Assembly (NCBI GenBank): GCA_965195355.1
Contig: OZ239627.1
Coordinates: forward strand, 1,880-65,879
Reading direction: 5' to 3'
Source of the DNA: Rickettsiales bacterium
Lineage (GTDB): Bacteria > Pseudomonadota > Alphaproteobacteria > Rickettsiales > G965195355
Length of the DNA stretch: 64,000 nt
The notes under the pieces were generated by a model. It ran no database searches and was not told the origin of the DNA. It saw nothing but the letters and a program-made list of their open reading frames with translations. The number at the start of each line of letters is the position of its first letter. Positions within the stretch are counted from its first letter, which is position 1. Made by a program: the position numbers and the translations under genes. Shown in pieces: positions 1-64,000 of this stretch.

Positions 1-1179
1 TTGGTATACAAGCTCAATGAGATTGCTCTACAAGAGCGCTTAGGATATACACAACACGCGCCTAGATGGGCAATTGCACATAAATTCCCATCAGAAATCG
101 TAAAAACACGCTTAAACACAATTAAATTGCAGATAGGAAGAACTGGAGTCATCACACCAGTTGCAGAGCTTGAACCTGTAAAAATCTGTGGTGTCATTGT
201 GAAACAAGCATCACTTCATAATAGAGACTTCATCACAGAACATGATATACGCGAACATGACTCAGTACTAATTAAGCGCTCAGGAGATGTGATTCCATAT
301 GTTATCTCATCGTACAATGCAATGCGAGAAAGCAACAGCGCTACATTTGAATTTCCGAAGAGATGTCCATGTTGTGATTCAGAATTAGAACATGATGGTG
401 CACTCATAAGATGCAGAATGCATACATCATGCTCTGATCAAATGCGCGAATATATCAAATACTTTGCATCAAGGAATGTTATAAACATCAAAGGACTAGG
501 AAGTAAAGTAGTCGATTTCTTATGGAATAATGAGATTATATGCAATGCTCTCGACATCTTCACACTTGAGATTCGTCAATTCCTTGGAATTATTGATCTA
601 TATCAATTCAATGGCTGGGGGCACAAGTCAATCAATAACTTGTTCTCAGAAATCAGAGCAAAACGACATATAACACTTGCAAAATTCTTGCATTCCCTGG
701 GCATTCATCATATTGGCTTATCAAATGCACAATTAATCTCAAATCATTTTCAATCATTTATAAAATTCAAAAGATTTCTACTTGATCATAACGATGCAGA
801 CAATCAAAAATTGTTAAACATCAATGGAATCGGAGACAAAATCTTAGAATCGTTTATTGGTTTTATATCCGAAAACAAAGATATGATATTTGCATTATCA
901 AATTGGATAAAAATATCTGACTCGCAAGAAAATTCCACTTCCAATTCAATTTTTAATGGAAAATACCTAGTATTCACAGGAAAACTAGAGCGCTGGACAC
1001 GGCAAGAAATCAAATCCATCTCCGAAAAATATGGAGCCAAGATATTAAATAACATTTCCAAGAATGTGGATTATGTAATTGCAGGAAAAGATGCTGGATC
1101 GAAGTTACATAGAGCAAAAGAATTAGAAATACAAATCTTAACAGAAGAAGAATTAGATAATATGCTATTGACTTCATAA
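1..1179 (+). CDS. ligA: NAD-dependent DNA ligase LigA, C-terminal ~390 aa (5' end lies outside the window)
   Basis: The ORF is open to the window start. It contains RWAIAHKFPSE, a Cys4 zinc finger (CPCCDSELEHDGALIRC..C), HhH-type INIKGLG and INGIGDK motifs, and a C-terminal BRCT-like segment (GKYLVFTGKL...VIAGKDAGSKL). Confidence 0.95.
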   Translation: MVYKLNEIALQERLGYTQHAPRWAIAHKFPSEIVKTRLNTIKLQIGRTGVITPVAELEPVKICGVIVKQASLHNRDFITEHDIREHDSVLIKRSGDVIPYVISSYNAMRESNSATFEFPKRCPCCDSELEHDGALIRCRMHTSCSDQMREYIKYFASRNVINIKGLGSKVVDFLWNNEIICNALDIFTLEIRQFLGIIDLYQFNGWGHKSINNLFSEIRAKRHITLAKFLHSLGIHHIGLSNAQLISNHFQSFIKFKRFLLDHNDADNQKLLNINGIGDKILESFIGFISENKDMIFALSNWIKISDSQENSTSNSIFNGKYLVFTGKLERWTRQEIKSISEKYGAKILNNISKNVDYVIAGKDAGSKLHRAKELEIQILTEEELDNMLLTS

Positions 1180-1222
1180 TCAATTGTAATATTTTACCAC
1201 AAAATATTGTATAGATTTTTTT

Positions 1223-1612
1223 ATGCTGCATAGGGACAATTCTCAATTGAGAAGAACTCAAGAACAGGTCGATGCGGTTGTGGGAATCATGCATAATAAT
1301 GTGCAGCGCGTTCTTGATAGAGGGGAGCAATTAGATACATTGGATGCAAGAGCTGAGAGACTTCATGCTGAAGCACAAATGCTTCGAACACAGGCACAGA
1401 ATATCAAACGCAAATTCCTATGCAGAAGCATTAAGTGGTATCTTGTGATTGCATGCATCTCAATGATACTCATTGCATTAATTGCATTAATAATAGCCAT
1501 TGTTGTGCAATTACTCATAGGAAAAACTGATAACACTCCGAAGACACAAATGCTGAGTATCGCTGCGAAAACGCTCTCTGATGTCACAGATGTCATCACT
1601 AATTACTTGTAG
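1223..1612 (+). CDS. Eukaryote-type R-SNARE (synaptobrevin/VAMP-like brevin), tail-anchored membrane protein
   Basis: Residues 8-65 (SQLRRTQEQVDAVVGIMHNNVQRVLDRGEQLDTLDARAERLHAEAQMLRTQAQNIKRKF) align without gaps to the VAMP2 SNARE motif. The zero-layer Arg is conserved (R33, nt 1319-1321). A KRKF juxtamembrane linker and a single C-terminal TM helix (res 72-99, nt 1436-1519) follow. Confidence 0.85.
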   Translation: MLHRDNSQLRRTQEQVDAVVGIMHNNVQRVLDRGEQLDTLDARAERLHAEAQMLRTQAQNIKRKFLCRSIKWYLVIACISMILIALIALIIAIVVQLLIGKTDNTPKTQMLSIAAKTLSDVTDVITNYL

Positions 1613-1617
1613 TGTAT

Positions 1618-2868
1618 TTATCCAATAGCTTTATCTAGTACTCTCTGATTGTCTCTTTCTGTGGATATTCCCTTTGCACAAGCACTAAAGTGCTGATGCC
1701 CTTCAATGAGCTTGAGTAATTGCTCAGTGGAATTCACATTGGATCCTTCATACTTTTTGCTAATCACTCTACCAGCAGATTTATCCCCAGGAAGAGATAT
1801 CACTGCCTGACCTGAATCCGAAGTGCTGCTATACACACCAGCGCCAGCGCTTGAAAGACCATCCTGATTGGAAAATGTTGCAAGATATAATTTGTACTGC
1901 GCAACTTTTTGCCCATTGCTATATGTTGCATTCACATCTCCATTCTCCTGAATCTCAAACCCAGCAAAACTTCCAGATTTACTCCCATCGACCTTACCCA
2001 GCGCGTCATTGGATCCACTAAATTGTGTCATGTCGGAAAACTGCAGATCTATATTACTCGCATCCACACCACTCGCCCAAGGTATCGAAATTTTTGTACC
2101 AGAAGATGTAGCGATGGAATTTACAGTAGAAGAGGAATATTCTCCTTTGGTGCCGAAATTTATCGCACCATATCCAATCAATCCATCTGTTCTACCACCA
2201 ATTACTCCATCACTTGTACTTAATTCGTACTGCCACGTGTTGCTTGCAGTTTTAAGGAAATTGCATGTGATATTATGCCCAACACCTTGAGAATCAAGAA
2301 TAGTCTGTACAAATTTCACATGTGATTTCACAGTCCCAGATGACATGTTATTGGTCAATGGTACATATGCTGCTCCAGAATACGCAATCTGCTGCGCATT
2401 CAGATTTCCAAAAACATCTAGTTTTGTGGATGCAGTAGCTTTGACGCTCTTGTTGTCAATCTTCACGACATCCAAATCAGATATCGTACTTGCTGCTCCA
2501 GTTGCTCCGATGGTACTAATCTTATGCCCCATCAGATATTGATTTTGACTATTGAGGAAATATCCATCCCCAGTTTGGATAAAATCCCCAGCTCTTGTAA
2601 AAGATGTACTTCCTTTGCTTGTGCTGCTAGACGTAACAAAAAAGCCTTTACCATTGATTGCGACATTGCTTCCAATATTAGTAGTGACGATTGCTCCCTG
2701 TGTTGAAATATTGCTATTTTCTCTGAATGAAACACCACCATTTGCCATTGCAACCAATCGACTCATTTTTTCCTTGAAACCAACACTCTTCCAATTCGAG
2801 ATATTCTCCGCAGCATTCTTCATTATCTTATTTGAAGCGTTAATTCCACTCAATGCAATATCAAACAT
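1618..2868 (-). CDS. flgE: Flagellar hook protein FlgE
   Basis: The N-terminus MFDIALSGINASN...ISN carries the rod/hook motif. The C-terminus (GSNVNSTEQLLKLIEGHQHFSACAKGIST) is the conserved rod/hook C-terminal domain. The 416-aa size and position directly after flgD support FlgE. Confidence 0.85.
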   Translation of the reverse strand: MFDIALSGINASNKIMKNAAENISNWKSVGFKEKMSRLVAMANGGVSFRENSNISTQGAIVTTNIGSNVAINGKGFFVTSSSTSKGSTSFTRAGDFIQTGDGYFLNSQNQYLMGHKISTIGATGAASTISDLDVVKIDNKSVKATASTKLDVFGNLNAQQIAYSGAAYVPLTNNMSSGTVKSHVKFVQTILDSQGVGHNITCNFLKTASNTWQYELSTSDGVIGGRTDGLIGYGAINFGTKGEYSSSTVNSIATSSGTKISIPWASGVDASNIDLQFSDMTQFSGSNDALGKVDGSKSGSFAGFEIQENGDVNATYSNGQKVAQYKLYLATFSNQDGLSSAGAGVYSSTSDSGQAVISLPGDKSAGRVISKKYEGSNVNSTEQLLKLIEGHQHFSACAKGISTERDNQRVLDKAIG

Positions 2869-2880
2869 ATTATCCTCGAA

Positions 2881-3534
2881 TTATCCTATTAGTTTTACTT
2901 TGTCGATTTGTGATTGATCAACTAAAGCCCCATTGATTTCTAGATATACTTTTCCATTAACATTATACACAGCATTAACTATACCTGAACGAGAATAAGA
3001 AACATTGATCTTTTTATTAGACCAATCTTGCGTATCAACAACGATTTTGTATTGCTCATTGTCATTCGAGCATGGAAATGCATATGTATTCTTACCTTTG
3101 TGTGGAATATTATTTCGCAACATTTCCATGTTGTCTACTTTATGCACAAGATTTCCGGACATATCGTATATCTTAATAGAAGAAAAATATTTGGGTTCAC
3201 CCTTTACATCAAAATTAAATTTTACCTCCCCTCCTTTGGAAGTTGATATCGATCCATCAAATTCAACATTTTTGTGAAGCAAGTGTACGGCGTTACGAAT
3301 ACCATGATTTGAGATAGAATGCATCTGCACTAATTTCGCTATATTGGTATTCATAGCACTAGTTTGACTCAAAGACGATAAATTATACATCTGTTGTAAT
3401 GTTTTATTGGTGTCGGTCGGTTCTGTAGGGTCCTGATTTTGCATTTCTTTCATCAACATTTGTAAAAACACCTTTGAATTCACCATTCCAGGGTCTACAT
3501 TGTTATTCCGCATACTTGCATTTACAGCTTCCAT
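2881..3534 (-). CDS. flgD: Flagellar hook assembly/capping protein FlgD
   Basis: FLQMLMKEMQNQDPTEPTD...LQQMYNLSSLSQ is the typical FlgD N-terminal motif, followed by a beta-rich C-terminal half. The gene lies 12 nt upstream of flgE. Confidence 0.8.
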   Translation of the reverse strand: MEAVNASMRNNNVDPGMVNSKVFLQMLMKEMQNQDPTEPTDTNKTLQQMYNLSSLSQTSAMNTNIAKLVQMHSISNHGIRNAVHLLHKNVEFDGSISTSKGGEVKFNFDVKGEPKYFSSIKIYDMSGNLVHKVDNMEMLRNNIPHKGKNTYAFPCSNDNEQYKIVVDTQDWSNKKINVSYSRSGIVNAVYNVNGKVYLEINGALVDQSQIDKVKLIG

Positions 3535-3535
3535 A

Positions 3536-4663
3536 TTATACCTCTAATTCCTCATGCTTCTTGAATTTCTTATATTGCATCATCACAAAATCTGATTTGT
3601 GCACTCGCTTACGATTTGCTCTGACACTGAAATTCACCTCCGCATCAATACCACGTGCATTAATCTTGCTCATCAAAATCGCTTTATTCAACTCCATTCC
3701 TTGGACCATATCTTGATCTTCATGCAAGACTGCAATTTTTACTTGGCCTGCGTTCATATGAGACTTGATCTCTAATGCGCTACCATCTTTCATTGCAACA
3801 TATACATTTTTCTCTTGATCTATTTTCTCGAGAACAGTGACATTACTGGTTTCACTCTGTATATTTCCTTTGTGATGATCATCAGTAAAATATGTCACGA
3901 CATTGGATCGTACTCCTTGATCAGCAATTGCATGATTGAATCCCACATGTTTTATGGAATCTTTATTTCCTTGCACAAGATTGACACATTCTATACTTGG
4001 CATTTTTGTAATTTCTCTAATGTCATTAATCCTATCATGCTGCTCGCAATGCTGAGGATTGTATCTAGCTATATGCAACTTCTCATCATTCGTCACAGGA
4101 GCAATGATATTATTATCAGATCGCTCATTACATACACGCAGCAACTGATGTTGTGAATTTGCTGCATTATTATTCTGTTTATGATATATTGTAGAGTCTT
4201 GCATCTCAGTAATAGATGATACACTAATCTCATGCTTGTGAGCATGCACAATATCGCCGCGCAACACTTGCGCAGTATTCTGCTCCTCAATAACAACATC
4301 TGCATTGGTGCCATATAAATGCAAACGAGATGTTTTATTGCATGATATCGCAAGAGATTTACTAGCTAGTGATTTTTGACGTTGTTTATTGAGTGATACT
4401 TTTTGACATTCATTATTCCCTATTACATGAATATCACTCTGCACCTGAGCATCATGCTGCGTAACGGAGTATGATTCGCGCTTAATCATGCTTGGCTGAT
4501 GCGTAATTGAACAAGATTTCTGTGTAGTTGCGACATCCATTATATCTAGACTTCGCACATCGTGATCTTGCATCAGAGATTGAGTCATCACATGCATAAA
4601 ATCCCCAGCAACCACTTGACGCTTGCGCTGCATACCTGTCACAGAATTCTGAATAACTCTCAT
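3536..4663 (-). CDS. fliK: FliK-like flagellar hook-length control protein (tentative)
   Basis: The C-terminal segment ALEIKSHMNAGQVKIAVLHEDQDMVQGMELNKAILMSKINARGIDAEVNFSV fits the FliK C-terminal (Flg_hook) pattern. The N-terminal part is Q/N/H-rich and poorly conserved. The gene abuts flgD, giving the usual fliK-flgD-flgE order. I start it at ATG 4663 (MRVIQNS); the track ORF extends to 4813 through an implausible Ile/Phe/Tyr-rich leader. Confidence 0.5.
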   Translation of the reverse strand: MRVIQNSVTGMQRKRQVVAGDFMHVMTQSLMQDHDVRSLDIMDVATTQKSCSITHQPSMIKRESYSVTQHDAQVQSDIHVIGNNECQKVSLNKQRQKSLASKSLAISCNKTSRLHLYGTNADVVIEEQNTAQVLRGDIVHAHKHEISVSSITEMQDSTIYHKQNNNAANSQHQLLRVCNERSDNNIIAPVTNDEKLHIARYNPQHCEQHDRINDIREITKMPSIECVNLVQGNKDSIKHVGFNHAIADQGVRSNVVTYFTDDHHKGNIQSETSNVTVLEKIDQEKNVYVAMKDGSALEIKSHMNAGQVKIAVLHEDQDMVQGMELNKAILMSKINARGIDAEVNFSVRANRKRVHKSDFVMMQYKKFKKHEELEV

Positions 4664-4781
4664 GTTGCAGAGTATATATCCATTATAGCATGTGTAAATG
4701 ATAGTGATCTCATATATATTCTCCAATCTTAATCGAATAAAAATATATTTAATACAAAATAATATCTGATGTAACGGGAAG

Positions 4782-6428
4782 TTGATGGGAATATTTGATA
4801 AAAAACAAAGCATTGATGCACAAGCAAAACAACAAGTGTGGGAGAGAGGATTGAGACAAGGTGATCATCAATACCAAGCAGAATTAGCTAATGCAAAGAA
4901 GGAATTGAAACAGGAAAAAGCGCAAGAAAAAGAAGAATTAAAACAGCAAAGATATGCAAGAAGCAAAAAAGGACAAAAGGAAATAGCACAAGAAGAAGCA
5001 TCAAAAAACAATCTGTGGGTTGATACAGATGCAGCAGCGAAAGCCACACAGCAAGAGGCATTACAACAAACAGAATTAAATGGCATGAAGCAACATATCA
5101 CAGATCGAAATAAAATTCAGCAAAGCATTATAGATACTACATCTTCAACTACATTGGAAAAAAACGCTGCAATACACAAATTACAAGAACTCTTTCAATT
5201 ACATGCAACAGTAATAAACGCGCAAAACACAAGTGCTCAAGGTGCACCCTCCATGCCAAATCAGGAATTACGCACTGCAATAACACAAGAGATGGAAAAT
5301 GGAGTGCGTATTGATGCACGAGTTTCCACATTAAAACCATACATCGCAGAATTAGAAACAAAATTACAAAATTTAGAATCCACCCCTGCACAGAAAGAAT
5401 TAGTGCAAAAAGCATTAGCTGCACTGAATGATCCCAACAGAGCGCAACATGCTTATACCAACAAAGAATGGAAGACGATGCCTGATGCACAATTGATTGC
5501 TGAAATTGAAACTAGGCTCTTAAGTAAAGGCAACAGAACTCTAGAGACAATACAAAAAGATCTACAACAAGGAAGAGATAATTATATTTCTCAACATAAT
5601 GCAAACGCATTGAAATCAGTTCAAACTAAGGACGCACTCAAGGACGTGGATCTTAGTCAAGATGCAAATCTGAATCAGATACAAGCTCTAATGAAGTATT
5701 CTGCACAAAAAGCGCAAGAATCAGCAGTAGAAATACGAAATCCAGAAACACCAGCACCGAAAACTGGTTTCTTGTCAAAATTATTTAGGCGCAAGAGTAA
5801 TGTGTTAGATTCTGTGAGTGCATCAGTAGATGATACTCTTGCACCATCAAGTGATTCTGTAAGTGCTATCAATAAACAAAGTGGACCAGGTAAAGATGCA
5901 GTGGGTAACCTTGTATCTCAAATGCAACAATCAAATCCCAACATACCCCTCATTCAATCCAAACAAGATACCATGCAACAAGCAGCTCAACATATGAGTG
6001 GGTCTGGTGTTATGACTGAGCATCAGAGCAATGACATCATATCAAATGAGCAGAAAATAGAGGAAGAATTGAGTGATAATGCTCAATTCGAACAAATAAG
6101 AGATGCGAAAGTGAAAGCATTGCAAGAACAATCAAGATCGAGCATGAGAAAACAAGTGCAAGAAGAGATTCAAGATCTAACTAAAGTACTCAGCATTCCT
6201 TCATCCCCAGAAGAGAAAACACAGGCATCAGCTAGACTACACGAGTTATTTAAACTTGATACAGAATTATGCGACAAATCTACACCTGTGTGCAATATTA
6301 AGTACACAGCTGCATCATCAATGAATAATAGTCATAGCGCACTTGCAAGTACTTCAGCTCATCATGATGCTGATTCTGTTACAAGGACGAGCACTGCAGC
6401 ACAATCGGATACAGGAAGATCTTTGTAA
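4782..6428 (+). CDS. Hypothetical Q/E/K-rich coiled-coil protein (orphan, effector candidate)
   Basis: A 548-aa uninterrupted ORF in an AT-rich genome with a strongly polar, helix-prone composition. No recognisable catalytic motif. Confidence 0.6.
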   Translation: MMGIFDKKQSIDAQAKQQVWERGLRQGDHQYQAELANAKKELKQEKAQEKEELKQQRYARSKKGQKEIAQEEASKNNLWVDTDAAAKATQQEALQQTELNGMKQHITDRNKIQQSIIDTTSSTTLEKNAAIHKLQELFQLHATVINAQNTSAQGAPSMPNQELRTAITQEMENGVRIDARVSTLKPYIAELETKLQNLESTPAQKELVQKALAALNDPNRAQHAYTNKEWKTMPDAQLIAEIETRLLSKGNRTLETIQKDLQQGRDNYISQHNANALKSVQTKDALKDVDLSQDANLNQIQALMKYSAQKAQESAVEIRNPETPAPKTGFLSKLFRRKSNVLDSVSASVDDTLAPSSDSVSAINKQSGPGKDAVGNLVSQMQQSNPNIPLIQSKQDTMQQAAQHMSGSGVMTEHQSNDIISNEQKIEEELSDNAQFEQIRDAKVKALQEQSRSSMRKQVQEEIQDLTKVLSIPSSPEEKTQASARLHELFKLDTELCDKSTPVCNIKYTAASSMNNSHSALASTSAHHDADSVTRTSTAAQSDTGRSL

Positions 6429-6439
6429 TGTCAACAACT

Positions 6440-6465
6440 CTTAACTATATAATTATATAGTTAAG
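6440..6465. repeat. Perfect 26-bp AT-rich palindrome (CTTAACTATATAA/TTATATAGTTAAG)
   Basis: Read directly: nt 6440-6452 are the exact reverse complement of 6453-6465. It starts 12 nt after the stop of ORF 4782-6428. Confidence 0.9.
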
Positions 6466-6597
6466 ATATAAAAATATGTTTACACGACGCGCATCCAGAT
6501 TTATCGCAGGGGTTGCAAAAGAAACAGGTATTGAGCAGGCAAAGAAGCGGTTAGACAACGTGATAAGAAAGCAGAATCAATAACATCAACTCCTATT

Positions 6598-6837
6598 GTG
6601 CGTAGAAGAATGAAATCTGAATCATGTCATTCATCTTATCCAATAAGTACAAAAGAATCATCATTTACGAATAAACAAGATTCAATATTATCAAACAATG
6701 CAGCGCGCGCTGCAGTACTTAACGCTTTTCGTGCTCATGATTCTAATATCGGATTCTCGTTTGATCACGATCAAAACTTAAGTATATCCAATCCAAGAAT
6801 TGCATTACAAAACGAAGGCACGAGTGTTGATAGGTAG
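6598..6837 (+). CDS. Hypothetical small protein (start uncertain: GTG 6598 or ATG 6610)
   Basis: ORF only; S/N-rich and ends in ..EGTSVDR. Confidence 0.3.
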   Translation: MRRRMKSESCHSSYPISTKESSFTNKQDSILSNNAARAAVLNAFRAHDSNIGFSFDHDQNLSISNPRIALQNEGTSVDR

Positions 6838-6877
6838 CATTAAGATCTCAATGATCTACTTTTAAAGTAAGAAATAT

Positions 6878-7390
6878 ATGAAATACAATCTTTTATCTAT
6901 AGTCACATCTACTGCAAAAACAGGCACAACTCACTTTCTAAAGAAAGTATCTTCATTTTTGTCTGCTATGATAAATCCGATATCGTTTTTTGGATTTGTT
7001 GCACAAACAGTGCGAACTCAATATGAGCGTCTCACCCATCCAGATGCTCGAAAACCTGAAGCAGTGAAAACAGAGACAGTGGCAATATTAATAGAAGGCA
7101 ATCTTGATGGTTTAAACAAAAAAGAATTGACTGCTAAGATAGCTGTGCAACGCGGAGTACATTCAAATAATGTACAAATTCATGCTCAACACAAAATAGA
7201 TGCCTCCCAACACAATACTCCAGAAGAACGTCAAGAATTTGCCAAAAATTGCCTACAGCAATTCAATTTGGCACAAGAATTTGCGAAAAAAACAGCAGGA
7301 AGCATCGCATCCAGCACTCAATCAACATCAGATTCAATAGAAAAACCAATCATTGGCATTGCTACTACCGCTCAAGAGGCTACACGATAA
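6878..7390 (+). CDS. Hypothetical protein sharing a C-terminal tail with the next ORF
   Basis: A 170-aa ORF whose tail AGSIASSTQSTSDSIEKPIIGIATTAQEATR parallels the tail of ORF 7465-7947. Confidence 0.5.
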   Translation: MKYNLLSIVTSTAKTGTTHFLKKVSSFLSAMINPISFFGFVAQTVRTQYERLTHPDARKPEAVKTETVAILIEGNLDGLNKKELTAKIAVQRGVHSNNVQIHAQHKIDASQHNTPEERQEFAKNCLQQFNLAQEFAKKTAGSIASSTQSTSDSIEKPIIGIATTAQEATR

Positions 7391-7464
7391 TCATTAATAT
7401 TTGAAACAATATATTAAGAATATAATGATATTATATATATATAACTTTAATTTAGGTAATCACC

Positions 7465-7947
7465 ATGGCACATTGGCTCACAAGACTCTTTTCAGGAGCA
7501 TCATACTCTATGAAAGGCACAGAATCAGAAATTCCAGCACCAAATCAAGATCCAGACAATCTTATCTCTGATGTTATAAATCGTGCTGATGTTACACCAA
7601 GTGCACTTGCCTCTGAAAATGCTACTGTTATAGATCGTGATATGAATTCCAATAGTGCACTTGATTATTCATTAGTCGAGGGGGAATTAACACATGCGCG
7701 TGTATATGATGGAAGGATGTATGAGGATACGGAGACAATATTGAGCAATCAATTACTAGATTTTACCTCATCTGCATTTAGACGTACTGATACAATATCA
7801 ATTGAGCAAAAAAATACTAGGCGTCAGTCAAGAGAGGGAAATATTGCAGACATGACTGGAGCAATAGCAGGAGGAATACAGAGCACTAGCACAGCAACAG
7901 CACCAATTACAGGAGAAGCGAGAGCAAATGTGGAAGCTACTCGATAA
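7465..7947 (+). CDS. Hypothetical protein sharing a C-terminal tail with the previous ORF
   Basis: A 160-aa ORF whose tail AGGIQSTSTATAPITGEARANVEATR parallels the tail of ORF 6878-7390. Confidence 0.5.
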   Translation: MAHWLTRLFSGASYSMKGTESEIPAPNQDPDNLISDVINRADVTPSALASENATVIDRDMNSNSALDYSLVEGELTHARVYDGRMYEDTETILSNQLLDFTSSAFRRTDTISIEQKNTRRQSREGNIADMTGAIAGGIQSTSTATAPITGEARANVEATR

Positions 7948-7974
7948 ACATTGTCTCAGGAAGAAATGTGACAT

Positions 7975-28767: not shown

Positions 28768-29818
28768 GTGCCCTATTCATTAAATATGCATCAGCCAATA
28801 CACAAGCCAACATCGCTTCTCCAATTGGCACAGCCCGAATACCAACACATGGATCATGTCTACCTATGGTTTCGATGTTAGTTTTACACCCATAAATATC
28901 CACAGTCTCAAGTGGCTGCGCTATTGAGCTTGTTGGCTTGACAGAAAATCTTGAAATAATCTCATCTCCAGAGGAAAGACCACCCAAAATACCACCAGCA
29001 TTATTGGATTGGAATTCAATGTCTCCCTCTTTAGATGTCATTCTGTCAAGAAATTCACTTCCTCTCATTCTGGATGATTTCACTCCCGCTCCAATCTCAA
29101 CCGCCTTTACAGCATTGATACTCATCATTGCACACGCAATATTTGCATCTAAAGCTTGATATTTTGGCTCTCCAAATCCCACTGGAACATTGAAAGCACG
29201 AATTTCTATAGTTGCACCAATGGAATCTCGCTCAGATCTTATTTGCATGAGAGCATTCTCCCAAATACTCAGAGATTCTCTATCAGGGCACCAAAGCGAA
29301 TTAGTTCGTGCAAAATCAAAATCTATTTTAGTCGCAACATGTTCACCAATACTAAGAACAGCACCTTTAATCTCGATATCAGGGATTAATTTCCGCGCGA
29401 TAGCACCTGCAGCAACTCTCATTGCGGTCTCCCTTGCGCTTGCACGGCCACCACCTCTGTAGTCACGTATACCATATTTTATACGATACGTATAATCAGC
29501 ATGACCTGGACGGAATTTATCCTTAATTTTAGAATAATCTTTAGATCTCTGATCCTGATTGTGAACAATCATAGAGATTGGATGCCCAGTTGTCACTCCT
29601 TCCAAAACTCCAGAAAGTATGCACACTCTATCATCTTCTCTTCTTTGAGTAACAAATTTGGAGGTTCCTGGTTTGCGCTGATCCATATAAATCTGAATAT
29701 CCTCTTCAGATAACGATATTCCACTCGGTACACCATCTACAATACAACCTATCGCATCTCCATGACTTTCACCCCAAGTAGTAAATCGAAATAGTTTACC
29801 AAAAGAGTTATATGACAT
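28757..29818 (-). CDS. aroC: Chorismate synthase
   Basis: Contains FRFTTWGESHG, RPGHADY, GGGRASARET and GRHDPCV. Confidence 0.95.
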   Translation of the reverse strand: MSYNSFGKLFRFTTWGESHGDAIGCIVDGVPSGISLSEEDIQIYMDQRKPGTSKFVTQRREDDRVCILSGVLEGVTTGHPISMIVHNQDQRSKDYSKIKDKFRPGHADYTYRIKYGIRDYRGGGRASARETAMRVAAGAIARKLIPDIEIKGAVLSIGEHVATKIDFDFARTNSLWCPDRESLSIWENALMQIRSERDSIGATIEIRAFNVPVGFGEPKYQALDANIACAMMSINAVKAVEIGAGVKSSRMRGSEFLDRMTSKEGDIEFQSNNAGGILGGLSSGDEIISRFSVKPTSSIAQPLETVDIYGCKTNIETIGRHDPCVGIRAVPIGEAMLACVLADAYLMNRAHGN

Positions 29819-30570
29819 TATTGCTTCCTATTTTTCTTCCAGAAAGCCTTGTTGTACGCATACGCAGAAACAGCCAATAAAACTGATATAATCACGCTCT
29901 TAGATGTTACTCTCTTTCTCTCTGTTGCAGTTGGATCTGACGCCCATTGCAAGAAGTTCACAACATCATATGCCATATCATGTATAGCATTTGGCGCTCC
30001 ATTATCAAATTCCACCACACCATCTGACAATGGCTTGGGCATCGCAATCGCATGAGTAGGAAAATATGGATTATAGTGCAATCCATCTCTAATATTCACA
30101 CCCTCTGGGGGATTAGAATATCCAGTCAAAAGCGAATAAACATAATTCGCACCATTCTCTCTAGCCTTTATCATTAGAGAGAGATCAGGTGGTAATACAC
30201 CGTTGTTGGCTGCTTTTCCAGCCTCATCATTTGGATACGGAGAAGGCAAATAATCTGAAGGTCTACCAGGTCTTGTAAACATATCTCCGTCAGAATTAGG
30301 ACCATCTTTTATTGAATATCCACTTGCAATTGCTGCAACCTCTTGCTTTGAAAAGCCAATGTTCTCCAATTCGCGGAATGGAATTAATTTCAGAGAATGA
30401 CAAGCAGCGCATACTTCCTTATACACTTTGAATCCCTTAATAGCAGAATCCTTATCTATTCCACCAAACATGCGATCAAAAGCCCAATGCATTTTCCTAG
30501 GATCTAATACATCGCTGGATGCATGAGTAAAATTCATGAGTAGCAACAATAGAAGGCAATATCTCATCAT
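29818..30570 (-). CDS. petC: Cytochrome c1 (bc1 complex)
   Basis: Has a signal peptide, the haem motif CAACHS, PPDLS and a C-terminal TM anchor. It follows petB with a 4-nt overlap. Confidence 0.9.
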
Positions 30571-31760
30571 TTAGACCTCGCTAAATCTTCTGTAATTGAT
30601 TTAGGATTCATATCTTCTGTCTCCGTCTTACCAATAAAATGCACTGCAGGAAAAAATCCGAAATATATTGCTGTCGCCAATTGTCCCAGAGGTACAAATA
30701 TACCCTCAGGAGCTTGAGATCCAACATAACCCAATAATATCCCATTGCACAGAAATACCCAAAACAAATACCTAAAATATCTAGATCTATATTTACCACT
30801 TCTAACTGGAGATCTATCAATGATCGGAAGTCCAATTAATATCAAAATAGAGCCAAACATAGCAATTACCCCTAACAACTTATTCGGGATAGCGCGCAAA
30901 ATTGCATAGAATGGCAAGAAATACCACTCAGGAACAATATGAGGAGGTGTGACCATGGGGTTCGCAGGAATGTAATTATCCGCATGATTAAACATCTCAG
31001 GATTAATCCACATTACCAAGAATAATACTCCAAAAAACGGCACAGCAGTCACAAGATCCTTGCGTAAATACCAACTCAATGGAGCCTTTTCTTTGGGCGT
31101 TTTTGGATCTACCCCTGCAGGATTTCCAGCACCTACTGTATGCAATGACAAAACATGAATAAATGCAACTCCGATAATTAGAAATGGCAGTAGATAATGT
31201 AATGCAAAGAAACGATTCAGCGTAGGATTACCAACTGAATAACCACCCCATAACAACTTCACTATGTAATCACCTACAAGAGGAATAGCGGAAAATAAAT
31301 TCGTAATAACAGTTGCACCCCAGAAACTCATCTGCCCCCATGGGAGCACATAACCCATGAAGGCGGTCGCCATCATGAGTAGGAATATAACAACTCCCAC
31401 AATCCACATAAAATCACGTGGTGGTTTATAAGAACCATAATAAATTCCACGAAACATGTGCACATACACCACAATAAAGAACAATGAAGCACCATTCATA
31501 TGCATATATCTGAATAACCAACCATAATGCACATCTCTCATTATATGTTCCACACTGTTAAAAGCATGGAGCGCATTCGGAACATAATGCATTGCAAGAA
31601 ATATTCCTGTTACAATCTGCAAGATTAGACAAAGTCCAGCTAAAGAACCAAAATTCCACCAATAATTAAAATTTATAGGATTATCGTGAGATACGATCGC
31701 CTTCACAGCAGTGACTAAACGCGATCTTGAGTCAATCCAATCTAAAAAACCACGAAACAT
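30567..31760 (-). CDS. petB: Cytochrome b (bc1 complex)
   Basis: Contains WNFGSL, the haem-ligand His context (RY.H.NGAS.FF, F.LH...PF) and the [13 protein letters not shown] motif. Confidence 0.96.
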
Positions 31761-31761
31761 G

Positions 31762-32265
31762 CTAACCTATAATGATTTTTGTTTTATTCTCATTGAACTT
31801 ATAACTTGGTACTTCAAGATTCAAAGGTGCTGGACCCTTCGTAATTCTGCCAGATTTGTCATAATGAGAACCATGACATGGGCAGAAAAAACCATCCTCT
31901 ACAGCATGAGGTACACATCCGAGATGTGTACATACAGCCACTGCAACAAGCCATTTCGGATCAATTGCTCGTTTTGAATCTTGCTCTAGATACTTGATCT
32001 TCTGTAGCGCCTCTTTGGAATTCACTTCTTTGATATCTGCACTTGTTCTGTGAAAGATGAATACTGGCTTCCCTCTCCACTTTACCACCTTCACTTCACC
32101 TTCTTTTATGTGAGTCAAATCAACCTCAGTAGTTGAGAGTGCTTCTTCATCTTTTGATGGAGATAAATATCCAACTGCGGACTTCCCCGCATAACAAGCA
32201 CATACACCAGCCGCGCAAACACTAGCTGCTGAAATGAAATCTCGTCTACTAATATCTTCAGACAT
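31762..32265 (-). CDS. petA: Ubiquinol-cytochrome c reductase Rieske iron-sulfur subunit
   Basis: Has a Tat-like RRDF N-terminus and the 2Fe-2S boxes CTHLGC and CPCHGSHYD. Confidence 0.92.
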
Positions 32266-32399
32266 ATAGAACTCAAACGAATTTCAAGTCTACCAAACAA
32301 GATTTTTCAATGCAACGACCTGATCTCTCAAACGAACTCATAATTATTTAGCAATTGATCTATCTTAATTAATCAATTTTTATCTCATTAATAGTATAA

Positions 32400-33224
32400 A
32401 TGATTCTATTCTTATCTATTTTCATCATAATGTATTGCAATTTAGATACATGGATACTCACTTTACTTGAAATCATGATATCTGAGCTCGATGAGCGTGA
32501 ATTGATAAATCCAATACTTCAGATTTATATATACATGATAGAATATGATCGTGAAATCGCTCAACACATAGCTATCTTTCTAATGCATTTGATAATACAA
32601 ATTAAACAAGAACATATCACAAAAGAAAGAATACGCGCAATATCCAGAATATCCATCAGAAAGGTTATTGCATACAAAGCATCTAATGCGGTCATCACAA
32701 AACAAACATCAAGCATTCAATACACAAAAGCAGTGCACTCACATTCAGTGCATAGATGCATTGCATCTCACATCACTAGACACAATGCAACTCACATTCC
32801 CATACATACAACATCACGCATACCAAAATGTGATCATTCAATTCATAATCACACATTGACACCACAACTAAAAAAACTGCAATTTATCTCCATATCTGCG
32901 CATATATTATACCCATCGGTATGTCACTCAAAAAAAATGCACAGACAATATGTCAAATATATGAATATCGATAGTGCATTATTTAGATGCTCCAAATCAT
33001 GTAACTACACCTCCCTTTCATTGCGCTCAGCTCTGAACAAATGCACAAATCAATTTATCAATCTCGCCTCATCTATGTATATAATTGCAATAATACTCGA
33101 TATTGCGATTGCAATTGCATTAACTATTTCTTCCACACTTGAGGAAATAGCAATAGAAGAAATATATGAATTAAGTTCATGCAGTGCATATCAAGTCTTC
33201 ACAACGCTATGCCAAGTGTTTTGA
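32400..33224 (+). CDS. Questionable 274-aa ORF, glycine-free and His/Ser/Ile/Thr-rich (could be non-coding or decayed)
   Basis: An 825-nt stretch without stops in an AT-rich genome. The translation has no Gly and very few GNN codons, which is atypical for real proteins. Confidence 0.25.
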   Translation: MILFLSIFIIMYCNLDTWILTLLEIMISELDERELINPILQIYIYMIEYDREIAQHIAIFLMHLIIQIKQEHITKERIRAISRISIRKVIAYKASNAVITKQTSSIQYTKAVHSHSVHRCIASHITRHNATHIPIHTTSRIPKCDHSIHNHTLTPQLKKLQFISISAHILYPSVCHSKKMHRQYVKYMNIDSALFRCSKSCNYTSLSLRSALNKCTNQFINLASSMYIIAIILDIAIAIALTISSTLEEIAIEEIYELSSCSAYQVFTTLCQVF

Positions 33225-33282
33225 TTGTAAATCATATTGTTCTATGCATAATGCCCATTAATGATGCACAAAACAAATAGCA

Positions 33283-33735
33283 ATGAAAATATATACTGAT
33301 GGAGCTTGCTCCGGTAATCCCGGAGTTGGAGGATGGGCAGCGATAATCATCACACCTCAACAAGAAATACAAGAGATATCTGGATATGAAATATATACAA
33401 CAAACAATAGAATGGAATTGATTGCAGTGATTAGTGCATTAAAATACATAGATACTGTTATAGATATAGAAATCTTCACCGATAGTAAGTACGTCAAAAA
33501 TGGCATCACAGATTGGATTGACAATTGGAGTAAGAACAATTGGAAAACAGCAAGTAAGCAATCAGTTAAAAATCGTGATCTATGGGAAGAACTTCATTCC
33601 AGAACCAAGCTCACAAAGATCAAATGGTCTTGGATTAAGGGGCATGCTGGAGATAAGTACAATGAAATGGCGGACAAAGCCGCCACAAAACAAGTGCAAA
33701 CAGCAAAGCTAATCAAGCAACAGAATCAATCTTGA
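33283..33735 (+). CDS. rnhA: Ribonuclease HI
   Basis: Contains IYTDGAC.GNPG.GGW, TNNRMEL, the DS.Y motif (TDSKYV), W.KN.WK and KGH.G...NE.AD. Confidence 0.92.
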   Translation: MKIYTDGACSGNPGVGGWAAIIITPQQEIQEISGYEIYTTNNRMELIAVISALKYIDTVIDIEIFTDSKYVKNGITDWIDNWSKNNWKTASKQSVKNRDLWEELHSRTKLTKIKWSWIKGHAGDKYNEMADKAATKQVQTAKLIKQQNQS

Positions 33736-35312
33736 TCTGTAATCAAGCCAAGAGAGCTCCATATTCTTGATAATTTATCGATATGCTTATTATCTTTGTC
33801 ACTAAATTTAAGGAACGCTGTGACTAATTCAACAATTTCATTTGGAATTTCTGAATCCTGCGTGCCGTTGGATTGCAATTCATCAGCAATGTATCGTAAC
33901 ATTTCTATCTCAACAGATCTCATTTGATCTGTTGGAATATCAACAAGAATCTCATTATTCGCAAGATGCAACACCGCTACAATCTCATGTTCCTTCAATG
34001 GAGAATGTCGCTCTCCTTTGAGAAGCAGACTAATTCTCTCTCCTTTATCTAGGATTACCTTGGTCTCTGCATCTACATCAGATGCAAATTGCGAGAATGC
34101 CTTCATTTCTGAATATTGAGCCATTTGCAGCTTTATTGAGCCAGCCGCCTTCTTCATGAGCTTGGTTTGTGCTGCAGATCCAACACGAGATACAGATTTA
34201 TCAATTGCAACAGCAGGTTTAAACCCACGATTGAATAACTCAGTATCCATTCTTATCTGACCATCGGTAATAGATATCACATTTGTAGGTATGTATGCTG
34301 AAACATCACCTTCCTGCGTCTCAACAATTGGAAGAGCAGTCAATGAGCCAGATCCTGCATCATCAGACATTTGAGCAGCGCGCTCTAACAAGCGACTATG
34401 GATATAAAATACATCACCAGGATATGCTTCACGCCCAGGAGGTCTTCGCAATAACAACGACATCTCACGATACGATTCCGCATGTTTTGTCAGATCATCA
34501 TATATCACCAATGCATGCATACCATGATCGCGGAAGTATTCTCCAAGTGCGCAACCAGCGTATGGTGCCAAAAATCTCATCGAAGCAGCATCTGCGGCTG
34601 TCGCAGCCACTATGGTTGTATATTCCATTGCATCATGCTGCTCTAACACATTGATAATTCCAGATAATGATGATTTTTTCTGACCAATGCAAACGTATAC
34701 ACAATGCAGCTTCTCTGAATCTTGAGCATCGTCATTGTACACCTTCTGATTGAGTATAGTATCAATTGCGATGGTTGTTTTTCCTGTCTGTCTATCTCCT
34801 ATAATTAATTCACGCTGACCACGACCAATAGGAACGAATGCATCAATAGATTTGATACCTGTCCTCATGGGAGAAAATACGGATTTACGTCGCATCAATC
34901 CAGGCGCAGGACCTTCAAGTGACATAGTGTCATCACATTGAATCTCTCCTTTTCCATCCAATGGAACTCCCATAGGATCTATCACTCTTCCTAATAATTG
35001 CTTACCACAAGGAACATCTGGAGCTCGATTTAACCGTTCGATTTCATCACCAACTTTGCATAAATTTCCATCATTAGATAACAACACAACTTGAACTTCA
35101 TACTTGTCCAATTTCATTACCATTCCCAAAACTTCAGATCTTCCAGTTTTAATTAAAACAAGCTCACCAAAACATACACCATTTAATCCATTGACTCGCA
35201 ATACACCATCTTTGTTTTCCAAGACCACACCAATTTCCTTGATCTCAGGTGCAAAATCAGGGTCCACGAGAGCGCGCTCTATCATTTTTTTACTATCTAC
35301 ATCCTCAGACAT
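33726..35312 (-). CDS. atpA: ATP synthase F1 alpha subunit
   Basis: Contains Walker A GDRQTGKT, LIIYDDLTKHA, REAYPGDVFY.HSRLLER and ETQ.GDVSAYIPTNVISITDGQI. Confidence 0.97.
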   Translation of the reverse strand: MSEDVDSKKMIERALVDPDFAPEIKEIGVVLENKDGVLRVNGLNGVCFGELVLIKTGRSEVLGMVMKLDKYEVQVVLLSNDGNLCKVGDEIERLNRAPDVPCGKQLLGRVIDPMGVPLDGKGEIQCDDTMSLEGPAPGLMRRKSVFSPMRTGIKSIDAFVPIGRGQRELIIGDRQTGKTTIAIDTILNQKVYNDDAQDSEKLHCVYVCIGQKKSSLSGIINVLEQHDAMEYTTIVAATAADAASMRFLAPYAGCALGEYFRDHGMHALVIYDDLTKHAESYREMSLLLRRPPGREAYPGDVFYIHSRLLERAAQMSDDAGSGSLTALPIVETQEGDVSAYIPTNVISITDGQIRMDTELFNRGFKPAVAIDKSVSRVGSAAQTKLMKKAAGSIKLQMAQYSEMKAFSQFASDVDAETKVILDKGERISLLLKGERHSPLKEHEIVAVLHLANNEILVDIPTDQMRSVEIEMLRYIADELQSNGTQDSEIPNEIVELVTAFLKFSDKDNKHIDKLSRIWSSLGLITDQD

Positions 35313-35329
35313 TTTTTTACCTAATATCT

Positions 35330-35848
35330 TTAATCATTTATCCATTTGCGCAACATAGTACGCATTGAGCAATCTATAATTAGATTATTCATTCTCACAA
35401 CAAATCCAGAACTTATCTCTGGCGTAATCACAACATGATAATTTATGATTTTACATTCATATTTCTCCATCAGAGCAGCAACAATCTCATCTATGTATTT
35501 CTCATCCTGTTGCTTGGAGATAGATATCTGAGCTTCATATATCTTCAGCTCAATACTAACGATTTGCAAAAAAGAATATAAAATCAATAATATATATCTC
35601 TTCTTGTTGTTTCTGAAAACAACATCTAGGAAGCGCAAGAACGCCGCACTTTGTGACATTTGATTCTGAAGTCCATGTATAAAACAATTTGCAGCTTCAT
35701 CAGACATAATACACGAATTCACACGAATTCTTCTCATATCACTTATACATTGCATTAAATTATCCAGATACTTGTCATTTTTCATCGTATCAAACAAGAC
35801 AGATGCATAATTGTGCTCCATTCCCCACTGAATATAACATAAGATCAT
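35330..35848 (-). CDS. atpH: ATP synthase F1 delta (OSCP) subunit, divergent
   Basis: Sits directly upstream of atpA. The size fits, and both the YASVLFD-type N-terminus and the C-terminal GF.VR....IIDCS.R..L pattern fit OSCP. The start is more likely ATG 35821 (MEHNYASVLF). Confidence 0.7.
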   Translation of the reverse strand: MILCYIQWGMEHNYASVLFDTMKNDKYLDNLMQCISDMRRIRVNSCIMSDEAANCFIHGLQNQMSQSAAFLRFLDVVFRNNKKRYILLILYSFLQIVSIELKIYEAQISISKQQDEKYIDEIVAALMEKYECKIINYHVVITPEISSGFVVRMNNLIIDCSMRTMLRKWIND

Positions 35849-35979
35849 TGTACATCAGTACATATGAACCTTCAAGAACCATCAAATAATTCATATTGCT
35901 ATCTATAATATCATTTATTAAAGACCTTTTTCTTTTGTTTGTTTTCTTTATTTCTTAAATATCTTAATACCTATAAACT

Positions 35980-36010
35980 GTACCATCGCACATATCGTTA
36001 GCGATGGTAC
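35980..36010. other. Perfect 10-bp stem hairpin (GTACCATCGC-11 nt-GCGATGGTAC) in a divergent intergenic region
   Basis: Read directly: 35980-35989 is the reverse complement of 36001-36010. The GC-containing stem stands out in very AT-rich spacer. Confidence 0.8.
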
Positions 36011-36086
36011 CTTATATTAATATTAATTTCAAGTAGAAAAATTATTAAATAATCTTAAAAGCAACACAATTTTAGTATACAATGTA

Positions 36087-36095
36087 CCCCCCCCC
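36087..36095. repeat. Homopolymeric C9 tract upstream of the methyltransferase gene
   Basis: Read directly (tgtaCCCCCCCCCttgg). It lies about 110 nt upstream of the ORF start at 36206. Confidence 0.95.
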
Positions 36096-36205
36096 TTGGA
36101 TCATCAAGTATCCATTGCATTATACTCCTGATCTAGAATTTATCTCCTTTATCATTGTGACTTTCGTTATGTGTAGTATCATCCACGATGTCTCATCGGT
36201 GAGTT

Positions 36206-37231
36206 GTGTTCAATTATGTGCGTTCTGCATTTAGTATCATATATAGTACTATCTTATTGATACCAAAATCTATCAAGATATGTATATCTGAATTATCCTC
36301 GAATATACAATTTCTTGCAAAATATCTGCGTGATTTTAAAAAATATAGCAAACATTTTGCCTTGGTGGATTTCTATCGTGGCTGCTACAGGGGCACGATC
36401 TTGAGACTTAAAATACTACTTATCGTGTACAAGAAATTACCGGCAGCAAAATATAACTTAGCTAGATCCTATCATGCAATAGGAAGAATTGATGATGCGT
36501 TATCTATTATCAATGATCTCATGATCAATCATGAATCTCAGGAAGTAGAATTTCTGCACAAAAAAATCGTATCACCCGAATCAATACAGGCAATACCAAT
36601 ATCTCTTATTGCTGAGATGTATGATTATCAAGCAGAGCAACATGTGAATGAGATTATTATAAATGGACATTACACAGGACATCATTTATGCATAAGTAGC
36701 ATTTCTAAACATCAACCAAATGCCAAGAGAACTCTAGATCTAGGAGTGGGTACTGGTATATGTGGTCAATTTGCACGTATACATAAATTAAATACAGAAT
36801 TCATAGGGGTTGATGCATCTCATAATATGTTATTGATTGCAAAATCTTGCACTCATAAAGATGAGCCAATATATCAAGAATTATATCATGATAATAACGA
36901 TGAATTCATACAAAATACTGACAAGAAGTATGACGTTATATTGCTCATGGATTGCACACACTTATGTGATTCGCTACAAACAAAATTGCAGCGATCTCTG
37001 CAATTATTAAATCCTGGTGGCATCATATGCGTTTCAATTCGCAGCAATAATAGTACACAAAATGTCACATTCATTCCCTATCACGATGTGTTATTGTATT
37101 CAGATAAATATATAGAAGAAATGATCCACTCTCTCGATTGTATCGTTCTCGAACAAAGACGTGAGCAATTATACAATGATGTTTCATGTATTTATCTATG
37201 TCTAAAAAAAGAAGATGTTATACTTGCATGA
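36206..37231 (+). CDS. Class I SAM-dependent methyltransferase with TPR-like N-terminal region
   Basis: Contains SAM motif I (TLDLGVGTGICG), post-I GVDAS and a motif II-like DVILLMD. The N-terminal AKYNLARSYHAIGRIDDALSII is TPR-like. GTG start assumed. Confidence 0.7.
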   Translation: MFNYVRSAFSIIYSTILLIPKSIKICISELSSNIQFLAKYLRDFKKYSKHFALVDFYRGCYRGTILRLKILLIVYKKLPAAKYNLARSYHAIGRIDDALSIINDLMINHESQEVEFLHKKIVSPESIQAIPISLIAEMYDYQAEQHVNEIIINGHYTGHHLCISSISKHQPNAKRTLDLGVGTGICGQFARIHKLNTEFIGVDASHNMLLIAKSCTHKDEPIYQELYHDNNDEFIQNTDKKYDVILLMDCTHLCDSLQTKLQRSLQLLNPGGIICVSIRSNNSTQNVTFIPYHDVLLYSDKYIEEMIHSLDCIVLEQRREQLYNDVSCIYLCLKKEDVILA

Positions 37232-38648
37232 TATATTATACGACAAAAATATACCACAAGTAGAAATACGTGGCATCACTTCAGATTCCAGAAAAGTGGG
37301 AATCGGATATGTATTTTTTGCTCTTTCAGGCACTGCATATGATGGAAATCTATTTATTGGCGCAGCAATACAGAATGGTGCACACATCATTATTTCCGAA
37401 CAATTAGATTCTGAAATCATCTTCAAAAACAATGTCTGGTATATAAAATGCGCAAATGCACGCAAATCGTATGCAATCGCAGCATCAAGATTATACAAAG
37501 CACAACCAAATACGATCGTGGGAATAACAGGTACAGATGGCAAAACCTCAGTGGCGAGCTTCTATCAACAGATTTGCAATTTAATGGACATTCGCGCTGT
37601 CAGCATAGGCACCATCGGCATGCAAGGATCATTATATAAGCAATGCTCTCTCACAACACAAGACCCAATTGATCTTTTTCGCGATTTAAGTGATCTACAC
37701 CAGAACAATGTACAGAGTGTGGCACTTGAAGCGTCCAGTCATGGATTACATCAATATAGAATTGATGGTATGAAAATGAGAGCTGCAGCATTCACCAATC
37801 TCACACCTGAGCATTTGGATTATCATATCAACATGGATGAGTATTTTAATGCAAAATTACGCTTATTTTCTGAAATTGCGCAAGAATATGCAGTGATCAA
37901 TAAAGATTCTCAATATTATGCTCAGATACAGCAAGCATGCGAAATCAAAAATCTCAAGATCATAAGTTATGGATTCACTGCTTCAGATATCCAGATCATA
38001 AAACAAACACCATTTTCACAAGGACAGGAAATTGAGATGAATATATTCAATGAACAGCATTCATTTTCTACTGAGTTACTGGGAAAATTCCAAGCTTACA
38101 ATATCGCATGTGCACTTGGGTTGATAGTTGCATCTGGATTTGATGTGCATGATGCACTTGCAACATTAAACAAAATCTCATCACCAATTGGCAGAATGCA
38201 GGTGCTAAAGACATCACACAAGATTATCATAATAGATTTCGCTCATACGGAAAATGCATTAAAAAATGCAATTGCATCCATCAGATGGCATATGCCCGAT
38301 AAAAATCTTGTCACCGTATTTGGTTGCGGTGGAAATAGAGACAAGAGCAAGCGCAAAAATATGGGAATGGTATCACATCGGAATTCTGATTTCACAATCA
38401 TCACTGATGATAATCCGCGCACCGAGAATGCAAGTGCTATTAGAGCAGAGATCTTATCTCAATGTCCAAATGCACTCGAAATTCCAAACAGAAAAGACGC
38501 AATCTTGCATGCTATCAGGAGCGAATATGATGTCGTACTTGTCGCAGGAAAAGGACATGAAACACATCAAATCATTGGAACAGAAAAGCAAGAATTCAGT
38601 GACATTAAAATAGTAAAAAATATAATTTTTCCTGATATACAACATTAA
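37215..38648 (+). CDS. murE: UDP-N-acetylmuramoyl-L-alanyl-D-glutamate--2,6-diaminopimelate ligase
   Basis: Contains GITGTDGKTS, EASSHGL, the DAP-specificity motif DNPR (TDDNPRTE) and GKGHE. Confidence 0.93.
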   Translation: MLYLHDILYDKNIPQVEIRGITSDSRKVGIGYVFFALSGTAYDGNLFIGAAIQNGAHIIISEQLDSEIIFKNNVWYIKCANARKSYAIAASRLYKAQPNTIVGITGTDGKTSVASFYQQICNLMDIRAVSIGTIGMQGSLYKQCSLTTQDPIDLFRDLSDLHQNNVQSVALEASSHGLHQYRIDGMKMRAAAFTNLTPEHLDYHINMDEYFNAKLRLFSEIAQEYAVINKDSQYYAQIQQACEIKNLKIISYGFTASDIQIIKQTPFSQGQEIEMNIFNEQHSFSTELLGKFQAYNIACALGLIVASGFDVHDALATLNKISSPIGRMQVLKTSHKIIIIDFAHTENALKNAIASIRWHMPDKNLVTVFGCGGNRDKSKRKNMGMVSHRNSDFTIITDDNPRTENASAIRAEILSQCPNALEIPNRKDAILHAIRSEYDVVLVAGKGHETHQIIGTEKQEFSDIKIVKNIIFPDIQH

Positions 38649-38978
38649 TCAACATATTTGATGATGCATTGATCATATAACACAAATGTTAATTTTTAAA
38701 AGATAAAAGTAAAACATTCAATGAACTCATCAATGCAAAATCTCAAGATGCCGATGAATTAATATGTATATATGATGAATTCTATGACTGTATATAAATT
38801 ATTCTTGTATTCAGATCGACAAGCATGATGCACAAAGCATCATGGAATCTCTTGAGCACCTAATGCATGAGCTCTGAATGTATTCAGCAATGCGATACAA
38901 TAATAAGAAAAAGTAGATCACTGTCATAAAGAGTAAATGCAACAAAATCGTTGTATTAATTAATGTACAAATAAATAT

Positions 38979-40088
38979 CTAGCATTTCGTCGCAAGAAAT
39001 ACTGTTGCAACTCCTTTCGGTTGCAATTGCACAGAGCGCACATCCTCAAAACCTACGTCCCATAGCATCTGCTCCACCTCTTCCACGAATGGAAACGCAG
39101 TAATTGAATCAAGCAAATACTGATACGAGTCTCTGTTACCCGCAAAAAGCTGTCCCATTTTTGGTATCAAATTCATGTACATATCTCGTGCTTTTTTGTA
39201 CATCATATTCAGACGCTTCGGAGAATCATCTTGCGAATGAGAAAATTCCAAGCACCCAAATACCCCGCCAGATGAAAGAATTCGATGCGCTTCTCTTAAC
39301 GCCACAGTTCGATTCGGAACATTCCTCAAGCCAAATGCAATCGTATACAGATCATATGATCCATCTCCAAACGGAAGATGTTCAGCATTTGCAACAACAA
39401 ATTTCAAATTCTGATCTCGAATTCCTGATAATGACACAGATTCTGTATCACGAACTTGCTTGTGATCTGCGCCAAAAGATTTCATCGAATATTGCTGTAT
39501 CAAACCTTGATCAATCATCAGATCTCTACCTCGATCCAACATCTCATAATTTATGTCAAGCATCACGGCCAGTAACCCAGGCATTTTCTTGAGAAAGCGC
39601 TTCGTTATATCACCAGAACCAGCAGCAACGTCAAGTAATTGCACATGACACTGGTGCTGATTCATATGTTTGTGCTGATGATCACACTGATGCAAAGAAG
39701 TCAGGTGCGGATTCCGATGTAGATATGATTTCTCAAGAACTGACGCAACTTGAGATTGCATTGCAATATCCGCACCAGACATTTCAGAATGACTCTTTGC
39801 CAGAATTTCATTCTGCTGATCAACAGATGAATAATTTCGCGGCATTTCTATTGAATGTTTATGGTTCTCAAATTGATGCTGCACTAGGTAATGCTGAGAA
39901 ATTGAATGATGATCTCCATGAGTTTGATGTTTTGTCTCATCTGCCAACACCTCTTTATATCTCTCAAGTACAAGTTCAACAAATTTGTCTTTCCAAAGGC
40001 GATGCAACCCCAGACTCATAATATCATTCATGAAATCATATTTGCTCGCCACGCGAGTAAACACATTATTAATAAATTTCTGGTCCAT
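38979..40088 (-). CDS. ubiE: Ubiquinone/menaquinone biosynthesis C-methyltransferase UbiE with a large internal insertion
   Basis: Contains FTRVASKYDFMNDIMSLGLHRLWK, LLDVAAGSGDIT, AEHLPF, YTIAFGLRNV and EFS. The 369-aa length is explained by a ~100-aa His/Gln-rich insert before motif I. Confidence 0.85.
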   Translation of the reverse strand: MDQKFINNVFTRVASKYDFMNDIMSLGLHRLWKDKFVELVLERYKEVLADETKHQTHGDHHSISQHYLVQHQFENHKHSIEMPRNYSSVDQQNEILAKSHSEMSGADIAMQSQVASVLEKSYLHRNPHLTSLHQCDHQHKHMNQHQCHVQLLDVAAGSGDITKRFLKKMPGLLAVMLDINYEMLDRGRDLMIDQGLIQQYSMKSFGADHKQVRDTESVSLSGIRDQNLKFVVANAEHLPFGDGSYDLYTIAFGLRNVPNRTVALREAHRILSSGGVFGCLEFSHSQDDSPKRLNMMYKKARDMYMNLIPKMGQLFAGNRDSYQYLLDSITAFPFVEEVEQMLWDVGFEDVRSVQLQPKGVATVFLATKC

Positions 40089-40149
40089 TTACTCATGCGG
40101 AAACACATGTATTCTAACCCGTATTGAATATGAATCTAGGTAGAGAATT

Positions 40150-41565
40150 ATGGCAAAGACTATAGCAGTTGCATATGGAGATGGTATTGGCGCAGAAATC
40201 ACGGATTCCACATTAAAGATCATAGGATATGCAAACGCTGGTATACAAGCTGAGTATGTCGAATTGGGACATGAGGCATACAAAAAAGGATATGAATCTG
40301 GTGTACCAGATTACTCTATTGACACAATGAAACGAACTGGAGTGCTACTCAAAGGACCGATCATGACACCACAAGGTGGTGGATATAAAAGCGTAAATGT
40401 CACTTTGAGAAAAATGTTTGATATGTATATCAATGTAAGGAGATGTAAATCTTATCCATTCGTGCAGTCTTTGCATCAGGGTGTAGATATGGTGATTGTG
40501 AGGGAGAATTCTGAAGATCTGTATTGTGGTATCGAGTATGAAATGCACGAAGGGTATATGTGCGCAATGAAATTCATCTCTAGATCAGCATCAGAGCGCA
40601 TATGCAGATTCGCATTTGAGTATGCAAAACGCAATAATCGTCGCAAGGTAACATGCATCACGAAAGATAATATCTTAAAAAAGACCGATGGATTGTTTCA
40701 TAACGTGTTTGACGAAATTGCGAAGGAATATCCTGAAATCGTCGCAAATCATTACATAGTCGACATTGGAGCCGCACATATTGCAGCAAATCCAGGTATT
40801 GTTGATGTCGTAGTGACTCAGAACCTATACGGAGACATACTTTCTGATATTGCGGCTCAAGTCACTGGATCTGTTGGTATGGGCAGTAGCTTAAATATAG
40901 GATCAGAGATAGCAATGTTTGAAGCAGTTCATGGATCTGCTCCCGACATTGCTGGCAAAGGCATAGCAAATCCTTCTGGTTTACTTAGTGCAGCTATTGA
41001 AATGTTGATATATCTACAAGAGCGAGAAGCAGCGCAACGTATTTATTCTGCATGGATAGACACGCTCAATGATGGATTGCATACGGGAGATATATTCAGA
41101 GCGAATTTCAGTCAGCAACGTTGTACCACTCAAGAATTTACAGATGCAATCATTTCTAGAATGACTCATCAAACAAAAGTGATCGTTGGATATAATAACA
41201 ATTTACCTAAGGCGCAATCACCAATTGCAACTAGTTCTGATAAAACCAATAAGACTATAGGAATAGATATATATATACATTGGAATGATACACTCGGATC
41301 ACTTCTTGTGCCGCTACAGCAAATACAATGCAATCTAAAATTACGCAAAATATCCAAAGAAGGCTGCGAAGTATCACCTGATAATGATTCTATAATCCGC
41401 GGTATCTTATGTTGCAGCGTAGCACCTACAAATCTAGGAGATGCAATAACGGATCTAGACATAGAAACGCTCATTATCCAGTTACACAAACAAAGTATAA
41501 AGTTCACTGGCATTATGAAGATTATGTATAGTCATACAGATACAGAATCTAATATTGATGAGTAA
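40150..41565 (+). CDS. icd: NADP-dependent isocitrate dehydrogenase (long form with C-terminal extension)
   Basis: Contains IAVAYGDGIGAEI, VRENSEDLY, NLYGDILSD and HGSAPDIAGKGIANP. Confidence 0.9.
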   Translation: MAKTIAVAYGDGIGAEITDSTLKIIGYANAGIQAEYVELGHEAYKKGYESGVPDYSIDTMKRTGVLLKGPIMTPQGGGYKSVNVTLRKMFDMYINVRRCKSYPFVQSLHQGVDMVIVRENSEDLYCGIEYEMHEGYMCAMKFISRSASERICRFAFEYAKRNNRRKVTCITKDNILKKTDGLFHNVFDEIAKEYPEIVANHYIVDIGAAHIAANPGIVDVVVTQNLYGDILSDIAAQVTGSVGMGSSLNIGSEIAMFEAVHGSAPDIAGKGIANPSGLLSAAIEMLIYLQEREAAQRIYSAWIDTLNDGLHTGDIFRANFSQQRCTTQEFTDAIISRMTHQTKVIVGYNNNLPKAQSPIATSSDKTNKTIGIDIYIHWNDTLGSLLVPLQQIQCNLKLRKISKEGCEVSPDNDSIIRGILCCSVAPTNLGDAITDLDIETLIIQLHKQSIKFTGIMKIMYSHTDTESNIDE

Positions 41566-42184
41566 GCCCTCGCCCCATTACAATATAATCTGCTCCATTT
41601 TCCTCCGCTTCTTCTGGAGTTGCAGTTCTTTTTTGATCATGTGTGATAGCACCCTTGGGGCGAATACCTGGCACTACAGTTAAGAATTCTGAGTTTGTTG
41701 TATCTTTAATTATTGTTATATCATCACATGCACATACAATTCCTGACAACTTCCATTTGTATCCATGCGCCGCCATTTCAATAGGATTCAAATCACCAGA
41801 TATCTCGTCTCTACTATCCAAACTAGTGAGTTTAGTCACTCCTATTAAAAGAAGCTCATTCTCTATGATCTCTACAGATGCCTTCATCATCTCTTCACCG
41901 CCTGCAATATGAATTGTTGTCATTTTGATATTACAATCCTTAATACGCTCTTTGATGAGCTTGAGAGTCTTCTTAACAGTATTCGGTATATCATGCAACT
42001 TTAGATCCAGAAATATATCCGCACCCAGATCTGCAATAGCTTTCACTCCTTCGAATCCCTGTGCAACAAAAAACTCAAGACCAAGCTTTATCATGCAAGT
42101 ATCTTTAAATTTCTTTGTTAAAATCTTGGCTTGTTCTAAATCTGCAATATCAACTGCACATATAATCTCTACCATATTTTCCAC
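41549..42184 (-). CDS. pyrF: Orotidine 5'-phosphate decarboxylase
   Basis: Contains IICAVD, FLDLKLHDIPNTV, TIHIAGG and PGIR......DQ.R..TP. Confidence 0.87.
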   Translation of the reverse strand: MENMVEIICAVDIADLEQAKILTKKFKDTCMIKLGLEFFVAQGFEGVKAIADLGADIFLDLKLHDIPNTVKKTLKLIKERIKDCNIKMTTIHIAGGEEMMKASVEIIENELLLIGVTKLTSLDSRDEISGDLNPIEMAAHGYKWKLSGIVCACDDITIIKDTTNSEFLTVVPGIRPKGAITHDQKRTATPEEAEENGADYIVMGRGLTHQY

Positions 42185-42357
42185 CAGGGCTTTTTCTCAC
42201 TATCATTATAATTATTATTGTAATCACTCTCTTGTCTTCTTCTGCGATCTTCTTCTCTTTCTCTCCTCAATCTTTCCTGTTCTTCCTGTCTTCTTAATTC
42301 TTCCTCGCGCCTTCTCTGATCATCATCGCCCCATGTCTTTATGCTCTCTTGAATCAT
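42169..42357 (-). CDS. Hypothetical highly charged Arg/Glu-rich mini-protein
   Basis: A 62-aa ORF (..DDDQRRREEELRRQEEQERLRREREEDRRRRQE..PWWKIW) that overlaps the pyrF start by 16 nt. Coding status is uncertain. Confidence 0.3.
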   Translation of the reverse strand: MIQESIKTWGDDDQRRREEELRRQEEQERLRREREEDRRRRQESDYNNNYNDSEKKPWWKIW

Positions 42358-42454
42358 GTAATACCGAAATCCGCATTGTATTAAAACGATCTTATAAATT
42401 CCAGTGCCATTTTATACTTCCATATGATCTTGTATCATCATATAATCACACATT

Positions 42455-43825
42455 ATGGACATATCTAAGAAATATCACATAGTGGGCATAGGTGGCATTG
42501 GCATGAGTGCTTATGCAAAAGTAATGCATGGACTAGGCATTAAAGTACAAGGCTCTGACATGTCAGAGAATGCGAATGTATCTAAGCTCAGGGATATTGG
42601 TATTTCTGTATATACTCCCCAATCTGATACAAATATCGACACAAGCGTTGATATAGTGGTGCGCTCAACTGCAGTGCCAGATTCCAATTCAGAGATATTG
42701 GAATCAAAGAAACTTGGAATTCCAGTGTGGGATCGTGCAACTCTGCTTGCAGAATTAATGCGACTCAAAAAATGTATTGCGATCTCGGGAACACATGGAA
42801 AAACCACTACCACTGGATTTATATATGCCGCACTCCAAACAATGAATCCGAGTTTATTGAATGGAGGAATACTCAAAGACATTGATAGCAATGCAAAATT
42901 CGATTCTGGAGATTGGATGATAGTTGAAGCAGATGAATCTGATGGAACGTTTAATAAATTGCATTATCAAGCTGCAATATTGACCAACATAGATGATGAT
43001 CATCTATCAACTTACAGTGACAGTTTTGATGTATTGAGGTCCGAATGCCAGAAATACTTGAATCAAGTGCCTAATGATGGATTTGCAATAGCATGTCTTG
43101 ATTGTGATGCTATTAAATCAAGAATCTCTCTTCATTCTCATGCTCTCACATACAGCATCAATGATACTGATGCAGATTTCTATGCTCAGAATATACAAAG
43201 AGATGGATTCGGGATGAAATTTGAATGCACACATGATGGCAAATCCCTTGGGAATTTTACCATCAAGTTACCAGGACTTTACAATGTGTCCAATGCAATC
43301 GCGGCAATTGCTACTGGAGTGCGAATGAATATCCCAATAAATAATATCAAGCAAGGAATTGCACATTTCTCTGGAATCAAACGCAGATTTGAGACAATCC
43401 GCCAGATAGAGCATATCACCATTGTACATGATTATGCTCATCATCCCACTGAAACACGAAGTGCAATTGATGCTGCTCATGCGATTGTAGGAACAAATAA
43501 TGTGATTTCCATAATCCAACCACACAGATATAGCCGATTAAAGCAATTTGCTCGAGCTTTTACATCCATGAATCCAGGACGTAACATTCTTACAAATGTA
43601 TTCCCAGCAGGAGAAAGCCCGGAGCAAGGATGGACACTCAATGATATGCTGCGCAATCTCACTACAAGTGAATTGCGCAATTCTTATCTTGCACCCAGCA
43701 TTGAAGATTGCAATAAGGCTATAAATCACATCCTCAAAGAGATTCCAAAAGATCAACAAATCATCATTCTCTTGATGGGTGCGGGAGACATTGTGAATTG
43801 GGCCAAGAAACTTGAGCTTCATTGA
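42455..43825 (+). CDS. murC: UDP-N-acetylmuramate--L-alanine ligase
   Basis: Contains HIVGIGGIGMSAYA, ISGTHGKTTTT, EADESDG and HDYAHHP. Confidence 0.94.
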   Translation: MDISKKYHIVGIGGIGMSAYAKVMHGLGIKVQGSDMSENANVSKLRDIGISVYTPQSDTNIDTSVDIVVRSTAVPDSNSEILESKKLGIPVWDRATLLAELMRLKKCIAISGTHGKTTTTGFIYAALQTMNPSLLNGGILKDIDSNAKFDSGDWMIVEADESDGTFNKLHYQAAILTNIDDDHLSTYSDSFDVLRSECQKYLNQVPNDGFAIACLDCDAIKSRISLHSHALTYSINDTDADFYAQNIQRDGFGMKFECTHDGKSLGNFTIKLPGLYNVSNAIAAIATGVRMNIPINNIKQGIAHFSGIKRRFETIRQIEHITIVHDYAHHPTETRSAIDAAHAIVGTNNVISIIQPHRYSRLKQFARAFTSMNPGRNILTNVFPAGESPEQGWTLNDMLRNLTTSELRNSYLAPSIEDCNKAINHILKEIPKDQQIIILLMGAGDIVNWAKKLELH

Positions 43826-43891
43826 TTTCACCTCCCGGCAATGCACTTTCATCATGAACGGGATTCATGTATGCGATCTGTACTGTATCAT

Positions 43892-44113
43892 TCACGAGTG
43901 CCGATTGTGTAGGACATAAACACCTGCATTAACATCTCTCATTCCCGAATCACTGAATGATCTGGGTTGGTTGTGAGCATGATATTCGTCATGTTGCTTT
44001 TCAGCGAGTTGCAATTTCTCTGCGATAGACGATTCATGTGGCACATTCGAATCATCCTGAGAAACCTGATATTGTCTTGACTTGCTAGAGAGCATAGATC
44101 TTATTGTATTCAT
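43892..44113 (-). CDS. Hypothetical small protein
   Basis: A 73-aa ORF only. Confidence 0.3.
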   Translation of the reverse strand: MNTIRSMLSSKSRQYQVSQDDSNVPHESSIAEKLQLAEKQHDEYHAHNQPRSFSDSGMRDVNAGVYVLHNRHS

Positions 44114-44191
44114 CTTTAAATAAGTTAAATGTCATTCCATTGTATCCAAATCTTATTATTCAATTATTAATAATATATAACCTGGTATCAT

Positions 44192-45379
44192 ATGTCCGCT
44201 TTTTTCAAATCTCTGTTCAGTAAAAACTCTCCGTTTCCTGGATATCACACATTTTCACCATTTTGCGGTGGTTCATCTCTCACATCTCTCAGCGCAAAAA
44301 CAATTCAGGAATGTGGAAACAATCCAATTGCATATCGCTGCATGGATATGATCTGCTCTTCTGTAGCATCTCTTTATATTGTACTTGAGAGATTCAATCA
44401 ATGTGGAAGATATAGGCTCAATTGCAAGCATCCAATCATAGATGTAATGGCGCATCCAAACATGTATATGTCCGGTCATGAATTCTTATATGGAATCACA
44501 AAATCACTAATGGAATATGGCAATGCTTTCGTACGAGTGGTGCGAGACAGTGATGGAGTGCCTACTGAATTATATTCACTACCAGCAAATCAAGTTGAAA
44601 TCACCTTCAATAAACGAAATTATCCCGATTCATATAAATATCAAGCAGGTGGAAAAACACATGTTTTCAAGATTCATCCAATTAGTGGCCAATGCGACAT
44701 CACACATATCAAAAATGGATCATCCTCAAATATATTCCTGGGACAAGGAGCATTGCAGATCGCTGCTCCAGCAATCAGACAATATAATGCCATCTCAGAA
44801 TGGAATCATTCGTATATTGAGAATGGAGCCAAACCCAGTGGCATGCTGATCATGGAAGGAGGAAAAAACCTCTCCGAAGAGCAATATCAGAGAGTGAAGC
44901 ATCAAATTGAAACTTCTTTCACTGGAGCATCTAATGCGGGACGTCCGATGTTACTTGAAGGTGGTCTTAAGTGGCAAGAAATGAAAAATGCATCTCATGC
45001 AGAAACTTGTTACGTTGAAAATATAAGGATTCAAACTCGAAACATAGCAATAGCATTCGGAGTACCGCCATCTCTGATTTCAACAGATGAAGCTAAATAC
45101 TCAAATTTCTTAGAATCCAAGGTTGCATTTTTAGAAAGAACAGTTCTGCCAATTGCTGATAATATACTCGGACACTTGAGTAGGTGCTTCGAAGGATTAT
45201 TTGATGATGATCTCACAATCACTTATGATAAATCAAAGATCGGAGAGTTCTCTGAGCAGAAATACAAGCTGCTGGAGTATATCAAGAATGCAGATTTTAT
45301 GACTAGAGAGGAAAAGCGCGATCTCTTCAATTTGGATGATTACGTAAAAGAATCTACATCTGGAACTATCGAGACTTAA
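44192..45379 (+). CDS. Phage/GTA portal protein, HK97 family
   Basis: Size (395 aa) and motifs typical of HK97-family portals: NP.AYRC......S.ASL, GNAFV, F.G..NAGRPMLLEGGLKWQ and NIAIAFGVPP.L. Confidence 0.85.
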   Translation: MSAFFKSLFSKNSPFPGYHTFSPFCGGSSLTSLSAKTIQECGNNPIAYRCMDMICSSVASLYIVLERFNQCGRYRLNCKHPIIDVMAHPNMYMSGHEFLYGITKSLMEYGNAFVRVVRDSDGVPTELYSLPANQVEITFNKRNYPDSYKYQAGGKTHVFKIHPISGQCDITHIKNGSSSNIFLGQGALQIAAPAIRQYNAISEWNHSYIENGAKPSGMLIMEGGKNLSEEQYQRVKHQIETSFTGASNAGRPMLLEGGLKWQEMKNASHAETCYVENIRIQTRNIAIAFGVPPSLISTDEAKYSNFLESKVAFLERTVLPIADNILGHLSRCFEGLFDDDLTITYDKSKIGEFSEQKYKLLEYIKNADFMTREEKRDLFNLDDYVKESTSGTIET

Positions 45380-45564
45380 TAGCGCAGAGAAGAAAAGAAA
45401 TCTCTAATTTTCCAGACAAACGGAGTAAAGCAACATATCAATCCATGATCTGCATTGACAGATCCTTGATCTGTAGAACCATAATCACCCATAAGAAACA
45501 AACAAGATTACAACATTAGATCACTAGGATCTTTCCGAGTTCTTAAATTCCTATAATGATGTCA

Positions 45565-45873
45565 TCATCTTGATGTCTCATTACTACAATGAAATATCGT
45601 CATAAAGCATTTGAGAACAGGGCTTAAACAACAACTATTTGGTGCTTCATAAGTAGGTGGGTATTCGTATTCAGGTGGTAACCCCCCCATTCTCTCATTC
45701 TCAAAAGGATTGTGGAATACCCTTCCTGGGGCACCAGGATTATAATCACTTCCTACATAATCCTGCATAGGAATAGGGGATTTCTCAGCTCCATCTATCA
45801 AACCATACCTTGTTGATTGCGCTTGATTGCGACGACGCCGGAATGCATTTCTCAATTTATTACATAATCCCAT
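45565..45873 (-). CDS. Hypothetical small protein with MGLC N-terminus, tandem PPxY motifs and Cys-rich tail
   Basis: A 102-aa ORF. PPEYEYPPTY is encoded at nt 45649-45678. A G7 run (C7 on the + strand, 45682-45688) lies inside the ORF. Confidence 0.45.
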   Translation of the reverse strand: MGLCNKLRNAFRRRRNQAQSTRYGLIDGAEKSPIPMQDYVGSDYNPGAPGRVFHNPFENERMGGLPPEYEYPPTYEAPNSCCLSPVLKCFMTIFHCSNETSR

Positions 45874-45924
45874 AATTCTTATAATTAAAATCTATAATAC
45901 ATATTATACTAATACGGTAAACAT

Positions 45925-46458
45925 ATGCAAACCTCTAACTTGAATTTCTCATTCGAAATGAAAACCCTAAATCGACAAGGAATCTGCGCTGGGTATGCCA
46001 GTGTCTTTAATAACGTCGATGACAATGGAGACATTGTGTGTCCAGGTGCATTCTCTCGATCAATTAACGCTCATAACAATGGAATCAGAGAGATCAAAGT
46101 ATTATGGCAACATAAAATGGATGAACCAATAGGAAAGGTGCTACTAATGCATGAAAATGAGCGCGGTCTCTTCGTTGTATTTGAATTATCTCTCAGTACA
46201 ATCAGAGGTAAAGAGGCATATGACCTATTGAAAGATAATGTCATAAATGGATTATCCATTGGTTTTAGATTAGATAAATACGATATCTCACAGAAACAGA
46301 AAGCAAGATTAATAAAAGAAGTGCGATTACTGGAAATAAGCCTAGTCACAATACCCGCGAATTCAGAAGCACGAATCACAGATATAAAGACAATACAAGA
46401 CAATCTAGGAGATGTGACTAGTGTTATTAGAAGAGCAAGGAAAGTGATTTCATCTTAG
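45925..46458 (+). CDS. HK97-family phage/GTA prohead protease
   Basis: GYASVFNNVDDNGDIVCPGAF, VLWQH....PIGK, GLSIGF and E.SLVT.PAN are typical of the family. Confidence 0.85.
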   Translation: MQTSNLNFSFEMKTLNRQGICAGYASVFNNVDDNGDIVCPGAFSRSINAHNNGIREIKVLWQHKMDEPIGKVLLMHENERGLFVVFELSLSTIRGKEAYDLLKDNVINGLSIGFRLDKYDISQKQKARLIKEVRLLEISLVTIPANSEARITDIKTIQDNLGDVTSVIRRARKVISS

Positions 46459-46485
46459 CAATTTAACATACATTTAAGCTCAATC

Positions 46486-47349
46486 ATGTATAAATTCCTA
46501 GGATATAGCAATGTTATGGAATTAATCTCTGGGAAACGTGAAAACGATTACGTACTTTCGTGTCATTATTCAAGTGGAAATTTTTATATAGATAATCTCA
46601 ATGACAAGTTATCTAAATTACTCGGTAAATCTCCCGATTCATTGTTAGGCATGAAAATAAACAACATCTTGAATTCTGATGTGAATTCAAGATTATGCGA
46701 AATAGAACATGAGCATGAAATAACAAAGTTATCATCCGTCAGTGGATTTGGAGTAATAAATTCTTGCAATAATGATGTAAAGCTGGAATGCAAAGTATTT
46801 CCTGTTGTCCCATCCGAAAATGGCAATAGATATGAATTGCTAATGCGAGATGCTAGTCTCTTTAAGAAATTGGAGCAATTTCGATCCGAGAAACATCCCA
46901 ATACAAAATACTCTAATGATTCAGAAATCTGCTTAATATGCGAACAGGATACAAAATCAGAGATAAAAATCCTGTATGATTTTGCATCCGCATATGAAGC
47001 ACAAATTTCATTCGTCATTATCACTGCACAATCTACTAACACACAAAAATGCATCAGGAGAATAGGAGATTCTATCACAAATAATGTTAGAAGCACTGAC
47101 TTTGTCGGATACCTGGGCAATGATAGTATTATAATATGCTTATTAGATTGTAAATCTGGATTTGTACATGTTGCTGCAAATAGATTGCATGATATTGCAA
47201 TATCACAAGGAGAATCATATGGTCATAGTGTGACAATCAATACAAAATATTGTACGATCTCAAAGTTTGATAACTATCAAGATATGATCACTGAGATTAA
47301 TCGAGTAGTAATGAGAGATACTCGTAACTCAGGTGTAAGTAGTATATGA
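46486..47349 (+). CDS. PAS-like + degenerate GGDEF domain protein (predicted non-catalytic)
   Basis: The N-terminus is PAS-like (FYIDNLNDKLSKLLGKSPDSLLG...YELLMRD). The C-terminal half follows the GGDEF-fold pattern, but the signature reads YLGNDS instead of GGDEF (VRSTDFVGYLGNDSIIICLL). Confidence 0.5.
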   Translation: MYKFLGYSNVMELISGKRENDYVLSCHYSSGNFYIDNLNDKLSKLLGKSPDSLLGMKINNILNSDVNSRLCEIEHEHEITKLSSVSGFGVINSCNNDVKLECKVFPVVPSENGNRYELLMRDASLFKKLEQFRSEKHPNTKYSNDSEICLICEQDTKSEIKILYDFASAYEAQISFVIITAQSTNTQKCIRRIGDSITNNVRSTDFVGYLGNDSIIICLLDCKSGFVHVAANRLHDIAISQGESYGHSVTINTKYCTISKFDNYQDMITEINRVVMRDTRNSGVSSI

Positions 47350-47615
47350 TATACATCAAATATGTGCGAATTGTGATGTATGTATGTATATTCTATGTGA
47401 TGTACGAGACCGTAACATCAGTGGTATACTTCCATAGAATTAACAACACGTATGTCACATATAACCATACACTAGAGCATCTTCATGATAACAATGAGCA
47501 CAATGTGTTTATCATGCATAATACCTCAAGATTGCGAGAATTAATACGGAAATACCTCGGTAAATCGTTCAAACATGAATATGTGCTATATCTACCACAG
47601 AAAATGGGTTCATAA
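47346..47615 (+). CDS. Hypothetical small protein, translationally coupled (ATGA overlap)
   Basis: An 89-aa ORF with a hydrophobic N-terminus. It overlaps its upstream neighbour by 4 nt and its downstream neighbour by 1 nt. Confidence 0.35.
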   Translation: MIYIKYVRIVMYVCIFYVMYETVTSVVYFHRINNTYVTYNHTLEHLHDNNEHNVFIMHNTSRLRELIRKYLGKSFKHEYVLYLPQKMGS

Positions 47616-48112
47616 TGATTGGAAGATTGATATATAGAATAATATTCATGCTTAACGCGGCTGATGCATTAATTAGAATCTTACCTAAATTAGTATTGCT
47701 TATATTATATGTTTCTATGTCAATATCTATATTCAGAGCATTTCATGAGGGAGCACACATACTACTTACGTCACAGACCATAAATCCGTTGTACTTAATG
47801 TCATATGGAAAACATATAGCAATGTATATTTACTATCATTATGCCACTCTATCAGCGGGCATGATCATACGATTATTGATGTCTTTATTGATACCATATT
47901 TTATCATCCGATATGTCAAAATCATGTTATGGTACTGCATGACGCGGATAGATGCTATATTGCGCACATTAATAGGGTATATCTTTAGATTATTTGGAAT
48001 CAAAAGACGCAAGAAACAATATAATACTCAACATGATGAATTGATGAAGATAATAAATTCTATGGCTCAATCAAAACAACACCAATCAAAGACTGCGAAA
48101 TGGAAAAAATGA
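47615..48112 (+). CDS. Hypothetical integral membrane protein
   Basis: A 165-aa ORF with 3-4 predicted hydrophobic helices and a basic C-terminal tail. Confidence 0.5.
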   Translation: MIGRLIYRIIFMLNAADALIRILPKLVLLILYVSMSISIFRAFHEGAHILLTSQTINPLYLMSYGKHIAMYIYYHYATLSAGMIIRLLMSLLIPYFIIRYVKIMLWYCMTRIDAILRTLIGYIFRLFGIKRRKKQYNTQHDELMKIINSMAQSKQHQSKTAKWKK

Positions 48113-48119
48113 TCTTCTA

Positions 48120-49559
48120 TTATGTATTCTGTTTTTTGATATCATCCAAAGTAACAGAACCAGAGACAGCAAACGACACATCTAAAACAGAAAATATCTT
48201 CTCATATGCTTCTGTGATATCTCGATCTATGTCCTGTCGCTCTCGATACTCCAGCACCAGTGTTTTCAGGACATCAGACAGATGTTCATGAGATTCTCTA
48301 AATTCATGTCGCAGATCTATATCTAAGTACATATTTGCAAATTGATATTCAGAACTATAATGCATTAAATCTTCTATATCGCCATATTTATTCAATGCCG
48401 AATGAATTGCCTTCAAAAACAATCTATGCATATCACTATCATGAGATCTGATATCAGAAAATACGCCCTTAATTACCTTGATAGCTTTCAATTCATCCCC
48501 ATTCTTGACTCCAAGAGATCCAATCATGTATACACATTTCTTTTCAATGACAGGAAATACACTCAATCTATATGCTAATCCTCTTTTTTCTCTAATCTCT
48601 GTAGATAATACTGAATGCAAAAACATAGAACGCCCTCCTAAGGCTTCCGATATCAATTTCACTGCCACAATATTCTCTGGAATAATTCTTCCAGAAGAAT
48701 CATGAGTGAATTCATACGGCATCTTAGCACCAAAAACGATAGTAGATTCTGCAGATCCAGGAATATATCGCACAGATATATCACTTAATTCACCTTGGTC
48801 CGATGCGGAATGCGCATCATACGCAAAATTACGCACATTCTCATAGTCATGCATTTTCTTGATCTTGCCAAGATATGATCTTGTCATGGATCGCATAGCA
48901 TCATGCTTTACATCCCCATATAAAAATACAGCACCATTACTAGCTCTCATATTTGATAATAGATGCATAAAACTCTGGACATCTTGTGGTTTCACGTATT
49001 TAAGCCGATCCAAAGAGCACTCGTACTCATCTTCTCCAAGAACATTCTTGCGAAAAACACTCCTCGCAACATAAGCCGCATTGCGCTTCCTTGCCTCACA
49101 TACATTATGTAATCGCGCTATCGCATGAGATATGGCATCATCATTGACCTTAACCTTAGATAAGAAATTAGATAACTTACTAGTAAACTCCTCTATATCT
49201 TTATCAAGAGCTATAACGCTAATACTCATGTCATCAGCATCAACGCTAGCACTCATCGAAATTGCTTTCTGATACATAAAGTCACGAAATTCATGATCTT
49301 GATTTAATAATAAATCATAATTAATCAATGCATCAACAATCTCAGCAACACCACTCTTGTAAGATTCGCCAAAAATGCTGCGAGAATTCATATATCCGAA
49401 TCTACGAAAGATCAGCTTCATCCTAACCAATGAATGCGATTTTGCGTGCACCCCAGGAGCAAATATTCGCAATCTATCATTTAACATAGAACTATATGCA
49501 TCAGCGTCAGCGCACAATGACGCACACATCAATGCAATCAAATACCGCATTATCCTCAT
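48120..49559 (-). CDS. M16-family peptidase-like protein lacking the HxxEH zinc motif (non-catalytic partner)
   Basis: Has a signal peptide and the M16 C-terminal-domain pattern (ALGGRSMFLHSVLSTEIREKRGLAYRLS). No HxxEH is present. Confidence 0.72.
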   Translation of the reverse strand: MRIMRYLIALMCASLCADADAYSSMLNDRLRIFAPGVHAKSHSLVRMKLIFRRFGYMNSRSIFGESYKSGVAEIVDALINYDLLLNQDHEFRDFMYQKAISMSASVDADDMSISVIALDKDIEEFTSKLSNFLSKVKVNDDAISHAIARLHNVCEARKRNAAYVARSVFRKNVLGEDEYECSLDRLKYVKPQDVQSFMHLLSNMRASNGAVFLYGDVKHDAMRSMTRSYLGKIKKMHDYENVRNFAYDAHSASDQGELSDISVRYIPGSAESTIVFGAKMPYEFTHDSSGRIIPENIVAVKLISEALGGRSMFLHSVLSTEIREKRGLAYRLSVFPVIEKKCVYMIGSLGVKNGDELKAIKVIKGVFSDIRSHDSDMHRLFLKAIHSALNKYGDIEDLMHYSSEYQFANMYLDIDLRHEFRESHEHLSDVLKTLVLEYRERQDIDRDITEAYEKIFSVLDVSFAVSGSVTLDDIKKQNT

Positions 49560-50947
49560 TTAGATGCCTCTTTTTTCATAAGATAACCAAACACTTTTTT
49601 CTTAGACATTAAGTATTTTAACCTATCATTGACACTTTTTGTCCTAATATTATTTATATTATCAAGCTCAAGAACTTGATTGATGTTTCCATTTGATACG
49701 CGCAGTGTCTCCCATAAAAACTCTGCTTTATCTTGTGGAGAAAACGTAGAGGATAAATATCGTATCATATAAGCATTCTTACCGCGCTCAACATCTAAAT
49801 CACTCAAAATCGCATTGTGATCTGACATGCATTGCTCCACATCGGATCTCAACGATGTCAAATCTTGCTCTCGATGCATTTTATTTGCACTTATTACCAC
49901 TACCACATCTGATGATAGTTTTTCATGCGTATCATTATACTCAAAACCTACATCTCCAATATCTTTTCTTTTATTGCTAATACACTTATAAAAGTTAGAA
50001 CCATGTCCATTAAAAAATGACTCCATTGCAATTGCATAATTCTTATCAAACACACCGTGTTGACCCTTGAGAAATTTCTGAGAAGAATGAGGAATTTGTA
50101 TAAAAAGTTTACCATTTCCAACAAGAGCATGATGCAGAATCACAATTACATCAGATCGTGGCTCTACTTGATAACAACAATCGTTACCATAAGATTGATA
50201 TTTGCTTTTATTTTTCGCATACTCCTGATCTAGAACACCAGCAAACATACTACCAACAACCTGCATCACATCTTTACTATCTAAACCTCCATACACCATT
50301 ACAATCGCATTATGGGGAACATAATGACGATTATAAAAGGCTTTCATATCATCAACATTTCCAGAAGCTTCCAATTCATTATTATCTTGGATAATACCTC
50401 CTACTGGACGACCAAACGGATAGTTTGTCATGATCATTTTGCGCATCTCAAGCATCATCAGCATGTCCGGATTTGAGCCATCTCGCATATTGCTTTCTCT
50501 ATTCACAATATCACGCTCAAGTGCGATATTCTTCTTATTCAGAACGAGATTCGTCATCCTATCTCTCTCCATCTTGAAAGCACGATGCAGTTTCTTAATT
50601 TGGTTCTCTCCCGATAAAACATAATAATAATTAGTTCTCTCGGAAGATGTAGTGCCATTCGCAGCAGAAGAAAATTGCGCAATTTCCTCAGATAATGATT
50701 TATAATGCTTAGACTCTCTAAACATGAGATGCTCAAATAGATGTGCAAAACCAGATTTCCCAAATGGATCATTATTTGCACCCGTATTATACATCACACC
50801 GGCAAATGTGTATTGTGCTTTAGCATCATACACGATATACACGCGCAAACCATTATTGAATCTTGCGTATTTAAAATTATCCCTACTCAATCCGAGCGCA
50901 CTATTCACGCAACAAAACAACATTAGCAGAAAGCACCACACCTTCAT
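49556..50947 (-). CDS. M16-family zinc metallopeptidase (pitrilysin/MPP-like)
   Basis: Has a signal peptide and the inverted zinc motif HLFEHLMF (HxxEH), with a downstream E in RESK.... Confidence 0.85.
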   Translation of the reverse strand: MKVWCFLLMLFCCVNSALGLSRDNFKYARFNNGLRVYIVYDAKAQYTFAGVMYNTGANNDPFGKSGFAHLFEHLMFRESKHYKSLSEEIAQFSSAANGTTSSERTNYYYVLSGENQIKKLHRAFKMERDRMTNLVLNKKNIALERDIVNRESNMRDGSNPDMLMMLEMRKMIMTNYPFGRPVGGIIQDNNELEASGNVDDMKAFYNRHYVPHNAIVMVYGGLDSKDVMQVVGSMFAGVLDQEYAKNKSKYQSYGNDCCYQVEPRSDVIVILHHALVGNGKLFIQIPHSSQKFLKGQHGVFDKNYAIAMESFFNGHGSNFYKCISNKRKDIGDVGFEYNDTHEKLSSDVVVVISANKMHREQDLTSLRSDVEQCMSDHNAILSDLDVERGKNAYMIRYLSSTFSPQDKAEFLWETLRVSNGNINQVLELDNINNIRTKSVNDRLKYLMSKKKVFGYLMKKEASK

Positions 50948-51177
50948 ATCATGCCCAACTTAGCAGTTGGTATAGATGCGTGATGAATTCTAGATTTATG
51001 TCCAAAACCATTGTGTTTTTTCAAAGATTTAGCCTTTGGAACATGTTGCAAATCCTTAGGTATCACCAATGGACGCGTAGATCTCAAGCGACGCAATGCG
51101 CCAGGATTATATGAACTCTTGCACGAACTTATCAAAATCACAGAGCATAAAGCGCATAACAAATAACCAATCCTCAT
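50944..51177 (-). CDS. Small putative lipoprotein
   Basis: Signal peptide with a lipobox (VILISS|C). It overlaps lspA and the M16 gene by 4 nt each. Confidence 0.5.
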   Translation of the reverse strand: MRIGYLLCALCSVILISSCKSSYNPGALRRLRSTRPLVIPKDLQHVPKAKSLKKHNGFGHKSRIHHASIPTAKLGMI

Positions 51178-51659
51178 ACCTTCTCTTTTTTCTCAAACAA
51201 TGAACCGGCAATAATTGTACACGCACCAAATGAGATGGCAAGGTCAGCAATATTAAACACTGGGAAATGAACATCCATGCCTGACACATGTAGATGCAGA
51301 TCTATGAAATCTAATACAGCACCGTATCTTATCCTATCAATGATATTACCGATTGCGCCAGCTATTATGCATGTAAGTCCCAAATCCATATATAATTCCT
51401 TTGAAGAAGATAGAACATACATTAGAACAAGAACAATAAGAATCGATATAATCAGGAACATATAATTCGACATAATTGAAGATCTAAACAATCCGAAGCT
51501 TATACCACGATTCCACACTGATGTGATATTAAAAAATGATAGAATCTTGATTGGCATTTTATGTGAAAATTGCAATACACCAGACACCATTGTTTTTGTA
51601 GCTATATCGATCAAAAGCACTGCAATAGCAATGAAAAGATTTCTTATTGTTGAGCGCAT
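51174..51659 (-). CDS. lspA: Lipoprotein signal peptidase (signal peptidase II)
   Basis: Contains VWNRGISFG, GAIGN..DR and FNIADLAISFGA, with four TM segments. Confidence 0.92.
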   Translation of the reverse strand: MRSTIRNLFIAIAVLLIDIATKTMVSGVLQFSHKMPIKILSFFNITSVWNRGISFGLFRSSIMSNYMFLIISILIVLVLMYVLSSSKELYMDLGLTCIIAGAIGNIIDRIRYGAVLDFIDLHLHVSGMDVHFPVFNIADLAISFGACTIIAGSLFEKKEKV

Positions 51660-52552
51660 TTCCCAATATCCCTTTGAATTTGTCCTCGTATTTCTTCCAT
51701 GGAAGAAAATTTCCTTTCTTCTCTTATGAAGCGCAATAATTTTACATATATATGCTCTCCATATATATCCCGATCAAAAGAGAATATATGCGTCTCTAAT
51801 AACGCTCTAGTTGAATTTCCAAATGTAGGCCTAATTCCAATATTCGATATACCATCATGCCATATTCCATTAATAAGTGCACGAGATTTATAGACGCCAA
51901 ATCTAGGTAAAATTACGTCTTCTGCTTCTATGTTTGCAGTTGGGAAGCCAATCATTCTACCTCTCTTGGAGCAGGTTATCACTTCTCCACCGATAATATG
52001 ACTCCTTCCAAGAAAATGTGACACCAAATTTACATCACCGGTACTAATTAGTTCTCTTATTTTGGACGATGAACATGCAACGCCATTTACCTTAAGTATA
52101 TCTAATTGAATAACGTCGTATCCATATTCGTATCCCATTTTAATTAATAGATCTATATTACCACTACGATTCCTACCAAATTTGAAATTTGCTCCAAGAA
52201 CCAGCATCTTTATATTTAATTTTCCAACTAAAATATCTCGCACAAATTCTTCGGGAGTAATGCCACGAAATTCTTCATTGAATTTTATTACATACAAGTA
52301 ATCAATTGCACATTGTTCAATGAGTTTATACTTTTGTTCCGTATCACATATTAGCATATTCTTCTGTTTTCCTAGCGCTTCTACAGTATGAGGATCAAAT
52401 GTCACAACAACAGAATTTAAATGATGATCTCTCGCATACGCATCCACACAAGACATAATAGATTTATGACCCAAATGAATACCATCAAAATTCCCGATAG
52501 TTACAACACTCGCATCAATGCGCTCTTCAGAATCTGAATATACAATTCTCAC
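51644..52552 (-). CDS. ribF: Bifunctional riboflavin kinase / FMN adenylyltransferase
   Basis: Contains TIGNFDGIHLGH, FDPHT and G...GRMIGFPTAN, plus E.H.F.F..D.YG..I. Confidence 0.93.
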   Translation of the reverse strand: MRIVYSDSEERIDASVVTIGNFDGIHLGHKSIMSCVDAYARDHHLNSVVVTFDPHTVEALGKQKNMLICDTEQKYKLIEQCAIDYLYVIKFNEEFRGITPEEFVRDILVGKLNIKMLVLGANFKFGRNRSGNIDLLIKMGYEYGYDVIQLDILKVNGVACSSSKIRELISTGDVNLVSHFLGRSHIIGGEVITCSKRGRMIGFPTANIEAEDVILPRFGVYKSRALINGIWHDGISNIGIRPTFGNSTRALLETHIFSFDRDIYGEHIYVKLLRFIREERKFSSMEEIRGQIQRDIGKCAQQ

Positions 52553-52676
52553 AAGTATAGGACATCACACTAGGGAGTTATAGTACACGAGAATATCACA
52601 AAATTCAATATATACCAGAAGTTGACATTATTATAAAATTAGTATATTATCATTATAGATATTAATTTTTAAAGAA

Positions 52677-53093
52677 ATGGATAGTTTTGATTTTGATAAT
52701 GCAACAAAAATAACTTCTTCAATGATAAACTTCGGTAAGAACAACAATGATGATTCAATATTCATGACTCGTCTTGACCAAGTAATGAGAAATTCGCACA
52801 AGAAAACAAAATCAGAACAACATTATTCATACAATAAAGATTCATACAATAAAAAACTGACTAATTTGCAAAGTAAATTAAAAAATATACACAACGATAG
52901 ATCTGTAATTCTTAAAACACCATTCAAAGATCCAAAAGACATTCAATTTTTCTTGAATTCACTCAATACACAAATTTCAAAGACAGAGCAACAGATAGCA
53001 CAAATAGTAAAAGAGCAACAATCCAGCACCTTACAACAATCGTCTGCTCATGCCACCCTAGCTTCTCAAAATGATGATGTATTGGCGCCATAA
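52677..53093 (+). CDS. Hypothetical N/K/Q-rich protein (3' part overlaps the mraY 3' end by 131 nt)
   Basis: ORF only; the long antisense overlap with conserved mraY lowers confidence. Confidence 0.3.
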   Translation: MDSFDFDNATKITSSMINFGKNNNDDSIFMTRLDQVMRNSHKKTKSEQHYSYNKDSYNKKLTNLQSKLKNIHNDRSVILKTPFKDPKDIQFFLNSLNTQISKTEQQIAQIVKEQQSSTLQQSSAHATLASQNDDVLAP

Positions 53094-53919
53094 GAAAAAC
53101 TCGTTTGCCATTTCGGAGTTTGAATGATGCAACTTGGATTATCACCGAAAGCGCCTCTACAACAAACACCAAACCCACTAATAAAAATTCAAGCTCTGAA
53201 TGCGATATCACACTCATCACACCAAGTAATGCCCCTAATGACAAACTCCCAACATCTCCCATGAAAATCTTTGCAGGAAATGCATTAAACCATAAGAATC
53301 CTAACCCCGAACCAACAATCATTTGTGCAACACTCACCAAAGACTGGGATTTCCATCCAAAATATACCGCAGAAAGCATTATCGGTACAATAGCGAGCCC
53401 ATCCAATCCATCAGTCAGATTCACAGCATTCGATGATGCAACAATCACTACACTAGCAAAGAACAAATATACTGACCAATGCATATGAAGCACAAAATGG
53501 GTAAATGGAACCGCAATAGATGGATCATGATGAGAAAGATGCAACACATAACACACCATCATTGCACAAACAAATTGCACCAATAACTTGTATCTTACTA
53601 AAACACCAGCAACTGCACGTCGAGTCAATTTGATATAATCATCAACAAACCCAAGACCACCAAAAAGCACCACAGTAAGCAACAATGCACCAAGATACTT
53701 GGATGGAACAATGATCATGCCTAGAATGATGCTGAATAGCATCACCAAACCACCCATTGTTGGGGTACCTTGTTTGGATACTATGTGGCTTTGCGGTCCG
53801 TATTCACGAATTGGTTGACCTAAATTGAATTTCGATCGCATAAAAATAATCAACATAGGAGTGACGCCTAGTGTTATTAAGAATGAGAGAAGGCAAGTGA
53901 TATATCGCAAACTAAGCAC
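52963..53919 (-). CDS. mraY: Phospho-N-acetylmuramoyl-pentapeptide transferase
   Basis: Contains GQPIREYGPQSH..K.GTPTMGG, DDYIKL, NAVNLTDGLDGLA, GD.GSL.LG and PIHHHFE. GTG start. Confidence 0.92.
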   Translation of the reverse strand: MLSLRYITCLLSFLITLGVTPMLIIFMRSKFNLGQPIREYGPQSHIVSKQGTPTMGGLVMLFSIILGMIIVPSKYLGALLLTVVLFGGLGFVDDYIKLTRRAVAGVLVRYKLLVQFVCAMMVCYVLHLSHHDPSIAVPFTHFVLHMHWSVYLFFASVVIVASSNAVNLTDGLDGLAIVPIMLSAVYFGWKSQSLVSVAQMIVGSGLGFLWFNAFPAKIFMGDVGSLSLGALLGVMSVISHSELEFLLVGLVFVVEALSVIIQVASFKLRNGKRVFLMAPIHHHFEKLGWHEQTIVVRCWIVALLLFVLSVALSLKFVY

Positions 53920-53960
53920 CTAGAAATACTAATTTTACCCGAAGCGATTAATCAAGCAAC

Positions 53961-55232
53961 TTATGGTTTTTCTTGCTGTGCTTGTACTTTGAATGCTCTT
54001 GTGGCGCATACACCTCGAATACCATCCATGATGGCACCAGGTTTAGCATTTGCTGCTAAATTCTTTAGGATGCAATTCCTAGATTCAATTGATACAACTT
54101 CAGCATCTCCAGAACCATTTTCTCCTTTTCTGCAGATAGAGATTATTATCTTTTTATCTCCAGTTTCTACATTTGAAGACAATGCATTTGCCATCGCATC
54201 AGGAGTAGTATTAGAGACATCAATTCGCAGTGGATCCTTGATGCTAAATCCACCTCCATGATGAGCATCTGTGCATGAAGGCAATCTCAGTTCTCCATCA
54301 GCACGGAAATTCTGCACCATAACATGCTCAATAAATTCATGCCCTGATTTTTTTGCAAAATCCTCGTAATCCTCATACTGATTATATATTCTACGATGCT
54401 TCATCAACACAGATACACCAAGTAGCATAATGGATACAATACTTACAATTGTGAGAGACAGAAAAACATAGGATTTGATCTTGTCTAAACCTTCATGCGT
54501 GGTATGAAATAATTCCGCAAGCTTCTTACCTTGTGCGCATGCAACCAGCATCGCTATACAGCCAGACAATACGATCGAATAAAGAAGACCACGCTCTGCG
54601 TAGTTTATTCCTTGTGATACTCTCATCATTTTATTGATAAACTTAAGATCGCCATCTGCATCATTCTTAGTACTATCATACAATTCATCATTATCACAAG
54701 TGACTTTGACTACATATATATCCGTATTTTTTATTGCTTTTGATATGAATGATTTACTGTTAATCAAAAACATTTTGCGATCAAACGCCGCATCTTGTTC
54801 AATGTGCCCCCCTGTGAATTTGTCTGTAAAGCGATGTGATTCCTGCACAATCCTATGACCCGCATGCGATATCTTATCTCGTATGCTAGTTCCTATTTCA
54901 TGATCATCTTGTTTTGATTTTTCATATTTTGCCTTAGCATTAAGGACCATGCTACGCTTAATCAATTTACATATTATCATAACAAGCATTGATGCTACAC
55001 ATATAGCTCCAAGTACAGCTGCAACTATATCGATTCCAGATAATCCTGCAATCACAGGAGAATTACTAGTATGTTTTGATAAAGCAGTCTCTACTGGGAA
55101 CACCACAAAGCTCGATATTACGCGCTCTATCCAATAAGTAGCCATTCCTACAGCCATTATCACGCCTATGCTTCTCATGATATTAAGAGAGCGAGCAGAG
55201 ACATGATACTTCATAGTACCAGAAGCATTCAT
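53961..55232 (-). CDS. Hypothetical polytopic membrane protein
   Basis: A 423-aa ORF with several hydrophobic helices (res ~20-100 and ~215-275) and no recognisable motif. Confidence 0.55.
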   Translation of the reverse strand: MNASGTMKYHVSARSLNIMRSIGVIMAVGMATYWIERVISSFVVFPVETALSKHTSNSPVIAGLSGIDIVAAVLGAICVASMLVMIICKLIKRSMVLNAKAKYEKSKQDDHEIGTSIRDKISHAGHRIVQESHRFTDKFTGGHIEQDAAFDRKMFLINSKSFISKAIKNTDIYVVKVTCDNDELYDSTKNDADGDLKFINKMMRVSQGINYAERGLLYSIVLSGCIAMLVACAQGKKLAELFHTTHEGLDKIKSYVFLSLTIVSIVSIMLLGVSVLMKHRRIYNQYEDYEDFAKKSGHEFIEHVMVQNFRADGELRLPSCTDAHHGGGFSIKDPLRIDVSNTTPDAMANALSSNVETGDKKIIISICRKGENGSGDAEVVSIESRNCILKNLAANAKPGAIMDGIRGVCATRAFKVQAQQEKP

Positions 55233-55413
55233 ATAGACATAATTAAAAACTACGTAATTATATAATAATAATGCAGATTATATATTAAAATATATCGCGA
55301 TACAATGCACGTACGATTGCAATACTACATAATTCAGATCAAAATCATATCAGTAATTGCGCAAGTAAGATTTCTATGGTAAGAATGCGCGCTGGTATTG
55401 TGTAAATTTTATT

Positions 55414-55788
55414 ATGACAGAGCTCAAAGAACAAGAACAAATATCACTAGATGATGACAAAAATCACCAAGAAATGCAAGACAATGAATATTATCTAGTG
55501 CTTGTTTCTTCTCAAAGGGCTTATGATATTGCTGCAAATGCTGAATCCTGCTATTCAACGAAACTTGTAGATGCAGATGTTGCTGCATGCAAAGAGATCG
55601 AGAAAGGAGATCTGGATTTAGCAGAAATAGAGAACGCTATTCTCTATAGACTTCAATCAAATCCTGCATCTAATTATGTGCCATTTAAGTATTCGAAATT
55701 TAAGGAAGAACAAGAAGCAAATGGAGATTGCGGGGATGAATTCGATTATCTTGATTTAAATAATTTTGACAATGTATTTGAGCAATAA
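55414..55788 (+). CDS. rpoZ: RNA polymerase omega subunit-like protein with acidic C-terminal extension
   Basis: NEYYLVLVSSQRAYDI parallels RpoZ NRFDLVLVAARRARQ, and AACKEIEKGDL parallels ALREIEEGLI. The long acidic tail resembles the rickettsial omega proteins as I recall them. Confidence 0.55.
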   Translation: MTELKEQEQISLDDDKNHQEMQDNEYYLVLVSSQRAYDIAANAESCYSTKLVDADVAACKEIEKGDLDLAEIENAILYRLQSNPASNYVPFKYSKFKEEQEANGDCGDEFDYLDLNNFDNVFEQ

Positions 55789-55791
55789 GAT

Positions 55792-57252
55792 ATGGATCTG
55801 AAGGATTTATCTATCTGCGACACTGTTGATCTCGTATTGAAACGAGAAGTATCATGCTTAGAGATTGTTGAATCGTATCTTGAAAGACAAGATGATTGCA
55901 ATGCTACATGTGAGATCTATAGTCAAGATGCAATAAATATTGCAAAGGATCTCGATAATGGAGTGAGATCTGGCAATAGTACGCTCATTGGCGTTCCTGT
56001 TGGAATCAAGGATTTATTCTGTCACAAAGGAAAGATCACGTCCGCAGCGTCAAACATACTCAAAAATTTTACACCAAATTATGATGCAACAGTAGTAAAA
56101 AAACTCAAAAATTCAGGTGCAATACCCATCTGTAGAACTAATATGGATGAATTTGCAATGGGATCTGCAAATCTCTTCAGTAGATATGGACCAGTAATAG
56201 GACCTTGGACAAGAAGCACTGATAGTGAGAAAATGGTACCGGGTGGGTCTTCTGGTGGATCTTCGGCAGCAGTATCTGCAAGATTATGTGCAGCTGCTCT
56301 GGGAAGTGATACAGGCGGATCCATAAGACAACCCGCAGCATTCACGGGAATAGTAGGTATCAAACCAACATACGGACTTTGCTCTCGTTTCGGAATGATA
56401 TCTTTTGCTAGCTCTCTAGATCAAGCAGGAATACTCGCCAGAAATATACAAGATGCAGCCATAATGCTTCAAGTCATCTCAGGATATGATGAACTCGATG
56501 CTACGTCTTCTCATATTTCGGTGCCTGATTTTAAAAAATGCATATCAGGAGATATCAAAGGCAAAATTATTGGTATACCAAGAGAATATCGAGACTTAGG
56601 AATCTCGGATGAGATCAAACAAACCTGGGATGATGGAATCAAATGGCTACAAAATGCAGGAGCGCACATAGAAGATATCAATCTTCCTCATGCAGAGTAT
56701 GGTATATATGTATACTACGTAATAGCACCAGCAGAAGCCTCGTCTAATCTATCAAGATATGATGGCATTAGATATGGAAATAAGAAAAATCATAATACTT
56801 TGGATGAATTATATAGAAATACTCGCTCCTTGGGCATTGGAGATGAGGTCAAAAAAAGGATTATGCTTGGTGCTTATGCATTGTCCGCAGGTCATTATGA
56901 TCAATACTATAAGAAAGCTCAGAAAGTAAGAGAATTAATCAGGCGTGATTTTGAAACAGCATTCACAAAAGTCGATGCAATTCTGACACCCACTACACCT
57001 ATACCAGCATTTGCACCTAAAGATGATATAAATGACATCACTATGTACATGAACGATGTCTTGACTGTAGGAGCTAATCTTGCTGGATTGCCAGCAATCT
57101 CGGTTCCATCACATATCTCACAAAAAGAGAGACTGCCTCTGGGTTTGCAAATCATAGGAAAACATTTCGATGAGGGAAATATACTCAATATTGCTAGCGT
57201 CATAGAGAAATCCAGAAATGGTGATTTTAATCCTTATTCTTATACGCAATGA
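55792..57252 (+). CDS. gatA: Glutamyl/aspartyl-tRNA amidotransferase subunit A
   Basis: Carries the amidase signature: GVPVGIKD, NMDEFAMGS, PGGSSGGSSAAV and GSDTGGSIRQPA. Confidence 0.96.
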   Translation: MDLKDLSICDTVDLVLKREVSCLEIVESYLERQDDCNATCEIYSQDAINIAKDLDNGVRSGNSTLIGVPVGIKDLFCHKGKITSAASNILKNFTPNYDATVVKKLKNSGAIPICRTNMDEFAMGSANLFSRYGPVIGPWTRSTDSEKMVPGGSSGGSSAAVSARLCAAALGSDTGGSIRQPAAFTGIVGIKPTYGLCSRFGMISFASSLDQAGILARNIQDAAIMLQVISGYDELDATSSHISVPDFKKCISGDIKGKIIGIPREYRDLGISDEIKQTWDDGIKWLQNAGAHIEDINLPHAEYGIYVYYVIAPAEASSNLSRYDGIRYGNKKNHNTLDELYRNTRSLGIGDEVKKRIMLGAYALSAGHYDQYYKKAQKVRELIRRDFETAFTKVDAILTPTTPIPAFAPKDDINDITMYMNDVLTVGANLAGLPAISVPSHISQKERLPLGLQIIGKHFDEGNILNIASVIEKSRNGDFNPYSYTQ

Positions 57253-57257
57253 TGCTG

Positions 57258-58967
57258 TTATTTTGTAATCAATCCTGATATGTTTGCAGTACCAAGATCC
57301 AAGGAGTCAACATTAGTATTGTGCATGTCTGCATTACTTAAGTTGGTTTCTCTGAATTTTGCATCCTTGAGATAAGCATTGCTTAAATTAGCATTGCTTA
57401 AATTAGCATTCGAAAAATTCGCTTGCTCAAGATTTGCACCTGAAAAATCTGCTTTTGATAAATTCATATCACTGAAATCTACATTGCGATAATTACCATT
57501 CTTAAAATCCTTTGATTTAATATCAGATTTTACAACAATGGCATGTGCATTCCTGAGGCTTTGCAAAATACCAATTTGTTGATTTTCTACAAACCAAGAG
57601 CGATCTGCTTTAATGTTATCTAGAATCACATCTCTAAACGCACTCTTGACTGCACTAGAGCGCTTCAAATTAAGGTTACCAATATATAATCCCTCAAATC
57701 TTGAATCATACATACTCATGTAATTCATGCTACCATTTTTTATCGACACATTGCTCAGATTAGAATTAACAATATTGGATCTATCAAAATTTGAATTTAA
57801 GAAATTTGAATCCTGTAAATCTGAATCCTGGATACGTATTTTTGCCAAATCAACTCTTGCAAAATCGCTACTCTTTATCTTTGAATCCAATATAGAACCA
57901 TTCGATATAAAAGAATCATGAAATACTAATCCATCTATAAATGCATTATGAATATTAATATCATTAAGATCAGAAGATTTGAAATAAGAGTCCTTAATGA
58001 GAATCTTATCATTCGCATATTTAGACCATGCTACCGATCCAAGATAAGAATTCTTAATGCTTACTTTATCTCCCATTGCATTTTTTACGATAATATCTTT
58101 CGCATAGCTCTCATGAAATTGCATGCCGTACACAGCAGCATATGGTAATTTTGTGTTCGATATCTCTGCACCACGGAAATTGGAGAATGACATGTCGGAG
58201 AATGACATGTCGGAATTTGTGATTTTAGATTTAAAGAAATGTACATGAGCAAGATTTGATGATTCAAGGTGGGATTTCTCAATTTCAACAAAATCCAGAT
58301 CCGCATTCTCTAAATTTGCACCATACATATCAGCATTCTTAAATTTAGAAAAATGCAACACTGCATTTGGCATTTCTATATATCTGCAATCAACATTACT
58401 CAATCTTGATCCCACGATCGTTGAACGATTCCCAACAAGTGATTTCATGTTCGCACTATCAAGGTTTGAATTTGAAATAGAGCTTTGCAATAAATCCATC
58501 TTGCGCATATCCACATGATTCATGGAAGCATCAGATATTTGAGTGGTAACCAAGATCGAGCGCGATAGATTTGCATTATCTAATTTAGAATTAACAATAG
58601 AACTATTTGTGATCTCTGCATGAGAGAAATTAATCTTTCGCATATCAGATGAAATAAATTTGGAAGTATAAATCTTTGCATTTCTAAACTGAGCGTTGCT
58701 TAGATCTGAGCCCTTAAATAAGGAATTAGTGATACTAGCATTTGTGAAATCTGCTCCTGAAATATCAACATTCTTAAAATTCATGTTGTATATATTGAGT
58801 TCTCGTAAATCCGCATTTCGGAGATCCTTTCCAATGGAGTTGGCAACCTCTATTGTGACTCTACCATCATATTTTAATATAACATCCCTCAACTTGCTCG
58901 TTGCCACTGATGCATCAGCATTGACATAATAGAAAAAACATAGTGTCAAAAAATATATGGCGCGCAT
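57258..58967 (-). CDS. Secreted pentapeptide-repeat protein (569 aa)
   Basis: Has a signal peptide (MRAIYFLTLCFFYYVNADA). A(D/N)LxX-type pentapeptide periodicity runs through nearly the whole protein (for example ANLEQANFSNANLSNANLSNAYLKDAKF) and shows as 15-nt DNA periodicity at 57350-57460. Confidence 0.88.
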   Translation of the reverse strand: MRAIYFLTLCFFYYVNADASVATSKLRDVILKYDGRVTIEVANSIGKDLRNADLRELNIYNMNFKNVDISGADFTNASITNSLFKGSDLSNAQFRNAKIYTSKFISSDMRKINFSHAEITNSSIVNSKLDNANLSRSILVTTQISDASMNHVDMRKMDLLQSSISNSNLDSANMKSLVGNRSTIVGSRLSNVDCRYIEMPNAVLHFSKFKNADMYGANLENADLDFVEIEKSHLESSNLAHVHFFKSKITNSDMSFSDMSFSNFRGAEISNTKLPYAAVYGMQFHESYAKDIIVKNAMGDKVSIKNSYLGSVAWSKYANDKILIKDSYFKSSDLNDINIHNAFIDGLVFHDSFISNGSILDSKIKSSDFARVDLAKIRIQDSDLQDSNFLNSNFDRSNIVNSNLSNVSIKNGSMNYMSMYDSRFEGLYIGNLNLKRSSAVKSAFRDVILDNIKADRSWFVENQQIGILQSLRNAHAIVVKSDIKSKDFKNGNYRNVDFSDMNLSKADFSGANLEQANFSNANLSNANLSNAYLKDAKFRETNLSNADMHNTNVDSLDLGTANISGLITK

Positions 58968-59073
58968 TCACTATCCATTACAACATTACTCCAAGTGTAC
59001 AGAGCATTGCACACTTAGGTAAAGAGATTGTTTTACTCTAATCTACAAAGTGAAGCATATCCAAATAAAGAGA

Positions 59074-59379
59074 TTATTGTGCCAGTGAAGTAGTGGCATT
59101 CACTAGAGCACTAGTCACAGCATCAGTCATGATAGTAGAAACAGTATCATTGCCCATTGTAGTACCATTCATTGCAGGATCATCCTTGTGTTCCCAGAGG
59201 TAATAGCTCCCATAGGCCAAAGCCCCCATGTACACAATCAGACCTGCATGAAAGATACCACAAAACAAACGACTGCGCCTTGTTTTTGTTGAACCACTCT
59301 CCACATCATCAGCGCTGCTTGAATCTGCTATTTCTAATGCTTCTGAAGTGTCATCATGTCTTTCCTCACTTCCTGCCAT
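59074..59379 (-). CDS. Hypothetical small single-pass membrane protein
   Basis: Start taken at ATG 59379 (MAGSEERHDD). It has an acidic N-terminus, one TM helix (LFCGIFHAGLIVYMGALAYGSYY) and a T/A/S-rich tail. Confidence 0.4.
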   Translation of the reverse strand: MAGSEERHDDTSEALEIADSSSADDVESGSTKTRRSRLFCGIFHAGLIVYMGALAYGSYYLWEHKDDPAMNGTTMGNDTVSTIMTDAVTSALVNATTSLAQ

Positions 59380-59496
59380 ATTAAAACCATAATTATTAAT
59401 TAATGATATATTAATTATATTAATCGCGTACGTCAATACCCTTTAAGAATTGACGCAGCATGGAAAAAGATTAGTGTATTCTTTTGGGAGATTGCT

Positions 59497-60114
59497 ATGA
59501 AATACGACCTTGATGCTGTCGTAAACAAATTGAAAGACACGCTCTCCAACCAGATGGTGATCATAGTGGATGATTCTGAGCGTGAAAAAGAAGCAGATAT
59601 TGTTGTGCCAGCATGTCGGATCACGTGGGATATATTGCTCGCGATGGAAGATCTATGCAATTCTGTCGTGACAATAGCAATGAATCATGCAAGAGTCTCG
59701 TCGTTGAATTTACAGAGCATGATAAGAATTGAATCTGATGATGATAAAGATGCTTTCTTTACTAATTCCATTGATTTGAAAGGTATAAATAAGAGTGGAG
59801 CAAGCCTATTAGATCGCTCAGAAACAATGCGCGCACTATCACAAGCGACTTTTAAGAGAGATGACTTCAGATCTCCAGGCCATGTATTTCCATTGATGGC
59901 ACATAAACATGGACTTCGTGGTAGATGTGGACATACGGAATCATCAATTGCATTAATGGAAATCTCAGGATTACCACAAGTTGCTGTTCTGGGTGAGATC
60001 TGTGATCGCAGATCTGGAATCATGGCAACGTTCGATACTATACAAAAATTGTCAATACAGCAACATATACCGATGTGCAACATTGATTCCATCATGGAAT
60101 ATCTAAAGATTTAA
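59497..60114 (+). CDS. ribB: 3,4-dihydroxy-2-butanone 4-phosphate synthase
   Basis: Contains VDDSEREKEADIVVPA, FRSPGHVFPL and RGGHTE-like RCGHTES. Confidence 0.9.
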   Translation: MKYDLDAVVNKLKDTLSNQMVIIVDDSEREKEADIVVPACRITWDILLAMEDLCNSVVTIAMNHARVSSLNLQSMIRIESDDDKDAFFTNSIDLKGINKSGASLLDRSETMRALSQATFKRDDFRSPGHVFPLMAHKHGLRGRCGHTESSIALMEISGLPQVAVLGEICDRRSGIMATFDTIQKLSIQQHIPMCNIDSIMEYLKI

Positions 60115-61293
60115 ATAACAAATGTCACACATTCCACAATTTTCACATTCTTCTTGACCGAAATACCTTGCTAGCATTTTCGATCTACACATATGCTTAG
60201 ATTCGCAATATTTCTGCATGCACTTTAATTTTTTGGTTTGTATCATCCGATAATAGAAATTTGCATCTGAATCTGAGATTGTATCTCGATACCAATCAAT
60301 ATCAGCATTTGAATATAATATAGTGGCTCTACCAATATTATCACTTCTTCCACACCTGCCAGTTTCTTGATAATACGCTTCTAAATTTCGAGGAGTATCT
60401 GCATGAATGATGTATTCTACATTCTTAATATTAACTCCCATACCAAATGCCACTGTTGCCACCATCACGACATTTTTATTATCAATGAAATATTTATAAT
60501 TCTGTGACTTCTGCTCTGCACTCATGCCAGCATGATAATAAGAGCATTTTATATTCATGTACTTCAAATCATTATATATGGATTCTGTTTTTTTGCGTGA
60601 AGAGCAATATATAATCCCATTAGATCTTGCATCTGTGATTTCATGCAGTATTTGCTTCATCACATTTCTTGGTCTCTTTTTTACTATTAATGCAATATTG
60701 CGTCTCTGTAAGTCAGTTCTAAAAACCTGAGCATTTGGGATTTTCAGCTGATACATGATATCTTTGACTGTGATTTTATCCGCAGTTGCAGTGAGAGCTA
60801 AGATTCCCGAATCAGGAAAAATCTCTCGTATCTTTGAGAGTTGCTTATACTGAGGTCGAAAATCATGCCCCCAAGATGATACACAGTGTGATTCATCAAT
60901 TGCAAAGAACGAAATTCTACATCTCTTGAAAATATGAATGTTACTACAAAGAAACTCAGGAGATGTATAAACAATCTTGAGCGCCTCATCCAGCATCATC
61001 CGAAACACCTCAGATCTCTCAATGGTTTCTGAATTTAATATTCCAGCCCTTATTCCCAATGCCGTCAAATTACGAACTTGATCTTGCATCAAAGAAATCA
61101 AAGGAGAAACAACAATCACAATGCCTTTCATGCATATAGCAGGTATCTGATAACACAAAGACTTGCCACCAGCGGTTGGCATTATAACAATGGAATCCTC
61201 TCCATTCATTACTGCACGGACAATTTCCTCTTGATTGTTTTGGAATCGCTCGAACTTAAAAATTGACTCTAAGCATTCAACGTGAGACTCCAC
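60103..61293 (-). CDS. recQ: RecQ-family ATP-dependent DNA helicase, short form (helicase core + zinc subdomain only)
   Basis: Contains Q motif-like FRFERFQNNQEE, MPTAGGKSLCYQIPA, DESHCVSSWGHDFRPQY, LTATA, FGMGVN and QE.GR.GR, plus the Cys cluster C...C..C..C at the C-terminus. It stops right after the zinc module (396 aa). Confidence 0.85.
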   Translation of the reverse strand: MESHVECLESIFKFERFQNNQEEIVRAVMNGEDSIVIMPTAGGKSLCYQIPAICMKGIVIVVSPLISLMQDQVRNLTALGIRAGILNSETIERSEVFRMMLDEALKIVYTSPEFLCSNIHIFKRCRISFFAIDESHCVSSWGHDFRPQYKQLSKIREIFPDSGILALTATADKITVKDIMYQLKIPNAQVFRTDLQRRNIALIVKKRPRNVMKQILHEITDARSNGIIYCSSRKKTESIYNDLKYMNIKCSYYHAGMSAEQKSQNYKYFIDNKNVVMVATVAFGMGVNIKNVEYIIHADTPRNLEAYYQETGRCGRSDNIGRATILYSNADIDWYRDTISDSDANFYYRMIQTKKLKCMQKYCESKHMCRSKMLARYFGQEECENCGMCDICYLNL

Positions 61294-61335
61294 ACAAATT
61301 ACAATGATAGATCAAATAAAAAGATAATCAATGAA

Positions 61336-62025
61336 TCACCATGCAATGCTAAAACTAGGATTAACCTCTGTAGTAACTTCTGCGTTCATCTCAGTACTTG
61401 GCTTAGAACTAGAACCACCACAACCACCTGAGCCACAACCTCCACGACATGAACCAGCTGCCATTACTCCAACAGCAATGATTGTCAATATAATCGGTAT
61501 TGATATAGTAATTCCAACAGACCAAAGCATGATTTTCATCATGAGATTTGATTGCTTTTTTGCTCTCTCGAATCGTTCTCTTTGATCTTTATCATCAGAT
61601 ATTTGCGATTTATCATTCTCACCATTTGCATCAGGCTTATCATTACATCCTCTCTTTGAGAGACAGTGACCGACAATGCAAAATGTCAACATACATACAG
61701 CAAAAATACCGATACACACAGCAATTTTTGTATGATCATGTTCAATGCTCAATCTGCGATACGCTTTGTTGATTGAAGAATTAGGATCGTGATCCAAGCA
61801 TTTCCTTAAAATTGCCATAAGTGCATATCCATAACCAATCATAAGACCAGTTATTGCAGCACTGGTAATCAATGGCATTGTCCAGTATGAACCAACATTC
61901 GTGAATTTCTGATATTCCTGCGCATCATTCTTCTTGATAGCACGATACAAGAACATTGCAGAGAACGGACATGTAATCATTGTCAGGATAGCACTCGTGC
62001 GATTTACATGTGTGGATTTACGCAT
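61336..62025 (-). CDS. Hypothetical membrane protein with Cys/Gly-rich C-terminal segment
   Basis: A 229-aa ORF with 4 hydrophobic helices. Its tail contains AAGSCRGGCGSGGCGGSSSK. Confidence 0.5.
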   Translation of the reverse strand: MRKSTHVNRTSAILTMITCPFSAMFLYRAIKKNDAQEYQKFTNVGSYWTMPLITSAAITGLMIGYGYALMAILRKCLDHDPNSSINKAYRRLSIEHDHTKIAVCIGIFAVCMLTFCIVGHCLSKRGCNDKPDANGENDKSQISDDKDQRERFERAKKQSNLMMKIMLWSVGITISIPIILTIIAVGVMAAGSCRGGCGSGGCGGSSSKPSTEMNAEVTTEVNPSFSIAW

Positions 62026-62141
62026 TTATCTTAGATCGACATTATAATTATAATAATTGAATTTTGCAATTATGTCAAGTTTGGAATAATTACTTGACAT
62101 TAAGCATGAATTTATATAATATGAGATGATTTAGGTATTTA

Positions 62142-62621
62142 GTGATGTTAGGATTCAACTTTAGAAAATGTATAAAAAGTGAAACTGAAGAGAATATGTT
62201 TGATAGCGTTGTGACAATCACCAAAGATAGTAATACACAAGAAGGAAATATAGAAATTAGTACTACTTCAAAGGATTCTTCTTGCATAAAGGCACAAAAT
62301 ATTACTCAAAATCTAAAAGAATTTGATACATCAACAATACTTACATTAAGCGATACAGAGAGAGATATCGTGAATTTTGGTGATCTTGCTAATAAACTGC
62401 AAGGTCATTTGAATAGAAAAATGCCTTGTGAATTCACTGTAAATATTACACCTAACAGCATCGGTGCGGTATCATTGTCTAGACTTAATAGTCATGATTC
62501 AACGCAAAGTTCTGTATCACAGGAATCATCTGTACCTGAAAAATTACAAAATACACAAACAAAATCTACTAATTGGGTACAACAGAATGGTGAATGGATA
62601 AAATCATCACAGCTTAACTGA
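62142..62621 (+). CDS. Hypothetical S/T/N-rich protein
   Basis: A 159-aa ORF only. Confidence 0.4.
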   Translation: MMLGFNFRKCIKSETEENMFDSVVTITKDSNTQEGNIEISTTSKDSSCIKAQNITQNLKEFDTSTILTLSDTERDIVNFGDLANKLQGHLNRKMPCEFTVNITPNSIGAVSLSRLNSHDSTQSSVSQESSVPEKLQNTQTKSTNWVQQNGEWIKSSQLN

Positions 62622-62677
62622 TAAGTTGCTTTCTATAATTCCTCACGTATGATTCCCATCATTAGTGTGAGGGTTAA

Positions 62678-63910
62678 ATGGGAACCAGAAATTTCGAACT
62701 AAATTCTATATCTCCGAGTGTAGGACCAGAAACCTTCGATGTTTCAAATTTATATGCACAACAAAAAGTCTTCACATACGATCCCGGATTTAAGTCCACT
62801 GCATCATGCAAATCCTCTATCACATATATAGATGGTGATGCTGGAATTCTACGATATCGTGGATATGATATTCAGGATGTAGCACAAAATCTCTCCTTTT
62901 TGGAGACATCTCATTTGTTAATACACGGAGAACTACCCAATAAACATCAACTTGAGAATCTTGAGAAATCTATACACAAACATTCCAATCGATGTCTAGA
63001 AAATCTCATCAAGATACAAGATAAGAATGCTCATCCAATGGGCTCTCTCGCGGTATATTACAATATGTTATCTAGCACTCACAGAGTGAATATGGAAGAT
63101 GATACCGAGGTATTGAATGAAATGCATCATGCTATTGCACAAGCAACAATTGCAACTGCAGCACTGTATAGACACAAACATAGATTATCATTAATACCAT
63201 TCGACCACAATAAGAATTATACATTCAATTTTTTGAATATGATGTTACACGAGAAATTTTCTCAAGTTGCTGATCCAGATGCAATGGCAAAAATCATGGA
63301 TCTCATATTCATCCTACATGCAGATCATGAACAAAATGCATCCACCTCAACAGTCAGAATGGTAACATCAACTGGTAGTGAGGTTCACGCGTGTCTTGCA
63401 TCAGGCATTAACGCACTTTGGGGTCCATTGCATGGTGGAGCAAATGAGGCAGTGATCAAGATGCTTGATGAGATAGGATCCGTTGAAAATATAGATGCAT
63501 TCCTGGAAAATGTAAAAAACAAAAAATGCAAACTTATGGGATTTGGACATAGAATATATAAAAATCTTGACCCTAGAGCAGGCATTATAAAATCAAAATG
63601 CAAAGAGGTATTAGATATTCTCAACATACAGAATGCAAAACTGGATGTTGCAATGGAAATGGAAGCAAGAGCACAATCTGATTCATACTTCCAAGAGAGA
63701 AAATTGTATCCAAACGTCGATTTTTATTCTGGGATAATATTAAGCGCATTGGGAATTCCTACAGAATTTTTTACCAATATATTTGTCATAGGTCGTATGC
63801 CAGGTTGGTGTGCTCAGATGTTCGAAATGCTTCATGATGCAGAACAAAAGATAAGTAGACCTAGACAGATATATACAGGAGCGATATCAAGAAAGATTAC
63901 AACGTCTTGA
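62678..63910 (+). CDS. gltA: Citrate synthase
   Basis: Contains ILRYRGYDI, LHADHEQNASTS, LWGPLHGGANE and GFGHRIYKNLDPRA. Confidence 0.96.
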   Translation: MGTRNFELNSISPSVGPETFDVSNLYAQQKVFTYDPGFKSTASCKSSITYIDGDAGILRYRGYDIQDVAQNLSFLETSHLLIHGELPNKHQLENLEKSIHKHSNRCLENLIKIQDKNAHPMGSLAVYYNMLSSTHRVNMEDDTEVLNEMHHAIAQATIATAALYRHKHRLSLIPFDHNKNYTFNFLNMMLHEKFSQVADPDAMAKIMDLIFILHADHEQNASTSTVRMVTSTGSEVHACLASGINALWGPLHGGANEAVIKMLDEIGSVENIDAFLENVKNKKCKLMGFGHRIYKNLDPRAGIIKSKCKEVLDILNIQNAKLDVAMEMEARAQSDSYFQERKLYPNVDFYSGIILSALGIPTEFFTNIFVIGRMPGWCAQMFEMLHDAEQKISRPRQIYTGAISRKITTS

Positions 63911-64000
63911 TAGTAGCTGCAAATTGACGTATTAATGATTCATCTTTCGTGCCTCTGATATTTTCTAGACCCGAGGAAATGTCTACGATTTTGACTTCAG

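Follow-up and report, generated by a model that had tools for sequence, protein, structure and literature searches.

Introduction

Bona fide R-, Qa-, Qbc- and Qc-SNAREs are encoded by Legionellales (Neveu et al., bioRxiv 10.1101/810531; Khalifeh et al., PMC9546365), and the described set includes a Legionella R-SNARE cluster, an R/Qa/Qbc set in Berkiella and the R-SNARE OGT53257.1 of "Gammaproteobacteria bacterium RIFCSPHIGHO2_12_FULL_42_13". One bacterial R-SNARE assembles with SNAP-25 and syntaxin 1 in binary as well as ternary complexes, and LseA, a Qc-SNARE of L. pneumophila, is translocated by the Dot/Icm system. Most of the Legionellales SNAREs end in a CAAX box, and the few that carry a transmembrane domain (TMD) have a second one, in a hairpin arrangement. 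The same survey covered alphaproteobacteria and found no SNAREs there (bioRxiv 10.1101/810531; PMC9546365). Giant viruses (Coccolithovirus, Bodo saltans virus) carry eukaryote-derived R-SNAREs as well, most of which keep their TMD (PMC9546365).

In the literature searched, bona fide bacterial SNAREs are rare and confined to Legionellales, and none of that literature reports a synaptobrevin gene from Rickettsiales or Holosporales. Here we describe an R-SNARE gene in a 64-kb window (the whole stretch of DNA that was analyzed) of an alphaproteobacterial chromosome. An earlier note on this DNA had called the known bacterial SNAREs much less canonical, a view that is out of date now that bona fide Legionellales SNAREs have been published (bioRxiv 10.1101/810531; PMC9546365). 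The present protein is thus not the first bacterial SNARE, and the novelty claimed for it was overstated. Rickettsiales and the relatives of mitochondria belong to the Alphaproteobacteria, where the Legionellales survey had none, and a near-canonical synaptobrevin in a deep-branching, reduced member of that class shows that core fusion machinery was captured independently in another major lineage of intracellular bacteria.

An intact reading frame among bacterial genes

The gene occupies 1223-1612 on the forward strand and is complete and intron-free, with an ATG start and 129 codons followed by a TAG stop; the list of open reading frames and the sequence itself bear out both this 129-aa frame and the protein sequence quoted for it earlier. 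Upstream on the same strand lies the 3' part of ligA (NAD-dependent DNA ligase; 1-1179; NF005932, 411 bits), and downstream is the convergent flgE (flagellar hook protein; 1618-2868, reverse strand), recognized by the NCBIfam FlgE profile and by TIGR03506. Profile searches also confirmed flgD among the flanking genes. With the flanks identified in this way, the previously reported spacers were confirmed: 43 AT-rich nt between the ligA stop and the SNARE start (1180-1222, forward strand), and 5 nt between the SNARE stop and the flgE stop. A sigma-70-like match (TTGACT-16-TATTTT) is present at 1168-1195, though it is no better than expected from shuffled sequence, and nothing in the combined promoter and terminator scan exceeded shuffled background. 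No Shine-Dalgarno sequence was found upstream of the SNARE gene, which is normal here because only 16 of 45 window genes have an SD-like sequence.

The contig that carries the gene is 991,359 bp long, and the window also contains uvrB, flgI, sdhA, groEL, bc1 complex genes, atpA, mur genes and gltA, together with gene transfer agent (GTA)-like portal and protease genes and an NDUS4 homologue. The named best matches of UvrB, at 62-64% identity, come from Ca. Jidaibacter, Holosporaceae, Rickettsiaceae, Rickettsiales, Midichloria and Wolbachia, and are thus Alphaproteobacteria throughout and not Gammaproteobacteria, to which Legionellales belong. FlgE, whose relatives reach 33% identity at most, gives no taxonomic information, and the contig of the nearest UvrB relative (65% identical) has neither shared synteny nor a SNARE. 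Judged by these affinities, the bacterium is an alphaproteobacterium with a reduced genome and with kin in Rickettsiales or Holosporales, and it presumably lives as an obligate intracellular symbiont or parasite. Host association is suggested by the 991-kb contig taken together with the affinity of UvrB to Rickettsiales and Holosporaceae.

A eukaryotic sequence in such a contig raises the question of a fragment of eukaryotic DNA or cDNA mis-joined during assembly or brought in by host contamination. The GC3 of the gene (0.392) is the highest of the 54 genes compared (0.304 +/- 0.037) and speaks for such an origin, but for a gene of 130 codons this amounts to only z = 2.4, and both GC (0.405, z = 1.0) and CAI (0.695, z = -1.4) fall within the range of the bacterial genes. 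A mis-join would moreover require two breakpoints that fall exactly on either side of a complete, intron-free coding sequence of 390 nt, 43 nt past ligA and 5 nt before the flgE stop, and no plausible source is at hand, with eukaryotic and metagenomic sequences at most about 46-48% identical. Because the gene context is bacterial, the contig spans 991 kb and GC and codon usage are near those of the genome, we consider a chimera or contaminant very improbable. The G+C content given earlier for the first 120 nt of the gene (52/120) was correct, and on recount the preceding 120 nt contain 26/120 instead of the 35/120 stated before.

Family assignment and conservation of the SNARE core

The Pfam Synaptobrevin profile (PF00957) matches the ORF with 87.7 bits (E 4.5e-25), 61 bits over its gathering cut-off of 26.4 bits, and the match covers profile positions 2-87 of 89 (86 positions; ORF residues 6-91). 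The earlier note had staked its claim on a significant PF00957 match, and the ORF passes widely. In a phmmer search of the PDB the top match is VAMP2 (2kog_A, E 1.3e-14), aligned without gaps over residues 5-88, as had been proposed for the SNARE motif. The PDB matches, strongest first, are VAMP2, VAMP8, VAMP4, Nyv1/Snc1, VAMP7 and Ykt6, and this weakening from VAMP2 to Ykt6 indicates a brevin. VAMP2, VAMP8 and VAMP4 are likewise better matches than VAMP7, Sec22 and Ykt6, and with only seven residues before the motif a longin domain is absent. The PDB entry "rv-SNARE" is a designed protein and was set aside as irrelevant. On these matches, the ORF is a true homologue of the eukaryotic brevin-type R-SNAREs, closest to the VAMP1-3/synaptobrevin group.

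The SNARE motif (1244-1417, forward strand; residues 8-65) contains the full 16 heptad layers, from -7 to +8. Recounting upheld the earlier statement that 14 of the 16 core layers are identical to VAMP2, and the two that differ are conservatively replaced (F to L at +6, L to I at +8). At layer 0, alignment and recount both place Arg33 where it had been assigned, encoded by the AGA codon at 1319-1321 (forward strand) and equivalent to Arg56 of VAMP2. Identity to VAMP2 over the whole motif is 28/58, and it is distributed unevenly, with 14/16 layer positions identical as opposed to 14/42 non-layer positions (Fisher p = 2.3e-4). Both N26 and R33 are invariant across an alignment of 36 brevins (A1). 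By this pattern of identities the core residues are selectively retained. That they outlasted full amelioration of composition speaks for purifying selection to form SNARE complexes.

Heptad repeats arise easily, and the bacterial proteins IncA, IcmG/DotF and LegC are SNARE-like coiled coils of just this sort, which is the case for a convergent mimic that shares no ancestry with SNAREs. Such convergence would have to account for a PF00957 score 61 bits over the cut-off across 86 of 89 profile positions, for a gap-free alignment spanning the motif, the linker and the TMD, and for the presence of the family-invariant N26 and R33. At the sequence level a convergent mimic is effectively refuted, and we assign it a negligible chance.

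Relatives and eukaryotic origin of the gene

In a word-index search of 5.8 billion proteins the sole match was the protein itself, and an exhaustive HMMER search of 1.84 billion representatives yielded 2341 matches, of which the best non-self were 37-46% identical. Among roughly 15 billion proteins, no relative was closer than about 46% identity, and two metagenome scans contained none more than 48% identical. All nameable best matches were eukaryotic brevins (Seison, Panagrolaimus, Paramacrobiotus, Ephemera, Adineta, Amoeboaphelidium, Amphimedon and vertebrate VAMP3) and mostly opisthokont, with scores that are nearly tied at 64-70 bits. The longer metagenome contigs (L025 and L027) proved to be eukaryotic, with a DHHC palmitoyltransferase as neighbor. 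No orthologue was present in another genome or metagenome in the collections searched.

The proposal of a eukaryote-to-bacterium transfer is supported by the PF00957 homology, by the genuinely bacterial surroundings and by a composition close to that of the neighboring genes. Homology and horizontal transfer from a eukaryote, taken alone, are in our judgment very likely. The gene has since acquired the composition of the bacterium (amelioration).

Alignment A1 proved too diverse for a pattern scan, and a narrower alignment (A2) gave one pattern only. The single bacterial match of that pattern is a 315-aa protein of an Endozoicomonas sp. metagenome-assembled genome (NZ_OZ239981.1; L001, 5761-6708), which matches PF00957 with 47.8 bits; a scan with one pattern says nothing about how widespread bacterial R-SNAREs are.

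Linker, transmembrane helix and C-terminal tail

Alignments, hydropathy and an AlphaFold2 prediction agree with the architecture described earlier, namely a basic linker and a single C-terminal transmembrane (TM) helix in a protein that has no longin domain. The alignments place the basic juxtamembrane linker at 1406-1435 (forward strand; residues 62-71, KRKFLCRSIK), where Leu-Cys takes the place of the Trp-Trp found in VAMP2 (KRKYWWKN). The predicted TM helix follows at 1436-1522 (forward strand; residues 72-100, WYLVIACISMILIALIALIIAIVVQLLIG), a hydrophobic span of 29 residues whose top 19-residue Kyte-Doolittle mean is 3.30, compared with 3.36 for the VAMP2 TMD. AlphaFold2 predicts one unbroken helix over residues 2-100 (pLDDT 82-94); a Foldseek search with this model gave no useful information, as is usual when the query is one long helix.

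Beyond the TM helix lies a C-terminal tail (1523-1609, forward strand; residues 101-129, about 28 aa), for which AlphaFold2 predicts an amphipathic helix at residues 106-128. The protein ends in ...DVITNYL, so the C-terminus has no Cys and no CAAX box. The tail had been described as a departure from VAMPs, but it is not unusual, since several eukaryotic brevins in A1 have tails of 10-40 aa. It would be luminal if the protein resides in a host membrane. Speculatively, it might carry an export signal: L/D/A/V/T/S/I/F make up 80% of the last 20 residues, compared with 53 +/- 12.5% in other window proteins, which is a weak signal. On this measure a type I secretion signal is speculative, the value being only about 2 SD above the other window C-termini, whose maximum is 85%.

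A proposed role at host membranes

The explanation that we favor, at somewhat better than even chances as a whole, is that of a eukaryote-derived R-SNARE that is exported, pairs with host Q-SNAREs and confers fusion identity. The bacterium would express the protein and export it, plausibly by type IV or type I secretion, and the C-terminal TM helix would insert into a membrane of host origin, which could be that of the symbiont-containing vacuole or of a host organelle. The SNARE motif would then face the host cytosol and zipper with host Qa-, Qb- and Qc-SNAREs, so that the marked membrane would take on, for fusion, the identity of a secretory or endosomal vesicle. Such fusion could supply membrane and nutrients, divert the vacuole from lysosomes or permit exocytic release. 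Of these steps, we infer host association, expression, export, the target membrane, the partners and the promotion as opposed to the block of fusion. The transferred SNAREs of Legionellales, with their complex formation and Dot/Icm translocation, serve as precedent. The host-directed SNARE-pairing mechanism is by itself slightly favored in our estimate.

The same pairing could serve the opposite end if the exported protein acts as an inhibitory decoy that ties host Q-SNAREs into non-productive complexes and blocks, for example, lysosome or autophagosome fusion. Inhibitory SNARE-like proteins of intracellular bacteria provide the precedent (PMC2756591, PMC3577674), as Chlamydia IncA and the Legionella LegC and LseA-type proteins have been proposed to act in this way. 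The loss of the interfacial Trp-Trp motif fits a decoy and, as read from the linker sequence, counts against the fusion mechanism, and the differences from VAMP2 at layers +6 and +8 and in the 28-aa tail could weaken C-terminal zippering or force transfer. The rest of the protein argues the other way. Each of the 16 layers is either conserved or replaced conservatively, and one continuous predicted helix combines what fusion requires: the motif at full length, a linker that is short and rigid, and a TMD of strong hydrophobicity. A TMD would be needless in a pure decoy. Because the helix runs uninterrupted through motif, linker and TMD, which is a force-transmitting architecture, a fusion identity is more probable than action as a soluble decoy only. 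We regard the inhibitory decoy as unlikely, while giving it appreciable weight.

Several observations count against the favored explanation, among them promoter and Shine-Dalgarno signals that do not rise above background. A TM helix as hydrophobic as that of VAMP2 combined with an N-terminal domain of net charge +4 predicts, by default, insertion in the bacterial inner membrane with the motif in the bacterial cytoplasm. No secretion signal was identified in the SNARE protein, and the 64-kb window contains no T4SS or T1SS genes. That most published bacterial SNAREs have a CAAX box instead of a TMD fits with the difficulty of exporting a TMD. The intact gene might accordingly yield a non-exported passenger, tail-anchored in the inner membrane (the N-in insertion predicted from its very hydrophobic TMD and positive N-terminal domain), neutral or co-opted to serve the bacterium, and with no role in host trafficking. 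The absence of a recognizable export signal and of nearby secretion genes fits such a passenger, and the gene is found in this genome only among the collections searched; as there is no orthologue for dN/dS, it may be a passenger specific to this lineage. Genomes reduced to about 1 Mb, however, shed useless genes fast, and this gene is almost fully ameliorated and yet keeps 14/16 layer residues identical to VAMP2 as opposed to 14/42 elsewhere. A core kept despite amelioration is hard to explain without selection for binding Q-SNAREs, which would be those of the host only. The window itself contains no second R-SNARE, as judged by an R-SNARE profile run against all six-frame ORFs, and no partner Q-SNARE down to E 0.1 in a Pfam search of ORFs of at least 150 aa and selected intergenic small ORFs, which also took in two orphan ORFs (3536-4813 and 4782-6428); the lack of a partner in the window speaks against a passenger. 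The chance that the protein is such a passenger appears low to us, lower than that of the decoy.

The most ambitious form of the host-directed explanation is that this is the first fusion-competent, TMD-anchored v-SNARE of an alphaproteobacterial endosymbiont (Rickettsiales- or Holosporales-like), inserted by host machinery, so that the marked symbiont-containing or other host membrane would fuse with compartments bearing syntaxin and SNAP-type Q-SNAREs. We hold this to be possible and clearly short of probable. If true, it would represent a fusogenic strategy that differs from the use of lipid-anchored or decoy SNAREs in Legionellales, and it would imply an unrecognized route of tail-anchored protein export in this lineage. 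The eukaryote-type TM anchor thus raises two testable questions: by what route would a bacterium export a tail-anchored membrane protein, and is fusion driven or blocked? The protein is also a compact natural variant of 129 aa that should be useful for SNARE biophysics, with 14/16 layers kept and Trp-Trp lost.

Comparison with known SNARE systems

The closest structural counterparts are the eukaryotic brevins (VAMP2 and VAMP3, secretory and endosomal R-SNAREs), which share with the bacterial protein the 16-layer motif, the layer-0 Arg, the basic linker, the single TM helix and the lack of a longin domain. With opisthokont brevins it shares about 40-46% identity; none of the eukaryotic proteins is close, and the bacterial protein stands on a long branch. 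It differs from them in being encoded by a chromosomal, intron-free bacterial gene and in lacking the Pro-rich N-terminus, with seven residues before the motif. Compared with VAMP2, it also has Leu-Cys for Trp-Trp and adds a 28-aa tail with a predicted amphipathic helix.

The Legionellales SNAREs are likewise true homologues that host-associated bacteria took over from eukaryotes. A genome usually has one of them, and they are expected to interact with SNAREs of the host. Their genomes are gammaproteobacterial and the present one is alphaproteobacterial, and by the published descriptions the present protein is set apart by a single eukaryote-type TMD and no CAAX box. The Endozoicomonas protein also comes from a bacterial symbiont lineage and is 58% identical to residues 8-47 of the window protein, whereas of the motif it retains just the N-terminal half (profile positions 2-63), within a much longer protein whose N- and C-terminal regions are unrelated. 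This gammaproteobacterial protein is clearly an independent acquisition.

Giant-virus R-SNAREs are eukaryote-derived as well and reside in the genomes of intracellular parasites; they are made in the host cytosol, where TMD insertion is easy, whereas a bacterium must export the protein first. The SNARE mimics (Chlamydia IncA, Legionella IcmG/DotF and LegC2/3/7; PMC2756591, PMC3577674) have the same presumed purpose, the control of host fusion. They are SNARE-like coiled coils without family-level homology, and the protein described here is, by its profile match, a true member of the family.

An intact brevin-type R-SNARE

The open reading frame at 1223-1612 (+) contains 129 codons, runs uninterrupted from an ATG start to a TAG stop and translates as MLHRDNSQLRRTQEQVDAVVGIMHNNVQRVLDRGEQLDTLDARAERLHAEAQMLRTQAQNIKRKFLCRSIKWYLVIACISMILIALIALIIAIVVQLLIGKTDNTPKTQMLSIAAKTLSDVTDVITNYL. 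The earlier note had read this product as R-SNARE-like and proposed a comparison with the Pfam synaptobrevin profile. A Pfam-A search bears this reading out, matching PF00957 (Synaptobrevin) at 87.7 bits (E 4.5e-25; gathering score 26.4) over profile positions 2-87 of 89, with every match to another Pfam-A family far under its threshold. Among all PDB sequences the top match is VAMP2 chain 2kog_A (E 1.3e-14), gap-free over residues 5-88, followed by VAMP8 (3e-9), VAMP4 (3e-8), Nyv1 and Snc1 (~1e-6), VAMP7 (4.5e-5) and Ykt6 (4e-3). This ranking indicates that the R-SNARE is of the brevin type and not a longin, and neither a longin domain nor a CAAX box is present in the protein.

With the gap-free PDB alignment as register, residue i of the SNARE protein corresponds to VAMP2 residue i+23, placing L9, T12, V16, V19, M23, N26, V30, R33, L37, L40, A44, L47, A51, L54, A58 and I61 in the 16 heptad layers. 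A recount agrees with the earlier note that 14/16 layers are identical to VAMP2, including the zero-layer Arg33 (codon at nt 1319-1321); the two differences are at +6 (F to L) and +8 (L to I). Core residues have been kept preferentially, as motif identity to VAMP2 is 28/58 overall, divided into 14/16 at layers versus 14/42 at other positions (Fisher p = 2.3e-4). Aligned with 35 of its best database matches, the protein is gap-free, and only the N26 and R33 columns are invariant. The motif is followed by the linker KRKFLCRSIK (KRKYWWKNLK in VAMP2) and, directly after it, a 29-residue hydrophobic span (residues 72-100) whose best 19-residue Kyte-Doolittle mean is 3.30, versus 3.36 for the VAMP2 transmembrane domain (TMD). 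A single-sequence AlphaFold2 model (mean pLDDT 85) depicts a continuous helix from 2 to 100 and, after a short loop, another helix at 106-128. The protein is a complete R-helix with an intact core, rigid linker and TMD. Its C-terminal tail is less unusual for a VAMP-like protein than the earlier note supposed, as several eukaryotic brevins in the same alignment also carry luminal tails beyond the TMD.

Genomic setting and expression signals

The SNARE gene is embedded in bacterial DNA, with the neighbours and spacers that had been described now confirmed. Upstream, ligA (NF005932, 411 bits) ends 43 nt before the start codon, and downstream the convergent flgE (1618-2868, -) leaves 5 nt between stop codons. 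Next after flgE is flgD, and uvrB lies at 7975-9963. The window also encodes flgI, sdhA, groES/groEL, serS, nrdA, polA, def, pdxS/pdxT, folD, aroC, a cytochrome bc1 operon with cytochrome c1, rnhA, atpA/atpH, murE, murC, ubiE, icd, pyrF, GTA-like portal and prohead-protease genes, M16 peptidases, lspA, ribF, mraY, gatA, ribB, a RecQ-like helicase, gltA and an NDUS4 homologue.

An assembly chimera or a contaminant is an unlikely source of the SNARE gene. Its GC (0.405, z = 1.0) and its codon adaptation to window genes (0.695, z = -1.4) are within the range of 53 neighbouring genes, and GC3 (0.392 vs 0.304 +/- 0.037) is at the top of that range, a modest excess at 130 codons that fits incomplete amelioration. 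In addition, the coding sequence is complete and intron-free between its close bacterial neighbours, and no eukaryotic or environmental sequence is near enough to serve as a source. The gene is a bacterial, ameliorated one.

A TTGACT-16-TATTTT match lies upstream at 1168-1195, such matches being no commoner than in shuffled sequence. There is no Shine-Dalgarno sequence before the gene, which is uninformative either way because only 16/45 window genes have one. As the SNARE gene and flgE converge with 5 nt between them and no terminator-like hairpin was detected at 1610-1620, their transcripts probably overlap as antisense.

Several other features of the window were recorded. Adjoining the SNARE and flagellar genes, four ORFs in a row at 3536-7947 (425 aa, -; 548 aa, +; 170 aa, +; 160 aa, +) have no Pfam or NCBIfam matches. 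The first occupies a position that might suit a hook-length protein (FliK), the second is Q/E/K-rich and apparently coiled-coil, and the last three are candidate lineage-specific effectors. Pentapeptide repeats (PF00805, 168.8 bits; PF13599, 155.4 bits) make up nearly all of a 569-aa protein (57258-58967, -), and pentapeptide-repeat proteins are frequent among effectors of intracellular bacteria. Amid housekeeping genes, the genes for a phage portal (PF04860, 222.8 bits) and a prohead protease (PF04586) at 44192-46458 (+) look like a gene-transfer-agent remnant, of a kind described from reduced alphaproteobacterial endosymbionts of protists (PMC9254644). The gap between them holds a 102-aa ORF (45565-45873, -) with two PPxY motifs (..LPPEYEYPPTYEAP..) and no Pfam match. 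Eukaryotic WW-domain (Nedd4-type) proteins bind the short PPxY motif, and this ORF could either have arisen by chance or encode a small protein of host interaction.

Lineage of the bacterium and origin of the gene

Judged by its sequences, the bacterium belongs to a very divergent lineage. The best UvrB matches are 65% identical and carry no source name; the named ones (62-64%) are all alphaproteobacterial, namely Ca. Jidaibacter, Holosporaceae bacterium 'Namur', Rickettsiaceae and Rickettsiales MAGs, Ca. Midichloria and Wolbachia. FlgE has no relatives above 33% identity among 5.8 billion proteins, the contig carrying the SNARE gene is 991,359 bp, and the genome has no entry in the species-representative collection searched. 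Together, these results identify a deep-branching alphaproteobacterium with a reduced genome and Rickettsiales/Holosporales affiliation, without a close sequenced relative, from which we infer an intracellular lifestyle. At 155 bits, the score of GroEL (16878-18527, +) against Cpn60_TCP1 seems low for the bacterial protein.

In a word-index search among 5.8 billion proteins the SNARE protein matched nothing but itself, and its 90% cluster has one member. Exhaustive HMMER searching of 1.84 billion cluster representatives yielded 2341 matches at E <= 1e-3, the best non-self matches being 37-46% identical. The top two (99 and 90 bits) contain two SNARE motifs each, aligned in two stretches, and the best single-motif matches score 64-70 bits. 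All best matches with a source name are eukaryotic: the rotifers Seison and Adineta, the nematode Panagrolaimus, a tardigrade, a mayfly, the aphelid Amoeboaphelidium, the sponge Amphimedon, and fish and bird VAMP3. Because environmental sequences without a source name score as high, the donor can be described only broadly, as a eukaryote, probably an opisthokont, whose brevins are VAMP2/3-like. In two metagenome scans no match exceeded 48% identity, and the longer matching contigs were eukaryotic. The PF00957 match, the eukaryotic best matches and the bacterial setting support the proposal of the earlier note that this is a true R-SNARE gained by gene transfer from eukaryote to bacterium.

Proposed function and export

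A host-directed function is plausible from the sequence. In the mechanism that we propose, the SNARE protein would be made and leave the bacterium, insert tail-first into a host-derived membrane and zipper with host Q-SNAREs. The marked membrane would then act like a secretory or endosomal vesicle, with possible gains in membrane and nutrient acquisition, lysosome avoidance or exocytic release. The main alternative is a decoy, in which the protein would inhibit fusion. TM anchors pass on zippering force, and lipid anchors or soluble motifs tend to inhibit. Since motif, linker and TMD form one helix in the AlphaFold2 model, as in fusion-competent v-SNAREs, a fusogenic, identity-conferring role is favoured on the model. 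The more novel reading, in which an alphaproteobacterial endosymbiont exports a TM-anchored v-SNARE that drives fusion, is tentative and has a fairly low probability.

Export is the weakest step of this mechanism. With TMD hydrophobicity equal to VAMP2 and an N-domain net charge of +4, the default fate would be the bacterium's own inner membrane, with the SNARE motif in the bacterial cytoplasm. This difficulty is eased by the position of the TMD, 28 residues from the C-terminus, which means that it probably leaves the ribosome only around termination; late emergence, as in tail-anchored proteins generally, would allow it to escape co-translational SRP targeting and leave it open to post-translational export. 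Secretion of TMD-containing effectors through an inner-membrane intermediate is reported for Legionella Dot/Icm, and by analogy one could conceive of export through the Rickettsiales rvh T4SS or a type I system. No secretion genes are found in the 64-kb window. The last 20 residues are 80% L/D/A/V/T/S/I/F, only ~2 SD above other window C-termini, and Ehrlichia type I signals have a similar enrichment. A 120-aa ORF (59074-59436, -) with one hydrophobic segment has a T/S/A/V-rich C-terminal tail (..TIMTDAVTSALVNATTSLAQ) loosely like that of the SNARE protein (..AAKTLSDVTDVITNYL), which may reflect a common C-terminal signal or coincidence.

Comparison with known bacterial SNAREs

One more bacterial case came from a pattern scan, restricted in scope, of genomes of bacteria and archaea, namely a 315-aa protein of an Endozoicomonas sp. 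MAG (NZ_OZ239981.1, 5761-6708, +; PF00957 47.8 bits, profile 2-63). It contains the N-terminal half of an R-SNARE motif, 58% identical to SNARE protein residues 8-47, preceded by an unrelated N-terminus and followed by a C-terminal region that includes hydrophobic segments. Its gene neighbours, tentatively named from translations, are an enoyl-CoA hydratase-like ORF and a long ORF. The acquisition is clearly independent, with a SNARE fragment apparently captured by a second lineage of symbionts.

Eukaryote-derived true SNAREs in intracellular bacteria are already known. Scanning prokaryotic proteins with SNARE-type HMMs, Neveu et al. described > 30 bona fide SNAREs in Legionellales, including three R-SNARE clusters, detected none in alphaproteobacteria, and showed one of the bacterial R-SNAREs to assemble with SNAP-25 and syntaxin 1 into binary and ternary complexes (bioRxiv 10.1101/810531). 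A CAAX box terminates most of these proteins, and in three a TMD is followed by a second one as a hairpin (bioRxiv 10.1101/810531). Khalifeh et al. added ten further Legionellales SNAREs, noting CAAX motifs on bacterial R-SNAREs and the absence of a TMD from most SNAREs of bacteria, in contrast to giant-virus SNAREs, which keep theirs, probably owing to translation in the host cytosol (PMC9546365). Because these Legionellales SNAREs are published, the novelty originally claimed is toned down. The literature searched contained no account of a Rickettsiales or Holosporales synaptobrevin, and what is new about this protein is its occurrence in an alphaproteobacterial lineage, its near-canonical brevin sequence and its retention of the tail anchor. 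Whereas the Legionellales SNAREs mostly rely on CAAX boxes, the protein described here keeps a single eukaryote-type TM anchor.
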